From positions 32,001 through 96,000 of the forward strand of contig JBHLOI010000003.1 of NCBI GenBank assembly GCA_048940645.1: 64,000 nt of DNA, read 5' to 3'. Shown piece by piece: positions 1-64,000 of this stretch. Numbering within the stretch: position 1 is the stretch's first letter; each line of letters starts with the position of its first letter. Below the pieces are notes generated by a model. It worked only from the letters and a program-made list of their open reading frames with translations, was not told the DNA's origin and did no database searches. Source of the stretch: Promethearchaeota archaeon. Lineage in GTDB: Archaea; Asgardarchaeota; Lokiarchaeia; Sigyniarchaeales; SOKP01. The position numbers and the translations under genes were made by a program.

Positions 1-255
1 AGACAAAACTTAATTTTAGGACATACGCTTTATGGAGCAGTTTCTAAAGTAACAGATGTGTTTGGGAAAAATGTGGTTGATATTGTGTGGGAAGAAGTTA
101 AAAAAGTACCTAAAGGCGTAATGGAATTGGATAATAATAAATTTAGAGTATATTTTGATGAAAAAAAAGGTATGGTAGAAGCTGTTGAGGTATTAAAGGA
201 AAAGAAAGCGCCAAAACAAAACCTAAATCATGCATCTAAACAAAAAGAGGAATAA
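1..255 (+). CDS. 3' end of a hypothetical protein (5'-truncated by window edge)
   Basis: Frame 1 is open from base 1 (RQNLILGHTLYGAVSKVTDVFGK...) to TAA at 253-255, so the GTG at 58 is probably internal. Confidence 0.6.
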   Translation, partial: RQNLILGHTLYGAVSKVTDVFGKNVVDIVWEEVKKVPKGVMELDNNKFRVYFDEKKGMVEAVEVLKEKKAPKQNLNHASKQKEE

Positions 256-372
256 GTAGTGGTAGATAAGAAATCAAACGAAAGAAAGATATCCAAACAA
301 GTTAAATGGCAATTAACGAAAATTAAAATCACTAGAAGTTAACTTATTTTAAAAAATATAATAATAGAGAAT

Positions 373-1128
373 TTATAAGCTATAGAAATCATTATCTCTA
401 GGTTCTATTTCTTTAAGAGGTTGTTCTTCAGGTTCTTCAGATTCTTCGATTTCTGGTTCACTATCTTCAGATTCTTCAATTTCTGGTACATTATCTTCAG
501 ATTCTTCGATTTCTGGTTCTTTATCTTCAGATTCTTCGATTTCAGAAATTAATTTGTGTTCCATTTCTGGTTCCATCTTTTTTTCGAATTCAACTCTTTT
601 CTCGAGCTGTTCTTTAGGTTTATTCATTTTTTTTATTTTTTTTAATCCTTCTATTGCCTCTTTTCTAACAATAGGACTTCTATCTTTTAAGGCTTTAGTT
701 AATATATCAATTGAAATCGGATTATGTTTATTTCCTAATTCATCCGCAGCCTCTTTCCTTACCAAAGCATCAACATCGTTTAAGAGGATATAAGTTAAAA
801 TACCAAGTACCTCAGATTCTCCTAAATCTCCAATTGTATCAACAGCATCCCTCCGAACATCTGCATTCGGATCTGTCAAGGCTGTTTTTGCTAACTCTAT
901 TAAAGTTCTATCTGAATCTCCTAAGGGAACAATACTACTTAAATCGACTCCACAGAATTTACAAAAATTATGATTAATTTTAATAACTTTTCCACATACA
1001 GGGCAAATACGGTTAAGGGCAAAATCAATAGGGTTATCCTTTGGTTTCATAGGTTTTGGTGTATTTGCAGGAGGATTTCTTACTCTATAAGGATTTTCTC
1101 CTGATGGAGGATTATAATTTCTACCCAT
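373..1128 (-). CDS. Zinc-ribbon + HEAT-repeat protein with acidic repeat tail
   Basis: CPVCG..FCKFCG ribbon; three HEAT/PBS-like repeats (VRRDAVDTIG, VRKEAADELG, VRKEAIEGL); EIEESED repeats. Confidence 0.85.
   Translation of the reverse strand: MGRNYNPPSGENPYRVRNPPANTPKPMKPKDNPIDFALNRICPVCGKVIKINHNFCKFCGVDLSSIVPLGDSDRTLIELAKTALTDPNADVRRDAVDTIGDLGESEVLGILTYILLNDVDALVRKEAADELGNKHNPISIDILTKALKDRSPIVRKEAIEGLKKIKKMNKPKEQLEKRVEFEKKMEPEMEHKLISEIEESEDKEPEIEESEDNVPEIEESEDSEPEIEESEEPEEQPLKEIEPRDNDFYSL
434..543 (-). repeat. 30-bp coding tandem repeat, ~3.7 copies (EIEESEDxxP)
   Basis: Unit tatcttcagattcttcgatttctggttc recurs at 30-bp spacing. Confidence 0.95.
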
Positions 1129-1285
1129 TTTTTATTTTCTCACTTTTAATGAATATCTTTATCTTCTTTTAACTTATGATATATATTAATTATACACTTA
1201 ATTAAATTATTGTAGTCCAATGTTTATTTGAAAATCTAATAAAATAAAAAATAAGGAGTGAAAAAAATTTTATAAATAGGCTTTT

Positions 1286-2347
1286 TCATGCAATACTTAT
1301 ATCTTTACACAAATACACATCTTGAACTGCATTTAAAATTCTAATTCCTTCAGGTGTTGGTTTTTTAAATGCTTTTCTGCCTAGGATAAGTCCCATACCA
1401 CCAGAACGTTTATTGATGACAGCTGCTGTAACAGCATCTTGGAGATCGTTTCCTCCAGATTCTCCACCAGAATTAATAAGTCCAGCTCGTCCCATAAAAC
1501 AATTCGCCACTTGATAACGATTCCATTCAATTGGATGATCGGTTGCCAATTTTTCATAAACAAGTTTATCTGTTTTCCCAAAATTTAAATCAAGGAATCC
1601 TCTATTAATAGTGGATAATTTTTGTTTTATAATATCGGCCTCAATTGTGACCCCTAGATAATTAGCTTGGCTTTCTAAATCATTTGCAGTATGATAATCC
1701 TTTTCATCTTTAATGAATTCTTCCTTATTTCTCAAATAGCACCAAAGGACACAAACTAGTCCTAATTCATGAGCATATCTAAATGATTCACTTATTTCTT
1801 GTATCTGGCGTCTGGATTCAAAAGAACCAAAGTAAATTGTAGCACCTACCGCAGCGGCACCCATATCAACAGCTTGTTCTACATTCGCAAAAAGAGTTTG
1901 ATCTGAAAGAGGGGGTTTTGTAAGTAATTCATTATGATTGATCTTCACTAAAAATGGGATCTTATGGGCATATTTTCTTGCAACTGAACCTAACACACCA
2001 AGAGTAGAAGCAACAGCACTACAACCTCCATTCATTGCTAATTTGATAATATTTTCAGGATCAAAATAAGATGGATTAACAGCAAAACTAGCTGACGCTG
2101 TATGTTCAATTCCTTGATCTACGGGTAATATTGAAAGATAACCTGTCCCTGCTAATCTTCCTCTTTGATTAAACAATCGTTCCATATTATTTAGTACTAG
2201 GTTATTCCTATCAGAATGTGCTACAATCCGTTCAATAAAATCTGGTCCGGGAGGATGAATTTGTGCTTTTGGAATTCCAGTACATACGTGATTTAATAAA
2301 TTATCTGCATCGGGACCCAATAAAGTTTTTATTTCATCAAAATTCAT
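1286..2347 (-). CDS. fbaB: Class I fructose-bisphosphate aldolase (DhnA/FbaB type)
   Basis: [43 protein letters not shown] (Schiff-base Lys), GLINSGG, GRKAF. Confidence 0.95.
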
Positions 2348-2439
2348 AATAATATCATCTGACCTACTTTTTTAAATTTAAATTCATTTTTATGAATTAA
2401 AGTCTAAAAGTTTTTCTTAATTGATATTTTTTATCACAC

Positions 2440-2766
2440 GTGCCAGATGATTATAAAAATTCTGAAACCGTAGAAGAGATATGTAAAACTCTTGATGGAA
2501 ATAGATATTATCATGGTCTCTATTTGAAGGCTGTTAATCATCCAATCAGAAGAGAAATTCTTGAAGTTATAAATAAATCGAATAATATTTCAAGAAGTAA
2601 ATTATTTGAAATATTATTAGAAAATGAAGTAATAAATGATTTATCTGTTCTTGATTATAACATAGATTTTTTAATAAAGGCTTTATGTATTGAAAAAGAA
2701 GTAAGAAATGAAGAAATAATTTATAGCATTACCCAATCCGGGAAAGTTGTTGAATATCTAAAATAA
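2440..2766 (+). CDS. ArsR-like winged-helix protein
   Basis: KAVNHPIRREIL ... LDYNIDFL ... YSITQSG wHTH pattern. Confidence 0.7.
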   Translation: MPDDYKNSETVEEICKTLDGNRYYHGLYLKAVNHPIRREILEVINKSNNISRSKLFEILLENEVINDLSVLDYNIDFLIKALCIEKEVRNEEIIYSITQSGKVVEYLK

Positions 2767-2773
2767 AATATCT

Positions 2774-3229
2774 TTAAAATTCTTCTAAATATTTTTTATA
2801 GCAATTACAGCAAGGAATTCCAAAATTTAAATTTAAATTACTAAACTTAGAATCATTATAGTTCATGATACGGACAAGTATTTCTCTGATATTGTCTAAT
2901 TTTTCATTAAAGTAGAATTTCTTTAAATTAGAATAGTGATTAGTCTTTTTACATATTGGACATATAGAGTAGAATTCAATAAAGTTAAAAAATACTTTTT
3001 TCTCTTTTTTATTTAGGGATTCTAACTTTAAATCTGGGTTATTAATAATTATCTCTTTTAAATGATTTAATTCCTCGAGCATCTCATCCCGTAAAGGATT
3101 TGAGCGTCTTAGAGGGGAATTTGTAGATTTTTTTGTTTTAATATAATCGAAATCATCTAAATATTCTAAAGCGTCATTGAATAATATTAAATTGTTTTTT
3201 TTTAGTCTTTTAATTTTATCTTCACACAT
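2774..3229 (-). CDS. Hypothetical Zn-binding protein
   Basis: CPIC...H and GIPCCNC cysteine motifs. Confidence 0.7.
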   Translation of the reverse strand: MCEDKIKRLKKNNLILFNDALEYLDDFDYIKTKKSTNSPLRRSNPLRDEMLEELNHLKEIIINNPDLKLESLNKKEKKVFFNFIEFYSICPICKKTNHYSNLKKFYFNEKLDNIREILVRIMNYNDSKFSNLNLNFGIPCCNCYKKYLEEF

Positions 3230-3347
3230 TCTATCAGATAATCACAAATCAGTAGTTATTTAATATCTAAGAGATCTAGTATAGTTTCATTTTAAAATTT
3301 ATATTTATCTAAATTTTTTTTCAAAAAAAAACTCTTATAATTCTATT

Positions 3348-4631
3348 TTAAATAAAATGAAAGCTTTTTTCCTTTCGAGAAAAAATATCATCTTTTTTTT
3401 TGTCCTTCAGCCTTCTGATATCCATTACTTTTGAGGATGCAAAATATTCAAAATCAAAATCTACTTCATCACCACCTTCCCTGCCAGGGATCGGCATTAA
3501 TCGTGCAGTTAAAGGTTTATCAAATTTAATTGAAATGGTAGAGAGGTCTAGTAAAATATAAAAGAGCTCTTTTTGAGTAATATTTCCAGGTAAAGGAACA
3601 CAGTCAAGACCTGTTCCACAGATTGTTGCATATAAGAGAAGAGTATCTAAATCCAATTTATTTTCTGAGAGACTCTGAGAAATAGTAAAGTCTTCTAAAA
3701 CAGAGGGCATAAATCCAGAAAAGCCAATTACTTTCTCTTTTCTTGGAATTGCATTTTTAATTAATGCAACTCCTATTAATGAGCCATGAGCTCCAAAATA
3801 TTCATATCCTAATTTTTCAAAAGCAGTACCTATACTTTTTTCAATAGTTGGATAAGGTGCTGGAGAAAAATCGATTCCATGAAATTCAATATTATATTTT
3901 TTTGGTATTTCCTCACAAATAACTGTTAGATCATTGTAAATTTCATTAAACCTTTTTCTCAGATTCATTTGAGCTTCTTCTAATGTTTTGGAATTTTCAA
4001 AAACAGAAACTACTTCATCTGCCATTTCAAGGGCAACTCCAAACGAGGGCCTTTCAGCAAGATGGTATGCCGCAGGGAAGAAAGGAGTATCCGGAGTTAC
4101 ATTAGAACTTACACAAAATTTTAAATTATTAAAAGGATCAGGTTCAGAGAGACTTTTTATAATTTTGGAAGCAGATCTTAAAGCAGAGAGATTTATTCCA
4201 TGATCTCTTGACGCAACTTGTAATGAAGTAAAAAATTTTTCCTTTCGTTTAATAAATTGAGGAACTTCATTTAGAAAGAGCTTCTCATATACTCCATATT
4301 TTTGTATTTGTATATCAGCGAGAACCGTACAAGCGGCAAAATAATCAATTTCATATTCTTTTATTAATCTCTCAATTATACTCAACTGATCATGAATTCG
4401 TGTTAATGTCTCATTTAAATTTTTTTCATAAACTTGTTGTTCATAAGATAAAATTGGTTGGGAGCATAAGCGCTTAGTTTGAACTTCAAAATTTACATCG
4501 TTAAATTTCTTCGTTAAATCACTGTTTAGTGAGTAAAATGCTTCAAGTTTTCCTTCTAATATATTTTCCAAAACTTTATCTTCTGCTAAAAATGGTATTT
4601 TTTGACCAATAGTAATTGCTCGAATCTTCAT
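3348..4631 (-). CDS. DUF711 family (PFL-like) protein
   Basis: MKIRAITIG start, TPFFPAAYH, GIDFSPAP, GFSGFMPSVLED, ICGTGLDCVPLPG, KPLTARLMP. Confidence 0.85.
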   Translation of the reverse strand: MKIRAITIGQKIPFLAEDKVLENILEGKLEAFYSLNSDLTKKFNDVNFEVQTKRLCSQPILSYEQQVYEKNLNETLTRIHDQLSIIERLIKEYEIDYFAACTVLADIQIQKYGVYEKLFLNEVPQFIKRKEKFFTSLQVASRDHGINLSALRSASKIIKSLSEPDPFNNLKFCVSSNVTPDTPFFPAAYHLAERPSFGVALEMADEVVSVFENSKTLEEAQMNLRKRFNEIYNDLTVICEEIPKKYNIEFHGIDFSPAPYPTIEKSIGTAFEKLGYEYFGAHGSLIGVALIKNAIPRKEKVIGFSGFMPSVLEDFTISQSLSENKLDLDTLLLYATICGTGLDCVPLPGNITQKELFYILLDLSTISIKFDKPLTARLMPIPGREGGDEVDFDFEYFASSKVMDIRRLKDKKKDDIFSRKEKSFHFI

Positions 4632-4709
4632 TTTGTATAAATTTAATAAAATGTAATTATTTATTTTTAACTATTTAATAAGCTGATGATATCCAAATTT
4701 TAAATTAAT

Positions 4710-7109
4710 TTATAGCTCATCCAATTTAGCTTTCTCTTTAATCAATTCCTCTTTTATTATAGGTTTAGTAAATTCTCCCGGTTTTATTGGACCTAATTCT
4801 TCTAATTCTTTTTTAAAATCTATTATAACATTAGCAAATTTTTCACCCTCGCCCGCGGATATACTTGTGATTTTAACACGTTTTTCATGAATACCAGTTT
4901 GACCCAACATCTCTTTGATACTACCATATCGAGTTTTTGTTTTAAGAAAACCAGTATCATAATGGCAATCTTGCTCATGGCATCCAGCAATTAACACTCC
5001 ATCAGCGCCCAAAAAGAAACTTTCAAAAACTAAAGCAGGATCTAACATTGCAGTGCACATGACATGGATTACACGTATATTTGACGGATATGTTATTTTA
5101 CTTGTTCCTGCGAGATCTGCTCCGATATAAGAACACCAATTACATAAAAAGGCTAATATCAAGGGATAATCACTTTTTTCTTTACTTAAAGCCGTCCTTA
5201 TCTGGGTAGATATCTGGCCTTTTTTAAATCCTGGAATATAGAGAGCATCATTATGACACATAGCTGCACATGCGCCACAACCTGAACAATTAGCTTGAGT
5301 AAGTTTTACTTTGTTTCCTTCTATTTTTATAGCATTATAAACACAAATTTGTTCGCATAATCTACATAAATCACAATCTTTGACATTAAAATAGACAATA
5401 TGGGGATCGAGCTCTACATTACCTTTTGAAATTAAGGCAATAGTTTTTGCAGCAGCGCTTTCTGCTTGTGCTATACTGTTTGGAATATCTTTAGGGCCTT
5501 GAATTGCTCCAGCTAAAAAGATTCCATTTACCGATGTTTCAGAGGGTTTAATCTTTAAATGCTTCTCAAGTAAAAACCCATATGGATCCTGTGAAATGTT
5601 TAAAATTTTACTTATTTTATCAGTTCCTTGCGCAGGTTCCATTCCGACTGCTAAGACAACTAAGTCTGTTTCATTTTCAAATAATTTTCCTTCAATTACA
5701 TCTTCACCTCGTATGAGTAACTTTCCTTCTTCTGAGATATCACCTTTTACTATAGCAGATATATTACTTTTAATAAATCTAATTCCAAAATCTTCACGAG
5801 CTCTATTATAAAACTCTTCACAATTTTTTCCAACAGCTCTTATATCATTATAGTATATAGATACTTTAACCTCTGGATGCTCCTTTTTCAGTAAAATTGC
5901 TTCTTTTATAGCTAGATTACAACAAACCTGACTACAATAATCATGATGAATAGCTTGGTTTCGAGATCCAACACATAATACAAATGATACCTTATTTGGA
6001 TACTTTCCATTTGATGGTCTAAGAACTCTGCCTCGTGTGGGACCATCATTATTAAGTAACCGTTCCATTTGCATCGTTGTAATCACATCAGCATATTTAT
6101 TATAATTAAGTTCTCCAAGTAAACTAGGGTCAAATGTTTCAAATCCAGTTGCTACGATAATAGACCCAACTTTAAATTTTAATTCCTCTTCTTTTTGTTC
6201 AAAATCAATGGCATCTCTATCACATGCTTGAGCACATGCTTTACATCCTATACAATAATCTTCTAAAATATTTGGATAAAGTGGAATTGCTTGGGGATAT
6301 GAAATATCAATCGCTTTTCTTGGGAAAAATGTATCTTTTACATCAATAGGGCAAACTTCTCTACAAATATCAAAACAACCTACACAATTTTCCTCAACAA
6401 CGAATCGAGGCTTTTTGGTGATGGTTATATCAAAATTTCCTACATAACCTTCCACATTCTTTATTTCAGAATAAGTATAAAGCTCTATATTAGGATGATC
6501 ATTAACCTCACTCATTAAGGGACCTAAAATACAAATACTACAGTCTAAAGTTGGAAAAGTCTTATCAAAAAGAGCCATATGGCCCCCTATAGTTAAATTT
6601 CTCTCCACTAAGTATACTTTATATCCCGCTTCTGCAATAACTAAAGCTGCTTTTATTCCTGCAATCCCCCCTCCAATTATTAAACTAGAAGGTGTAATCC
6701 TCGAATATTTGACCTCTAGTGGCTCTAAAAGCCTAACTTGCTCAATTGCCATACTTATTTGATCAATTGCTTTTCTAGTCGCTTTTTCAGGCTCATTACT
6801 ATGTACCCACGAATTTTGCTCTCGTATATTGGCAAACGAAATAAGGAATCGATTTATACCAGCCTTTTCAATTGTTTTTCTAAATAATAATCCATGCAAT
6901 TTAAATGAACATGCAGCAATTACAACGCGATCAATCTTATTCTCCTTTATTTCTTCAATAATCTTTTTTAAGCCAACCTCAGAACATAAATATTGGTCCC
7001 CAATCACATAAACATCTGGATATTTACGGAAATGGTCAATTAATTTGTTATTATCAATAACTCCACTAATATTTTTTCCACAATCACATATAAATAATCC
7101 AATTTTCAA
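4710..7109 (-). CDS. hdrA: Heterodisulfide reductase subunit A fused to a C-terminal MvhD domain
   Basis: KIGLFICDCG, ANIREQNSWVH, IGGGIAG, DKTFPTLDCSICI, CVGSR, ferredoxin motifs; C-terminal AFLCNWCSYIGAD..GCHEQDCHY..SAGEG (MvhD). Confidence 0.95.
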   Translation of the reverse strand: MKIGLFICDCGKNISGVIDNNKLIDHFRKYPDVYVIGDQYLCSEVGLKKIIEEIKENKIDRVVIAACSFKLHGLLFRKTIEKAGINRFLISFANIREQNSWVHSNEPEKATRKAIDQISMAIEQVRLLEPLEVKYSRITPSSLIIGGGIAGIKAALVIAEAGYKVYLVERNLTIGGHMALFDKTFPTLDCSICILGPLMSEVNDHPNIELYTYSEIKNVEGYVGNFDITITKKPRFVVEENCVGCFDICREVCPIDVKDTFFPRKAIDISYPQAIPLYPNILEDYCIGCKACAQACDRDAIDFEQKEEELKFKVGSIIVATGFETFDPSLLGELNYNKYADVITTMQMERLLNNDGPTRGRVLRPSNGKYPNKVSFVLCVGSRNQAIHHDYCSQVCCNLAIKEAILLKKEHPEVKVSIYYNDIRAVGKNCEEFYNRAREDFGIRFIKSNISAIVKGDISEEGKLLIRGEDVIEGKLFENETDLVVLAVGMEPAQGTDKISKILNISQDPYGFLLEKHLKIKPSETSVNGIFLAGAIQGPKDIPNSIAQAESAAAKTIALISKGNVELDPHIVYFNVKDCDLCRLCEQICVYNAIKIEGNKVKLTQANCSGCGACAAMCHNDALYIPGFKKGQISTQIRTALSKEKSDYPLILAFLCNWCSYIGADLAGTSKITYPSNIRVIHVMCTAMLDPALVFESFFLGADGVLIAGCHEQDCHYDTGFLKTKTRYGSIKEMLGQTGIHEKRVKITSISAGEGEKFANVIIDFKKELEELGPIKPGEFTKPIIKEELIKEKAKLDEL

Positions 7110-7254
7110 TTTAGAACCACTTAATACTGATGAATTTACGCAAACTTATGAGTAATATAAAATTGAGTATCTATTAATTATTGTTAATTAGTAATGTAAG
7201 ATAATTTTAACTTTTCCTAATTATAAAGAAATTAGAAAGTCTGCTTATTATTTA

Positions 7255-7863
7255 TTAAGCTAGTTTTTTAGCATTTTCAACCATTTCTTTTGGAAGAAAA
7301 GGATACACCTTTACTATATCAAAATTATGTTTTTTCATTTCAAAGAAATATTTCTTTTCGATTTTGTATTCTTTTTTCGCCCATTCTAAAATTTCTCCTC
7401 TCGTATAGAATTTTCCTTTTAATAAACGTAATCCTGGACATTTTTTTGAATATCTAACTAAATTTTTTTTATTAGTAACCATCATTTTCCAAAATGGGAA
7501 ACATCTGCATTGAAAAGGTCGCGCTTCATGAACGGTACATTTATTACCGATTAAAAAATGACAATGTTCATCATCTCCCGTAAATTTAAATCCCAAAGTG
7601 TAAAATTTATACGTTTTCCCTTTTGTTTCTTCTGGATTTTTCCAAAAAAAAGTGTCCTCAATCAATTTTAGATACTGTTTCGTAAATGATCTCAGTCCAC
7701 TTTCTCCCTTTAAACTAATATGATTTGCTAATCTTACTATATCCTCTTTATAAAGATAAACCTCGCCTTCTTTAAACCCTCTACAACAATCTCCGCACAT
7801 TTGACAAGAGAACTCGATACCATTTTCCAGAAACTTTGATAACTTAATCTCTGCTGATGTCAA
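7255..7863 (-). CDS. YkgJ family (CxxCxxCC) cysteine-cluster protein
   Basis: FSCQMCGDCC, CHFL..CTVHEARPFQCRCFPFW, CPG. Confidence 0.9.
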   Translation of the reverse strand: MTSAEIKLSKFLENGIEFSCQMCGDCCRGFKEGEVYLYKEDIVRLANHISLKGESGLRSFTKQYLKLIEDTFFWKNPEETKGKTYKFYTLGFKFTGDDEHCHFLIGNKCTVHEARPFQCRCFPFWKMMVTNKKNLVRYSKKCPGLRLLKGKFYTRGEILEWAKKEYKIEKKYFFEMKKHNFDIVKVYPFLPKEMVENAKKLA

Positions 7864-7976
7864 GGCAAACTTAATTCATTTAAAAATTAATTCTAATTAA
7901 TACATAAATATAGGAAAAATAAATTTAAAATTAAATATTAATTCATTGATTATTTACACAAAAAGGAGTTAAGTTA

Positions 7977-10226
7977 TTGGTTAAGACACTTATTTTAAAT
8001 AAAAAAAATAAATTTATTACGGAAGAAATAGTAAGTGAGTTAAATAAATTTGAAGATCTACTAGAAAGTAAGAATACTCCGCAAACAATCTATTATATTA
8101 AATGGTATAGAGATTTTGTTAAAATATATGGAAGTAAATATACAAATCTGCGTTTATATATATTATTTGCTTTACTTTATTTTTTAGGGTATCTATATAT
8201 CCTAAAATTTATCTTTAAATGCGATATTTTTTCTTACTTTGAAAAATTTAATATTAAAAAATTTGATAATTTACGTGATAAGATTAAGAATGATTATAAC
8301 GAGAAATTATTTCTTTTTGAGGATTATTTCAGTCCGTTTTTTGAAATGCTTGAAGATTTGAATCAAGATTCATATTCAAAATTCATTAACATTATAGACA
8401 AAGAGATTTTTGGATTGTCGATACCTAAGGATTACTTTTTTAACTTTTATATACAAAACTTTTTCTCGGATCTAATTAAGCATAAGTCTGGTGAGTTTTA
8501 TACTCCAAAATTTCTAGCCAAGAAAATGGTTGAAGAGAGCTATGAATTTGGAGAAAAAGTACTCGATCCTAGTTGTGGTTCAGCCAATTTTCTAGTTGAA
8601 ATTCTTAAAATCATAATTACTTCCAATAAGTCAGAAGAACAGAAAATAGCAGCGATAAATAACCTTAAGGGTTATGATATCAACCCAATTTCAATTTTTA
8701 TAGCTAAGATTAATTTTTTTTTGTTGTTAAAAGAAAAAATTTCAAAGATTAAATTCAATTTTTTTATGATAGATGCATTATTCCCATCAGAAACTATGCT
8801 AAAGGAAAAGTTTGATTTAGTAATTGGTAATCCCCCTTGGTATACATTAAGAGATATAGAATCAATTGAATTTCAGCATAAAGTAAAGCAATTAGCAGAA
8901 AAGCTAAAAATCAAACCACGACCAAAAAATGTTTTGAATATTGAGATTGCATCTCTTTTCTTTTATAAGGCAAAATTTGCGTATATGAAGGAGAATGCAA
9001 AGATCTTTTTTGTAATTACTAAAGGAATTGTAAGCGGATCTCATGCATCTCGTTTCCGTAGTTTTGAAGGATTTTCTGATATGAAAATGTGGCAATTCAA
9101 ACCTAATATAGAAAAAATATTTAATATTGATTTTATATGTTTATATGCTAAGAAATCAAAATCAAATCTCCTACATAAAAGATTTGAAATTCCAGTCTAT
9201 TTTTATAATATAGCAGAAAATCAAAGAAATATTAATTCTTTTGATGATTGCGATTTAACCTTGGAAAAAAAAGAATTCTTTATTCCTTATCATATTGAAA
9301 AAAGAAAAGATAAGTTTTATATTCATAAACTAGTGTCAAAAGAAGAGTATCAAAACCTAATAGTTTTCAAACAAAGTGAATATAAGAAACTATTTCATAA
9401 AGGGGCGGATTTAAATCCTAGAAATTTAATCTTCATCCAATATGAAAGGTTTAATAACTCTTTAGTTAAAATCAATCCTGACGAGAGAATATTTAAAAGG
9501 GCAAAAGCACCTTGGAATAATACAGAGTTTAGCAATGAGATTATTGAAAAACAATACATTTTTAAAGTTATTAAAAGTACTGAACTTGTTAAATTCTTTG
9601 TTTATAATTTTTATAATGTTTTTCTTCCGCTTTCAAAGGTGGATTTAAGCTTTCATTATTCAAAACTACCAAAATACGCTAAAAATTTTTATGATAAAAT
9701 TAATCTTATTTACTTAAGCCATAAAAAGGAGACTACTAAAAATAAATCATTGATGGATAATTTAAATCGTTGGTCAAAACTCATTAATCCGCGCCAAAAT
9801 GCTAAAATAAAAGTTGTATATAATAATTCAGGTTCAATTCTAAATTCTGCGGTGATTCAAGGAGATTATTTAATAACAGGAGATTTAAGTTTTTATAATG
9901 CAAAAAATGGAGAGGAGGCTTATTATCTATCAGCTGTTTTAAATTCACCTCTAATGAATAAACAAATTCGTATTAAAAAGAGTTCAAGGCACATATTCAA
10001 AATTCCATTTGAAAATCCTGTTAAAATATTTAATCCTGAAGATAAAAATCATAAAATGTTAGCAGAATTAGGTAAGAAGGGGCAGTTGATTTCAAAATCA
10101 ATCTATGAGACTCTAATTAAACAAGAGAAACTTATTCCTTCTAAATTAAAGATTCAAAAAAGTATTGAAAAAAAATTGAAACCTTTATTAAATGAAATTG
10201 ATGAAATCGTAATAAAAGAATTTTAA
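7977..10226 (+). CDS. N6-adenine DNA methyltransferase with C-terminal target-recognition-like region
   Basis: GEFYTP, VLDPSCGSANF (motif I), GYDINP, IGNPPW (motif IV); C-terminal YYLSAVLNS. Confidence 0.85.
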   Translation: MVKTLILNKKNKFITEEIVSELNKFEDLLESKNTPQTIYYIKWYRDFVKIYGSKYTNLRLYILFALLYFLGYLYILKFIFKCDIFSYFEKFNIKKFDNLRDKIKNDYNEKLFLFEDYFSPFFEMLEDLNQDSYSKFINIIDKEIFGLSIPKDYFFNFYIQNFFSDLIKHKSGEFYTPKFLAKKMVEESYEFGEKVLDPSCGSANFLVEILKIIITSNKSEEQKIAAINNLKGYDINPISIFIAKINFFLLLKEKISKIKFNFFMIDALFPSETMLKEKFDLVIGNPPWYTLRDIESIEFQHKVKQLAEKLKIKPRPKNVLNIEIASLFFYKAKFAYMKENAKIFFVITKGIVSGSHASRFRSFEGFSDMKMWQFKPNIEKIFNIDFICLYAKKSKSNLLHKRFEIPVYFYNIAENQRNINSFDDCDLTLEKKEFFIPYHIEKRKDKFYIHKLVSKEEYQNLIVFKQSEYKKLFHKGADLNPRNLIFIQYERFNNSLVKINPDERIFKRAKAPWNNTEFSNEIIEKQYIFKVIKSTELVKFFVYNFYNVFLPLSKVDLSFHYSKLPKYAKNFYDKINLIYLSHKKETTKNKSLMDNLNRWSKLINPRQNAKIKVVYNNSGSILNSAVIQGDYLITGDLSFYNAKNGEEAYYLSAVLNSPLMNKQIRIKKSSRHIFKIPFENPVKIFNPEDKNHKMLAELGKKGQLISKSIYETLIKQEKLIPSKLKIQKSIEKKLKPLLNEIDEIVIKEF

Positions 10227-10336
10227 CATCAAAATAATAGGGGAGTATTATATTAAAATATAAAATTGTTAATTTTCTTGTGTTATATTAAGAAAATTTA
10301 ATTTACATCCGATTTATAATAAAGTAAAGTCCCATA

Positions 10337-10861
10337 ATGATAATTAGAAACTTTGTTTTTAAGCTCCTTGTAGCTGGAAATGGCGGTGTGGGTAAAACAA
10401 CCTTACTTAGGAGATATGTAGATGGTATCTTTGATGAATCTACAATTACAACTATAGGAGTTGATTTCTTCTTAAAAGAAATGTCCTTGGAACAAGGAAA
10501 TTGCTCTTTACAATTATGGGATTTGGGAGGCCAAGAGCGTTTTAGACACCTGCTTTCAAACTTCATTATGGGTGCTCGAGGAGCTCTTCTTTTAATTGAT
10601 TTAACCAAAATGCCTCAAATGCCTCATATTTTGAATTGGGTAAACATGGTAAGATTGCATGATTTAGATCTACCAATTATTCTTGTCGGTACAAAATTAG
10701 ATCTTGAAGAAGCTATAACTGTTGATGATGAAACAGCTTTGGATATTAAAAATACCTTTAATATGCTTAAATTTATAAAAACATCTTCAAAAACAGGTTA
10801 TAATGTAAATCATGTATTTGAATGTATTGCAAAAGAACTGATGTTAAAAAGAAAATATTAG
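10337..10861 (+). CDS. Rab-like small GTPase
   Basis: G1 GNGGVGKT, TIGVDF, G3 WDLGGQERF, G4 TKLD, G5 TSSK. Confidence 0.95.
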   Translation: MIIRNFVFKLLVAGNGGVGKTTLLRRYVDGIFDESTITTIGVDFFLKEMSLEQGNCSLQLWDLGGQERFRHLLSNFIMGARGALLLIDLTKMPQMPHILNWVNMVRLHDLDLPIILVGTKLDLEEAITVDDETALDIKNTFNMLKFIKTSSKTGYNVNHVFECIAKELMLKRKY

Positions 10862-10914
10862 ATTATATGATGAATTACTTCCCATAATTATCTTATTTCT
10901 ATAATAGAATTATA

Positions 10915-11718
10915 ATGGAAGATCAATTAGTAATCCTTGGTTCTGGTGGAGGTAGGCATCATATTAGAACACAATATAGGGCTACAGGAGGAATTTTATA
11001 TAAGTTTAATAGAACTCAGGCTCATATTGACCCTGGTCCTGGAGCTATTGTACGTATTGGTCAATATGGTGAAAATCCACTGAAGACAGAACTATTTATC
11101 GCAACCCATGCGCATGTTGATCATTATAATGACTTAAGTGCATTGATTGAAAGTTCGAGAGAAGTATTACACGATAAACAATATAATTATTTCAAAAAAG
11201 GTACTTTAATCACTACAAATGATGTATTAAATTATGTCTCAAGTTATCACTTAAATATGCTTGAAAGAATTATTCCTTTTAAAGCTGGAGATAGATTACT
11301 CTTTAAGAACATTGAGATCATTGGGACAAAAACTATTCATTCTCCTAATATGGAGGGATTTGGTGTCCGTTTTAATCTAAAAGATTACTCTATAGCTTTT
11401 ACAAGCGATACTAGGGTATTTGAAGGATTTTCAGATCAATTTAGTAACGTTAATATTATGATTCTTAACCTCTTAAGACCAGATTCTATTAAATGTAGAC
11501 GCCATCTATGTACGGATGAAGCAATTCCTTTTCTTAATAAAATAAAGCCAAGCCTTAATGGTTTAATCATTACCCATTTTGGAGCTTATATGGATTCACC
11601 AATCTCACCAAAAAATTTTGTTTCAAGTCAAGTAGAAAAAATAAGGAGAAAAACGAATATTAAAAATATTATTGCTGCTAAAGATGGTTTAAAAATTAAG
11701 ATCGAGAAGTTATTATAA
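10915..11718 (+). CDS. MBL-fold metallo-hydrolase (PhnP/RNase Z-like)
   Basis: ILGSGGGR, IDPGPG, THAHVDH, FTSDT, THFG. Confidence 0.85.
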   Translation: MEDQLVILGSGGGRHHIRTQYRATGGILYKFNRTQAHIDPGPGAIVRIGQYGENPLKTELFIATHAHVDHYNDLSALIESSREVLHDKQYNYFKKGTLITTNDVLNYVSSYHLNMLERIIPFKAGDRLLFKNIEIIGTKTIHSPNMEGFGVRFNLKDYSIAFTSDTRVFEGFSDQFSNVNIMILNLLRPDSIKCRRHLCTDEAIPFLNKIKPSLNGLIITHFGAYMDSPISPKNFVSSQVEKIRRKTNIKNIIAAKDGLKIKIEKLL

Positions 11719-12171
11719 TATAAGTGAATGTATTGTGAATAATTCATTATTTATTTTTTGTTAAACCAAAACCATTATTTCAAATCAATTTCTGACATAG
11801 GATTTAATTTCTTAATTAATTTTTGAAATAATAAAAATCTTTTAACATAACTTTTTGCAACCTTTATTATATTATTAATGATAACTAGAAAGATTAAATT
11901 TTATTGTTTGTTGTAAATTTGGGATATTCTTGTATTCAAAAAGTTTAAAAAAATAGATTAAATGGGAGTAACTTCCCGCATAATATCTTTAATTCCTTAT
12001 ATAAATTATTTGAAAACAAACTGTTGTGGAGTTATAAAATTATATCGATAATTTTAGGGAAAGATGCCTTATGTTCATGATATTTAGATTCCAATATTTC
12101 ATAATACATGACTTTTTAAAGATGTAATTATAATAATTATTAGGAAGGGAAATATGATACGATAATTTGAG

Positions 12172-12282
12172 CTAACATTGGATTTCGCCCTCTATTAAAC
12201 TCTTTGAGTTTAATTCTCTCCCTGATTTTTCTATTTTGCTCGAATGGTCGTTCCCTTCTTTCTTTCTTATTTTAATTGACAT
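12172..12282 (-). CDS. Possible 36-aa peptide (not in ORF track)
   Basis: ATG..TAG frame MSIKIRKKEGNDHSSKIEKSGRELNSKSLIEGEIQC with purine-rich coding-like composition; no known motif. Confidence 0.3.
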   Translation of the reverse strand: MSIKIRKKEGNDHSSKIEKSGRELNSKSLIEGEIQC

Positions 12283-12440
12283 AGCTGTAATTATATATGA
12301 ATCTAGTTTATTAAGTTAATGGATTATAATAACTACATAATAAGAAGGTGTTAATTGAAATTCCTTTTAAAACTTTAACTCAAATTTCTAACTAAATTTA
12401 ATATACTAAGTTATAATTTTCTATTGAGAGATAGTAGAAT

Positions 12441-12596
12441 TTAATTCGATTTCCTCCAATGCTTACACACGATACATTGTAAAATTTTCTCTAATTCAGT
12501 GCCACTAGGATTAGCGGCTCTTTTGATAATTTTCATTATCATAACATTTCCACATTTTTCACAAAGGCGCAATCCTTTTCCCTTTAATTTTTGCAT
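12441..12596 (-). CDS. 51-aa zinc-ribbon microprotein (not in ORF track)
   Basis: MQKLKGKGLRLCEKCGNVMIMKIIKRAANPSGTELEKILQCIVCKHWRKSN: CxxC-x25-CxxC. Confidence 0.75.
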   Translation of the reverse strand: MQKLKGKGLRLCEKCGNVMIMKIIKRAANPSGTELEKILQCIVCKHWRKSN

Positions 12597-12704
12597 TGGT
12601 AATAGTAATATCTTAAATTAATTTACAATAAAAATCTGACCAGATTATTGATTTATTCTTATACTTAAATGTGCCGATAAAAATTAACACATTATTGATG
12701 TCAT

Positions 12705-12810
12705 ATAAATAGGGTAAACATTAATAAATTTAAGTCATAAAAAATGTAGTGGGATATTGATTCATAAATGATGAGACCATCATTTTAGTTTCAAAGATTC
12801 AGTTCCTTTC
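12705..12810. repeat. ~105-bp degenerate direct repeat, copy A (copy B 15312-15415; partial copy 19225-19256)
   Basis: Shared blocks taaacattaataaatttaagt, ataaaaaatg, atattga, ataaatgatgag, tagtttcaaa, attcagttc. Confidence 0.8.
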
Positions 12811-13003
12811 TCTTTTTAGTTTGATAAATTTCATAGAAATCACAGTGTATTAATTTATGGAAAGATAAAATTGTTATTACGTAGGTATTTAATTGAAAAG
12901 ATAGATAATTAAAAAATTTCTTCTGATGATTAATCCTACTCCTATTAGTTTTTTTTAAGACCAAAATTAAAAAAAAAAAGTTAGATAAAGTTGTTTTATA
13001 TTA

Positions 13004-15103
13004 TTACCATGGCCAGATAAATCCTTTATTTTCCACGGAAAACTCATATGCTGATGTTAGTATATGATCTGCCTGATTGCTAACAATCATTACATGGAAG
13101 TTATTATATGTTCTTTCAATTGTCGTTCTACCAGTTTGGGTAGCATATGAAATGTACATATGGCTTTCCCAAAGATATTGTATACCATGAGCTCCACCTC
13201 CATATCGAACGGTTAATATTGTCATCTCATAATCATTATCCCAAATGCCGTCTGTTATATACCAACCATCTGTTTCCCAATCACCTTCACCAGATTCTAC
13301 ATCATCTGAGAACCCAAGTTCAGGAATGGCTATGTCATCAACGTACATATTTTGCAATGTAAATGCTCCATCCTGCCACAAGCGGAAATGAAGTTCAATT
13401 TGATGTCCTGCAAACGGACTAAGATCCATACTTACTGGTATCCAACCTCCGCTAGCACCCGTAAATGCATGCCATTTGCCAGCTGCTAAGTAATCTTTCG
13501 GTTCACGGCCAGCAGGTACATTTGGATTATCTTGACTAAACGGATCTGTGCTGACTGTAATCCCAGGCGCTTCTAAAGTAGTGTATTCATCTGTATCATA
13601 ATCATAAACCTCTACATATCCATAGTCCCAGTCCAGTTCTATTTCATAGAAAGTCATAAATTCTAGAGTAGCCCCTCCTGCAGGTATATCAAAGGTCTGA
13701 TGGAAACTACGCCAAGCCCATGCGTTGGCACCAGAATACCACTCGTAGCTTGGACTAGACGGAAGAGTTCCTGAAAAATCACTCCCATCAAAATAAATAG
13801 TAGCTAATCTATTAGTGAATCTATAATATTGAGCTGTGTAAGGTTGAGGATCAGTCCACCACCAGGAACCTAATGCAAAATCTGCTTCATAAATTGATTC
13901 TCCCCAAGCATCTAATACAGCATCAAGGGTCCACCCACCTGAAGCAGCGCTAGGTATATCTAATAAATCATAGCCATACCAACCATTTCCTTTAGTTGGA
14001 TCATCAAGATAATTAGCAATGGTCCACCGATCAAAAATGGTATCAAAGTGCAACCAAATACCGTTCTTATATAAGGTTGTTTGATAACCTTCAATACTAT
14101 TTTTTTGTTCTCGAGCTAGATCCTTAATAAAATCAAGACCAAATTTCTCATAGCAATAGAGAGTCCAGAGATAACTAGCACCATAATCTTCTAATCCGTT
14201 ACCCCAGAATGTAAGAGCTGTAAACCAGTGATAAATAAGATAGCTTGCTATATGACTAGTCCAATGTCCATAACCACATAAGTACATTGCTAAATCCGAA
14301 AATCCTTCGTCTACCCATGAAACTTCATCAGGATCAGTATCAAAGGAGACCAAATGTTGAAATTCATGCGCAAAAGCAGCTTCCATAGTTTGGTCTGAAC
14401 CTGGACCTACATTATTTTCCCAGTCATATGTATCACAATGAAATACATTTTTATTAAACTCAGTACTTATAGCAGCAGAGAAGTATCCTACTACATAAGA
14501 AGTTGCACTATCATCATAGTATGAATCCTCTCGTATATTAAAAATTAAAACCCACACTTTTTGACCTTCCTCCCCGCGTGGGAGCGGTTCTCCAAAAACA
14601 TCGGTCACAGTAGGATAAATTGTATTATCAAATTCATCTAAAAGATATTGCAATTGTGCTAAGGTAATATTATCCCAGTATCTACCCCAAGTTCCATAAG
14701 GATTGGCAAAATGATAATATGTGCCATCATAGCTATCATAAGCATCTTTGGTGATTAAGATAAGGGCATGCGTGCCTTCTAATAATACAATAAAATCTTC
14801 ATCATATGTCTCTGGTATATAATCATCGCTTAGAGGGAATGTAAATTCATCACCCACCTCTGCAGGTTCTCCAATTGGACTAGCTTGAGTAGCTTCAGCT
14901 ACACCTACTTCTGCAGCTTTCTTTCTTAAAGCTATTTCTTCATATCCAAGGTCTCCAACAGTAAGATCTCTTGGAGCACGGGTAGGGAATGATAACGCAC
15001 TTTCGTTGGATGTTGTTGGAATAACTAGAAACATAAGGACTCCCGAAGAAACTCCTAAAACTAACATAGAAATAAGAAGGATTGAATAACTTTTATTTCT
15101 CAT
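13004..15103 (-). CDS. Membrane-anchored zinc metallopeptidase (M30/hyicolysin-like catalytic domain + immune-inhibitor-A-like C-terminal domain), paralogue 1
   Basis: N-terminal hydrophobic anchor; AHEFQH + WVDEG; DYGASYL; WDYGYVEV..DLSPFAG..YVDDI. Confidence 0.85.
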   Translation of the reverse strand: MRNKSYSILLISMLVLGVSSGVLMFLVIPTTSNESALSFPTRAPRDLTVGDLGYEEIALRKKAAEVGVAEATQASPIGEPAEVGDEFTFPLSDDYIPETYDEDFIVLLEGTHALILITKDAYDSYDGTYYHFANPYGTWGRYWDNITLAQLQYLLDEFDNTIYPTVTDVFGEPLPRGEEGQKVWVLIFNIREDSYYDDSATSYVVGYFSAAISTEFNKNVFHCDTYDWENNVGPGSDQTMEAAFAHEFQHLVSFDTDPDEVSWVDEGFSDLAMYLCGYGHWTSHIASYLIYHWFTALTFWGNGLEDYGASYLWTLYCYEKFGLDFIKDLAREQKNSIEGYQTTLYKNGIWLHFDTIFDRWTIANYLDDPTKGNGWYGYDLLDIPSAASGGWTLDAVLDAWGESIYEADFALGSWWWTDPQPYTAQYYRFTNRLATIYFDGSDFSGTLPSSPSYEWYSGANAWAWRSFHQTFDIPAGGATLEFMTFYEIELDWDYGYVEVYDYDTDEYTTLEAPGITVSTDPFSQDNPNVPAGREPKDYLAAGKWHAFTGASGGWIPVSMDLSPFAGHQIELHFRLWQDGAFTLQNMYVDDIAIPELGFSDDVESGEGDWETDGWYITDGIWDNDYEMTILTVRYGGGAHGIQYLWESHMYISYATQTGRTTIERTYNNFHVMIVSNQADHILTSAYEFSVENKGFIWPW

Positions 15104-15279
15104 TTTTTAATACTCCAATTTGCTTTTTATTAATTTCGACTTTTTTATTATTTTTCGTTTAGATTTCTTTACACACCGAAACGTTTTTCGGTTTATTGCT
15201 ACTTTAAGACATTTTAAATATTTCCAAAAACCATCATGAGATGATTCAAGGGAACATTTAGTAATAAACTACATTCTAC
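15104..15279 (-). promoter_or_regulatory. Conserved leader of peptidase paralogue 1 (two hairpins, GGAG SD)
   Basis: Near-identical to 18915-19090 and 21542-21720; hairpins GAATCATC-n4-GATGGTTT and ACCGAAA-n4-TTTCGGT. Confidence 0.75.
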
Positions 15280-15311
15280 TGATCCTATAAAAAATTTACT
15301 GTTTGGTCGAA

Positions 15312-15415
15312 ATAAATAAGTTAAATATTATTAAACTTAAGTTATAAAAAATGGAATGGAATATTGACACATAAATGATGAGTTCGCCATTCTAGTTTCA
15401 AAAATTCAGTTCTTT
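15312..15415. repeat. ~105-bp degenerate direct repeat, copy B
   Basis: Aligns by eye with 12705-12810. Confidence 0.8.
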
Positions 15416-15516
15416 TTTTTCCTAGCTTAATTAATTATAATTAAAAGCCCAAATATTTATAAATTTTCAATATCAATTTTTCAAGTATAAATTATAAATA
15501 TAATCGTGAAAATAAA

Positions 15517-15669
15517 ATGTCCTGTCATGATTTAAAAGTGGGAGATACTCTTGTATGTGAAGATTGTGGACTTGAATTAAAAGTGTCCAAAGCATGCAAT
15601 TGTTCTGAGGAAAGTGCTTGCACTGAAGGTGGTTTTGATTGCTGTGGAATGGCAATGAAAAAAAAGTAA
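15517..15669 (+). CDS. 50-aa Cys-rich, desulforedoxin-like microprotein (not in ORF track)
   Basis: MSCHDLKVGDTLVCEDCGLELKVSKACNCSEESACTEGGFDCCGMAMKKK: 8 Cys, CxxCG...CCGxxM. Confidence 0.85.
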   Translation: MSCHDLKVGDTLVCEDCGLELKVSKACNCSEESACTEGGFDCCGMAMKKK

Positions 15670-15679
15670 AACTATAAAA

Positions 15680-16570
15680 TTATTTATTTTTTTTAAAATT
15701 AATTTTTAAAACAGTTATTAGGATTGCTATAAAGATTAGCCCCATCCCCATCCAGTTAAAAAGCGTTAAAATCTCATTTCCAATTAAAAAACCAAATAAT
15801 GCTGCAAACACAGGTTCTAATGTGAAAATAATAGCTGTTTGAGAAGGACCCTGGTGTTTTTGACCCCAATTCTGAAATATGAATGTTAAACTAGTAGCTC
15901 CAAAACCCATATAAAACATTATCAACCAAAAATCTAATTGGCTTGAAAAAAGATCATAAGATTCCCTGAGGATTAAAGAAGACGCAAAACATAGAAGCGT
16001 TAAAGTTGTTAATTGAAAAATGGTATAAAGATACACGTCAAAAATTTTTACATTTTTATCGTTTAGGACAATAAAGAAAGCACAGAAAACAGCACATCCT
16101 AAGACTAAAAAATCTCCTATAATAATTCCAAATTCGTTTTCTAATAATAATAATGACATGCCAATCACAGATAACCCAACTGAAATCCAGATTCTATATT
16201 TCACCCTACGTTTATATAGAAACCATGTTATAAATGGAACCATTACAGTACTAAGTCCTGTAATAAAGCCTGCCTTACCTGCTGTCGTTGTTTGAAGCCC
16301 ATAAGTCTGAAACACCATTGAGATGTAGTAAATAGATCCTGTTAACACTCCCAACAACAAAACTCTTTTATTAAAGTTTTTAAAATGAAAAAATAAAGGT
16401 ATAAATCCAATTGTTCCAAGTAAATATCTTAATCCAAGGTACAAAAAAATTGGAACATCTTGAGTAAGAGTTTTAGTAATTATGAAAGTTGTACCCCATA
16501 AAACTGTAGTAAATACCAAAAAAAGATTCGCAGCTACCTTTAATTTTTTTATTTGTTTCTTTTCATTCAT
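15680..16570 (-). CDS. DMT/EamA family transporter
   Basis: LWGTTF, GLQTTTAGKAGFITGL, LEPVFAALFG; ~10 TM helices. Confidence 0.92.
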   Translation of the reverse strand: MNEKKQIKKLKVAANLFLVFTTVLWGTTFIITKTLTQDVPIFLYLGLRYLLGTIGFIPLFFHFKNFNKRVLLLGVLTGSIYYISMVFQTYGLQTTTAGKAGFITGLSTVMVPFITWFLYKRRVKYRIWISVGLSVIGMSLLLLENEFGIIIGDFLVLGCAVFCAFFIVLNDKNVKIFDVYLYTIFQLTTLTLLCFASSLILRESYDLFSSQLDFWLIMFYMGFGATSLTFIFQNWGQKHQGPSQTAIIFTLEPVFAALFGFLIGNEILTLFNWMGMGLIFIAILITVLKINFKKNK

Positions 16571-16811
16571 ATAAATTACAATCTACTAATTTATGCTATG
16601 ATAAAAATCTTATTATGAAGATTTTTAGAATTGAAAAGGTAGATACCTAAAAAATTTTATATTTGCTACTGAAAATCGATCAATGTTTCAACGTTTCTTC
16701 GCTCATGATGAATCATTATCATAGTTACTTATATTTATTCTTGTTGAGTTCAAAATGAAAAGTTATAAAATAAAAATTAAAAAAAAAAGTAGTTAAGATT
16801 ATTTTTTATAA

Positions 16812-18914
16812 TTACCATGGCCAGATAAATCCTTTATTTTCCACGGAAAACTCGTACGCTGATGTTAGAATATGATCTGCTCGATTGCTAATAATCATAA
16901 CATGGAAGTTATTGTATGTTCTTTCAGTTGTCCCACTAAAACTTTGTGTAGCATAAGAAACATGATAATGGCTTTCCCAAAGGTACTCTATACCGTGGGC
17001 TCCACCTCCATATCGAACGGTTAGTACTGTCATCTCATAATCATTGTCCCACATGCCATTTGTAATATACCAACCATCTGTTTCCCAATCACCTTCACCA
17101 GATTCTACATCATCAAAGAAGCCAATTTCAGGTATGGATATATCATCAACATACATGTTTTGCTCTGTATATGCTCCATCCTGCCACAGACGGAAATGAA
17201 GTTCAATCTGATGGCCTGCAAATGGACTGAGATCCATACTTATAGGGATCCAACCTCCGCTATAACCAGTAAATGCATGCCATTTTCCAGCTGCTAAGTA
17301 GTCTTTCGGTTCACGGCCTTCAGGCACATTTGGATTATCTTGACTAAACGGATCCGTGCTGACTGTAATGCCAGGCGCTTCTAAAGTAGTGTATTCATCT
17401 GTATCATAATCATAAACCTCTACATAGCCATAATCCCAGTCCAGTTCAATTTGATAGAACGTCATAAATTCTAGAGTAGCCCCTCCTGCAGGTATATCAA
17501 AGGTTTGGTGGAAACTACGCCAAGCCCATGCATTGGCACCAGAATACCACTCGTAATCTCCGCTAGACGGAAGAGTTCCTGAAAAATCACTCGCATCAAA
17601 ATAGATCGTAGCTAATCTATTAGTGAATCTAAAATACTGAGCAGTGTAAGGTTGTGGATCAGTCCACCACCAGGAACCTAATGCAAAATCTGCTTCAAAA
17701 ATCGGTTCTCCCCAATAAGCACTTAACGCAAAATCAATGCTCCAACCATTCGTATCCGCACTAGGTATATCTAATAAATCATAGCCATACCAGCCTCCCC
17801 CCTGAGTGGGATCGTCAAGATAATTAGCAATGGTCCACCGATCAAAAATTGTATCAAAGTGCGTCCAAATACCGTTCTTATATAAGGTTGTTTGAACACC
17901 TTCAATACCATTTTTTTGTTCTCGAGTCCAATCCATAAGGAAATCAATACCAAATTTCTCATACATATAGAGGGCATAAAGATAACTAGCACCATAATCT
18001 TGTAATCCGCCACCCCAGAATGTAAGAGCTGTAAACCAATGGAAAGCCATATAATACATTAGATGACTATTCCAATGTCCATAACCACATAGATAGCCTG
18101 CTAAATCCGAAAATCCCTCGTCTACCCATGAAACTTCGTCAGGATCCATATCAAAGGAGACCAAATGCTGAAATTCATGAGCAAAGACACCTTCCATAAC
18201 TTGACTTGAACCCGGGCCTACACGATTTATCCAGTCATATGTATCACAATGCATAATATTTTTATTGTACTCAGTACTTACGGCAGCAGAGAAGTATCCT
18301 ACTACATAAGAAGTTACATCATCATCGTAGTATGAATCCTCCCGTATATTAAAAATTAAAACCCAAATTTTTTGACCTTCGTCCCCGCGTGGGAGCGGTT
18401 CTCCGAAAATGGGAGTTATAGTAGGATACATTACATTGTCAAATTCATCTAAAAGATATTGACATTGCGCTAAGGTAATATTATCCCAGTATCTACCCCA
18501 GGTTCCATAAGGATTGGCAAAATGATAATATGTGCCGTCATAGCTATCATAAGCATCTTTGGTGATTAAGATAAGGGCATGCGTACCCTCTAGTAATACA
18601 ATGAAATCTTCATAATATGTCTCTGGTATATAATCATCGCTTAGAGGGAATGTAAAAATATCACCCACCTCTGCAGGTTCTCCAATTGGACTAGCTTGAG
18701 TAGCTTCAGCTACACCTACTTCAGCAGCTTTCTTTCTAATAGCCATTTCTTCATACCCAAGGTCTTCAGCGGTTAGATCTATTGGAGCACGGTTATCGAA
18801 TGATAATGTGCTCTCACTGGATGCTGTTGGAATAACAAGAAACATGAGGATTCCCGAAGAAACTCCTAAAACTAACATAGAAATAAGAAGGATTGAATAA
18901 CTTTTATTTCTCAT
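16812..18914 (-). CDS. Membrane-anchored zinc metallopeptidase, paralogue 2
   Basis: Same architecture, AHEFQH/WVDEG intact; collinear with paralogues 1 and 3. Confidence 0.85.
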   Translation of the reverse strand: MRNKSYSILLISMLVLGVSSGILMFLVIPTASSESTLSFDNRAPIDLTAEDLGYEEMAIRKKAAEVGVAEATQASPIGEPAEVGDIFTFPLSDDYIPETYYEDFIVLLEGTHALILITKDAYDSYDGTYYHFANPYGTWGRYWDNITLAQCQYLLDEFDNVMYPTITPIFGEPLPRGDEGQKIWVLIFNIREDSYYDDDVTSYVVGYFSAAVSTEYNKNIMHCDTYDWINRVGPGSSQVMEGVFAHEFQHLVSFDMDPDEVSWVDEGFSDLAGYLCGYGHWNSHLMYYMAFHWFTALTFWGGGLQDYGASYLYALYMYEKFGIDFLMDWTREQKNGIEGVQTTLYKNGIWTHFDTIFDRWTIANYLDDPTQGGGWYGYDLLDIPSADTNGWSIDFALSAYWGEPIFEADFALGSWWWTDPQPYTAQYFRFTNRLATIYFDASDFSGTLPSSGDYEWYSGANAWAWRSFHQTFDIPAGGATLEFMTFYQIELDWDYGYVEVYDYDTDEYTTLEAPGITVSTDPFSQDNPNVPEGREPKDYLAAGKWHAFTGYSGGWIPISMDLSPFAGHQIELHFRLWQDGAYTEQNMYVDDISIPEIGFFDDVESGEGDWETDGWYITNGMWDNDYEMTVLTVRYGGGAHGIEYLWESHYHVSYATQSFSGTTERTYNNFHVMIISNRADHILTSAYEFSVENKGFIWPW

Positions 18915-19206
18915 TTTTTAATACTCCAATTTGTTTTTTATTAATTTCAACTTTTTTATTATTTTTCGTTTAGATTTCTTTACACACCGAAACGTTTTTC
19001 GGTTAATTGCTACTTTAAGACATTTTAAATATTTCCAAAAACCATCATCAGATGATTCAAGGGAACATTTAATAATAAACTACATTCTAATATATAAAAT
19101 TTACTGTTTCATTGAAACAATAGGCAAACAATGAACTTTATCGCATTAATGTTCATAAAAATTTGTTATAAAATCCCATTTATATTTGAGATAACAAAAA
19201 GAAAAA
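18915..19206 (-). promoter_or_regulatory. Conserved promoter/leader of peptidase paralogue 2
   Basis: TTTTATATA TATA-like box near 19090-19099 on minus strand, two hairpins, GGAG SD; shared with paralogue 3 for ~290 bp. Confidence 0.75.
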
Positions 19207-19435
19207 TAAAACTGTTTCATCGAAATAAATAGATTAAACATTAATAAATTTAAGTTAGCCCAAATACTTATAAATTGAATGTGTAAATAACTAAAAATTG
19301 TTCTAACTTTTATACTTTTATTCGCTTCGGATTAGGTTATCATTAAAATTACTCCTTTTTGTTCTTTTAAATTTAAAATGAAAAAATATAAAATAAAAAA
19401 TTAAAAAAAAAGTTAGATAAAGTTGTTTTATATTA

Positions 19436-21541
19436 TTACCATGGCCAGAAAAATCCTTTATTTTCCACAGAAAACTCGTACGCTGATGTTAGAATATGAT
19501 CTGCTCGATTGCTAATAATCATAACATGGAAGTTATTGTATGTTCTTTCAGTTGTCCCACTAAAACTTTGTGTAGCATAAGAAACATGATAATGGCTTTC
19601 CCAAAGGTACTCTATACCGTGGGCTCCACCTCCATATCGAACGGTTAGTACTGTCATCTCATAATCATTGTCCCACATGCCATTTGTAATATACCAACCA
19701 TCTGTTTCCCAATCACCTTCACCAGATTCTACATCATCAAAGAAGCCAATTTCAGGTATGGATATATCATCAACATACATGTTTTGTAATGTAAATGCTC
19801 CATCCTGCCACAGGCGGAAATGAAGTTCAATTTGATGTCCTGCAAATGGACTAAGATCCATACTTACCGGTATCCAACCTCCGCTAGCACCGGTAAATGC
19901 ATGCCACTTTCCAGCTGCTAAGTAATCCCTTGGTTCACGACCATCAGGCACATTTGGATTATCTTGACCATACGGATCCGTGTCGACTGTAATACCAGGC
20001 GCTTCTAAAGTAGTATATTCATCTGTATCATAATCATAAACCTCTACGTATCCATAGTCCCAGTTCTCTTCTATTTCATAGAATGTCATAAATTCTAGAG
20101 TAGCCCCCCCTGCAGGAATATCAAAGGTCTGGTGGAAACTACGCCAAGCCCATGCGTTGGCACCGGAATACCACTCATAACTTGGACTAGCCGGAAGCGT
20201 TCCTGAAAAGTCACTAGCATCAAAATAAATAGTCGCTAATCTATTAGTGAATCTAAAATACTGAGCTGTATAAGGTTGTGGATCAGTCCACCACCAGGAA
20301 CCTAATGCAAAATCTGCTTCAAAAATCGGTTCTCCCCAATATGCTGATAATGCAAATTCAATACTCCAACCCCTCGTAGCATCACTAGGTATATCTAGTG
20401 TGTTATACCCATACCAGCCATTCCCTTGAGAGGGATCATCAAGATAATTAGCAATGGTCCACCGATCAAAAATGGTATCAAAATGTATCAAATGACCTCT
20501 CTTGTATAAGGTCTTTTGAATACCCTCGATTCCATTTGCTTGTTCTTGGACCATATCCTTAACAAAATCAACACCAAATTGCTCATAAAGATAAAGAAGA
20601 AAGAGATAACTAGCACCATAATCTTGTAATCCACCACCCCAGAATGTAAGAGCAGTGAGCCAATGGAAAGCCATATAGTACATTAGATGGCTAGACATAG
20701 ATGATCCATAGCCACATAAATACATTGCTAAGTCAGACTGCCCTTCATCAACCCAAGAAGGCTCGTCAGGATCCTGATCAAAGGAAACTAGGTGTTGAAA
20801 TTCATGAGCAAAAACGCCTTCCATCAAATGATTTGTACCTGGGCCTAAACGATTTTCCCAGTCATATGTATCAATATGCATAATATTTTTATTGAACTCA
20901 GTACTTACAGCAGCAGAAAAGTATCCTACTGTATAAGAAGTTGCAGAATCATCGTAGTATGAGGCACTTCGTATATTAAAAATTAAAGCCCAGACTTTTT
21001 GGCCTTCATCTCCACGTGGGAGTGATTCTCCAAAAGTGTCGGTCACAGTAGGATAAATTGTATTATCAAATTCATCTAAAAGAAATTGTAATTGTGCTAA
21101 AGTAATATTATCCCAATAATGATCCCAGGTTCCATAAGGATTAGCATAATAGTAATATGTACCATCATAGCTATCATACGCATCCTTAGTAATTAAGATA
21201 AGGCAATGCGTACCCTCTAATAATACAATGAAATCTTCATCATATCTCGTTCCTAGGTAAGAATCACTTAGGGGGAACGTAAATTCATCACCCACATCTG
21301 CAGGTTCTCCAATTGGGCTCGCTTGAGTAGCTTCAGCTACACCTACTTCTGCAGCTTTCTTTCTAATAGCCATCTCTTCATATCCAAGGTCTTTAGGAGA
21401 AAGATCCGTTGGAGCACGGTAATCGAATGATAACGTGCTTTCGGTGGATGTTGTTGGAATAACAAGAAACATGAGGACTCCAGAAGAAACCCCTAAAACT
21501 AAAATGGAAATAAGAAGGATTGAATAGCTTTTATTTCTCAT
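19436..21541 (-). CDS. Membrane-anchored zinc metallopeptidase, paralogue 3
   Basis: Same architecture, AHEFQH/WVDEG intact. Confidence 0.85.
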   Translation of the reverse strand: MRNKSYSILLISILVLGVSSGVLMFLVIPTTSTESTLSFDYRAPTDLSPKDLGYEEMAIRKKAAEVGVAEATQASPIGEPADVGDEFTFPLSDSYLGTRYDEDFIVLLEGTHCLILITKDAYDSYDGTYYYYANPYGTWDHYWDNITLAQLQFLLDEFDNTIYPTVTDTFGESLPRGDEGQKVWALIFNIRSASYYDDSATSYTVGYFSAAVSTEFNKNIMHIDTYDWENRLGPGTNHLMEGVFAHEFQHLVSFDQDPDEPSWVDEGQSDLAMYLCGYGSSMSSHLMYYMAFHWLTALTFWGGGLQDYGASYLFLLYLYEQFGVDFVKDMVQEQANGIEGIQKTLYKRGHLIHFDTIFDRWTIANYLDDPSQGNGWYGYNTLDIPSDATRGWSIEFALSAYWGEPIFEADFALGSWWWTDPQPYTAQYFRFTNRLATIYFDASDFSGTLPASPSYEWYSGANAWAWRSFHQTFDIPAGGATLEFMTFYEIEENWDYGYVEVYDYDTDEYTTLEAPGITVDTDPYGQDNPNVPDGREPRDYLAAGKWHAFTGASGGWIPVSMDLSPFAGHQIELHFRLWQDGAFTLQNMYVDDISIPEIGFFDDVESGEGDWETDGWYITNGMWDNDYEMTVLTVRYGGGAHGIEYLWESHYHVSYATQSFSGTTERTYNNFHVMIISNRADHILTSAYEFSVENKGFFWPW

Positions 21542-21837
21542 TATTTAATACTCCAATTTGTTTTTTATTAATTAATTTCAACTTTTTTATTATTTTTGGT
21601 TTAGATTTCTTTACACACCGAAAAGTCTTTCGGTTTATTGCCACTTTAAAAACATTTTTAATATTTCCAAAAACCATCATCAGATGATTCAAGGGAACAT
21701 TTAATAATAAACTACATTCTAATATATAAAATTTACTGTTTCATCGAAGCAATAGGCAAAAAATGAACTTTATCGCATTATTATTAATACAAATTTGTTA
21801 TAAAATCCCATTTATATTTGAGATAACAAAAAGAAAA
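21542..21837 (-). promoter_or_regulatory. Conserved promoter/leader of peptidase paralogue 3
   Basis: Aligns with 18915-19206. Confidence 0.75.
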
Positions 21838-22375
21838 AAAACGTTTAACGCCATTAAATTAGAATCTCTTAATTTATTATTTTACAACTAATTAAAATTT
21901 TGTTATCACAAAACTTAAGCTTAAAATGAATTTCTATGTTTAAATAAATTACTATTTGTTGGTACGACAGTTTTATTTATTGGTAAAACTGTCTTCTAAT
22001 ACTAGAATATCGTAATTGATTACAAGCGAATTGAAGCAAAAATTTAAAAATATGAGGACTATCTTTAGGTAGACAATTTGTTTTTTCAAATTGGTTTCAA
22101 CTTTTTTATTAGATTCGGATTAGAGCTTAAAAAAAGTGGGCTTTTTTCCACTTTTTTTAACATTGATAGCTCTGTAGGTTAATATTCTATTTTTTTAAGC
22201 ATTTAAACGTATGTTAATTAGATTTAACATCTTTGTAATTAAAAATACAATTTATTAATCTCCAGCATTTATTATACTTTTATTGCATATTTTATATAAA
22301 AAATATTTTAAAGGTGCATTGATTCTTAAATTCCATATTAAAATCATTGCATTGAAATTAAAAACTGGTGAGAAA

Positions 22376-23848
22376 TTGGAAAAAACTTATGCACAAATTA
22401 ATGCAAAAATAAAAAATGGTGATGCTGTAGTAGTTACTGCTGAAGATATGATAAGGATTGTTGAGGAAAATGGACCAAAAATCGCAGCTGAAGAGATTGA
22501 TGTAGTTACCACAGGAACTTTTGGGCCTATGTGTTCCAGTGGTGCTTTTTTAAATTTTGGTCACTCAGATCCACCAATCAAGTTTGAGCATCTCTGGCTT
22601 AATGAAGTTCATGCCTATCATGGTAATGCTGCGGTTGATTGTTATATTGGAGTAACAAGAATGACGGATAAAAGACCATTTGAATATGGAGGGGGAGACG
22701 TTATTGAGGATCTTGTTTCTGGTAAAAAAATAAGATTGAGAGGAATCTCAAATACAACTGATTGTTATCCACTTGGAGAGATGGATACATATTTTACTAT
22801 TGATGATCTGAATCAAGCGATTTTATGTAATCCGAGAAATGCATATCAGCGGTATGTATGTGCAGTGAATAGCACAGATAAAACTCTTTACACTTACATG
22901 GGAAAATTATTACCCCATTTTGGAAATGCGCATTATGCAGGTGCTGGATGTTTAAACCCACTAAGTAATGATCCTAATTATGAAACCATAGGGATAGGGA
23001 CTAGAATATTTCTTGGAGGAGGCATAGGGTATGTGATAGGAGAAGGAACTCAGCATAATCCATTAAATGGATATGGTACTTTATTTGTGAAAGGTGATTT
23101 AAAACAAATGACTTCCGAGTATCTGAGAGGAGTTAATTTTGAAAAATATGGGACTTCTATGTTTGTAGGTTTGGGTATTCCAATCCCTATATTAAACGAA
23201 AATTTAGCTAAAAAAACAGCGATAAAAGACGAAGATATTCTCACTGATGTGGTCGATTATGGTATTCCAAGGAGGGATCGACCTGTTTTAAAAAAGATAA
23301 CTTATAAGGAACTTAAAAGTGGGTTAATAGAGTTAAATGGGAAGGAAGTAAAATGTTCCTCTCTTTCTTCGCTATATTATGCCCGAAAAATAGCTAATGA
23401 ATTAAAAAAGTGGATAGAAGAAGGTTTATTTTACTTAAATCCTCCCGCAGAAACTTTATCAAAAAATACAATATATAGATCGATGAAACAAACCTCAGAA
23501 CTAAAATTTGTCAAGGATTTAAAGAGAACTGCTATAATTTGTTATGATGATTGTAATCTAAAAATGGTTGCTCTGAAAATCATCAAAGAAAACATGAACC
23601 ACATTATTATTACGAATAGAGAAATGGTTTTAAAAGGTATAGTAACAAGTTTTGATGTAACAAAAGCAATTGCAGAAGATAAAACAGATATTAACGAAAT
23701 TATAACAAAGAAGGTTATAATTACAACTGATAATGAACCTATTGAAGTTGCTGCAAGAAAAATGAAAATTAATGATATATCAGCTTTACCTGTAATTGAT
23801 GAAAATATGAAAGTAATTGGAATACTAACTTCAGAAGAGTTGATGTAA
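22376..23848 (+). CDS. L-aspartate semialdehyde sulfurtransferase (homocysteine biosynthesis, DUF39-CBS, MA1821/MJ0100-like)
   Basis: DVVTTGTFGPMCSSGAFLNFGH, NPRNAYQ, GIGTRIFLGG, C-terminal CBS pair; start moved to TTG 22376 behind a GGTGA SD. Confidence 0.9.
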   Translation: MEKTYAQINAKIKNGDAVVVTAEDMIRIVEENGPKIAAEEIDVVTTGTFGPMCSSGAFLNFGHSDPPIKFEHLWLNEVHAYHGNAAVDCYIGVTRMTDKRPFEYGGGDVIEDLVSGKKIRLRGISNTTDCYPLGEMDTYFTIDDLNQAILCNPRNAYQRYVCAVNSTDKTLYTYMGKLLPHFGNAHYAGAGCLNPLSNDPNYETIGIGTRIFLGGGIGYVIGEGTQHNPLNGYGTLFVKGDLKQMTSEYLRGVNFEKYGTSMFVGLGIPIPILNENLAKKTAIKDEDILTDVVDYGIPRRDRPVLKKITYKELKSGLIELNGKEVKCSSLSSLYYARKIANELKKWIEEGLFYLNPPAETLSKNTIYRSMKQTSELKFVKDLKRTAIICYDDCNLKMVALKIIKENMNHIIITNREMVLKGIVTSFDVTKAIAEDKTDINEIITKKVIITTDNEPIEVAARKMKINDISALPVIDENMKVIGILTSEELM

Positions 23849-24244
23849 TTGACAATTATAAATTGTACTTTACCCTTTGGGATCATAAAAGATATTGATG
23901 ATTATTCAAAAATCATTAATGAAATTCTGCGATATGACATTACTTTTAACATTCTCAAATTTTCAACCATATCCACAGGCGTTAATATTCTATTAGATGT
24001 ACCAGAGGATAAAATCCAAAAGATTGCAGAATCATTGAGAAAGAATAATGTTATTGTAAACAAAAAAGGAAGAATCATTATTAATGACGATAAATGCATT
24101 GATTGTGGTGCATGCATTTCTTTATGTCCAACAGAAGCACTGTTTTTAAATAAATATGCTAGATTAGAATTTTCTTATAATAAGTGCATTGGCTGTCTAT
24201 TATGTTTGGATTCATGTCCACGGCATGCAATTGAAGAAATGTAA
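23849..24244 (+). CDS. NIL-domain + 2[4Fe-4S] ferredoxin (MA1822-like partner)
   Basis: CIDCGACISLCP and CIGCLLCLDSCP; directly abuts the DUF39 gene. Confidence 0.88.
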   Translation: MTIINCTLPFGIIKDIDDYSKIINEILRYDITFNILKFSTISTGVNILLDVPEDKIQKIAESLRKNNVIVNKKGRIIINDDKCIDCGACISLCPTEALFLNKYARLEFSYNKCIGCLLCLDSCPRHAIEEM

Positions 24245-24287
24245 ATTCTTGATTTAAATATTAAAAAATATTTTCTTTTTAAGAATA

Positions 24288-25301
24288 TTAATGTTGAGTT
24301 ATTATTTCAAATATTTCTTCTATACGAGGAGTTTTCCTTTTTAAGGTAATGCAGCGTTCTTCTTCACAACCTCGTAATAATGCCACCAATTCATTCAGAT
24401 GGATTGTGGGAATATCTAACTTTTCATGGAACCACTTATTCATCTTTTCTCTATATTCCGGTTTGTTCAAAGTATATAAACAAGTAGGACAAGGTGTTAT
24501 AATAAAATCTGCTCCAACATTTTGAGCACTCTTTAGTTTATTAGCCGTTATTTTTAGTGCTTCTCGAGGATTTATTAAGAGTTGTGAGGCGCCCCAACCA
24601 CAACAGCTCTCCCTCTCTTGATAATCAACAGGCTTTCCACCAAATAAAGTGATGAGGTCTTCTAATTTAGTCTTATCTCTAAAATAATGATTAATATTAC
24701 GTTTATCCCTTGATAAATTTAAATAATGGCATCCATAGTGGATTGCAACTTTAAAATCACTTAAATCGAATTTAAATGAATTTATTAAATCATTTCTGAT
24801 CAGGTATAAAAAATCTAAATCATGGATAAACCGTACTTTTGGATTTTCTAAAATATCATACATTTCAGGATATATCTCACTTTTAATATTTTTCTTTAAC
24901 TGATCTAGAATTTCTTGTGTTTTTTTCTTTACTTGAGGTATTTTTAAAAACTCTCTTCCTCTTAAAAGAGAATTATAACACCCATTGCAAGAAAATAATA
25001 AAATATCTGCTTGCTGATTAATTTCATTTAAATTTCTTTCATTTATAGCAGCAAATTGAGCTCTTGTTATTAAATTTCTTTGAAAAAAGGTTCCAGTGCA
25101 ACATGATTGATTCTTACATGTAGATACTTCGAGTTGAAGACTCTCAAGTAGATCCTGAATTCCCCATCTCACTCCAGGGAAATACTTTTCTAAACACGCT
25201 TTAAATAAACATAATTTCTTATCTTTAAAGAATTCTAAAGGATTCTCTTGAAAATTTCTTTCAACTTCCTCAATATTAAGAGCTAAATCGTAGGCTTCCA
25301 T
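24288..25301 (-). CDS. hdrB: Heterodisulfide reductase subunit B-like
   Basis: QSCCTG, CNGC, HYGCH, SCCGWG, PCPTC (two CCG domains). Confidence 0.85.
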   Translation of the reverse strand: MEAYDLALNIEEVERNFQENPLEFFKDKKLCLFKACLEKYFPGVRWGIQDLLESLQLEVSTCKNQSCCTGTFFQRNLITRAQFAAINERNLNEINQQADILLFSCNGCYNSLLRGREFLKIPQVKKKTQEILDQLKKNIKSEIYPEMYDILENPKVRFIHDLDFLYLIRNDLINSFKFDLSDFKVAIHYGCHYLNLSRDKRNINHYFRDKTKLEDLITLFGGKPVDYQERESCCGWGASQLLINPREALKITANKLKSAQNVGADFIITPCPTCLYTLNKPEYREKMNKWFHEKLDIPTIHLNELVALLRGCEEERCITLKRKTPRIEEIFEIITQH

Positions 25302-25318
25302 AACTTATACACTTACAA

Positions 25319-25828
25319 TTATTTCTTCTTTTTTTTGTTTTTGCTTGCCTTAAAAACATATTTTATTCGTGCAAAATTACAAATCTCGTTTAATTCATCA
25401 ATCCTCTGTTGAGGTAATTTTTCACCCAGAGGTTCTTCCAAGACAACTCCTGTTGTTAGGAATCTCTCTGCCATTTCTACGTATTTTCTTAGATCATTAT
25501 ATTTTGGTCCGAATCCTTTTTTAAATGACTCATTTCTGAGATTAATAATTAACATTGGAATATTTATATTTTCCCTCGGACACACCCGTTTACATCTTTC
25601 ACATAAATAGCAATACCAAATATCAGAATCTTTTAAAACAGATTTATCTCCCCGTAAAACCTTACTAATAATTTTTCTAATATTGAAATCAGATACTTTT
25701 GCTGCAGGACAATCTCCCACACATTTTCCACAGCTAATACATTGAATGATATTTTTGTTTTCGTCTACATCTTCTACGAGTTCTTCATAAAATTCCCAAT
25801 TCCACTCTGAATCTGAATATTCATCCAT
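25319..25828 (-). CDS. hdrC: Heterodisulfide reductase subunit C-like
   Basis: CISCGKCVGDCP and IWYCYLCERCKRVCPR; upstream of hdrB. Confidence 0.85.
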   Translation of the reverse strand: MDEYSDSEWNWEFYEELVEDVDENKNIIQCISCGKCVGDCPAAKVSDFNIRKIISKVLRGDKSVLKDSDIWYCYLCERCKRVCPRENINIPMLIINLRNESFKKGFGPKYNDLRKYVEMAERFLTTGVVLEEPLGEKLPQQRIDELNEICNFARIKYVFKASKNKKKKK

Positions 25829-26108
25829 GATGTGATTTTTTATATTTTTAATATTATAAATTCTAAGAGAAAATCATAATTCATAATAAAAAAATTATTG
25901 TATTAAGAAAAGTAATTTAATTTGTATATATATTTTAATTTCAAAAACTGGTTAATCAAATTATTAGTTAAGATAATTTAATTTCTGAAAATTGACAAAG
26001 AAGAAAATATTTATTATTTAGGAAATTTTTTTGAAAAATATCACTATAAAAAATTCCAAGTAATCACCCAAAATTAAAGCAACCTTACTATTAACTGGAG
26101 TATTACTA

Positions 26109-26801
26109 ATGGTTCTTTATAAAGATGGAAAAGTATATTTAAAGCTGGTATATTGGGGAATGGCAGGATCAGGTAAAACTACCATCCTTCAAACCCTTTA
26201 CAAATTAACAAAAGAAACAAAGAAGGATATTGTTCCAATTGGAAACTTACAAATAATAGCGAGGGAAAGTGGGGCGACTTTATATTTTGATAGAGGGTTA
26301 TTTCAATCAACGAAACAAAAACAGGTCTACTATAGGGTATTTACGGTTGCGGGACAAACAAGTTTTTCACCTCTTAGAATAAAACTGTTTGATAAGCCAG
26401 AAGATAAAACTGATGCTGTTATATATGTAATTGACTCTCAAACTAAATTTCTTGAAGATAACATTGAATCACTTCGAGAATTAAAAAGTGTTGCAAATGA
26501 TAAACTTATTAAAGAAATCCCTTTTATTGTAATGCTTAATAAACAGGATCTCAAAGAAATTATTGATAAAGACAATTTTATTCAAATATTAAAAAATGAA
26601 AAACTTTGGTATGACCCTGGGAATAGTTTAAATAGATGGAATCCTATAATTTATGAGACTTGTGCTTTATATGACCAAGAAAAAGATATTTATCGCAGCT
26701 TTCATGAATGTGCTAGAAGGACTGCATTATATCAAATTTATGGAGATGGAAAGGCACCCGTGGATGAAAAAATATCTGATACGTCCATATTGACAATTTA
26801 A
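26109..26801 (+). CDS. MglA-like small GTPase
   Basis: KLVYWGMAGSGKTT, TLYFD, TVAGQ (cf. MglA TVPGQ), NKQD, TCAL. Confidence 0.85.
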   Translation: MVLYKDGKVYLKLVYWGMAGSGKTTILQTLYKLTKETKKDIVPIGNLQIIARESGATLYFDRGLFQSTKQKQVYYRVFTVAGQTSFSPLRIKLFDKPEDKTDAVIYVIDSQTKFLEDNIESLRELKSVANDKLIKEIPFIVMLNKQDLKEIIDKDNFIQILKNEKLWYDPGNSLNRWNPIIYETCALYDQEKDIYRSFHECARRTALYQIYGDGKAPVDEKISDTSILTI

Positions 26802-26832
26802 ATTATAAATTTGATAAAATAAAAATATTTAT

Positions 26833-27597
26833 TTATTTTTCCTTAATAAAAATAGCATGCATCCATCTTGGCAGCAAAAATCCCCCATAGAACTCTATAG
26901 CGCTAATTATTAATAAAACTCTTACAATTACTACCATTATTGCTAATAAAGGATCAGTTGGATCCTCAAAAATAGTACCTAGTAAGGAGTCAAATACAGC
27001 TGCTATTGTAAACGTAACAAATGCAGCTCGTAATAATTTTCCTTTCACTCGCACTTCTTTATCTACAGATTTTACTGATTTTTGGGAAAAAATAATTCCA
27101 GTTACAAACATTACAAGGATAACGATCACTAAATAAATAAGGATGAAATCTCCAAAATTTACTGTGAATGGTCGTGAAAGAATAAAAACGCCGATAGCAT
27201 TAATATCTGTAAAGAAAAGATAAAAAAACATAACTTCAAAAGCGATGCTCAAAATAATAGTTAAAGTAATAATAACTTTCTGTTTTTTTTTGCCAATCAT
27301 ATCTGTGAAAGCTGTTAACCAACTCAAAAGTGCAATAGGGATAAAACAATTCCCGATAATAAAATACCATTCTCTTGGCAAAAATACCTGAGAAATTAAA
27401 TACATTATAAAACTAATGGAATCTGGGAACCAAGGGTTAGCTACACCTATCCAAGAGATTCCTACAAGGATATAAAGCCTTGATTTATATTTGAAATATT
27501 TTGAGAGAATGGTAAATCCAATTATAAGTGAAATCAGCACAAAAACTAAACTGAAACTTCCTTGTAAATAATCAACTACCTGCAAATTTTTCACCAA
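26833..27597 (-). CDS. Seven-transmembrane protein of unknown function
   Basis: About 7 hydrophobic segments, no soluble domain. Confidence 0.75.
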   Translation of the reverse strand: MVKNLQVVDYLQGSFSLVFVLISLIIGFTILSKYFKYKSRLYILVGISWIGVANPWFPDSISFIMYLISQVFLPREWYFIIGNCFIPIALLSWLTAFTDMIGKKKQKVIITLTIILSIAFEVMFFYLFFTDINAIGVFILSRPFTVNFGDFILIYLVIVILVMFVTGIIFSQKSVKSVDKEVRVKGKLLRAAFVTFTIAAVFDSLLGTIFEDPTDPLLAIMVVIVRVLLIISAIEFYGGFLLPRWMHAIFIKEK

Positions 27598-27721
27598 TTT
27601 TTAAACTTCAATAAGAAAGTTAAATTTGAATAAATAGTAATTAAATCAATAAATATATATTTCTTTTGGATTTATTCTTGATTTAGCAAAATTCAAAAAA
27701 TTATTGAAAAAATAATTAAAG

Positions 27722-28795
27722 TTAGATTACTGAATAATTAAAGAGGATTGGTTGGTCTTTTAAGTCATTTAATAACAATTCTGTATGAAATAAATATTGA
27801 TTTAAAGAGATTTCTTGATTTTTATATCTTCTAATTAGTGTTTTAATTATGTAGAATGGAGAAAACTTCAAGAATCGAATATCAGAAAATAAATAGACCA
27901 TACCTTTTGCTTCAAATATAATTTTTTTATCCATCAGCTCATCAAATAGATCCTGTCGATTATTTAATAAACTTAAACAATCATTTACAGAAAGATTTGT
28001 ATTTCTCAAATTTTTTATTAAAAGATATACATCTTTATCAACTAGAAAATTGATTATTGCCTTATTCTCTAACTCTTGGCTACAATTATACTTTGAATAG
28101 AACTTAATAAATTCTTTTTTATATTTTTTTAGGACACGCTCTTCTATATTTTCCTCATCCGGAATCCTTTTGGGAGGGACTCTTGCGCATGTAAAATCCT
28201 TGATTAAAAAATAACATTCTTTACTACCTGGAATACTCCTCTTTAAAATTAAATTTTCTCGAAGAAATGATATTAAAAGTAAATCAATATTTACTGTAGA
28301 AAATCCATATTCTTGTCTTAATAAGTTCGTTAATTCTGTTTTGGAAATTACTCCATTTCTTAATATTTGTAAAATTGTGAATTTAATTTTATCTTGGAAA
28401 AAATTTATCAAATCTTCACTTTCCAATTTGTTATAATTCTTTATTGTGTTAAATGCCTCAGAAATAGCTCTAGTCATTTTATTGGTGTTCATTAACTCAA
28501 TCAGATTTTTACCAATAATAGCTAAAATATCAGGAGATATAAGATTCTGTTTCTCTATTTTACCACTCAAAACAAGAACTAAAAAATAGATTTCACTTTC
28601 GAATTCTTGCAATATAGAAATGAAATAATTATTCTGATCTTCTATTTCTATCAAAGAATTTTCTTTATCTAGTTCATGTTGAGCCCAAATTTTTAAAAAT
28701 AAATCTTTTTTTGGGAATTCTTTTTCTGGGGGATATTGGATTAACGGCTCGGGTCCAGTGCTTTTATTCCAATGAACAATGATTAATCTTTCCAT
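27722..28795 (-). CDS. Longin/uDENN-like N-terminal domain protein
   Basis: N-terminal LIIVHWNKSTGPEPLIQYP resembles the hydrophobic strand-(F/W)xxxxGP..YP start of uDENN/NPRL2-type longins. Confidence 0.6.
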   Translation of the reverse strand: MERLIIVHWNKSTGPEPLIQYPPEKEFPKKDLFLKIWAQHELDKENSLIEIEDQNNYFISILQEFESEIYFLVLVLSGKIEKQNLISPDILAIIGKNLIELMNTNKMTRAISEAFNTIKNYNKLESEDLINFFQDKIKFTILQILRNGVISKTELTNLLRQEYGFSTVNIDLLLISFLRENLILKRSIPGSKECYFLIKDFTCARVPPKRIPDEENIEERVLKKYKKEFIKFYSKYNCSQELENKAIINFLVDKDVYLLIKNLRNTNLSVNDCLSLLNNRQDLFDELMDKKIIFEAKGMVYLFSDIRFLKFSPFYIIKTLIRRYKNQEISLNQYLFHTELLLNDLKDQPILFNYSVI

Positions 28796-28940
28796 AATTC
28801 CAATGTTTAAATATCTAAAATTAAGACCTATTGACCAATTTATAGAGAAATAATAATTTATCCAATATATTATTAAAAGTAGATTATATAATTAAGGCTA
28901 TTGTTTAGCTTGAATTGAAAGTAAAGAAGATTTTTTGAAT

Positions 28941-29192
28941 TTAAAAAAATTTAGGAAAATTATACTCAATATTTTCTAATGCTTCAATAAGAAGATCATT
29001 TATTCTATTATCATCTGAAAAATCTATTTTATTAAATACATTTTCAATCATTTGGTTTGCAAGTTGTTTATCTTTTTCTGTGGGATGATTTTTCCTAGAA
29101 TTAAATAAAAATTCAAATTCTTCTTTTAACCATTCTAATTCCTCAATTAGAGAATCTTCCAAAAGATCATCATAATCCCCGCAGTAAAACAA
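28941..29192 (-). CDS. Small acidic hypothetical protein
   Basis: 83-aa helical ORF, purine-rich SD-like sequence upstream. Confidence 0.6.
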   Translation of the reverse strand: MFYCGDYDDLLEDSLIEELEWLKEEFEFLFNSRKNHPTEKDKQLANQMIENVFNKIDFSDDNRINDLLIEALENIEYNFPKFF

Positions 29193-29306
29193 ATAAATAC
29201 CCCTACCCTAATTATTATTTATAATATTTAAAATAATACTCTAAGAAACTAGTAGGGTCCGACTATAAATATTTTAGTTTTCCAAAAAATGAAATGACAA
29301 AAATAT

Positions 29307-29480
29307 TTAATCATATATTTTTTTAAATTGATATCTTGTAATTGTTTTAGAAAGTTCCCAAATTGACTGAAGATCATTTGAGCTAATCGCATTCGTTAAA
29401 TCTTTATATAATTTTGATAAGTATGATTGATCATATTCAATGATCTCTGTTTTACTAAATATTTTATCCTGTTTACTCAT
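29307..29480 (-). CDS. 57-aa hypothetical protein (not in ORF track)
   Basis: ATG..TAA frame MSKQDKIFSKTEIIEYDQSYLSKLYKDLTNAISSNDLQSIWELSKTITRYQFKKIYD, co-oriented with neighbours and filling a gap. Confidence 0.5.
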   Translation of the reverse strand: MSKQDKIFSKTEIIEYDQSYLSKLYKDLTNAISSNDLQSIWELSKTITRYQFKKIYD

Positions 29481-29659
29481 ATAGCAAATTCAAATTGAAA
29501 AAGTAAAAAATGGGAATAATATCCCGGTAATATATGTTCGATAAAGACAGGTTTGAAGCTTTTTATTATTCAATTTTATGGTAAATTAATTCAAATGATT
29601 TTTCAACATCAATCTTTTTCAATAACAGAAATACAATAGTACTTTATCACCAGGAAAAT

Positions 29660-30514
29660 TTAAGTAGATAAACTTTGTTCTTTTTTCTTTTTTTCCCAAA
29701 ATCTGCTATAAAAATAAAATGATATAAATCCAATAATTAAAATAGCAACGATAATTAACAAGATAATATTAAAAAGGTTTGCTTGAGCCTGAAACTGAGC
29801 TGGATCAAGTGCATTAAGATCATATGGTGGTCCTGGAATTTCGCCTAAAAAGAAATCTCCAAGCCAAGCATAAAAAAAAGCTCGAGCAATCGACCCTAGA
29901 AAAGTACCTAATGAATATTTTTTTATATCCATATCTACTAATCCAGAAGCGTATGAAACGGGGTCAAAAGGAATAATAGGTATAAAACGAAAAATCAATA
30001 TGGCCCATATTCCATATTTATGAATAAAATCATCCGCCATATTAAGAGCTCTATCACCAACAAATTTTCTGGCCAATGGGCGCCCTCCCTTCCTACTAAG
30101 ATAATAGCATAATAATCCTGCACCTAGTGATCCAATTATTCCCATTATAGCCCCACCGAAAGTTCCATATATTAAACCAGCTGCTATAAGTATAACTTCT
30201 GAAGGAAGAGGTACGATAATTCCTTGTATTGCCATAACTAATATAAATAAAAATATGCCTATAATTTCCAATGAAGCAATGGGATTTACTATCCACTCGA
30301 CAACAAATCTATACAAAATTGTATCGTCTATGAAAATCATGTAAATTAGCAAATAAACAGTTATAGCCATTATTGCTATAAATACAATGATATAAAAGAT
30401 AGTTTTCCGATCAAAATTAGAAAAATCAATGAGATTTTTAAAATATTTTTTTATTTTGGTTGAGAATGTATCTTTTTTATGGTTATTATTATCTTGAATA
30501 TTCATATCTCTCAA
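29660..30514 (-). CDS. TVP38/TMEM64 (DedA/VTT) family membrane protein
   Basis: IVPLPSEVI, FRFIPIIPFDPVSYASG, GTFLG. Confidence 0.9.
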   Translation of the reverse strand: MRDMNIQDNNNHKKDTFSTKIKKYFKNLIDFSNFDRKTIFYIIVFIAIMAITVYLLIYMIFIDDTILYRFVVEWIVNPIASLEIIGIFLFILVMAIQGIIVPLPSEVILIAAGLIYGTFGGAIMGIIGSLGAGLLCYYLSRKGGRPLARKFVGDRALNMADDFIHKYGIWAILIFRFIPIIPFDPVSYASGLVDMDIKKYSLGTFLGSIARAFFYAWLGDFFLGEIPGPPYDLNALDPAQFQAQANLFNIILLIIVAILIIGFISFYFYSRFWEKKKKEQSLST

Positions 30515-30619
30515 AAATGCATGTTAAATCTTGAAGTAATATTAGTAATTTAAATTTCTATAAAAATTATTTTTTTTATTATTTCACATAGAAATAGAAT
30601 TAATTCTTGGAAAGATCAT

Positions 30620-30661
30620 TTTAAAGAATGAATTTATTTATTTAAAGAATGAATTTATTTA
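30620..30661. repeat. Perfect 21-bp tandem duplication in a divergent promoter region
   Basis: tttaaagaatgaatttattta x2. Confidence 0.95.
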
Positions 30662-30722
30662 TAACAATTATTAAATAGATTATTGACTAATAACAAATAA
30701 AAATAAAAATCAATGACTTTAG

Positions 30723-31517
30723 ATGGAATTATCAAAATCTATTAAATTATTAATTATCGTTTTACTTATCTGGATAGTCCTTGCTACTTTATTCGGTTTA
30801 TATGATTTGGAAATCTCTATTTCTTTAGTTAATGAACAATCAAATTGGGGTAATTTTGGAGCGGATTATGGAGAAGTTCCGGGCTATGCTTTAATTGCAA
30901 TAGCACTAGCAACATGGTTAGGAAGTTACATTAAAAATGTTAAAAAGCAGAAAACCTTAATTATTTTAGCTGTTATCACTGGTGTAATTTATCTTATACT
31001 TGGAATTTTTGATTATGATAATACAGATATATCTCTTGGAATTAGTTTAATTATACTGCCTTTAATATATTTAATTACTACATGGAATACAGATTGGAGA
31101 AAATATAGAAAAATTGCGTCAATAATATCTATTTTGGCTATAATTAACCCTTTATTACTGGTACAATTGATAAAATTATTTTGGGGGAGAGTACGATTTA
31201 GAGATCTTGCCATAGATTATATAAACTTCACACCGTGGTTTATTCCACGTGGGATAACGGGTAATTTTAGTTTCCCCAGTGGTCATGCAGCAATGGGGTG
31301 GATGTTTTTACCCCTTCTTATAATTGTTAAAAATAAAGAAATCAAATTTCCATTAAAATTAATATTACTTTTAGGAATAATAGGTTGGGGGATGTTTGTT
31401 GCTTTGTCCAGAGTTATTGTAGGGGCACATTATGCCTCTGATGTCCTATTTTCTTCTGCATTTGCTGCTGTTTTAACAAATTTATTATACAGAAAAATCT
31501 ACTTAAGGAAGATCTAA
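30723..31517 (+). CDS. PAP2 family membrane phosphatase
   Basis: KLFWGRVRF, SFPSGH, SRVIVGAHYASDV. Confidence 0.92.
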   Translation: MELSKSIKLLIIVLLIWIVLATLFGLYDLEISISLVNEQSNWGNFGADYGEVPGYALIAIALATWLGSYIKNVKKQKTLIILAVITGVIYLILGIFDYDNTDISLGISLIILPLIYLITTWNTDWRKYRKIASIISILAIINPLLLVQLIKLFWGRVRFRDLAIDYINFTPWFIPRGITGNFSFPSGHAAMGWMFLPLLIIVKNKEIKFPLKLILLLGIIGWGMFVALSRVIVGAHYASDVLFSSAFAAVLTNLLYRKIYLRKI

Positions 31518-31584
31518 TTGTGATTTTATTTTCTTTTATATTTCTTATTTAAAATGTTATCTAAATCAAAAGTGTTGGAAAAAA

Positions 31585-32247
31585 TTGGAAACCATATTTA
31601 ATAATATATATCATGTTGGCGATTCAGGTTGTTCGGTGTTTATGGTTGATACAAAAAGTGATGATGGTCTTGTATTAATTGACTGCGGAATGAGTTTTCA
31701 AATGATAAAGAGCATTCAAAATTTTAACTTAGACCCAATGGATATAAAACATTGCATTTTAACCCACTTTCATATTGATCATATCGCAGCTTGTTTTGAA
31801 CTCAAAGAGTATAATACTAAAGTGAAATTCTATGCGCATGAATTAGATGCCAACGCAATAGAAGAAAAGGGCCACAATGGAAAAACAGCCGCTTCTTGGT
31901 ATGGAGTCAATTATAAACCAATTCAATTAGAACGGCATTTTCAATCTGACACTGAAATTTTAAGATTTGGGGATATAGAATTCCAATGCATTCATACTCC
32001 CGGTCATACTCCCGGCTCCATCTCTATTTTTATTGAAATTGAAGGCACTAAAGTCTTATTTGGTCAAGACATTCATGGCCCCTTTATGGCGAGTTTTGGT
32101 TCTAATCTAGTTGATTATCAAAAATCAATGCAAAAATTATTAGAATTAAAGGCTGATATTTTATGTGAAGGACATTTTGGTATTATTAAACCAGCTAGTG
32201 AAGTTGAGCGTTATATTAGAAGTTATATGGCTCAAAATCGCCCTTAA
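31585..32247 (+). CDS. MBL-fold hydrolase (glyoxylase II-like)
   Basis: LIDCG, THFHIDH, HTPGHTPGS, FGQDIHG, LCEGH. Confidence 0.9.
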   Translation: METIFNNIYHVGDSGCSVFMVDTKSDDGLVLIDCGMSFQMIKSIQNFNLDPMDIKHCILTHFHIDHIAACFELKEYNTKVKFYAHELDANAIEEKGHNGKTAASWYGVNYKPIQLERHFQSDTEILRFGDIEFQCIHTPGHTPGSISIFIEIEGTKVLFGQDIHGPFMASFGSNLVDYQKSMQKLLELKADILCEGHFGIIKPASEVERYIRSYMAQNRP

Positions 32248-32300
32248 TTTCTAATGAAAATCAATTTTTTTTATAAAAGTTAAATATTAAGAGGAATTAA

Positions 32301-35300
32301 TTATTTAATATTGCTTTTAATGGTTTTTATATTGCTCTTTAATACTTTAACTAATGGTATTTTGGTTAAACGATTTTCAGATAGTATTCGAAGTGCCTCT
32401 TCATGACGGTTTAATGCTTCGGGATAACTCTTTTGATCTAAATATATCAATCCCATCTTATAGTTCGTTTCGGCAATCCCTTCATAATTTTGAAGTTCAT
32501 TAAAAATTGCTAAAGCATCATTACTGCGCTTCCATGCTTTGGTATATTCTCCTTGATTTAGATAAACTAACGTCAAATTGTTTAAATATTTAGCTTTCAT
32601 CTCATTATTGCTTATTTGTTCAGCTATAGTTATAGCATCTTCAAACCTTTTTAATGCCACAGGATAATTTCCTTCGTCTAAATAAATTAAACCAATATGA
32701 TTCAGACTTTTGGCTTTTCTTTCTAGATTATTAAATTTTTCATCTATTTTTAATGCAGCTTCAAAATTTTTCAAAGCCTCAAGGTATTCACCTTGATCTC
32801 GATAAATGAGAGCCGTATTGTATAAATTTTCTGATTTTTCTTTTGAATCTTCTAATACTTTAAAGAATTTTATTGCTCTATCATACCAATTTAAAGCTTC
32901 ATTATAATTCCCTTGATCTTGATATATCAAGCCAATTTTGTTTAAACTAAATGTCTTTCCAATAAGGTTTCCTGTTTCATCAAAAATTTCTAGAGCCAGT
33001 TTAAATCGTTTAAGCGCATCTCTATATATACCCCTTTGATAATAAATCAAGCCAATTTCATTAAGCAAATTAGCTTTTCTGTCATAATCATAGATTTTAT
33101 CAGCTGTTTTAAGTGCTTCTTGATACCATTTAAGAGCCTCTTTAAAGTCTTCTAAATCTTTATAAACTAATCCTATACTATTAAAACAGTCCGTTACACC
33201 CTCAAGATTTTCTATTTCAGAAAAAATTGTATATGATTCTTCAAACCATTTCAAGGCTTCGGAATAATAAGTTTGATCATAATAAATCATTCCAATATTT
33301 CTTAATATTGTAGCTTTTCTAGATAAATTTCCTAATTGTTCTTCGATTTCAAGAGCTTCTCTATATCTTTGCAAAACCTCAGGATAATTTTTTCGAATTA
33401 AATATATATTACCAATATTAGTTAAACGAATTGATTTTCCTTTTAAATTTGCTAATTGTTCGTCGATCTTTAAAGCATCTTCGAACCATTTTTGAGCTTC
33501 AGAAAAAGCCTCTTCATCATAATAAATATCACCAATGCTATTTAAAACATCTGCTTTTATTTCAAGATTTCCGATCTGTTCCGCTACATAAAGCGCATCT
33601 TGAAATCTTCTGATAGCTTCTGGGTAGTGTTTCTGAGTTTGATATATTTTTCCTATAATATTAAGGATTTCAAGTTGTATTTCGAAGTTATTCAATTGTT
33701 CTACAATCAAAAGAGCTTCCTCAAATCTTCTCAAAGATTCTAAGAAATTCCATTGATCTTTATAAATACTTCCAACAAAGATAAGACAATTAGCTTTTTT
33801 CTGTAAATTTCCTATTTGTTCACAAGTTTTAACCGCATCCTCTAAATTTTTTAAAGCACTAATATCATCTCCTTGATAATGATAATTTAATCCAATATTG
33901 TGCAGTGTATCGATTCTACCTTCTAAATTTTTTGCATTATCGTAAATCTCAAGTGCTTTTTCAAATAATTTTGCAGCCCCCGAATAATTTCCTTGATCCT
34001 GATATATGCTCCCAATTTTATTAAGAATTTCAGCTTTTTTCTCTTCTAATCTCAAATCTTCAAATATAATCAAAGCATCTTTATACCTATTTAAAGAATC
34101 GGGAAAATTTGCTTGCTCTTGATAGAAATACCCTAGATTCTTTAATGTATCAGCACTTCCTTCACGGTTATTTAATTCAGTGTAAATATTTAAAGCTTGC
34201 TGAAAGTTTCTTAATGTTTCAGTAAACTTTCTTTGTTCTAAATAAATTAAACCTACTACATTAAGATATTCTGCTTTACTATTTCTATCCTTTAAATCTT
34301 CAAAGATTTTTAATGCTTTGTCGAAAGTATTTAAAGCTTTAGAGAAGTTTCTTTGATCTTTATAGATTAAACCAATATTTTTTAAGACTTTTAATTCTCC
34401 ATTAAGATCGCTCAACTTTTCAAAAATTGCTAATGAATCCTCAAACCATTGTAAAGCATCTGAAAATTTATCTTGATTTTGAAAAATTAGACCAATTTGA
34501 TTTGATAACTCTGCTTTTTTTTCAACTTTTCCATATTCTTCAGCAATCTGAAAAGCATCTTCAAAATTTTCCAAAGCTTTTGAATAATTCCATTGATCTC
34601 TATATATAATCCCAAGGTTTCTAAGAGAATCCATTTTACCTTCAACATATTGCAGTTTATCGAATATATTCAGGGCTTCATTGCACTTTTCTAATCCTAA
34701 TAAGGAGTCATCCTTTAGATGATAGATATAACCTATATTATTAAGTATTTCTGCTTTTTCTTTCAAATCTTCTAACTTATCACTGATTGTGAAAGCTTCT
34801 TCTAAATAGTTCAATGCCTCTTCATAATTTTCCTTTGAATAATAAACATTACCAATGCTTTTTAGATTAATTGCTTTTTCTTTTAAATTAACTAACTTTT
34901 CATTAATTTTAATTGCGGATTCAAAATTCTTTAATGCCTCTGTATAATTACCTTGATTTTGATAAATTAAACCAATATTGTTAAGAATCTCTGATTTAAC
35001 TTGAAAATTTTTAACTTTTTCATTTGCTTTTAAGGCTTGCGTCAAATATTTTAGAGCTTCCTCAGAATTATCTAAATTGTTATAAACCAATCCTAAATTC
35101 TTAAATACGGCAACTTGTTGATCAATATTCTTCATTTTAAATTGTACTTGAAGGGATTTTTTAAGCCATTCTAAAGCTTTATCGTAATTTGTTTGATCTC
35201 GATTTATTATACCCATATTCAATAAAGCAACTGCTTTCCATAAGTCATCCCCAGATTCATCTGCTATGCGATATATTCTTTCTAAACATCTTAATGAATC

Positions 35301-36359
35301 ATTATATCTTTTAGTTTCATAATATATTTTATGTGAGATATAAAGTTTTTTCAATTCATCAGGCTCCTTAATATTGCTTCTAAGCCAGTCCATTAAATCA
35401 ACTGAAAAGTTTTCAGACGTGATAAGATCTTTATTCTCCAAATAACTCTCAATAAGTTTCGCTGTATTTGTATTTAATCGATATACGTTAACTGAATCAT
35501 TGATTTGTTTGATCTCTAATAAATATTGATCAATCTCGTCTACTTCTTTCATATCCTGCATCCTTTTAGGTAGAATTTCATAAAAATTTTCTTTTGATTT
35601 ATCTTCACTGATATGATTTATCCAAATTAAATTCTTTAAATTTCTCATTATTTTAAGAGTTGAAACTATATCTAAATCATTTTTACCAGAATAACCAAAG
35701 ATAATTAAAGAGCGATCATCGGATATGTTTTCAAGAAATTGAGCTTTATACGGTTCTAGTTGAAGTAAATTACTTTTGTTGAAATTGAGGCCTAATAATC
35801 TGATTGTATTAATAAAGGAGTCTTTTGTATCTTCTCCGGTTATTATATTTTTTGGAGAACCATGTATCTTATAAATAGCATATTTTCCACTTTTTAATAG
35901 TTTCTTTGGATCTTTATATTTTTCATAATCCCTCTCAGTAATCACTGGTACGATCTTTTTCTTTTGAATATCTAGTTTTAGTAAAGCATGTTCTACAAGT
36001 GAATCAAAATTGGAAGTCATTAAAAAATGCCCCCTTTTAAGCATTTCTGCTAAAAAGAAATGTATTATATTTGGTTTATCATTTTCTAAATAGAAATTTG
36101 CAAATGAAAGTTTACTATCAAAAGTATCTTGAAATATTTCAATTAAAATTTCAAATCTTAATTCCTCAATTTGAAGGATTTTTTCGATTTCTGATTTCAC
36201 GCATGTATACTTAATTAGAGTTTCCATTACTTTTCGTGCACTAGGCATCGATGAAGGCGATTCAATTGAAGATCCTGCACCCGCAAGGAAAACAAGCTTT
36301 TTATCATCACCTAATAAATCTGAAAAACTCAAATCGGCTAATTTTTGTATTGAACTCAT
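32301..36359 (-). CDS. SIR2-like domain fused to ~25 TPR repeats
   Basis: FLAGAGSS, TSNFD, KIHGS, FGYSGKND; then ~1000 aa of 40-aa-period repeats (LNNIGLIY..QGNY.EAL..FE.AL.I). Confidence 0.9.
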   Translation of the reverse strand: MSSIQKLADLSFSDLLGDDKKLVFLAGAGSSIESPSSMPSARKVMETLIKYTCVKSEIEKILQIEELRFEILIEIFQDTFDSKLSFANFYLENDKPNIIHFFLAEMLKRGHFLMTSNFDSLVEHALLKLDIQKKKIVPVITERDYEKYKDPKKLLKSGKYAIYKIHGSPKNIITGEDTKDSFINTIRLLGLNFNKSNLLQLEPYKAQFLENISDDRSLIIFGYSGKNDLDIVSTLKIMRNLKNLIWINHISEDKSKENFYEILPKRMQDMKEVDEIDQYLLEIKQINDSVNVYRLNTNTAKLIESYLENKDLITSENFSVDLMDWLRSNIKEPDELKKLYISHKIYYETKRYNDSLRCLERIYRIADESGDDLWKAVALLNMGIINRDQTNYDKALEWLKKSLQVQFKMKNIDQQVAVFKNLGLVYNNLDNSEEALKYLTQALKANEKVKNFQVKSEILNNIGLIYQNQGNYTEALKNFESAIKINEKLVNLKEKAINLKSIGNVYYSKENYEEALNYLEEAFTISDKLEDLKEKAEILNNIGYIYHLKDDSLLGLEKCNEALNIFDKLQYVEGKMDSLRNLGIIYRDQWNYSKALENFEDAFQIAEEYGKVEKKAELSNQIGLIFQNQDKFSDALQWFEDSLAIFEKLSDLNGELKVLKNIGLIYKDQRNFSKALNTFDKALKIFEDLKDRNSKAEYLNVVGLIYLEQRKFTETLRNFQQALNIYTELNNREGSADTLKNLGYFYQEQANFPDSLNRYKDALIIFEDLRLEEKKAEILNKIGSIYQDQGNYSGAAKLFEKALEIYDNAKNLEGRIDTLHNIGLNYHYQGDDISALKNLEDAVKTCEQIGNLQKKANCLIFVGSIYKDQWNFLESLRRFEEALLIVEQLNNFEIQLEILNIIGKIYQTQKHYPEAIRRFQDALYVAEQIGNLEIKADVLNSIGDIYYDEEAFSEAQKWFEDALKIDEQLANLKGKSIRLTNIGNIYLIRKNYPEVLQRYREALEIEEQLGNLSRKATILRNIGMIYYDQTYYSEALKWFEESYTIFSEIENLEGVTDCFNSIGLVYKDLEDFKEALKWYQEALKTADKIYDYDRKANLLNEIGLIYYQRGIYRDALKRFKLALEIFDETGNLIGKTFSLNKIGLIYQDQGNYNEALNWYDRAIKFFKVLEDSKEKSENLYNTALIYRDQGEYLEALKNFEAALKIDEKFNNLERKAKSLNHIGLIYLDEGNYPVALKRFEDAITIAEQISNNEMKAKYLNNLTLVYLNQGEYTKAWKRSNDALAIFNELQNYEGIAETNYKMGLIYLDQKSYPEALNRHEEALRILSENRLTKIPLVKVLKSNIKTIKSNIK

Positions 36360-36488
36360 TTTCGCACCCTAAAAAATCGTAATATTCTTATTTAGTTAAG
36401 TAATAGGATTTTTTTCCAATCTTAAATAATTTTGCCTTATTGATTAAATTAGACATAATTTGATAATTCTAATCCCAAAATTTATTTT

Positions 36489-37310
36489 CTAATTGATAAA
36501 GAAAGAAGTAATTTCATTCTTTATCTTTTCAAAATGAGCATCTTCTATACAAACATGATCCATTCCGGAAATCACAACAATATCAATATTTTTATGGTTT
36601 ATTGGTATAATTTGGTTTAATTCATTTAATGGAGTAACTTTATCTAATTCTCCAATTATTAGTTTTATTTTAGTGTATTTAATTTTTTTTATGAAGTTTT
36701 TAACTTGATACTCTTTTCTTTTTAACTCTAATTTAGTTTTCTTTATAAATTCATCAATATCTTCTATACCCCGAATATTTCCTGGGAGGAATCGATTTAT
36801 ATAGTGTAGTGATTTCGGAAAGTTCTCATTATAAACATGTCTTTCTAAATCCAGAATTGGACATAGCAATAATAATTTATTAATAATATTAATTTGGGAA
36901 CATAATATTAATGCAATGTAACTTCCAAAACCGTGTGTAAGAATATTGACATTTTGAATGCTAAAAATTCCATTATCTGACATAATTTGAATAAATTCTA
37001 AAACTTTTAAAGAATCCGATACTTGTGATTCGATTGATATAATTCCTTCACTAGATCTATATCCTCTAAAGTTAAAAACTAGAAAAGCAAAACCAATTTC
37101 TAATAAATATTGATAATTTCTAACATTCTCTATTAATGTGAAAAGTTGAGGAAAATCATGAAAATAAATTATTAAAGGATAAGGTTTTTTAAAATTTTCT
37201 CTTGGAAAATAGAGTATACCCTTAAAAATTTGACCTTCGTTATGAATTTCTATTTCTGAAACTTCATAAGGGCCATCATATTGTTTATCTTTGAATTCCA
37301 AAAAATTCAC
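36489..37310 (-). CDS. Alpha/beta-hydrolase fold protein with degenerate nucleophile motif
   Basis: YFHDFP, FNFRGYRSSEG, THGFGS at the GxSxG position, GELDKV, GMDH. Confidence 0.75.
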   Translation of the reverse strand: MNFLEFKDKQYDGPYEVSEIEIHNEGQIFKGILYFPRENFKKPYPLIIYFHDFPQLFTLIENVRNYQYLLEIGFAFLVFNFRGYRSSEGIISIESQVSDSLKVLEFIQIMSDNGIFSIQNVNILTHGFGSYIALILCSQINIINKLLLLCPILDLERHVYNENFPKSLHYINRFLPGNIRGIEDIDEFIKKTKLELKRKEYQVKNFIKKIKYTKIKLIIGELDKVTPLNELNQIIPINHKNIDIVVISGMDHVCIEDAHFEKIKNEITSFFIN

Positions 37311-37401
37311 ATCTATATATTCTATAATAATAAGGTTTATCTAATTTAATTAATAGTCAAAAATAAAAGAATTATTGTAAAATTTCCTTTTTAATAAAAA
37401 A

Positions 37402-38250
37402 ATGGAACTAGAAGATTGGCATACTCATAACTCTCTTTGTCGTCATGCTACTGGTTCTCTTGAAGATTATGTGGAAAAAGCAATTAAATTTGGTATAGAT
37501 CTTATTGGGTTTAGTGATCATTTTCCTTACGAGTTTTTAAAAGGAATAGAGGGATTACCATATGAAGAATATGCAATGCAGCTTCATCAGATTGGACATT
37601 ATCTCTCAACTGCTGAGAAATTAAAAGAAAAATTTAAAGATAGGATCGAAATTAAAATTGCTTTTGAATTGGATTATATAGAACATCAGGTTACTGCCTA
37701 TAAAAGATATCTCAATAAACATCTTGATAGATTAGATTATATATTAGGATCTGTCCATATCCTTCAAGGAAAAGGGCAGATCTTTGCAATTGATGATAAT
37801 AGATTTTTAAAAAATTATGAATTGTATGAGAGTATAACTGGGATTTATTTAGATTATTATCACACTTTACAAAAAATGATAAAATCCATAGAATTTGATT
37901 TTGATATTATAAGCCATTTTGATTTGCCAAAAAAATTTAATAAAGAACCAGAAAATTCAGAACTGATTGACGAGCAAGTAGTAAAAATATTAGAGCTTGT
38001 AAAAAAAAAGAATTTAACAATTGAGATAAATACTAGTGGTTTGAGAAAACAGATTAAAGAACAATATCCAAGTGTTAAAATTATGAAAGAAATATACGAG
38101 CTAGATATTCCAATCTTACTTGGCTCAGATGCCCATCATCCTAATGAGTTAGGATTTAATTTCAATAATACAATTAAGTTACTAAAAGAAATAGGTTTTG
38201 AACAACTGGCTTATTTTGAAAAGAGAAAAAGATCATTCATTGAACTATAA
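37402..38250 (+). CDS. hisJ: Histidinol-phosphatase, PHP/HisJ family
   Basis: DWHTHN.LC.HA.G, GFSDH, LDYILGSVH, HFDL, EINTSG, GSDAH. Confidence 0.88.
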   Translation: MELEDWHTHNSLCRHATGSLEDYVEKAIKFGIDLIGFSDHFPYEFLKGIEGLPYEEYAMQLHQIGHYLSTAEKLKEKFKDRIEIKIAFELDYIEHQVTAYKRYLNKHLDRLDYILGSVHILQGKGQIFAIDDNRFLKNYELYESITGIYLDYYHTLQKMIKSIEFDFDIISHFDLPKKFNKEPENSELIDEQVVKILELVKKKNLTIEINTSGLRKQIKEQYPSVKIMKEIYELDIPILLGSDAHHPNELGFNFNNTIKLLKEIGFEQLAYFEKRKRSFIEL

Positions 38251-38264
38251 TCAATGTAGTTTAA

Positions 38265-38987
38265 GTGATAAGAATGGAGAAAAAACGAGATAAATGTGAA
38301 ATATGTGGAAAAGATTTAGTTTATGCAACCACCACTAGTGAATATAAGGAATTAAAATGCGAATTTTGTGAGAATGTAATTAATAGTAATACTTATTGCG
38401 AGGATGGTCATTACATATGTGATTCATGTCATATGAAAGGTCCAATTAAAATCATTGAAGAGATCTGTGAAAAAACTAATATTAAAGATCCCTTTAAATT
38501 GGTAGAAAAAATAATGAAGCATCACAAATTCAAGATGTATGGGCCCGAACATCATGTATTAACTCCTGCTGTTATCATAACTGTATTAAGAAATAATAAT
38601 ATCACAAAACCAAATGGAGAACTAATTACTTTATTCGATATTAAAGAAGCAATTAGAAGAGCTTCAAAAATACCTGGTGGATGGTGTGGCTTTTATGGGT
38701 CTTGTGGAGCAGGAATGGGTTCTGGAATAGCCATAAGCATTTTTACTGGAGCAAATCCCAGTAAAAATATACCACGTTCTTTAGCAAATGAGATGACATC
38801 AAGGGCTTTATCAAAAATCGCTGATAATTTAGAGCATTGCTGTAAAAGATCTCTTAAAATATCCATTTACGAAGCCTTAGATTTTATTAAAGAAAAATTT
38901 AATATTAATTTGAATTTTTCTCAACAAAAATGCTCATTTTCTATCCTAAATGAGAAATGCGAAAAATCTTCATGTCCAATGTTTTGA
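38265..38987 (+). CDS. DUF5714-like Cys-rich protein
   Basis: CEICG, CEFC, GHYICDSCH, GPEHH, IPGGWCGFYGSCGA, CCKR. Confidence 0.8.
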   Translation: MIRMEKKRDKCEICGKDLVYATTTSEYKELKCEFCENVINSNTYCEDGHYICDSCHMKGPIKIIEEICEKTNIKDPFKLVEKIMKHHKFKMYGPEHHVLTPAVIITVLRNNNITKPNGELITLFDIKEAIRRASKIPGGWCGFYGSCGAGMGSGIAISIFTGANPSKNIPRSLANEMTSRALSKIADNLEHCCKRSLKISIYEALDFIKEKFNINLNFSQQKCSFSILNEKCEKSSCPMF

Positions 38988-39033
38988 AGAGCATAAGAAA
39001 AAGGAGTTTATCAATATATTCTAAGAGATGTTA

Positions 39034-40020
39034 TCATTCTATTTTCCTTGAACGTAACCAGCCTTCCATTACGAGGGAACGATATAATTTCAAATGTTTA
39101 GGATCTCTTGTATGGATGACTAAATGATTCATAACATTTTTACCAATAACAGCAAACAGTAATTCTTCTCCATCCCGATCTATTACGTATCTATCTTCTC
39201 CTTCATACATTCGAATTGATATATTATCTAGACTTTCAAATTCTTCTAAAAGTTCTGCATCTTCTTCTAATGATGCATCAATATAACATGAGATTTTCAT
39301 ATTCACTGAGGATCTGACTTCATATAAATATAATTCCTGCAAATCTTTGATATTTGGAACAGCAATGGTGACATTATGTAGTGATTTCATTAAAATCTCT
39401 CTCATTTTTTCAAGAATTCTTGATTTTGGAATTTCTATTTCTGTCCAATCAATTATTTTTGCTCCAGAAGCTGCAGCTAACTGACTTCTTAACTTTTCAT
39501 TTTCTTTTTCCAATGCTTCTAAATCTTCATCCGCAGTCATTAATTCATTATTTAGAATCTCTATTTTCTTTTCTAAATCGTCAACGAGTTTTTCCTTTTC
39601 AACTAGAGCATCTTTATTAACAGTAGTATCAATTAAAGTCTTAATTCGTTTTTCTCTCAATTCGATAGATTTTTCTAATGCCTCGATTTTTTCATCTTTT
39701 ATTTTGACTGAACTATCTAATGTATTAACTTGTTCAGATTTTAATTTTAAAGAATCTTTAAGTGTTTGAATTTGATCTTCTTTAAGTCTCATGGACTTTT
39801 GTAAATTATCTATCATTTCATCCTTAGTTTTAATTACTTGATCGATAGCTTTTATTTTTGTATTCAATTCTTCTACTTTCCCAAATTCCTTAATTTTTAA
39901 TTCTAGTTCTTTGTTTAAATTACTGATTTGTTTATCTTTGAGCTTAATTTCTTCAAGTAGTGTGCTGATACGATCGCCTTTTGTCTTTGTTTGACTTTTT
40001 AACTTTTCCATGTTTTCCAT
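39034..40020 (-). CDS. Coiled-coil protein with C-terminal PLD/TrmB-like alpha/beta domain
   Basis: ~190 aa of heptads including 14-aa repeats; C-terminal globular domain (NVTIAVP, IDRDGEELL). Confidence 0.65.
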   Translation of the reverse strand: MENMEKLKSQTKTKGDRISTLLEEIKLKDKQISNLNKELELKIKEFGKVEELNTKIKAIDQVIKTKDEMIDNLQKSMRLKEDQIQTLKDSLKLKSEQVNTLDSSVKIKDEKIEALEKSIELREKRIKTLIDTTVNKDALVEKEKLVDDLEKKIEILNNELMTADEDLEALEKENEKLRSQLAAASGAKIIDWTEIEIPKSRILEKMREILMKSLHNVTIAVPNIKDLQELYLYEVRSSVNMKISCYIDASLEEDAELLEEFESLDNISIRMYEGEDRYVIDRDGEELLFAVIGKNVMNHLVIHTRDPKHLKLYRSLVMEGWLRSRKIE

Positions 40021-40295
40021 GGTTTCCTATCTCATTTTTTTTCTGATTTATAAATAAATAAGAAAAATTTCCTTTTTATTTCTTAGCTAAATATAGAATT
40101 TATTCTTAATAAAAATTATAGAATCAACATGGTTAATCTAAGTGAAAAGAAAGAAATAATATGTTTCTATCCACTATTTTATGAAGCTGATTGAATAGCA
40201 AAATGTTCCTCTTAATGACAATATCCAATTTTATTCTCTGCTATATATAGAGGATTAAGAATAGTTTTATATGTAATTACTCCTATTATAAATTC

Positions 40296-41030
40296 ATGAA
40301 TTCAGAACCAAACTTTAATGATTTAGAAATTGACTTAACAAAATTAATTGAAAAAGAAATAAATGAGAAACATGGTATTCTTGGAATCTCAGTATCTTCA
40401 CATGGAGGAACCCATCTTGCGAGTAAATTTAAAAAAGAGATTAAAATGACCAAAACAGAAATATCTGCTGCGAGTAGTAGTATGGTCTTTCTTTCCTCAA
40501 AGATTTTAACCGATTCTTTAAACCAAAAAATATCATATAATTTAATCACTGGAAAGGAGAGAATAATAGTTTCAATTTTAACTGAAAATGTTGCTCTAAT
40601 GGCATATCTAAATAGGGAATTAGCTGAACTTGAAGGATTAGATTCATATATAAATTCCCTAAAAATCTTTGCCATTCAACTATCTGCAATCATAGATACT
40701 TCTGACCTAATTAAAGAAGAAATATTTGTTGCGGTAAAAAGAGCTATACCAAATGCGTTAGTGATTGCAATAATAACCAAAGATGGTTTACCAATTAAAA
40801 TTCAATCAACTATGCCTGAACCAATACTTTCTGCAATGACTTCTGCAATATATAATTTAGCAGGTATTCTATTGGGGGGAGGTTTAGAATACTCCATAAT
40901 TGGAGGCGAGAATGGTTCTATTATAATTCATGAATTAGATGAAACCAGAATTCTTGCAATTGCTGTACCAGAAGCGGATGAAAGAAAATTAGGATCCTAT
41001 ATAGCAAAAATTAAATCATTAATTAAATAA
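40296..41030 (+). CDS. Tandem roadblock/LC7 domain protein
   Basis: Two repeats: GISVSSHGGTHLAS..ISAASSSM..LITGKERII and IAIITKDGLPI..LSAMTSAI..IIGGENGSII. Confidence 0.85.
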   Translation: MNSEPNFNDLEIDLTKLIEKEINEKHGILGISVSSHGGTHLASKFKKEIKMTKTEISAASSSMVFLSSKILTDSLNQKISYNLITGKERIIVSILTENVALMAYLNRELAELEGLDSYINSLKIFAIQLSAIIDTSDLIKEEIFVAVKRAIPNALVIAIITKDGLPIKIQSTMPEPILSAMTSAIYNLAGILLGGGLEYSIIGGENGSIIIHELDETRILAIAVPEADERKLGSYIAKIKSLIK

Positions 41031-41039
41031 AATTAAAAT

Positions 41040-42287
41040 TCAAGAGATAATCTTAATTATCCCATCAACTATCTTTAATGCTCCAAAAAAAGATTCAGAA
41101 AAGGATTTTGCGCTAAATAAGATGGAGCATACAGGTTCTCCCTTAACCATATTCTTAATTGGTTCGCTTTTATCTTGAATAAACTTAAGATTGTTTATTT
41201 TTTCAATTTTATCTATTGGAACTTCTTTAGGTGCGAAAAAAATTAGCTTAGTTACATATTTCTTACAAATCTGATTATTCAATATCTCAATAATTTCATT
41301 CCACTTCTCTTGATTAAAACTTTTAACATGTAAATCTAATAAATTTATATTCATAGAATCCTCTGAAGCCCTTATGGAGCCAGGAATTCTTGGATTAATT
41401 TCCATTAAATAAGGATAATGATTTCTTAACACAAAATCAAATCCGTTAATCCCTCTTAATCCTAATATATTCGTGAGCAAGATTGAAATCTCAGAGATCA
41501 ATTTATTATCTTCATTTAATAAGTTTCCTGGAACGATATTTCCACAATACATGAATTGTTTAGGTGGATTAACATACTCTAAACCAATAATTTGACGGTT
41601 AATAGTTATGACTTTAGTTTCAGTCCCATTAGAAATTGTGGTACAACTAACTGGTATTCCCTCAATATACTCTTGAATCAACCAATTTGAAGAGTTATAA
41701 CCTTTAAATTCTAATTTCTTAATTAGAAAGGTTAACTGCTCTTTATTCTCAATTTTAAATACATTTATTCCTCCAGAACTCTTTATCTTTTTCAAGATGA
41801 AAGGGTGTGCTAAAGATTTATTTAATTTTTCAAATTTCTTTAATTCATAGCTAATTGGAACTTTATATCCCAAATTATTTAGAGTATGATAAATTTTAGA
41901 AATATTTCTGGCATTTTCCATGACACTCATATTATTATTAAGGCTTTTAGTACCATCTTTTTTTTTTTTAATTTTATCAAGAATATATTTACGTTCTTCT
42001 AAATGATCATCCATACCACTAGCAATAATCAAATTTTCTATATCAGGATATTTATTTAATAAATCAATTGTATAGTGAGCCAAAAATTGTTGATAATTAT
42101 TTTTAATTGAACTATATCTCGCTTTTAATTCTTTCGTTATAATTATAGAATCTTTAACGTAGGGATATAAATCTAAATCTCCAAAAAAGTCAACAACATA
42201 TACATCATATCCTGCTTTATTTAAAGAATAAGCAAGAGGACGTGTATTAAAACCAACAACTAAAACAGAGTTCTTTTTTCCTTCCAT
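41040..42287 (-). CDS. ATP-grasp domain protein (archaeal H4MPT/methanofuran-linked-like family)
   Basis: VVGFNTRPLA, DFFGDLD, SSGG, IQEYIEG, YCGN, GINGFDF, MEINPR. Confidence 0.8.
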   Translation of the reverse strand: MEGKKNSVLVVGFNTRPLAYSLNKAGYDVYVVDFFGDLDLYPYVKDSIIITKELKARYSSIKNNYQQFLAHYTIDLLNKYPDIENLIIASGMDDHLEERKYILDKIKKKKDGTKSLNNNMSVMENARNISKIYHTLNNLGYKVPISYELKKFEKLNKSLAHPFILKKIKSSGGINVFKIENKEQLTFLIKKLEFKGYNSSNWLIQEYIEGIPVSCTTISNGTETKVITINRQIIGLEYVNPPKQFMYCGNIVPGNLLNEDNKLISEISILLTNILGLRGINGFDFVLRNHYPYLMEINPRIPGSIRASEDSMNINLLDLHVKSFNQEKWNEIIEILNNQICKKYVTKLIFFAPKEVPIDKIEKINNLKFIQDKSEPIKNMVKGEPVCSILFSAKSFSESFFGALKIVDGIIKIIS

Positions 42288-42330
42288 TAAATTATAAATA
42301 ATTTTTGAGTTTAAAGAAATTTTTTCAAAT

Positions 42331-44535
42331 TCATAGAATTCTTTTTAATTCTAAAATCAAATTTTCTGGATTGTATCGGTCGAATTGAAATATCTGAGCT
42401 TTACCAAATTTTTTAAAATTTTTTTTTATTTTATCTGCAGCGTAAGTATTAACCCCTAAAGCTTGGGTGGCGTAACTTTTTTTAGGTTCTAAAACAACAA
42501 CATGAACTCCTTTTTTTGAGAGTACTTTAGTTAACTCTTTTAGCTCCTTGATGATTAGTGTATAATCAGTTTGTATTTGGGCGACTAAATCGGGATATTT
42601 TACAGAGATATTTGATCCACAATCTGAACATATAAAAATAACAGGAATAACATTTCTATTCTTTAACTTTTCAGCATTAATTAACTTAACACACTTTTTT
42701 AGTGCAGCTGCCATGGGAGTATATGATTTTCCTTCAATACTTTTTAGTTTATTAAGAGCGTTTTTAAAATAAACTGTTGGTTTTTGAAGAACGATTGCTT
42801 CTTTACCTCTAAATATAATTAAACTGATTTTATCTCTTTTTCTATATCCTTCCTTATGCAAGGATAAAATTACATCTGTCATCTGTTTTATCACATAATA
42901 CATTGATGCAGAACTATCGAGCACAAAAAAAAGTAAAAGAGGTGCACGATATTCGAAGATTTTATCCATTAAATCATACTTATTGAATTTTATAGGAAAT
43001 TCTATATCTGTTTGATTGTATATTGTGTTTTTCAAATAGTTTCTTATAGTTGCATCCAAAGCTAAACTCTTTGGTTTATCTATTGGGTTTCGATAAGAAA
43101 TATATTTCCCTTTTTGAGAAGATGCTATTTTAATTCGCCTTCCTATACCACGACCCCCATAATTTGAAACTTTTCGTTCTTTTCGGATATTATCAAGAAC
43201 GGAATTCATTTTTTGTTCCATTTTATAAATTAATGGCAATTCCTCAGTTTGGTTTTCAAAAAATTTTAGATCCATCTCTTCAAAAGGAATATTTTTTACT
43301 TTCCAGCCTCCTGCAGGAGCAGGACTCCTTTTTTTGTTATCAGGGTATTTAGGTGGAGGCAATTTTTGTTCTTTAGTCTCCGGCATTTTGACTTTTCTAG
43401 GATCTACTGATTGTCGTTTGAATTCTTTATGCAATGTATCATCCTGTTTTAATGGTCCTTCCGAATCAGGATTAGGCTTATAAGCATTTGGATCCTCATA
43501 TGCTTTTTGTATTTTTCCATAAACTTCTGCAATTTTAGCTTGGATTTCTTTGGGAGTCATCTCATAATGAAGCGACTGAATTCTATGTTCGAAAACTAAA
43601 TCCAAAGCTACATTCAAATCTTCCTCTGTAATTTGTGTTCTACTATTAAAAGCAGCATGAGCTCTAGCACAGCGTATGAAGGTTATATCTGCTCTTTGAG
43701 AAAATATCTCTAATTCATTAACAATCATAGATACAAATTCAAAAACAGATGACGGCACTTTTACTTCTTTTAGTATTTCTCTCGCTTTTTTGATCTTATC
43801 TCGAAGTTCTTCCTCTTCCTTTACGTATTTCTTAATAAATGTCTTTGGGTCATCATCAAATTTGATAACTCGTCTGGTTATTTCTGCTCTTAATTTTGGA
43901 TCTCTTGGTGCTTTTATTTTAACCTCCAAACCAAGACGATCAGCAATTTGGGGTCTTAATTCACCCTCTTCAGGATTCATTGAACCCACTAAAACGAATC
44001 GGGATGGATGCATAACAGAGATTCCTTCTCTTTCAATGATATTTACACCGGAAGCAGCTGCATCTAAGAGAGTATCAACTATATGATCCTGTAGAAGATT
44101 AATTTCATCAATGTAAAGAATCCCGCGATTTGCTTTTGCTAATAACCCTGGATGAAGACTTTTAATACCTTCAGTGAGTACTTTATCGATAGAGAGACTA
44201 CCACAAACCATATCCTCTGTAATTCCTAATGGGAGGTTTACGAGTCTCATTTCACGAGTATGGATTTCTATTTCTCGTTTTCCTTTCTTTATACGACATT
44301 CTTCACATAAATCTTCATTTTCTAAGTGAGGATCACATGAGAATGGACAATCCTTTACAACTTCAATCTCAGGCATAACTTCAACAAGGCTTCTCACGGC
44401 TGTTGATTTTCCTGTGCCTTGTTGTCCTGATAATAATATTCCACCAATTTGTGGGTCAATAACGTTTAGTATAAGCCCCAATTTCATTTTTTCTTGTCCT
44501 AAAATAGCTACGAAAGGAAAGGATGAAATTTTCAT
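42331..44535 (-). CDS. Mg/Co-chelatase-like AAA+ ATPase fused to VWA domain (ChlI-ChlD-like)
   Basis: FPFVAILGQE, GQQGTGKS, PGLLAKANRGILYIDEINLL, GSMNPEEGELRPQ, Pro-rich linker, VWA LDSSASM..TPMA..SD. Confidence 0.88.
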   Translation of the reverse strand: MKISSFPFVAILGQEKMKLGLILNVIDPQIGGILLSGQQGTGKSTAVRSLVEVMPEIEVVKDCPFSCDPHLENEDLCEECRIKKGKREIEIHTREMRLVNLPLGITEDMVCGSLSIDKVLTEGIKSLHPGLLAKANRGILYIDEINLLQDHIVDTLLDAAASGVNIIEREGISVMHPSRFVLVGSMNPEEGELRPQIADRLGLEVKIKAPRDPKLRAEITRRVIKFDDDPKTFIKKYVKEEEELRDKIKKAREILKEVKVPSSVFEFVSMIVNELEIFSQRADITFIRCARAHAAFNSRTQITEEDLNVALDLVFEHRIQSLHYEMTPKEIQAKIAEVYGKIQKAYEDPNAYKPNPDSEGPLKQDDTLHKEFKRQSVDPRKVKMPETKEQKLPPPKYPDNKKRSPAPAGGWKVKNIPFEEMDLKFFENQTEELPLIYKMEQKMNSVLDNIRKERKVSNYGGRGIGRRIKIASSQKGKYISYRNPIDKPKSLALDATIRNYLKNTIYNQTDIEFPIKFNKYDLMDKIFEYRAPLLLFFVLDSSASMYYVIKQMTDVILSLHKEGYRKRDKISLIIFRGKEAIVLQKPTVYFKNALNKLKSIEGKSYTPMAAALKKCVKLINAEKLKNRNVIPVIFICSDCGSNISVKYPDLVAQIQTDYTLIIKELKELTKVLSKKGVHVVVLEPKKSYATQALGVNTYAADKIKKNFKKFGKAQIFQFDRYNPENLILELKRIL

Positions 44536-44676
44536 ATTTTTATTCCAGTTTAAATTGTTTAGTTAGACATTCTTTTAATTAAAATAATATTAAGTAAAAT
44601 AAAGATTTTCCTTTTAAACCTTAGATTAAAAATAGGTTTTATGAAATTAAAATAAAAAAAGAATTCATTCAAGTAT

Positions 44677-45627
44677 TTAAAATTTTTTAGATAATATTGT
44701 TAGTTTTTCGTTGAGATTTGAAACACACTCATCCCATTCTGCCAAAATTTCTTTAATTTTTGGAATGATTAAGTCTCTTTCTTTAAATTCTAAATAATCC
44801 ATAAACTGTTTTATTTTCTCTATTTTTATGAAGGTTTCAGCCACATATTTCCGTATTTCACGATTTTGATTATCTAAAACTTCATGGATTCTATGAGATT
44901 CTCCTTTACGCATCAATGTGGCTAAATATTCTTCAGTACCAAGCAATAATGAGTCTAATTGATTAATTTGGTTTTTTATAAATTTATCATATGTTTCTAA
45001 AATATTATCACTTGGGAAAAAGTTAGTAATATCAATAACAAATTTCTGTGCTTGTATTACTAATTCTTCCATGTTTTCAAATCCCTCAATTCTGTATTCA
45101 ACTTCATGAAATTTACTTCTCTCGTTATTTCCATCATCTAATCTGAAAATTTTAAAACCTGGATCGGCTTTTAACTGTCTTTCTGGATCCCCTTTTCTTT
45201 CTGGATATTCTACCTGTTTAACTAGACGTTCTGGATTAAATACTAAAGAAATAGCTAGGGGATTTAAACTTTGATATGCTACTGTAGTTTTTCTATCACC
45301 AAATCCCGAAAGCATAACTCTAAAGCCCGGATGGCTATGCCACCAACCTATTACATAATCACCTTTATCAAAAGCTTCTTCTTCAATGATTACTGTTGAA
45401 GCATAATCTTCTTCTGACCAGACGTATTTATCAACTATCGCTTTGGGATCATAAATTTCATGCATAATTGGATATGCTTTTGAAATTAATACATCATCAT
45501 TTTGATTTTTGCCAATGAAAATCCCATTTGCTTCTATCCACTTATCTTTTGGTATTTTTTGATTCGCAAACCTCACGCTCGCAGCAATAATTGTTAAGTA
45601 CGCCTGTTTAGGAATAATCACAGTCAT
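44677..45627 (-). CDS. MPN/JAMM domain protein with helical C-terminus (variant spacing)
   Basis: WIEANG, GWWHSHPGFRVMLSGFGD (HSH-x7-S-x3-D), ISLVFNP, GFKIFRL. Confidence 0.85.
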   Translation of the reverse strand: MTVIIPKQAYLTIIAASVRFANQKIPKDKWIEANGIFIGKNQNDDVLISKAYPIMHEIYDPKAIVDKYVWSEEDYASTVIIEEEAFDKGDYVIGWWHSHPGFRVMLSGFGDRKTTVAYQSLNPLAISLVFNPERLVKQVEYPERKGDPERQLKADPGFKIFRLDDGNNERSKFHEVEYRIEGFENMEELVIQAQKFVIDITNFFPSDNILETYDKFIKNQINQLDSLLLGTEEYLATLMRKGESHRIHEVLDNQNREIRKYVAETFIKIEKIKQFMDYLEFKERDLIIPKIKEILAEWDECVSNLNEKLTILSKKF

Positions 45628-46021
45628 GATTTATCTATTTTAAGTTAATGTTCATTCTTGATAATTTTATACCACTGCATATATTTATTTTTATTTTTTT
45701 CTTAAGAATCTTCCAAAATCAATAGGATTCCATTAATTTTCTATTATCATATCAATTCGCTCATAATTTCTGTTAAAAATTTATTTTACTTCTAGCCAGT
45801 CTTCAATATTAGAGAACTTAATCTATTGAAAATGATTAGTAGCTTGTAGGAGATCCAAGATATTAAAAAATAGTAAGAAATTATTAAATTATAATTCTAT
45901 TAGCTCTTTTTCATTTAAAAGATAAAATTATTTATATTCATAATATACCATTATATTATTACTAAATGCAAATTATTACTGATTCCAATATAATTAAAAT
46001 CATCTAAAAGAAAGGATTAAA

Positions 46022-46648
46022 ATGGCTGAAAAAGGTTTTGAACCACTAACAAGTCAACTGGGTATACCAGGGACTTCTTATAGGATTCAGCTGGGATTAA
46101 TTAATGGAAAATGGGCATCAAGACTATTGAAAGGACAAAATGTTATAGATTCATACATTTATAAGGATGAAGATATCGCTGAAGGGGGATTTCCTAATCA
46201 AAATCTCATCGTAGGTTGGGTTTTACGTACTGTGGCAATTCCTAATATAAACCCACATCAAGTAATGAAAACAACTCAAGCTTTGGTGAAACAGGCAATT
46301 GAAAAGAAAGAACAAAAGAAAGTCATGGCCCCCATACAAGAAATTAAAAAGGTTGAATTAGAAAAAGTCCCTGAAAGTGAAATAAAAAGACCTCAATCGG
46401 TGGGATGGGTAAAACAGGAAGGTATTAAGTCAGTACAGGAATTAGAAGAAGAAAAACGCCAAGCCTTTAAAGAAAGAATGGTATATAAGAAACAAGAAGA
46501 AGCAAGAAAATCTGGAACAATCGCAACATCAAGAGAGTTACCTTCTATCCCTAAAGGTGAAGAAGCGCCATCAACATTCTGTCCTCATTGCGGAAAAGAT
46601 TTAGATTGGAAATATTGTCCTTTTTGTGGGGGGAAACTTCCACATTAG
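46022..46648 (+). CDS. Hypothetical protein with C-terminal double zinc ribbon
   Basis: Charged helical middle; CPHCGKDLDWKYCPFCG. Confidence 0.75.
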   Translation: MAEKGFEPLTSQLGIPGTSYRIQLGLINGKWASRLLKGQNVIDSYIYKDEDIAEGGFPNQNLIVGWVLRTVAIPNINPHQVMKTTQALVKQAIEKKEQKKVMAPIQEIKKVELEKVPESEIKRPQSVGWVKQEGIKSVQELEEEKRQAFKERMVYKKQEEARKSGTIATSRELPSIPKGEEAPSTFCPHCGKDLDWKYCPFCGGKLPH

Positions 46649-46768
46649 GAGTAATTTTATAAAATTCTCTAAATTTATTTTTTGTAATACTATAAATTAA
46701 ATTATTCAGTTTTTAAATGAGATAAATTATAAATATGACAAAAATTAACTATATCTAAACGTAATAGA

Positions 46769-48241
46769 TTGAGTGATGAAGTAATGGGCAAGGATACAGA
46801 TACAAGTGTTGTTACCATTAAACCAATGGCCTATTATAAGATGTTAGTTCATGTTCTTAGATTTGGATCAAAAGCACAAGCCATTAACGAATACAAAGAA
46901 GTTATGGGGATGCTAATTGGTCATCTAGAGGGACAGGGTGAAATTAAAGACGTAATCATAGAAGATGTTGTACCTATAACACATGGAGGATCAATTGAAG
47001 TTAAGTTTTCTGCAGAACAGCTTGGTGCTTTTGGAGAAATTGATAGGCAAATCTGGGAACAACATGGTGAAGAGAATTGGTTTAGTGTTGGTTGGTATCA
47101 TAGTCACCCAAATCTGGGAATTTTCTTCTCGAGTACTGATATATTTAATCAGTTATTTTGGCAAGATAAAAATCCTAGCGGTCTAGGAATAGTATTTGAT
47201 CACGCTTATTTGGAAAAACCTGGTGATTTAGGTTTTAAAGTTTATAGATTAGATGATCCTTCAAAAGGATTAAATTCAAAGTATTATGAAGTTAAAGCTA
47301 TAGTAGAGCCACCAGATAGTTTTGAATTTTATGAGAAAATAGTTGATTTGGTAAATAAAATATACTCGAAGGAAGCTCCAATTCTTGAATTAAATGAAAC
47401 TACTGATTTATTTGGTGATGTATTTTTTCCTGAACAGAAACAACTTGAAAGTAAAAAGCCTCAATTATCAGTGCAAGAATTGTTAAATAATTTAAAGAAA
47501 GGGTTTTCAACTTTTATAGATCTATCAATTGAACCTCTTATTGACATACTTAACCTTTGGAGCCAAGATATTGTAAAAAAGATGTTCTACAATAATACAC
47601 AAATGAGAAATGATTTAATTGAAATGAAAGAAAATCTAACCTCGGGCGTAAATGATCTCCAGAAGTCATTTAATTTCTCATTGCAAGACGATTTAAAGAA
47701 ATTGGATTTCTATATTGATGATAAGCTTGATAAACTTGATGAAGGACTGAATAATATGGAAATAGTAATTCATCAGTTTAGAGAGAATCTTACACTACAA
47801 ATAAACCAATTAATTGAAAATACCTTTTTACAAAATGTTAATCAAATTATTGAAAACTTTGATAAGAATCTTGGAGATTTAGATGGAATAAATGAGATGA
47901 ATGAGATGGTTTTACAAACTTTAGAGCCAGAGTATGCTGAATTAGAAAAGTTATTTAATATCATCGATCCTACGAAAAGTAGAATAAAAGGCGCAGTAGA
48001 GGATAATCAAGAGATAATAATAAACAATTTTCGGAAAAAATTATCCAATATTCAAGATATTTTTTCAAATTTAGATAATGATTTAAAAAAACTCCTCTCA
48101 GATCTAAAAGCAGCTATATTAGTTCTCGAGGGTTCTAAAAGTCCTGTTCTAAACAAAATTGAAAAATTAGAGAATGAGAAAAAAAATCTTCATAATACTA
48201 TAAGAGAATTAAAGAATGAAATTAAAGAATTGAAGAAGTGA
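46769..48241 (+). CDS. Rpn11/CSN5-like JAMM (MPN+) metalloprotease with long coiled-coil tail
   Basis: KEVMGMLIG and GWYHSHPNLGIFFSSTD (E..HSH-x7-S-x2-D intact); ~280-aa helical tail. Confidence 0.9.
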   Translation: MSDEVMGKDTDTSVVTIKPMAYYKMLVHVLRFGSKAQAINEYKEVMGMLIGHLEGQGEIKDVIIEDVVPITHGGSIEVKFSAEQLGAFGEIDRQIWEQHGEENWFSVGWYHSHPNLGIFFSSTDIFNQLFWQDKNPSGLGIVFDHAYLEKPGDLGFKVYRLDDPSKGLNSKYYEVKAIVEPPDSFEFYEKIVDLVNKIYSKEAPILELNETTDLFGDVFFPEQKQLESKKPQLSVQELLNNLKKGFSTFIDLSIEPLIDILNLWSQDIVKKMFYNNTQMRNDLIEMKENLTSGVNDLQKSFNFSLQDDLKKLDFYIDDKLDKLDEGLNNMEIVIHQFRENLTLQINQLIENTFLQNVNQIIENFDKNLGDLDGINEMNEMVLQTLEPEYAELEKLFNIIDPTKSRIKGAVEDNQEIIINNFRKKLSNIQDIFSNLDNDLKKLLSDLKAAILVLEGSKSPVLNKIEKLENEKKNLHNTIRELKNEIKELKK

Positions 48242-48253
48242 TAGTGAAATATT

Positions 48254-49654
48254 ATGATAAACACCCCTAACAATAATAAAGAAGAAAAGATCGAGATTGC
48301 AGAAGATTGGAAAGTTTATATAAGAAATAATGCTTTTAGAAAAATGCTTAGTCATATAGTGAGGTTTGCTAATAAATCTTTGGAAGATAATCAAGAGGTC
48401 ATGGGTATTTGTGTAGGTGAAGCAAATTCAGAAGACAAGACTTTAAATTTAATGAATATCATTCCTGTATGTCATGGAGATATCGTAGAACTTGGGTTTT
48501 CTCAAGAGATTCATGAAAAAATTATGAAAATTGAAGAAAAAATTCTTGCTACAAATTTAAAAATGATTGGGTGGTATCATTCGAGACTAAAAGGTGGTCT
48601 TTTCTTTTCTCACGCAGATAGGAGTAATCAATTATATTTTCAAAATGAGAACCACCCATATGGATTTGGAATTGTATTTGATAATAACCTCCTTAATTCT
48701 GGAAATAAATTTGGATTTGAGATTTTTAGACTTAAAACCTTTTCAAAAGGAGTAGACAGTGAATACGTTAAAGTTCCTTTTGAACTTGAAGTACCTAACA
48801 CCTTAGACTTTTTCAAATGGATAAAAGCGCTTGTAGAAGATCTTCAGAGAAAAAATCCTATAATTATCAATGAATTTGATGAAATTAGAAAACCAATGCC
48901 GGGAGAGCTTCAAGAAATCCCAAAAGTAGAAAAGGCCACCACTGAAGGCGGTGACGATGATTTTAATGCTCAAATACAACCAATATTCACGGGTTTTAGA
49001 GAGGGAACTTCACAATTTGTAGAAACTTTTATTGATGCCTATAAAAACCAATTAAGTAATTGGATGATTGATGTTAGAAATGGTTCATTAAGAGGCGTTG
49101 AGCAGATTAGAAGCATTATAAAACAGATGAAAGATTCTTTCGAACAAGGTTTAGAAAATATTCAAAATTACTTTGATAAAAGTTTTTCTGAAATTTCAAA
49201 TGTATTTATCACAGATATTTCAGAATATATTGATAGAAGAGTTGAGACCCAAAAAGAGTTTACAACCAAAGTTTCAGATTTATTCGAAGAAATTTCTGAT
49301 AAAATGCAATCTATAATAGAAAATAATTTAAAAGAATTTACTGATAAGTTAAAAGAAAAAATATCATATGAAGAAGTAAAACTATATAATATTAATCAAA
49401 CAAATACTAAGATAAAACCTTTACTTAATAAATCCTCAGATTTATTAATTAAAACATATAATAATACAAATGCTCTTTCTGATGATCTCTTAAAAGAAAT
49501 TAAAAGCCTAAGTTCAAGGTTTAGTTTAAACTTAAATGAAGAAATTGAAAATCTAAATTTAGATTCTGATCCAATTAAAGAAAAATATAAAGAAATCGAA
49601 GAATTAATTGAACGGCTCCAAAAAGTCATCTCAGACTTTAGGCAATTAAAATAA
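48254..49654 (+). CDS. MPN domain protein with broken JAMM motif (MPN-) and long coiled-coil tail
   Basis: QEVMGICVG, GWYHSRLKGGLFFSHAD (second His replaced by Arg); paralogous to upstream gene. Confidence 0.85.
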   Translation: MINTPNNNKEEKIEIAEDWKVYIRNNAFRKMLSHIVRFANKSLEDNQEVMGICVGEANSEDKTLNLMNIIPVCHGDIVELGFSQEIHEKIMKIEEKILATNLKMIGWYHSRLKGGLFFSHADRSNQLYFQNENHPYGFGIVFDNNLLNSGNKFGFEIFRLKTFSKGVDSEYVKVPFELEVPNTLDFFKWIKALVEDLQRKNPIIINEFDEIRKPMPGELQEIPKVEKATTEGGDDDFNAQIQPIFTGFREGTSQFVETFIDAYKNQLSNWMIDVRNGSLRGVEQIRSIIKQMKDSFEQGLENIQNYFDKSFSEISNVFITDISEYIDRRVETQKEFTTKVSDLFEEISDKMQSIIENNLKEFTDKLKEKISYEEVKLYNINQTNTKIKPLLNKSSDLLIKTYNNTNALSDDLLKEIKSLSSRFSLNLNEEIENLNLDSDPIKEKYKEIEELIERLQKVISDFRQLK

Positions 49655-49692
49655 TAAATAGAAATTATTTAATACTACTTCTTTAATCTATA

Positions 49693-50007
49693 TTAGAAAA
49701 ATTCTAATGAAGATACAGAGGATATATTTAATTTATACTTAGGGATATTAGTATTGAGTCTTTTTAATTGGTTTCTTTTTGCTATATTACTTAATATCCT
49801 TCCAATTCTATCAACTCTAATATCAATTCCATAATTTTCTTTCAAAACAGAATTAATTTTATAAGAAGAAAGTATAACTACTTCTGAAATGTTTTTTTCA
49901 CATAGCCTTTCAATTGCTTGTTTCACTAATTTTAAGATTGTTTCTTTATTAGGTTGATTCTCCATGCTCATATTAATATTATATTTGAAGATTTTTAAAA
50001 TTTTCAT
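49693..50007 (-). CDS. Small basic, probable winged-helix protein
   Basis: SSYKINSVL..IRVDRIGRILSNIAK..PKYKL; the true start is likely the downstream MENQ. Confidence 0.55.
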   Translation of the reverse strand: MKILKIFKYNINMSMENQPNKETILKLVKQAIERLCEKNISEVVILSSYKINSVLKENYGIDIRVDRIGRILSNIAKRNQLKRLNTNIPKYKLNISSVSSLEFF

Positions 50008-50145
50008 CTATAAAATTTGATTTCCTATTTTGAAAGGCCTTTTATTATTAAAATGAACTTAAAAGTATACTAATTTATAAAAGAAAAAAATCATTTATAT
50101 TAACTTAAATTAAGCACCATCACTAATCTAAATATTCTTTTTACT

Positions 50146-52467
50146 ATGAAATCTAATAATCTATTATCCAAAATAAGAAGAATTTTAAAAACAGTTTATC
50201 AAAAGGTTATTCTTAAAGAGATTTATATGGAGGGAAAGCAGCCTCCAAAATCATATGCATTTAATAAAAAGTTTATAGGAATCTATGCACTTTTTTTTTC
50301 AATTTCTTTAATACTTTTAATAGCAATGAATATATCTGATATTACTTTTTCCTTGCTTTTTGAGCAACTTTTTATTGTTGGAAATGTTATTGTCGCTTTA
50401 TTCATTTTTCTATCTCTTTTTTTTAGCAGTGATAAGCTCAGAAATTTTATTTTTGAGAAGCATAGCGGTATTAAACAACTAATAATCTATTTAGGGGCAG
50501 GAATTGGATTTTATTTCCTCTTTCGTACGCTATTTTTATTTAAAGTGAATTTAATGACTTATCTGTTTTTTTTATCAACAGTTTGGTTAATTTTATTAAG
50601 TACGAGGTTTTATATGTATTCTAGAAAGTTTGCAACGAAATTAGAAGCCAAATTTATAGCAAAGTATTCGCTTACTAGACGTTTCTTAGCAGGAATCTCT
50701 CCTTATTTTATTTTAGGTTTATTAATTGTACTAGCCTTATTTTATCGTCTTGTTCTGGTGTTTATTTCTTTAGATTTTTTTGGACCCTTTGATCCTCAAG
50801 GTGCAGTTGTGGTATATCAAATAGAAATGCGAATAGTAATGCCATTAATTTATTTCAGTCTTATTATGACACTTTTATTTATTATTTTTGAGTTTATTTT
50901 TACCCGCAGAAAGGCAGAAACTAAAAGGGCTGGGTTATTTGACAATTATACATTTTCTTTAATTGTATTTTTTATCTTTTTTTTTCAGATCTTTCAGATT
51001 ACTATCTTTTTATTATTAAGACCAGAAACAATTAGTGCTTTAAAAGCTACGGTAGGTGCTACTAGCTCGACTGTATCCTTTATTTTTATTTTTGAGTTTT
51101 CAATTTCTATGTTTTTTCTATACAGGGTTATAAAAAAGTTAGGTAAGTCTCTAGGTTGGCAGATATTTTTATTTAAAAGAGATGGATTGATCCTACTAAT
51201 CTTGGGGTGTGTTATAGCTCAAACTTTAACCCGTTTTGGCTTAGAAGCTCAAATTTCGAACCAAGAGGTCAGTATTATTGGGAATTTCTTAATGTATGAT
51301 AAGTATATTATATCTATTATAATGATCATCTTTCTTGGAGCAACTTTATTGGTTTATTATCTAAAACCGCAATCAACCTCAATGTTCATTAGACTCCAAA
51401 AAGAAACTGTTGATGAAGAACAAGAAAAATTAGAAATCATATATAAACTCTTAAAGAGTGAATATATAAGAAGAGGTGAAGCTTATCCTGTTGAAATTTT
51501 AGATCGCGAATTGATAAAAGCAACAAAACTTCCTAAAAACACATTATATTCTCTTATCAAGGAGTTAGTTGACAGCGATATGGATATAATTATAAGAAAC
51601 ATAAAAGATGATTATGGTATTACTCAAAAATTTATTGATTTTGTATCTATCACCGAAAAATTTGATAAAAAAGAAGTTGCACAGAAAAAAGCAAAATCTT
51701 ATTTATCTCAGAGATTATACGAAACGATGACTAAAAAATCTCCTGATTTATTCAAATTAAATAGAGATTTAGAATCAGATAAAGCTTCGGATCTCTTTAT
51801 GTCTTCACTTACAAACACTTATAGCAAAAAACTAAAAGATGAAAGACTTAGAAAGAAAAAACAGCAAGAAACAGTTATATCTTTTACTGAAAAAGAAATT
51901 ACAGAATCTTTAAAAGAACTAATCATTGGAATATTAAAAAAAGAATATATTTATCGGATTGAAAATAACGAAAAGTATCCTGATTTTCATTTTTCTATCT
52001 CTGAAATAGCATCAATAGTTCAAATGGAAACAAAGATCACTCCAGGAGAACTTTATCCAATTTTAGAAAATTTAAATACAGATGACATTGAGTTAAAACT
52101 CTTAAAGAATAGTCATGACCCAGAAGATAAAATAATTAAATTTTTTCCTATTGCAGATGAAGCACTTATGTATTCATTAGCCAATTTTAGACCTAATGAA
52201 TTTAACAAGGTGAAAATTGAAATAATAAATCAATTTGTCAAATTTCTCAAAAGGAAGAAAACTAGAGCAGGTATTTCTAAATTGAAAAGGGGAGTAGGAA
52301 AAAATACAGAAGAACAGCGTTTATGGGATAAAATATTAAATAGTTTATATCATTATTATCCTCTTTATACTGAAGTGCAAGAAAAGATTCAAGCTGGAGA
52401 AGAAATATCAAAAGTTTTTAAAATGTTTCCAGAAAAAGATATTGACATCTTTAGTAGTGAATCCTAA
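50146..52467 (+). CDS. Polytopic membrane protein with duplicated cytosolic (wHTH-like) domains
   Basis: ~10 TM segments in aa 40-405, then a ~370-aa soluble region with an internal repeat. Confidence 0.75.
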   Translation: MKSNNLLSKIRRILKTVYQKVILKEIYMEGKQPPKSYAFNKKFIGIYALFFSISLILLIAMNISDITFSLLFEQLFIVGNVIVALFIFLSLFFSSDKLRNFIFEKHSGIKQLIIYLGAGIGFYFLFRTLFLFKVNLMTYLFFLSTVWLILLSTRFYMYSRKFATKLEAKFIAKYSLTRRFLAGISPYFILGLLIVLALFYRLVLVFISLDFFGPFDPQGAVVVYQIEMRIVMPLIYFSLIMTLLFIIFEFIFTRRKAETKRAGLFDNYTFSLIVFFIFFFQIFQITIFLLLRPETISALKATVGATSSTVSFIFIFEFSISMFFLYRVIKKLGKSLGWQIFLFKRDGLILLILGCVIAQTLTRFGLEAQISNQEVSIIGNFLMYDKYIISIIMIIFLGATLLVYYLKPQSTSMFIRLQKETVDEEQEKLEIIYKLLKSEYIRRGEAYPVEILDRELIKATKLPKNTLYSLIKELVDSDMDIIIRNIKDDYGITQKFIDFVSITEKFDKKEVAQKKAKSYLSQRLYETMTKKSPDLFKLNRDLESDKASDLFMSSLTNTYSKKLKDERLRKKKQQETVISFTEKEITESLKELIIGILKKEYIYRIENNEKYPDFHFSISEIASIVQMETKITPGELYPILENLNTDDIELKLLKNSHDPEDKIIKFFPIADEALMYSLANFRPNEFNKVKIEIINQFVKFLKRKKTRAGISKLKRGVGKNTEEQRLWDKILNSLYHYYPLYTEVQEKIQAGEEISKVFKMFPEKDIDIFSSES

Positions 52468-52560
52468 TTTTAAGTGAATTTTTTTGTATAAAAATTTCAA
52501 GGAAAAATTCAAGAAAGATTCAATATTTAGACTTTCATCTAATTAGTTGATTGCATTATA

Positions 52561-53832
52561 TTGGTATTTAATAAAATTAAAGAAAGTATTACAAGGACAT
52601 TTTTGGGATTATCTTCTTTTCAAATTCTAGTTATGTTTAGAAGAGGATTGTTTTACACCTATTTATCAATTTATATGAGAGATTTTTTGCTACTTTCTGT
52701 AACAGAAACTACTCTCTATGCTACATTGCCAATGATTATGAGTGTCACATTTCAAAATTTTATATGGGGACCATTATCAGATAAAATCCAACGAAGACGG
52801 GTATTAATAATCTTAGGGGAAATTATAGCGGGTGGTGGTACCATTTTGGTATGGGGTATTCACTCAATATTCGCAAATCTCTATATTGCGGGTTATATTA
52901 TTATTATTGGATTATCATGTATTGAAATCTTTTGGAGCATGTCTAATATTGGATGGAGTGCACTTATTAGTGATGTTTATTCACCAGAGGATAGAAATAG
53001 GATAATGGGGCAATTAACCAGTGTTGGCGGACTTGGCCGTATGATTGGAATATTAATAGGAGGTTATCTCTATGATAGTGGTTTAGGCTTTCGCAATGGC
53101 CCATTGTTTTTTGTAGCTTCATTTGTCATGTTTATTTCAACAATTCCAATGTTACTTGCTCCAGAAGGAGGAAAATATCAAATAGAATTTAAAAAAGATG
53201 AAATAAACAAAAATAAAAGAAAAAAAAGTAATTATAAGGTTGTTTTCATCATTTTTATAACTGCTTTAGTTTTTATAAATTTCGGCAGGAATAGTATTTC
53301 TGTTCCCTATTCACAATATTTAGTTTTAGAAAGTGGTTTTAATGTTAATGATATTATGTTAAGTTTTATTGCAAATACTCGCTCCTTAGCAGTGTTAACA
53401 ATCGGATTAATTGCTGGGCTGTTGAGTAAGAAATTAGGTTATTCTAAAACGCTTGTTTTTGGAACTATTTCTGCAATAGTTGCTTTACTAATTACAGCTC
53501 TAAGTTCAAATTTATTTTTAATTTTCGTAGGTAGTTTTTTAATTGGTACTTCTGATGTTATAATTAAAGCAACTTCATATACTATAGCTTCAAAATTAAT
53601 CCCTACAAAAATACGTGGGAGGTTATTTGGAGTTTATAACACAACTTTTTTCCTTTCATGGGGCCTAGCATGCACTTTAATAACAGGACCAGTTATAGAC
53701 CTCTTAATTTTTAATGGGTTTGGAGAAATTTTTGCATATCAAATCGCTTTTATAGTAGGTGCTTTAATAACTGGAATTGGATTGCTAATATTTGTATTAT
53801 TAGAATTCTGGTTAAAAATTAAAAAAAATTAA
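52561..53832 (+). CDS. MFS transporter
   Basis: WGPLSDKIQRRR motif A, 12 TM helices, RGRLFG. Confidence 0.92.
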   Translation: MVFNKIKESITRTFLGLSSFQILVMFRRGLFYTYLSIYMRDFLLLSVTETTLYATLPMIMSVTFQNFIWGPLSDKIQRRRVLIILGEIIAGGGTILVWGIHSIFANLYIAGYIIIIGLSCIEIFWSMSNIGWSALISDVYSPEDRNRIMGQLTSVGGLGRMIGILIGGYLYDSGLGFRNGPLFFVASFVMFISTIPMLLAPEGGKYQIEFKKDEINKNKRKKSNYKVVFIIFITALVFINFGRNSISVPYSQYLVLESGFNVNDIMLSFIANTRSLAVLTIGLIAGLLSKKLGYSKTLVFGTISAIVALLITALSSNLFLIFVGSFLIGTSDVIIKATSYTIASKLIPTKIRGRLFGVYNTTFFLSWGLACTLITGPVIDLLIFNGFGEIFAYQIAFIVGALITGIGLLIFVLLEFWLKIKKN

Positions 53833-53852
53833 AAAAAAATATTTTTGATAGT

Positions 53853-56800
53853 TTATTCAACTATATTCATCGGCTTACCATGATGCTCAGGAATGGGTTG
53901 TGTTCCACATGAGCTTCCCATCCAGCATACTAGCTGATTTGCTTCCCCATGCATGGGTTTACCACAATGCATTGGAATTTCTTGTTCAAATCCACATTCT
54001 TCACATACTAATTTTCCCATTTTTTTATCAACTTCTTTTTTATTATTAATTTTTTCTTTAACAGTATGAGTATCACTTTCGGCTTTTGTGTACTTTTCAG
54101 GATTCAGTTTAAATTCAGTTACACATGATTGATTGCAGAAATAATATTTCATTCCATTGTATTCATATTCAATCCAATCTTCAGCTTTGCCTTTCATACC
54201 ACATACTGGATCTATTACAAGATCTTCTTCAATTATTCCTTTCTGCATTAATTTGGGATCTATATGGTTAAAGTCTTTGTATTTTTCGGGATCATGTTTA
54301 AATTCTGATTCACATGAAGCACTACAGAAATAATATGTTTCTCCTTTGTACTTATATTCAATTGAATGGCTTGGAATGATTTGCATACCGCATATCGGGT
54401 CTATTACTTTTTTTTCTCGTAATGATCTTTCTTCTTCAAGTTGTTGTTCTGTTTTGGGTTCAAATCTTTTAAGAAAAAGAGCATTGGTTACAACTGAAAC
54501 GGAGCTGGTTGCCATAAAAACTGCTGCTAAATAGGGAGGTAAGAAAAATCCCGTAAAAGCATACAATAACCCAGCTGCAATTGGTATTCCAATAAGATTA
54601 TAAATGAAAGCCCAAAATAGGTTCGTTATCATTTTTTTATAAGTTTTTTTAGAGAGATTAATTGCTGATACGACATTTCTTAAGTCTCCTCTCATAAGCA
54701 CGATGTCAGCAGTCTCAATAGCGACATCGGTTCCAGATCCAATAGCAATTCCTACATCTGCTTGAGCTAATGCAGGAGCATCGTTTATACCATCACCCAC
54801 CATCCCAACAATTTTATGATCTCCAGATTTTTGCAATTCCTGAATAGTTAGAGCTTTCTCATTTGGTAAAACTTCTGATAATATATGTTTTTCATCAATT
54901 TTTAGCTCTTTTCCAATACTAAAAGCAGTTTGCTTATTATCGCCTGTTAACATGTAAATATCTAAGCCCATTTCTCGTAATTTATCTAAAGCATAAGGCG
55001 TTTGATCTTTTATTTTATCAGAAATTCCTATTATCCCTCTAACTACTTTATCAATACTTATTAAAATTGTAGTTACACCTTGTTGCTGAAATTCATTAAA
55101 TTTAAAATTGTATTCTTTAATTGAGATGCCATTATCTACCATTAATTTATCATTTCCAATCAAAACTGTTTTTCCTTTAATAGTTGTTTTGATTCCTTTC
55201 CCCGGAATTGCATCAAATTCTATTGGTGATTCAAGAGATAGACCTCTTTGATTTGCCTCTTCGATTATAGCACGTCCCAGAGGGTGTTCAGAACCCATTT
55301 CTGCGCTTCCAGCATAAAATAATAAATCATTGTCATTATACCCCGAACCATTTAATTCTTTTTCGGTAAACATTATTGAAACTTTCGGTTTGCCTATAGT
55401 TAAGGTTCCTGTCTTATCAAACACAATTGTATTAATAGCATTAATAGATTCTAGTGAATCGCCTCCTTTGATTAAAAGTCCGCTTTCAGCACCTTTTCCC
55501 GTACCAACCATTACAGCTGTTGGAATCGCGAGTCCTAAAGCACAAGGACATGCAATAACTACTACTGAAGTAAACACTAATAAGGATGTTTCAAGTTTAG
55601 TAGCTTGAAGTGACGAAAATATATTAGTCCCAATAAAATACCAATAAAGAAATGAGCTGATCGCTATGATAATAACTAATGGTACAAAATAATTACTAAC
55701 CTTGTCAGCTAATTGTTGTTTGGCTGCTTTCCTACTCTGAGCTTGTTTTACAAAATCTATGATTTGAAATAATAATGAATCTTTTCCTATTTTCTCGGTT
55801 ACTATATGAATTAATCCCGTCTGATTCACTGTTGCTCCAATTACTTCACTATCAATTTCTTTTTTGACATATTTACTTTCACCGGTAATCATTGATTCAT
55901 CTACTTTAGTTTTCCCTTTAATGATTTTTCCATCTACAGGAATTTTTTCCCCAGGTCTTACTATTAATATATCTCCCACTTCAATTTCTTCTACGGGAAT
56001 TTCTATTTCTTTGTTTCCTTTTAGGATGGTCGCAGTTTTTGGTTGCAAGCCGATTAACTTCTTTATTGCTTCAGATGTTTGTCCCTTAGTTTTATGTTCA
56101 AGGTATTTCCCAACTAGTAAGAAGGAAGTTATCATACTCATTGCTTCGTAAAAAGTTCTTCCTGATATAAAAAATGTTGTTAAAATAGAATAGATAAGTG
56201 CTGTAGTGGTACCTAAAGCGACCAAAACATCCATATTAGTAGATTTGTTCTTTAAAGATTTATATGCTCCAATTAAAAAGAAAGAGCCAGAAATAAGAAA
56301 GTTAGCAATTGCGAGAAAGAAAAGGACTAAATTTCTCTCGAATGATGTTGGTACAAACCAACTAATAGGGGTAATAAGTATTGAAAATGCTAGCGAAATT
56401 AACATAATACGTAAGCGATACCTCATTTCTTTCTTGTGTTGTATAATTTCCATGTCCATTACTCCAGCAGATTTTTCGATATTATAGCCGAATTGTTTTA
56501 CTTTAGAATATACTTCATTTTCTCCAATTATTAATTCATTAAATTCAATGAACATCTTAGAAGCTTTATAGTTCCCTCTGATATCATATATTCCTCGGAT
56601 ATATTTTATGTTATTAATGAAATTTTCAAATTCGCTTTCAGAAAGCTTATCTAAAACTTTCAAATCGATTTTAGCCAATGATGCCTTATATCCAAGATCC
56701 TGAATTGCATCTTTAAAAGCAGTAAAATCAATAGTTTTTGAATCATAATCAACTGTAGCTTCCTCATTTGCAAAGTTAACTACTGCTTTGTTGACCCCTT

Positions 56801-56894
56801 CAAGACTATTTAACTTAGTTTCGATCTTTAAAGCGCAATTAGCACATGTCATTCCACCTAATTTAATATTTATATTTTCTTTAGTTTCTGCCAT
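53853..56894 (-). CDS. copA: Cu(I)-translocating P1B-ATPase with N-terminal HMA and C-terminal YHS domains
   Basis: [42 protein letters not shown]; two DPxCGM..YYFC YHS repeats. Confidence 0.95.
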
Positions 56895-57053
56895 GAAAAA
56901 TCACCTATTTCTCATACTTTTTATTACCAAAAATGATAATTATATTTTTTGTTTATATTTTGTAAATTATCTTCTTGTTGTTTTCAAGGTAGTAATTTTT
57001 AATTGATGAATATTATAGAGCTTCAAGTTTTGGTAAAAAAATTGAAACTTAAA

Positions 57054-57371
57054 TCATATTTCTTCTCCACAATACGGGCAAAATTTAACAGAATTATCAT
57101 CCAATTTTTGTCCACAATTATGGCAAAAATTTGCGTTGTTTGAACCAATTACCTTAGTATCGGTTAAATTAGAACTTGGCTTATGGTTTACATGCTTTTC
57201 GTTTTCTAGTAGACTCTGTGAATTGGGTTGGTTACTATAATGAAGGAAAAAGTATATTAAGATAATTATTGATAAAAGGATAACCACTATTCCTAAAATT
57301 ATATAAAACCAATTTCCGAATTCCATATCCATCATATGATACCCGCTATAATCATACTCATGAAACATCAT
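57054..57371 (-). CDS. Single-TM protein with His/Met-rich N-terminus and C-terminal zinc ribbon
   Basis: MMFHEYDYSGYHMMDM, one TM helix, FCHNCG..FCPYCG. Confidence 0.8.
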   Translation of the reverse strand: MMFHEYDYSGYHMMDMEFGNWFYIILGIVVILLSIIILIYFFLHYSNQPNSQSLLENEKHVNHKPSSNLTDTKVIGSNNANFCHNCGQKLDDNSVKFCPYCGEEI

Positions 57372-57405
57372 TTAACCACCTTGATTTAAAAAATATTATT
57401 ATATG

Positions 57406-57427
57406 ATATATACTGGAAAGTATATAT
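57406..57427. promoter_or_regulatory. Perfect inverted repeat, candidate operator of the cop regulator
   Basis: ATATATACT-ggaa-AGTATATAT between the divergent cop genes and the regulator. Confidence 0.6.
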
Positions 57428-57500
57428 TTAAACATATCTATTATAATATATATACAAGATTTTTATATCTTACTTAATCATTATTTACTTGTCCTAATTA

Positions 57501-57956
57501 GTGATTTCTATTATGAATGAAGAAGATGAAATTAAAGTTCAAAGTTTATCAAGATTTTTTATACTAATGTTGTTAAAATCAGAAGAATCTATTACAGGTT
57601 ATTCTATTTTAAAACGACTTGATAAAGATTTACATACAACTGCCAGTCCCACTTATGTCTATGATTTCTTAAAAAAGTTAAAGGAAGAGGGATATATTGA
57701 GGATATGCCAACCCCAAAATCAAAAAGATCTAAAGGTTATAAATTAACTTCTTCTGGGATTGCTTTTACTGATAGAATTTTTTCTAGATTTAATAACTTA
57801 ATTGAAGTTGCGATCCAATCAAAATTAAAAGTATGTGCGAGCTGTGGAGTGAAACTTTATGAAGATTTTCATGTAGAAACTATTCATGGAAAAGAAATGA
57901 ATTTTTGTTGTATTCATTGTGCAAAAGCGTACTTAGGTTCTCACCATAAAACATGA
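57501..57956 (+). CDS. PadR-type wHTH regulator with C-terminal TRASH/YHS metal-binding domain
   Basis: ITGYSILK..SPTYVYDFLKKL..GY..YKLT..G; CASCG..FCCIHC. Confidence 0.85.
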   Translation: MISIMNEEDEIKVQSLSRFFILMLLKSEESITGYSILKRLDKDLHTTASPTYVYDFLKKLKEEGYIEDMPTPKSKRSKGYKLTSSGIAFTDRIFSRFNNLIEVAIQSKLKVCASCGVKLYEDFHVETIHGKEMNFCCIHCAKAYLGSHHKT

Positions 57957-58012
57957 TTTTATTATATGATATGTGCTAGAATTTTTTTGAAAGACATATA
58001 AAAGGAGATTAT

Positions 58013-58396
58013 TTATTTCTTTTTTCGTTCCCTATATTTCTTAATTGCATCATGTAAGGCATCAGCAGCTAGATTACTACAATGCATTTTTATAGGGGGA
58101 AGACCATCTAATGAACCTGCTACATCATCTCTAGTTATTTTAATAGCCTCTTCTAAGGTTTTACCTCTTGCTAACTCAGTTATCATCGAGGAAGTCGCTA
58201 TTGCTGCCGCACATCCAAAGGTTTGAAACGAGATATCTTCAAGAATTTCTTTATTTCCCTCTTTTTTCACTTTAATGTATATGAACATCAAATCCCCACA
58301 AACTGGATTACCATACTCCCCTACGGCATCTGCATCTTTCATTTCTCCCATATTTCGGGGATTTCTGAAATGATCCATCACTTTTTCTGAGTAAAT
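58013..58396 (-). CDS. iscU: Fe-S cluster scaffold IscU/NifU
   Basis: DHFRNPRNMG, GNPVCGD, FQTFGCAAAIA, KMHCSNLA; conserved YSEKV continues upstream of GTG 58381 to ATT 58396. Confidence 0.92.
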   Translation of the reverse strand: MYSEKVMDHFRNPRNMGEMKDADAVGEYGNPVCGDLMFIYIKVKKEGNKEILEDISFQTFGCAAAIATSSMITELARGKTLEEAIKITRDDVAGSLDGLPPIKMHCSNLAADALHDAIKKYRERKKK

Positions 58397-58484
58397 GTAG
58401 AATCAACTTGAGAATTATTAATTCGATATCTAATTAAGAATTATTAAACTAAGTTTTTAATAGTTATTCTTAGATGTAAAAAGT

Positions 58485-60806
58485 CTAATTTAATATTGTA
58501 AGTTTTCTCTTTTTTGGTAAAGATACTTTTTCAACGCCGAGTTCTTTAACGTAATCTACTATATCAATTAATTTTTTAGCAGACTGATGGAAAAAGCAAA
58601 CTTCTTTTGGTTCAAGGGTCTTTATCATTTCAGTTAATTGATTCTTGTCAGCATGTAGTTTTATTTTTAGAGAGGGAACAAATGTATTGATTAGAAATGC
58701 TCTAAATGGAACCTTCCACGTCTCTGAGAATAGAATTTCATTACTCCCATCGATTAAATCCTCACCAGGTTTTTCATTGATTGAGCCTGCAAGAAATACT
58801 AGATTATGCGGATTACGCCCAATTATATTGATAATATTTCTAATGATTCCATATGAAAGATCTGGAGGATGTGAGATTATGATATTATTCTTCTTTCTTA
58901 AAAAGTCTAAATCTTCAAGATCAAACCATCTAAATTTAATACTGTTAAATGGGTTTGCTTTTTCACTTATTAAATTTGATATGGGTCCATATATATACTC
59001 ATATCTATGATTAATTACCTGAATATTTTTCCGTACCATCATATCTACATAAATATTGGGGCGCTTTTTGAAACCTTTTCTTAATTGTAATTTCCTAAAA
59101 TATCTCCAAAAGATCAGCATAAAAGTAATAGCTAAGCTTGATGGATCCGCGCCAATTAGGACATTATCTTCATACTCTGCTTTTTGCTCTAAAAATAGAA
59201 TAAGACTATGAAATTGCTCTGATAAGTTACCATAATCTTCACTAGCACTAGTTCCATCAATTAAGAGATAATCAATAGGACGTGATATTTGTCCTAAAAA
59301 TCTTCTTGTCCCTGCAAATGGTGTAATGTCATGGTAAGTATAATCTCCAGTATATAAAAATCTAAAATCTTTTACTTTTGCAAGAAGCATCAAGGCACCA
59401 GGCATGTGACCTGCATGATAAAAAGAAAGATAACATCCTTTTTCCTTAAACTTTAATTTTGTCCCATTTTCAACATAAATTACATTTTTTACGACATTTC
59501 GATATTCTTCTTCTTCAATTTCTTCATGAGATTCTTGTTTTAAAAAATTGGAATCTCTGAGTAGATATAAATCTAAAGAAATTCTCGAACACAAAATTGG
59601 AACTTCAGGATACATCCTAATTAATTCCTTTAAACCAGAAACATGATCATAGTGGCTATGAGAAAGGAAGATCGCATCAATTTTTGTTTCACTAATAATG
59701 TTATTTTTTTCTTTTTCAAATTCAATATAATTTTCTAATTTTTCATGAGAGGATATAATATCCGCAATTTCATTTTCTGATTTTCTTCTTAATTCTTCAT
59801 TTATTATCTCATTTAGATTTTGTAAATAATATTCGATATGTCGCAAATCTCCTTCAATGTCTTCTTCTTCATTTGGCTCGGTTAATCCACAATCCAAAAG
59901 AATATTTAAACTTCCTATGCCTAAGATATGACAATTATGATTTGGTTTAAGAATTATAGGATAAATTGTTATTCGAGCATTATTCACATTAGCTGGACTA
60001 TTTATAATAGAAATTTCATTGAAATAAGTTTCTTCATACTTCTTCTCTATTTTATCAATAGCGATGGAGATTTCACTATCACCAACCGGAATTCCTGTTA
60101 TATAAAAATACCAGCCATAATTTCTTACCATTTCCTCAAGATTTTCATACATGATATCTCCAATCAGTGATTTGATGACAATAACTCTTTCTTCTTGATA
60201 ATAAATTATTTTTTTAATAGATTTCTTCTCTTTATGAGGGATTTTGTTATTCTTAAGAAAAAAGTCATCTAAAACATTATTGAATGGAATTTGATCTATA
60301 TTTTTAGATTCCATAAGCTTTTTGTAATGAAAATATTCTTTAGTGTTATAGAGAGAACGCATGTTGTGCTTTTCTTTGATGGTAATGGAGTGGTCATCAT
60401 ATTGGTAAGTTTCAGTGCTAACTGTAATTTCTTCCTTTTTTAATTGCTTTTTCTTTTCCTTTTGTTTCTTATCTGATTTTGCTATATAAAAAAACCAACC
60501 ATAATTTTGAATTAGTTTGTCTCGATTATATATAATATCTTTTCCTGATTTTGTAATAATAATTATAATCCGGTCTTCTTGACAATAAATAACTTTAGAG
60601 ACGGAATTTTTAGTTTTCTTGGAAATTAAACTATTTCTTAAAAAGAGATGATCTATTACTTCTTTTATCGGTTTTTGAGGAATTTTTTTTTGTTTCATTA
60701 ATTTTAGTTTATCTTTATATGATCTTATTTTAAAAGAAGAATCTAATTCTTCCTTTTTTTGCAAAATAATTGATTTATTAAAAAAATTTAATTCCTCATC
60801 AACCAT
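58485..60806 (-). CDS. MBL/beta-CASP family nuclease with duplicated N-terminal domain
   Basis: LDCG, SHSHYDH, AGHMPGA, YTGDY, IDGT, LHAD, FFH. Confidence 0.85.
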   Translation of the reverse strand: MVDEELNFFNKSIILQKKEELDSSFKIRSYKDKLKLMKQKKIPQKPIKEVIDHLFLRNSLISKKTKNSVSKVIYCQEDRIIIIITKSGKDIIYNRDKLIQNYGWFFYIAKSDKKQKEKKKQLKKEEITVSTETYQYDDHSITIKEKHNMRSLYNTKEYFHYKKLMESKNIDQIPFNNVLDDFFLKNNKIPHKEKKSIKKIIYYQEERVIVIKSLIGDIMYENLEEMVRNYGWYFYITGIPVGDSEISIAIDKIEKKYEETYFNEISIINSPANVNNARITIYPIILKPNHNCHILGIGSLNILLDCGLTEPNEEEDIEGDLRHIEYYLQNLNEIINEELRRKSENEIADIISSHEKLENYIEFEKEKNNIISETKIDAIFLSHSHYDHVSGLKELIRMYPEVPILCSRISLDLYLLRDSNFLKQESHEEIEEEEYRNVVKNVIYVENGTKLKFKEKGCYLSFYHAGHMPGALMLLAKVKDFRFLYTGDYTYHDITPFAGTRRFLGQISRPIDYLLIDGTSASEDYGNLSEQFHSLILFLEQKAEYEDNVLIGADPSSLAITFMLIFWRYFRKLQLRKGFKKRPNIYVDMMVRKNIQVINHRYEYIYGPISNLISEKANPFNSIKFRWFDLEDLDFLRKKNNIIISHPPDLSYGIIRNIINIIGRNPHNLVFLAGSINEKPGEDLIDGSNEILFSETWKVPFRAFLINTFVPSLKIKLHADKNQLTEMIKTLEPKEVCFFHQSAKKLIDIVDYVKELGVEKVSLPKKRKLTILN

Positions 60807-61008
60807 TAATTAATTCAAATCACCTTATCAAAAAATTCTTACGAATTTTCATAGTTCCTATTAAAATTAATTATTTAAAGTTTTATTAATAGATTTGTAA
60901 TCTACCTTACATCTTCTAAATAATTATCAGGGAACCTGTCCGCTTGGAGGAAAGTTACGACTGTTAACTGATTGTCCTTGACAAATGGAAACAAAAGTTT
61001 TTGTATTA

Positions 61009-61218
61009 TTAGATGTTAAGTAAAGCTATAATTAGCGATATCATTATAATCAAAATAAATCCCATTATAAATATTAATACTTCTTGTTCAGTTAAAGGCT
61101 GTTTTAATTCTGCGATTATTGTTTTTATTAAAATTACTAATGTTATAGTAAATAATGTTATCAATATTAAAATTAATAGAGTGTCTGATGAGGCGTTTTG
61201 TTGTATCAAAAAGAACAT
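61009..61218 (-). CDS. Small two-TM membrane protein
   Basis: Two hydrophobic segments; co-oriented 30 bp downstream of mobA. Confidence 0.6.
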   Translation of the reverse strand: MFFLIQQNASSDTLLILILITLFTITLVILIKTIIAELKQPLTEQEVLIFIMGFILIIMISLIIALLNI

Positions 61219-61248
61219 ACTTCTTCTCAGTAAGGCTTTTTAAGATAT

Positions 61249-61917
61249 TTATTGATATAATTTCGTTAATTTCACTAAATCTATTGGTCCCTTAATATTG
61301 ATTAAACTTACTAAATTTTTATCTAAAGGTTGGATTTTTTCTTCAACTGAGATATAATTAATGCTCCAGCTTTTATCGATTAAGTTAAGTAATCCATAAT
61401 TCTCAGTCATGAGAATTTCCTTTGCTTTTTGAAAACCTTTCTCTACGGGATATATAGCAAAATAAGGCTCTAAAAATCCATTTTCCCATCTTGGCAATAC
61501 ACATTCATAACCATCAGATTGCCTTATCATATATTCTATGACTCCTGGCTTAATTAAAGGCATGTCACAAGATAAAACAAATGCCTTTTCAAAACCTTGT
61601 CTCAACAATTCTTTAAAACCCGAGTAAATTCCTAACATAGGTTTATAGATTTTAGGATAGTTAAATATCTCGCGATCATCAACAATAAATGTAATTTCTC
61701 TTGGAAATTCAATTTGCTGTTTATAGTTAAATATTTGTTCATCCGAGTGAGCAACTGCGAAAATATCCTGATCGAATTTAGATAAGGTTTCTATTTGGTG
61801 TAAAATTAAGGGCTTTCCAAATAATTCTACAACTGCTCTTTCAGTACCAAATCGTGTACTTTTTCCTCCAATCAATATTAGAATTGCTAAATATTTTGGA
61901 TTATCTAATTTCGACAT
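61249..61917 (-). CDS. mobA: Molybdenum cofactor guanylyltransferase-like
   Basis: ILIGGKSTRFG, PMLGIYSG, LSCDMP, LEPYFAIY, NIKGPID. Confidence 0.85.
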   Translation of the reverse strand: MSKLDNPKYLAILILIGGKSTRFGTERAVVELFGKPLILHQIETLSKFDQDIFAVAHSDEQIFNYKQQIEFPREITFIVDDREIFNYPKIYKPMLGIYSGFKELLRQGFEKAFVLSCDMPLIKPGVIEYMIRQSDGYECVLPRWENGFLEPYFAIYPVEKGFQKAKEILMTENYGLLNLIDKSWSINYISVEEKIQPLDKNLVSLINIKGPIDLVKLTKLYQ

Positions 61918-62027
61918 CTAATAACACTATATTCCTTACCATTAAATTTCTTTTCTAAAAAAAGAATCTTTATAAAAAATTTTAATTTGATTAGAGTTTA
62001 ATTATCAGCGAATTCTTTTTAAATTAA

Positions 62028-62171
62028 TTAATAATCATCTTCATCCCAATCTTCGTCTTCATCAATATCCTCATCTTCATCCCAATCTTCGTCTTCATCA
62101 ATATCCTCATCTTCATCCCAGTCTTCATCCTCTTCATCTTTTTTTAATCCTATTTCATATTCATTATTCAC
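62028..62171 (-). CDS. 47-aa hyper-acidic repeat microprotein (not in ORF track)
   Basis: GGAG SD, GTG start; MNNEYEIGLKKDEEDEDWDEDEDIDEDEDWDEDEDIDEDEDWDEDDY. Confidence 0.7.
   Translation of the reverse strand: MNNEYEIGLKKDEEDEDWDEDEDIDEDEDWDEDEDIDEDEDWDEDDY
62035..62128 (-). repeat. 36-bp tandem repeat, ~2.5 copies (WDEDEDIDEDED)
   Basis: tcatcttcatcccaatcttcgtcttcatcaatatcc repeated. Confidence 0.95.
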
Positions 62172-63003
62172 TTTTATCAGCTCCTTTTTACATTATTTTT
62201 AATATGATTATAAATAATATATATATTCAAGTACCATAAGAAATAAAAATCATATATAAATCTTTTTAATTTATAAAATAATTCATAAAAATTACTTCTT
62301 TTATATAAAAAATCAAAGCATTATTAAGCAAATATTTGTAAGTTAATACATTTGATATGTAAATTATACTAATTGAATGAAGTTGTTATTTATTTAAGAT
62401 AATCTTTTAGTTAATTTCTTGAAACATACTAAATATAGCATTTGACTCCTAAAAAGTGGAATATAATTAACAAAAATATTATTTTTTAATATATCAAAAT
62501 ATAACTACCTTCTTTTTGCTCCAATGTTTAGATTTTAGGAAAAGAATGCTTAACCGAGAAATATTAAAAGAATTAATCTAATTTTGTTGATATATATTTT
62601 TCCTAAATATTAAATTAAGATATGATAAGTAAGTAGTTATAATTAATCGGCTCATATTGGATTTATATGGTATTTAAAGAAAAGCTTAAGAACAAACATA
62701 ATTTTAATAATATTATTTTCTAATTAAAGTAAAATGGAAAAATTTAAATAATTTAATTGCTATATTTACCTTCAAGCAAGCTTTAAATAAGCAATAAAGT
62801 TTATAATTAGAATTTAAACCAAAGCTCAATAAAAGAAAAAGCTATAAATGTCAAACCAATTAAAGATTTCTTATTTGAAATTAAATACCTTAAACATTAA
62901 AATTGTTCGACATTTTCTTTACAAAATGAAAAAGTTCATTTTTGGTTTAATTATAGGTGTAATATTTTTATATAAATTACTTATTGAAAAATAAAAATTT
63001 AAG

Positions 63004-64000
63004 ATGACATTAAGAGAAAATAATATAGATAAGAAAAAATCGATAATAAATGGAAATGAGGCTTCAAAACCTATTTGTCTTGGACCCGTCTCTAATTTGG
63101 AAGAATTTGTCAAAGAAGATTGGTGGAAAAAGATCTTTAATGCTTATTATTTAAAAACTGATGGAGATGTTGTTGAAGATCAAAAAATCACTTCCTTTGA
63201 AGTTGATCTTTTCTCCAAAGTGTTAGGAATGCGCCCAAATCATTATATTTTAGATCTTTGTTGTGGTCAAGGTAGACATACAATTGAATTAACTAAACGA
63301 GGATTTGAAAATGTTGAGGGTTTAGATCGATCAAGATATTTAATAAAAAAGGCTAAAGCAAGCGCTAAAAAGTTAGGTTTAATTTGTAGATTTCGTGAAG
63401 GTGATGCACGTAAATTGCCATATCCTCCTGATTCTTTTGATATTATTACGATATTAGGAAATAGTTTTGGTTACTTTGAATCTATAAAAGATGATTACCA
63501 AGTTTTAAAGGAAGTATTTCGAACTTTAAAACCATGGGGAAAAATTCTAATTGATCTAACCGATGGAGAATATTTAAAAGATAATTTCCAATCTCGCTCT
63601 TGGGAATGGATTGATAAAAATTATTTTGTCTGCCGAGAACGGTCCTTATCTCTTGATAAACAAAGACTTATTTCTCGAGAAGTTATAAATCATGTAAATA
63701 AAGGAGTATTAGTAGATCAATTTTATGCTGAAAGGCTATATTCTAGAAAAAATATTTCTGAAATCTTAGAAAAATTAGGTTTTAGTGATATACAATTTCA
63801 TGGGATAATCACGCCTGATTCACAAAGACAACAAGATTTAGGTATGATGGAAAGGAGGATAATAGTCAGTGCTGTAGTTAAAAAAGAATGGACTGAAATT
63901 AAAAGAAAATTATCGCCAATTAAAAGGAAAGTTGTCGTTATTTTTGGTGATCCAAGTAAACCGGATAATCTTAAGCCATCTAGTCTTTTTGATGATGATG
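63004..64000 (+). CDS. Class I SAM methyltransferase, likely fused to a D-Ala-D-Ala-ligase-like ATP-grasp domain (3'-truncated, absent from ORF track)
   Basis: ATG 63004 open to window end: LGPVSNLEE..WWKKIFN.YYLKTDGDVVED, ILDLCCGQGRH, GLDRS, GDAR.LP, GNSFGYF, then VVVIFGDPSKPD starting a second domain. Confidence 0.8.
   Translation, partial: MTLRENNIDKKKSIINGNEASKPICLGPVSNLEEFVKEDWWKKIFNAYYLKTDGDVVEDQKITSFEVDLFSKVLGMRPNHYILDLCCGQGRHTIELTKRGFENVEGLDRSRYLIKKAKASAKKLGLICRFREGDARKLPYPPDSFDIITILGNSFGYFESIKDDYQVLKEVFRTLKPWGKILIDLTDGEYLKDNFQSRSWEWIDKNYFVCRERSLSLDKQRLISREVINHVNKGVLVDQFYAERLYSRKNISEILEKLGFSDIQFHGIITPDSQRQQDLGMMERRIIVSAVVKKEWTEIKRKLSPIKRKVVVIFGDPSKPDNLKPSSLFDDD

Follow-up and report, generated by a model that had tools for sequence, protein, structure and literature searches.

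A tandem pair of MPN genes in one lokiarchaeal order: a gene with an intact JAMM motif and a paralogue with a degenerate active site

The tandem MPN genes and their neighbours

The window analysed here (a 64,000-nucleotide stretch of a Promethearchaeota archaeon contig) carries two genes, A and B, each encoding an MPN domain followed by a long helical tail, and lying 12 bp apart on the same strand (Table 1). Gene A reads as 490 aa from the TTG at 46769 and as 485 aa from the ATG at 46784; the ATG is the likely start, because the consensus of the orthologues opens MGK. Both proteins match PF01398 (JAB) above its curated cut-off of 22.5 bits. BLASTP aligns A with B at 27% identity over 398 residues (E = 6e-39), in an alignment that extends from the MPN domain across the post-MPN helix into the tail, of which it takes in about 200 residues, and the blocks EVMG, GWYHS, G(L/F)GIVFD and GF(K/E)(V/I)(Y/F)RL are common to the two. 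With the catalytic Glu E44 (codon 46898-46900) followed by H111-S-H113, S121 and D124, gene A has the complete pentad E...HxH-x7-S-x2-D; gene B has E48, H109, S119 and D122, and an AGA codon (Arg) at 48584-48586 in place of the second zinc-binding His. A and B are tandem paralogues, A with the full catalytic motif and B without it, in full agreement with what an earlier note had read from the letters of this locus. Its assertion that the Arg codon is not a base-call error also stands, since 19 protein clusters from other assemblies carry Arg at this position.

Table 1. Features of the MPN gene cluster (positions within the window)
Feature	Position	Strand	Evidence
Fused ChlI/ChlD-type AAA+/vWA protein, 734 aa, downstream of C	42331..44535	-	Pfam Mg_chelatase, AAA_lid_2, VWA_2
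Gene C, third MPN paralogue, 316 aa, divergent, shorter helical tail	44677..45627	-	PF01398 28.3 bits
ZnR gene, 208 aa: N-terminal domain, charged linker, C-terminal zinc ribbon	46022..46648	+	weak zinc-ribbon Pfam matches
Gene A, MPN+ (JAMM) protein with long helical tail	46769..48241	+	ORF; PF01398 45.7 bits
A MPN domain, residues 14-200	46808..47368	+	AF2 model, pLDDT mostly 75-90; Foldseek
A JAMM HSH-x7-S-x2-D (H111, H113, S121, D124)	47099..47140	+	sequence
A helical tail, residues 245-489, one continuous helix	47501..48235	+	AF2 pLDDT ~80-90; hydrophobic period
A/B spacer, 12 bp	48242..48253	+	-11 to 17 bp in 36/38 relatives
Gene B, degenerate MPN, 466 aa, homologous helical tail	48254..49654	+	ORF; PF01398 50.7 bits
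B degenerate motif H109-S-R111...S119..D122	48578..48619	+	sequence
B helical tail, residues 234-465	48953..49648	+	AF2 helices 234-296, 301-436, 439-465
104-aa ORF downstream of B	49693-50007	-	conserved neighbour
Polytopic membrane protein, 773 aa	50146-52467	+	conserved neighbour
MFS transporter, after the membrane protein	52561-53832

The linkage that the earlier note had proposed to look for elsewhere was found: in 75 of 75 loci the gene next to B on its upstream side, with the same orientation, is A. This adjacency, together with spacers that are short or overlapping in most relatives, suggests that synthesis of A and B is coupled. A look for RNA reads over 44600-50100 that might bear on co-transcription listed DNA metagenome runs from sediments only. 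The zinc-ribbon gene sits immediately 5' of A in almost every locus of the family and probably heads a ZnR-A-B operon. The divergently oriented gene C has an intact JAMM motif, spaced S-x3-D in the source genome; its pentad reads EHHSD in 24 of 27 loci and EHHTD in the other 3, its post-motif length is constant (222-227 aa), and it could be an alternative real partner of A or of B.

The AAA+/vWA gene is syntenic with the MPN cluster across the family, and this synteny could not be followed outside the source family. Its product, which scores 589 bits against TIGR02442 (under the cut-off of 779), is a putative cobaltochelatase-like protein; a reading of the AAA+/vWA and MPN genes as a proteasome-cap-like set was rejected, as the protein is of the ChlI/ChlD chelatase-subunit type and resembles TIGR02442, and in view of the limited reach of the synteny. 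On the other side, the 104-aa ORF and the membrane protein are family-wide neighbours of B, and the latter recurs in one locus of the sister family f3. Neither of these two has a family match in Pfam or NCBIfam, and NCBIfam likewise holds no family for A, B, C or the zinc-ribbon protein; in the ESM Atlas the zinc-ribbon protein retrieved its own cluster only, and a query with the C-terminal half of the membrane protein yielded nothing of use. The MPN cluster contains no ubiquitin, E1 or E2 genes; the Ub-like and E2 genes of this genome share a different contig (C80) with a further MPN gene. PCI domains were absent from the seven cluster proteins scanned against Pfam (a set without the MFS gene), and the PCI-like matches of the genome fall on contigs C123, C69, C77 and C76 and none on the contig of A and B (C54), so that the idea of PCI partners encoded nearby was dropped.

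Active-site conservation in A and decay in B

The state of the active site was scored as the pentad E/H/H/S/D in protein clusters and in two overlapping samples of loci from species genomes. The A pentad was intact throughout (120/120 clusters, 40/40 loci and 73/73 loci). In B, lesions were present in 74 of the 90 clusters complete over the pentad and in 28/38 and 54/79 loci, with about 20 different combinations of lesions; the Glu is replaced by Q, N, D, A or K, the first His by S, L, I, V or C, and the second His by R, N or I. The EHRSD state of the source genome is limited to relatives at least 65% identical, and the source genus includes the B states EHHSD, QHHSD (twice), EVHTD and EHRSD.

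The earlier note had taken it that its proposal would fail, and B be a case of lineage-specific decay, if HSH proved to be retained in most orthologues of the second gene. Taken literally it is, as both His residues are retained in 70 of 91 B clusters, but in most of these His-retaining copies the catalytic Glu is replaced by Gln, and elsewhere among B lineages it is the first His, the Ser or the Asp that is gone. It follows that the exchange of His for Arg is merely the local version of a decay of the B active site which is general and recurrent. The B tree points the same way. Its basal members are intact, the minimum under parsimony is 5 changes of state, and if loss is irreversible the lesioned copies fall into about 10 separate clades; the site was therefore lost repeatedly in B, and inactivation is later than the duplication. 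An intact B is still found in about a quarter to a third of species, so that function does not depend on a dead partner.

Coupling, tails and retention of B

We favour the account in which duplication gave a catalytic A and a repeatedly inactivated, selected B, likely paired as a heterodimer with one active site, and we regard it as probable, if with appreciable doubt. The duplicated gene, in the ancestor of a single lokiarchaeal order (families f1-f3), would have encoded an MPN+ isopeptidase with a helical stalk of about 240 residues. A would have stayed catalytic, as a Zn-dependent JAMM isopeptidase presumably removing ubiquitin or a ubiquitin-like modifier; B was active at first and then lost catalytic residues repeatedly and independently, in the source genome by the change of the second zinc-binding His to Arg, yet it is still full-length, tightly coupled to A and held by purifying selection. 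The likeliest ground for its retention is that the two proteins would be made together and would join both by the MPN domains and by helical tails running in parallel, and B, by analogy with Rpn8, CSN6 and Abraxas/KIAA0157 in their service to Rpn11, CSN5 and BRCC36, may act as a scaffold, activator or substrate-positioning subunit. The paralogy, the linkage, the invariant site of A, the repeated decay of the B site, the selection on B and a lineage-specific origin convergent with the eukaryotic pairs are established by the analysis; the physical heterodimerisation, the isopeptidase activity and its substrate, and an activating role of B we infer.

Alternatively A and B could be separate in function, each forming its own homo-oligomers or joining other partners, with linkage serving co-regulation only and B acting as a non-catalytic ubiquitin/Ubl receptor or a structural stalk protein. 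We consider this unlikely, as it must meet the invariant A-B order with its short or overlapping spacers, and the loss of catalysis repeatedly in B and never in A or C, a one-sided pattern that fits one active site sufficing in a shared complex. To our knowledge, all well-studied MPN- proteins derived from MPN+ paralogues are partners of an MPN+ subunit. Rpn8 and Rpn11 are described as MPN- and MPN+ partners of this kind (PMC6043591). Separate function does gain from the species with intact B, from the solitary MPN-tail relatives that evidently work without a paralogous partner, and from the lengths of the tails: the post-motif region is variable in A (368-511 residues) and fixed in B (348-362 residues), and the covariation of tail lengths expected from in-register pairing was sought and was absent (r = 0.03), so that the tails cannot, in every species, be paired in register from end to end.

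It gains as well from the weakness of the complex prediction. Full-length A and B predicted together with alignments gave an ipSAE of 0.57 (runs 0.51-0.62), a value that cannot tell A-B from A-A or B-B, whereas none of the 3 controls exceeded 0.00; 45% or more of the contacts agreed between runs and the partner pLDDT was at least 66. Of 80 solved complexes, 58 reached the mark applied to ipSAE, as did 2 of 110 mismatched pairs, and the passes at 0.60 or under comprised 7 of the 80 solved complexes and both of the passing mismatches. The A-B score may stem from solved MPN dimers remembered by the model; as a prediction it lends weak support to heterodimerisation of A and B.

The AF2 models give A and B the same architecture, an MPN domain and then long C-terminal helices. 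A low-confidence linker (residues 210-243) joins the A domain to its single continuous helix, and in B an MPN domain at 20-198 (pLDDT ~80-93) is followed by a linker at 200-234 and the helices listed in Table 1. The helical tails amount to about 230-245 residues; counting the linker as well brings them to 265-290. The earlier note had described helical/coiled-coil tails of some 250-280 aa; the long helices are borne out by the models, but the hydrophobic period is 3.6 residues in A and 3.65 in B as against the canonical heptad value of 3.5. This period, taken with weak matches to Apolipoprotein, Phasin_2, YtxH, ApoA-IV and apolipophorin-III, makes a helical bundle or a role at a membrane surface possible, rather than a two-stranded coiled coil.

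The tails might be amphipathic helices of the apolipoprotein/phasin type, binding membrane or lipid or folded back as bundles, with the MPN heads held at a membrane, a proposal that is compatible with heterodimerisation. The strong lag-11 autocorrelation of the tails and the polytopic membrane protein conserved as a neighbour speak in its favour, along with the period and the matches. We think it rather improbable, however, as the matches are of a low-complexity type and under the family cut-offs, AF2 draws the A tail as a single straight helix without hairpins at the confidence given in Table 1, and a stable heptad phase is maintained over the stretches of A at about 350-395 and 420-470.

B could also be a decaying duplicate on its way to a pseudogene, or an enzyme still active despite its substitution, and its MPN domain does evolve faster than that of A (median identity to the source-genome protein 42% for B versus 63% for A). 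Decay is contradicted by dN/dS for B, which ranges over 0.11-0.36 among 8 close pairs and lies mostly at 0.12-0.28 when the MPN domain is taken by itself, by reading frames of constant length without internal stops in about 80 species, and by a B match in 134 of 134 genomes of the source family; B is not a pseudogene, and purifying selection holds it. Residual activity is opposed by the chemistry of the site, in that Arg is no substitute for a His that binds zinc, and the JAMM enzymes Rpn11 and CSN5 are inactive as His-to-Ala mutants. We regard both versions as very improbable.

Origin of the pair and comparison with known systems

A and B each form a clade of their own (support 99 and 94, respectively), and these clades are sisters of each other (SH-aLRT 91), with the solitary MPN-tail proteins of families f4-f7 outside. 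The duplication is confined to the GTDB-type families f1-f3; neighbouring families have solitary copies only, and in the sister family f3 three complete genomes are without the pair. The MPN domains of A and B are eukaryote-like (PF01398 scores exceed those of Prok-JAB). The best solved sequence relative of A is CsRpn11 of Caldiarchaeum subterraneum (PDB 6fjv, E = 1.9e-08), with BRCC36, Rpn11 and CSN5 also matched. Single-sequence and profile searches of the PDB with B retrieved MPN+ chains only (BRCC36, Rpn11, CSN5, CsRpn11 and AMSH), and never Rpn8, CSN6 or Abraxas. In Foldseek searches with A, BRCC36, Rpn11 and CSN5 came top with probability 1.00; BRCC36 was best (6h3c_B and 6gvw_B, about 300 aligned columns including the C-terminal helix), and the MPN fold gave a TM of 0.72 by target against Rpn11 (4o8x_B).

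The earlier note had left open whether the arrangement is ancestral to the eukaryotic one or convergent with it. That the pair is a direct forerunner of Rpn11-Rpn8, CSN5-CSN6 and BRCC36-Abraxas is suggested by the eukaryote-like type and by the identity of the nearest solved structures, yet it is almost certainly wrong, because A and B are nearest to one another and have in common a tail absent from eukaryotic MPN proteins, the duplication lies inside one order, basal B copies are intact, and B resembles MPN+ proteins. The sister relationship and the PDB profile matches, on which the argument for convergence rests, instead indicate a lineage-specific origin, and the pair is by these comparisons convergent with Rpn11-Rpn8 and BRCC36-Abraxas.

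Among the closest parallels is BRCC36 with Abraxas/KIAA0157 (the cores of BRISC and BRCA1-A), where an MPN+ enzyme and an MPN- paralogue-like partner have C-terminal coiled-coil helices, and BRCC36 is also the best sequence and profile match of B. The tails of A and B are several times longer, however; A and B are recent sister paralogues and not orthologues of BRCC36 or Abraxas; and counterparts of the other BRISC subunits were not identified. Rpn11-Rpn8 and CSN5-CSN6 likewise combine a catalytic JAMM subunit with a paralogue that has lost its active site, and Rpn11 and CSN5 are close to A in MPN fold. They differ in that their duplication is independent of that of A and B, which have no MitMem_reg-type C-terminal domain and no PCI-domain genes in their cluster, and in that Rpn8 and CSN6 have lost nearly all the motif residues, most of which are kept in B. 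CsRpn11 is, like A, an archaeal eukaryote-like JAMM protein; unlike A, it is small, stands alone and is encoded beside Ub, E1, E2 and E3 genes. CsRpn11 and the Rpn11-like JAMMs of Asgard ubiquitin operons thus stand apart from A and B, with their long stalk, degenerate partner and cluster devoid of ubiquitin-system genes.

MPN+/MPN- heterodimers are the catalytic cores of three major eukaryotic machines, the proteasome lid, the COP9 signalosome and BRISC. In 2018 such heterodimers were stated to be unknown in archaea (PMC6043591). Our search found no later paper on an archaeal MPN+/MPN- pair, nor any describing the A/B pair, which mirrors the eukaryotic enzyme/pseudo-enzyme pairs by way of a separate duplication. 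The recurrent one-sided decay of the site with retention of the protein makes the origin of a pseudo-enzyme partner directly testable, through comparison of natural pairs having a live B with those having a dead B. The scope of the finding is one order, with the three complete f3 genomes devoid of the pair, and it is not ancestral to the eukaryotic pairs.

A bolder proposal, which we put forward only tentatively, is that Lokiarchaeia independently arrived anew at an obligate MPN+/MPN- deubiquitylase heterodimer and that living lineages keep every stage: solitary MPN-stalk enzymes acting as homodimers at the start, then pairs in which both sites are live, and last a B dead in about ten ways that would activate or position the live A on a stalk of about 35 nm. 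If so, these lineages would offer a natural experiment on the origin of the lid, CSN and BRISC cores by duplication and one-sided catalytic loss. The combination of an MPN head with a helical stalk of such length is, in addition, a new architecture for the ubiquitin-related repertoire of Asgard archaea. The same architecture is seen in the solitary MPN proteins with long helices in other Asgard families (472-597 aa, HxH intact), which are single genes, unlike A and B, having neither tandem partner nor conserved cluster; as the outgroup to A and B, they probably represent the state before duplication.

Active sites of the tandem MPN genes

The MPN+ gene A and its degenerate downstream paralogue B are plus-strand ORFs separated by 12 bp, as the earlier note had reported, and both scored above the curated PF01398 (JAB/MPN) cut-off, with lower Prok-JAB scores. 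The ATG at 46784 appears a likelier start for A than the TTG at 46769, because orthologues begin MGK.... A and B aligned over 398 residues (E = 6e-39, 27% identity), with similarity extending beyond the MPN domain through the post-MPN helix and along most of the tail; every motif block that the note had described as shared is present in the alignment. The note's distinction between a complete JAMM motif in A (E44 ... H111-S-H113-x7-S121-x2-D124) and HSR in B (E48 ... H109-S-R111-x7-S119-x2-D122; R111 codon AGA, 48584-48586) was confirmed from the sequence. AlphaFold2 with family alignments predicted a common plan of MPN domain, low-confidence linker (25-35 residues, some of them conserved) and an almost unbroken helical tail of about 230-245 residues. 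The invariant linker residues, E207, N209, E210 and P231 in A (residues 199-233, window about 47363-47467) and E207, E210, L219, I222 and P223 in B (residues about 199-223), look like a conserved short motif with a putative binding role.

Coordinates of A, B and the neighbouring genes
Feature	Position	Strand	Remarks
Fused ChlI/ChlD-type AAA+-vWA protein	42331-44535	-	C lies upstream of this gene
C, third MPN paralogue, 316 aa	44677-45627	-	intact JAMM motif
Zinc-ribbon protein, 208 aa	46022-46648	+	directly upstream of A at nearly all family loci
A	46769-48241	+	ORF, 490 aa counted from TTG
B	48254-49654	+	ORF, 466 aa
104-aa ORF and 773-aa polytopic membrane protein	49693-52467	-, +	beside B across the family

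Relatives were collected from 5.8 billion proteins (91 B clusters; 300 A clusters, the best 120 used), nearly all from Promethearchaeota/Lokiarchaeota-type MAGs; in a tree rooted on C, the A and B clades had supports of 99 and 94. Giving the JAMM pentad as catalytic Glu, first His, second His, Ser and Asp, A read EHHSD in 120/120 full-length clusters of the best 120 of 300, and B read QHHSD in 47, EHRSD in 19, ELHSD in 4, EHRTA in 2 and GHHSD in 1, being intact in only 16. Since near-identical metagenome clusters would otherwise be counted, one genome per species was sampled (38 species, many genera): A was intact in 40/40 copies, C read EHHSD in 24 and EHHTD in 3, and B was intact in only 8 and EHHTD in 2, the other 28 showing about 20 lesion combinations. 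In another set of 80 loci, overlapping in part with the first, A was intact in 73/73 and B lesioned in 54/79. The basal branches of the B tree (family f3 and the loci L011/L036 and L012/L019) are intact; parsimony required five or more changes, and the number of separate lesion clades came to about 10 on the assumption that a lost site is never regained. The window's own genus alone holds B as EHHSD, two QHHSD clades, EVHTD and EHRSD. The His loss itself is local: H-to-R was confined to one separate small group and to B proteins sharing 65% or more identity with the window protein, so that B orthologues mostly keep HSH, literally the outcome which the earlier note had held against its claim, whereas lesions at other pentad positions are widespread. 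One B homologue (L124, DATKTW010000008.1) lies on a contig filed as a "Candidatus Nanopelagicaceae bacterium" MAG, which most likely reflects misbinning and not a bacterial copy.

Origin of the pair

In the neighbouring families f4-f7, which belong to the same order and class, the MPN-plus-long-helix proteins (472-597 aa, HxH intact) are solitary throughout: they lack a tandem partner, and none of the cluster genes accompanies them. When these solitary proteins were placed in one tree with A and B, they fell outside the two, which formed sister clades (SH-aLRT 91); each of the sister clades has members of the three pair-bearing families f1, f2 and f3. In f3 the tandem occurs in four genomes (G132, G133, G134, G144) and is missing from three complete single-contig genomes. 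Against the PDB, B as single sequence or family profile matched only MPN+ chains (BRCC36, Rpn11, CSN5, CsRpn11, AMSH); Rpn8, CSN6 and Abraxas were never matched. The sisterhood, the solitary outgroup and the MPN+-only matches indicate a lineage-specific duplication, later than tail acquisition. Of the two origins left open earlier, ancestral or convergent, these comparisons indicate convergence; that the pair is ancestral to the eukaryotic ones, with which it shares the familiar MPN+/MPN- logic, is highly improbable. Its origin is independent, its stalk architecture is new, and the successive stages of inactivation can be followed unusually clearly. Rpn11-Rpn8-type organisation was not known in archaea (Fuchs et al. 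2018, PMC6043591), and a full-text literature search, subscription journals being outside its coverage, turned up no MPN+/MPN- pair described from Asgard archaea.

Retention of B and its relation to A

Every genome searched from the window's family (134/134) gave a match to B. Its dN/dS was 0.11-0.36 in eight close species pairs (MPN domain mostly 0.12-0.28; A, 0.06-0.27), and its length after the motif is constant (348-362 residues). B is, by these measures, evidently retained and not decaying, although its MPN domain does evolve faster than that of A (median identity to the window protein 42% vs 63%). Linkage held as well: at 75/75 loci holding both, the two genes share a strand and A immediately precedes B, with spacers mostly of -11 to 17 bp, the exceptions being one 57-bp gap and one 6-kb insertion, the latter in a single species (L021, G174:C10:40500-58500).

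The best supported model, and in our view a probable one, is that an MPN-stalk isopeptidase gene would have been duplicated, the A copy staying catalytic, and B, made together with A, keeping a role without catalysis, partnership with A being the likeliest; B's active site, then free to decay, would have done so many times. The main rival, that B has a non-catalytic role of its own, e.g. as a receptor, without binding A, we regard as rather unlikely. The best structural matches of A were BRCC36, aligned through its C-terminal helix after the MPN domain, then Rpn11 and CSN5. One complex prediction (both chains full-length, with alignments) gave weak support for pairing, with an ipSAE of 0.57 (runs 0.51-0.62) that does not separate hetero- from homodimer, the best of three controls being 0.00; runs agreed in at least 45% of contacts, with partner pLDDT of at least 66. 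The ipSAE mark was reached by 58/80 solved complexes and 2/110 mismatched pairs, and at 0.60 or under lay only 7 of the 80 and both passing mismatches; the pass may represent model memory of solved MPN dimers. The C-terminal length of A is variable (368-511) and did not covary with B (r = 0.03), and both tails have a hydrophobic period of 3.6-3.65, not 3.5, which together argue against simple in-register tail pairing; tail family matches were weak only (apolipoprotein- or phasin-type).

Gene neighbourhood and other MPN genes

Family-wide, the order is AAA+-vWA (-), C (-), zinc-ribbon (+), A (+), B (+), 104-aa ORF (-), 773-aa membrane protein (+) and MFS transporter (+). C is very constant in length and, at about 60% identity within the family, better conserved than either A or B; its JAMM motif is intact in 27/27 species, with S-x3-D spacing in the window genome. 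The AAA+-vWA protein, putatively cobaltochelatase-like, is treated as a neighbour and not as part of the A-B system. Of the 208-aa protein, only the C-terminal zinc ribbon has a family assignment; a charged linker joins it to an N-terminal domain without one. The 104-aa and 773-aa proteins had no match in Pfam or NCBIfam. A membrane-protein homologue also follows the pair at an f3 locus (L029).

No ubiquitin, E1, E2 or PCI gene was found in the A-B-C cluster. Contigs C80 and C60 of the same genome carry its Ub-like and E2 genes together with other MPN genes, and PCI-like matches lie on contigs other than that of A-B; large open frames at C123:800-1693 and C69:90090-91457 (802 and 1487 aa) each carry several PCI-like winged-helix matches, three above the Pfam cut-off, without linkage to the MPN cluster. 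Four further PF01398 genes lie on contigs C80 (279 aa, beside Ub-like and E2), C60 (173 aa, beside an E2-like gene), C40 and C69; the two long ones among these four (531 and 417 aa) are possible additional paralogues of the MPN-stalk type. In two other genomes (G205:C2:114492-115847, G206:C58:2962-4317) the B match sits in an open frame of 943-975 aa that contains one or two in-frame TAG codons, and thus A and B share one frame with TAG alone between them.
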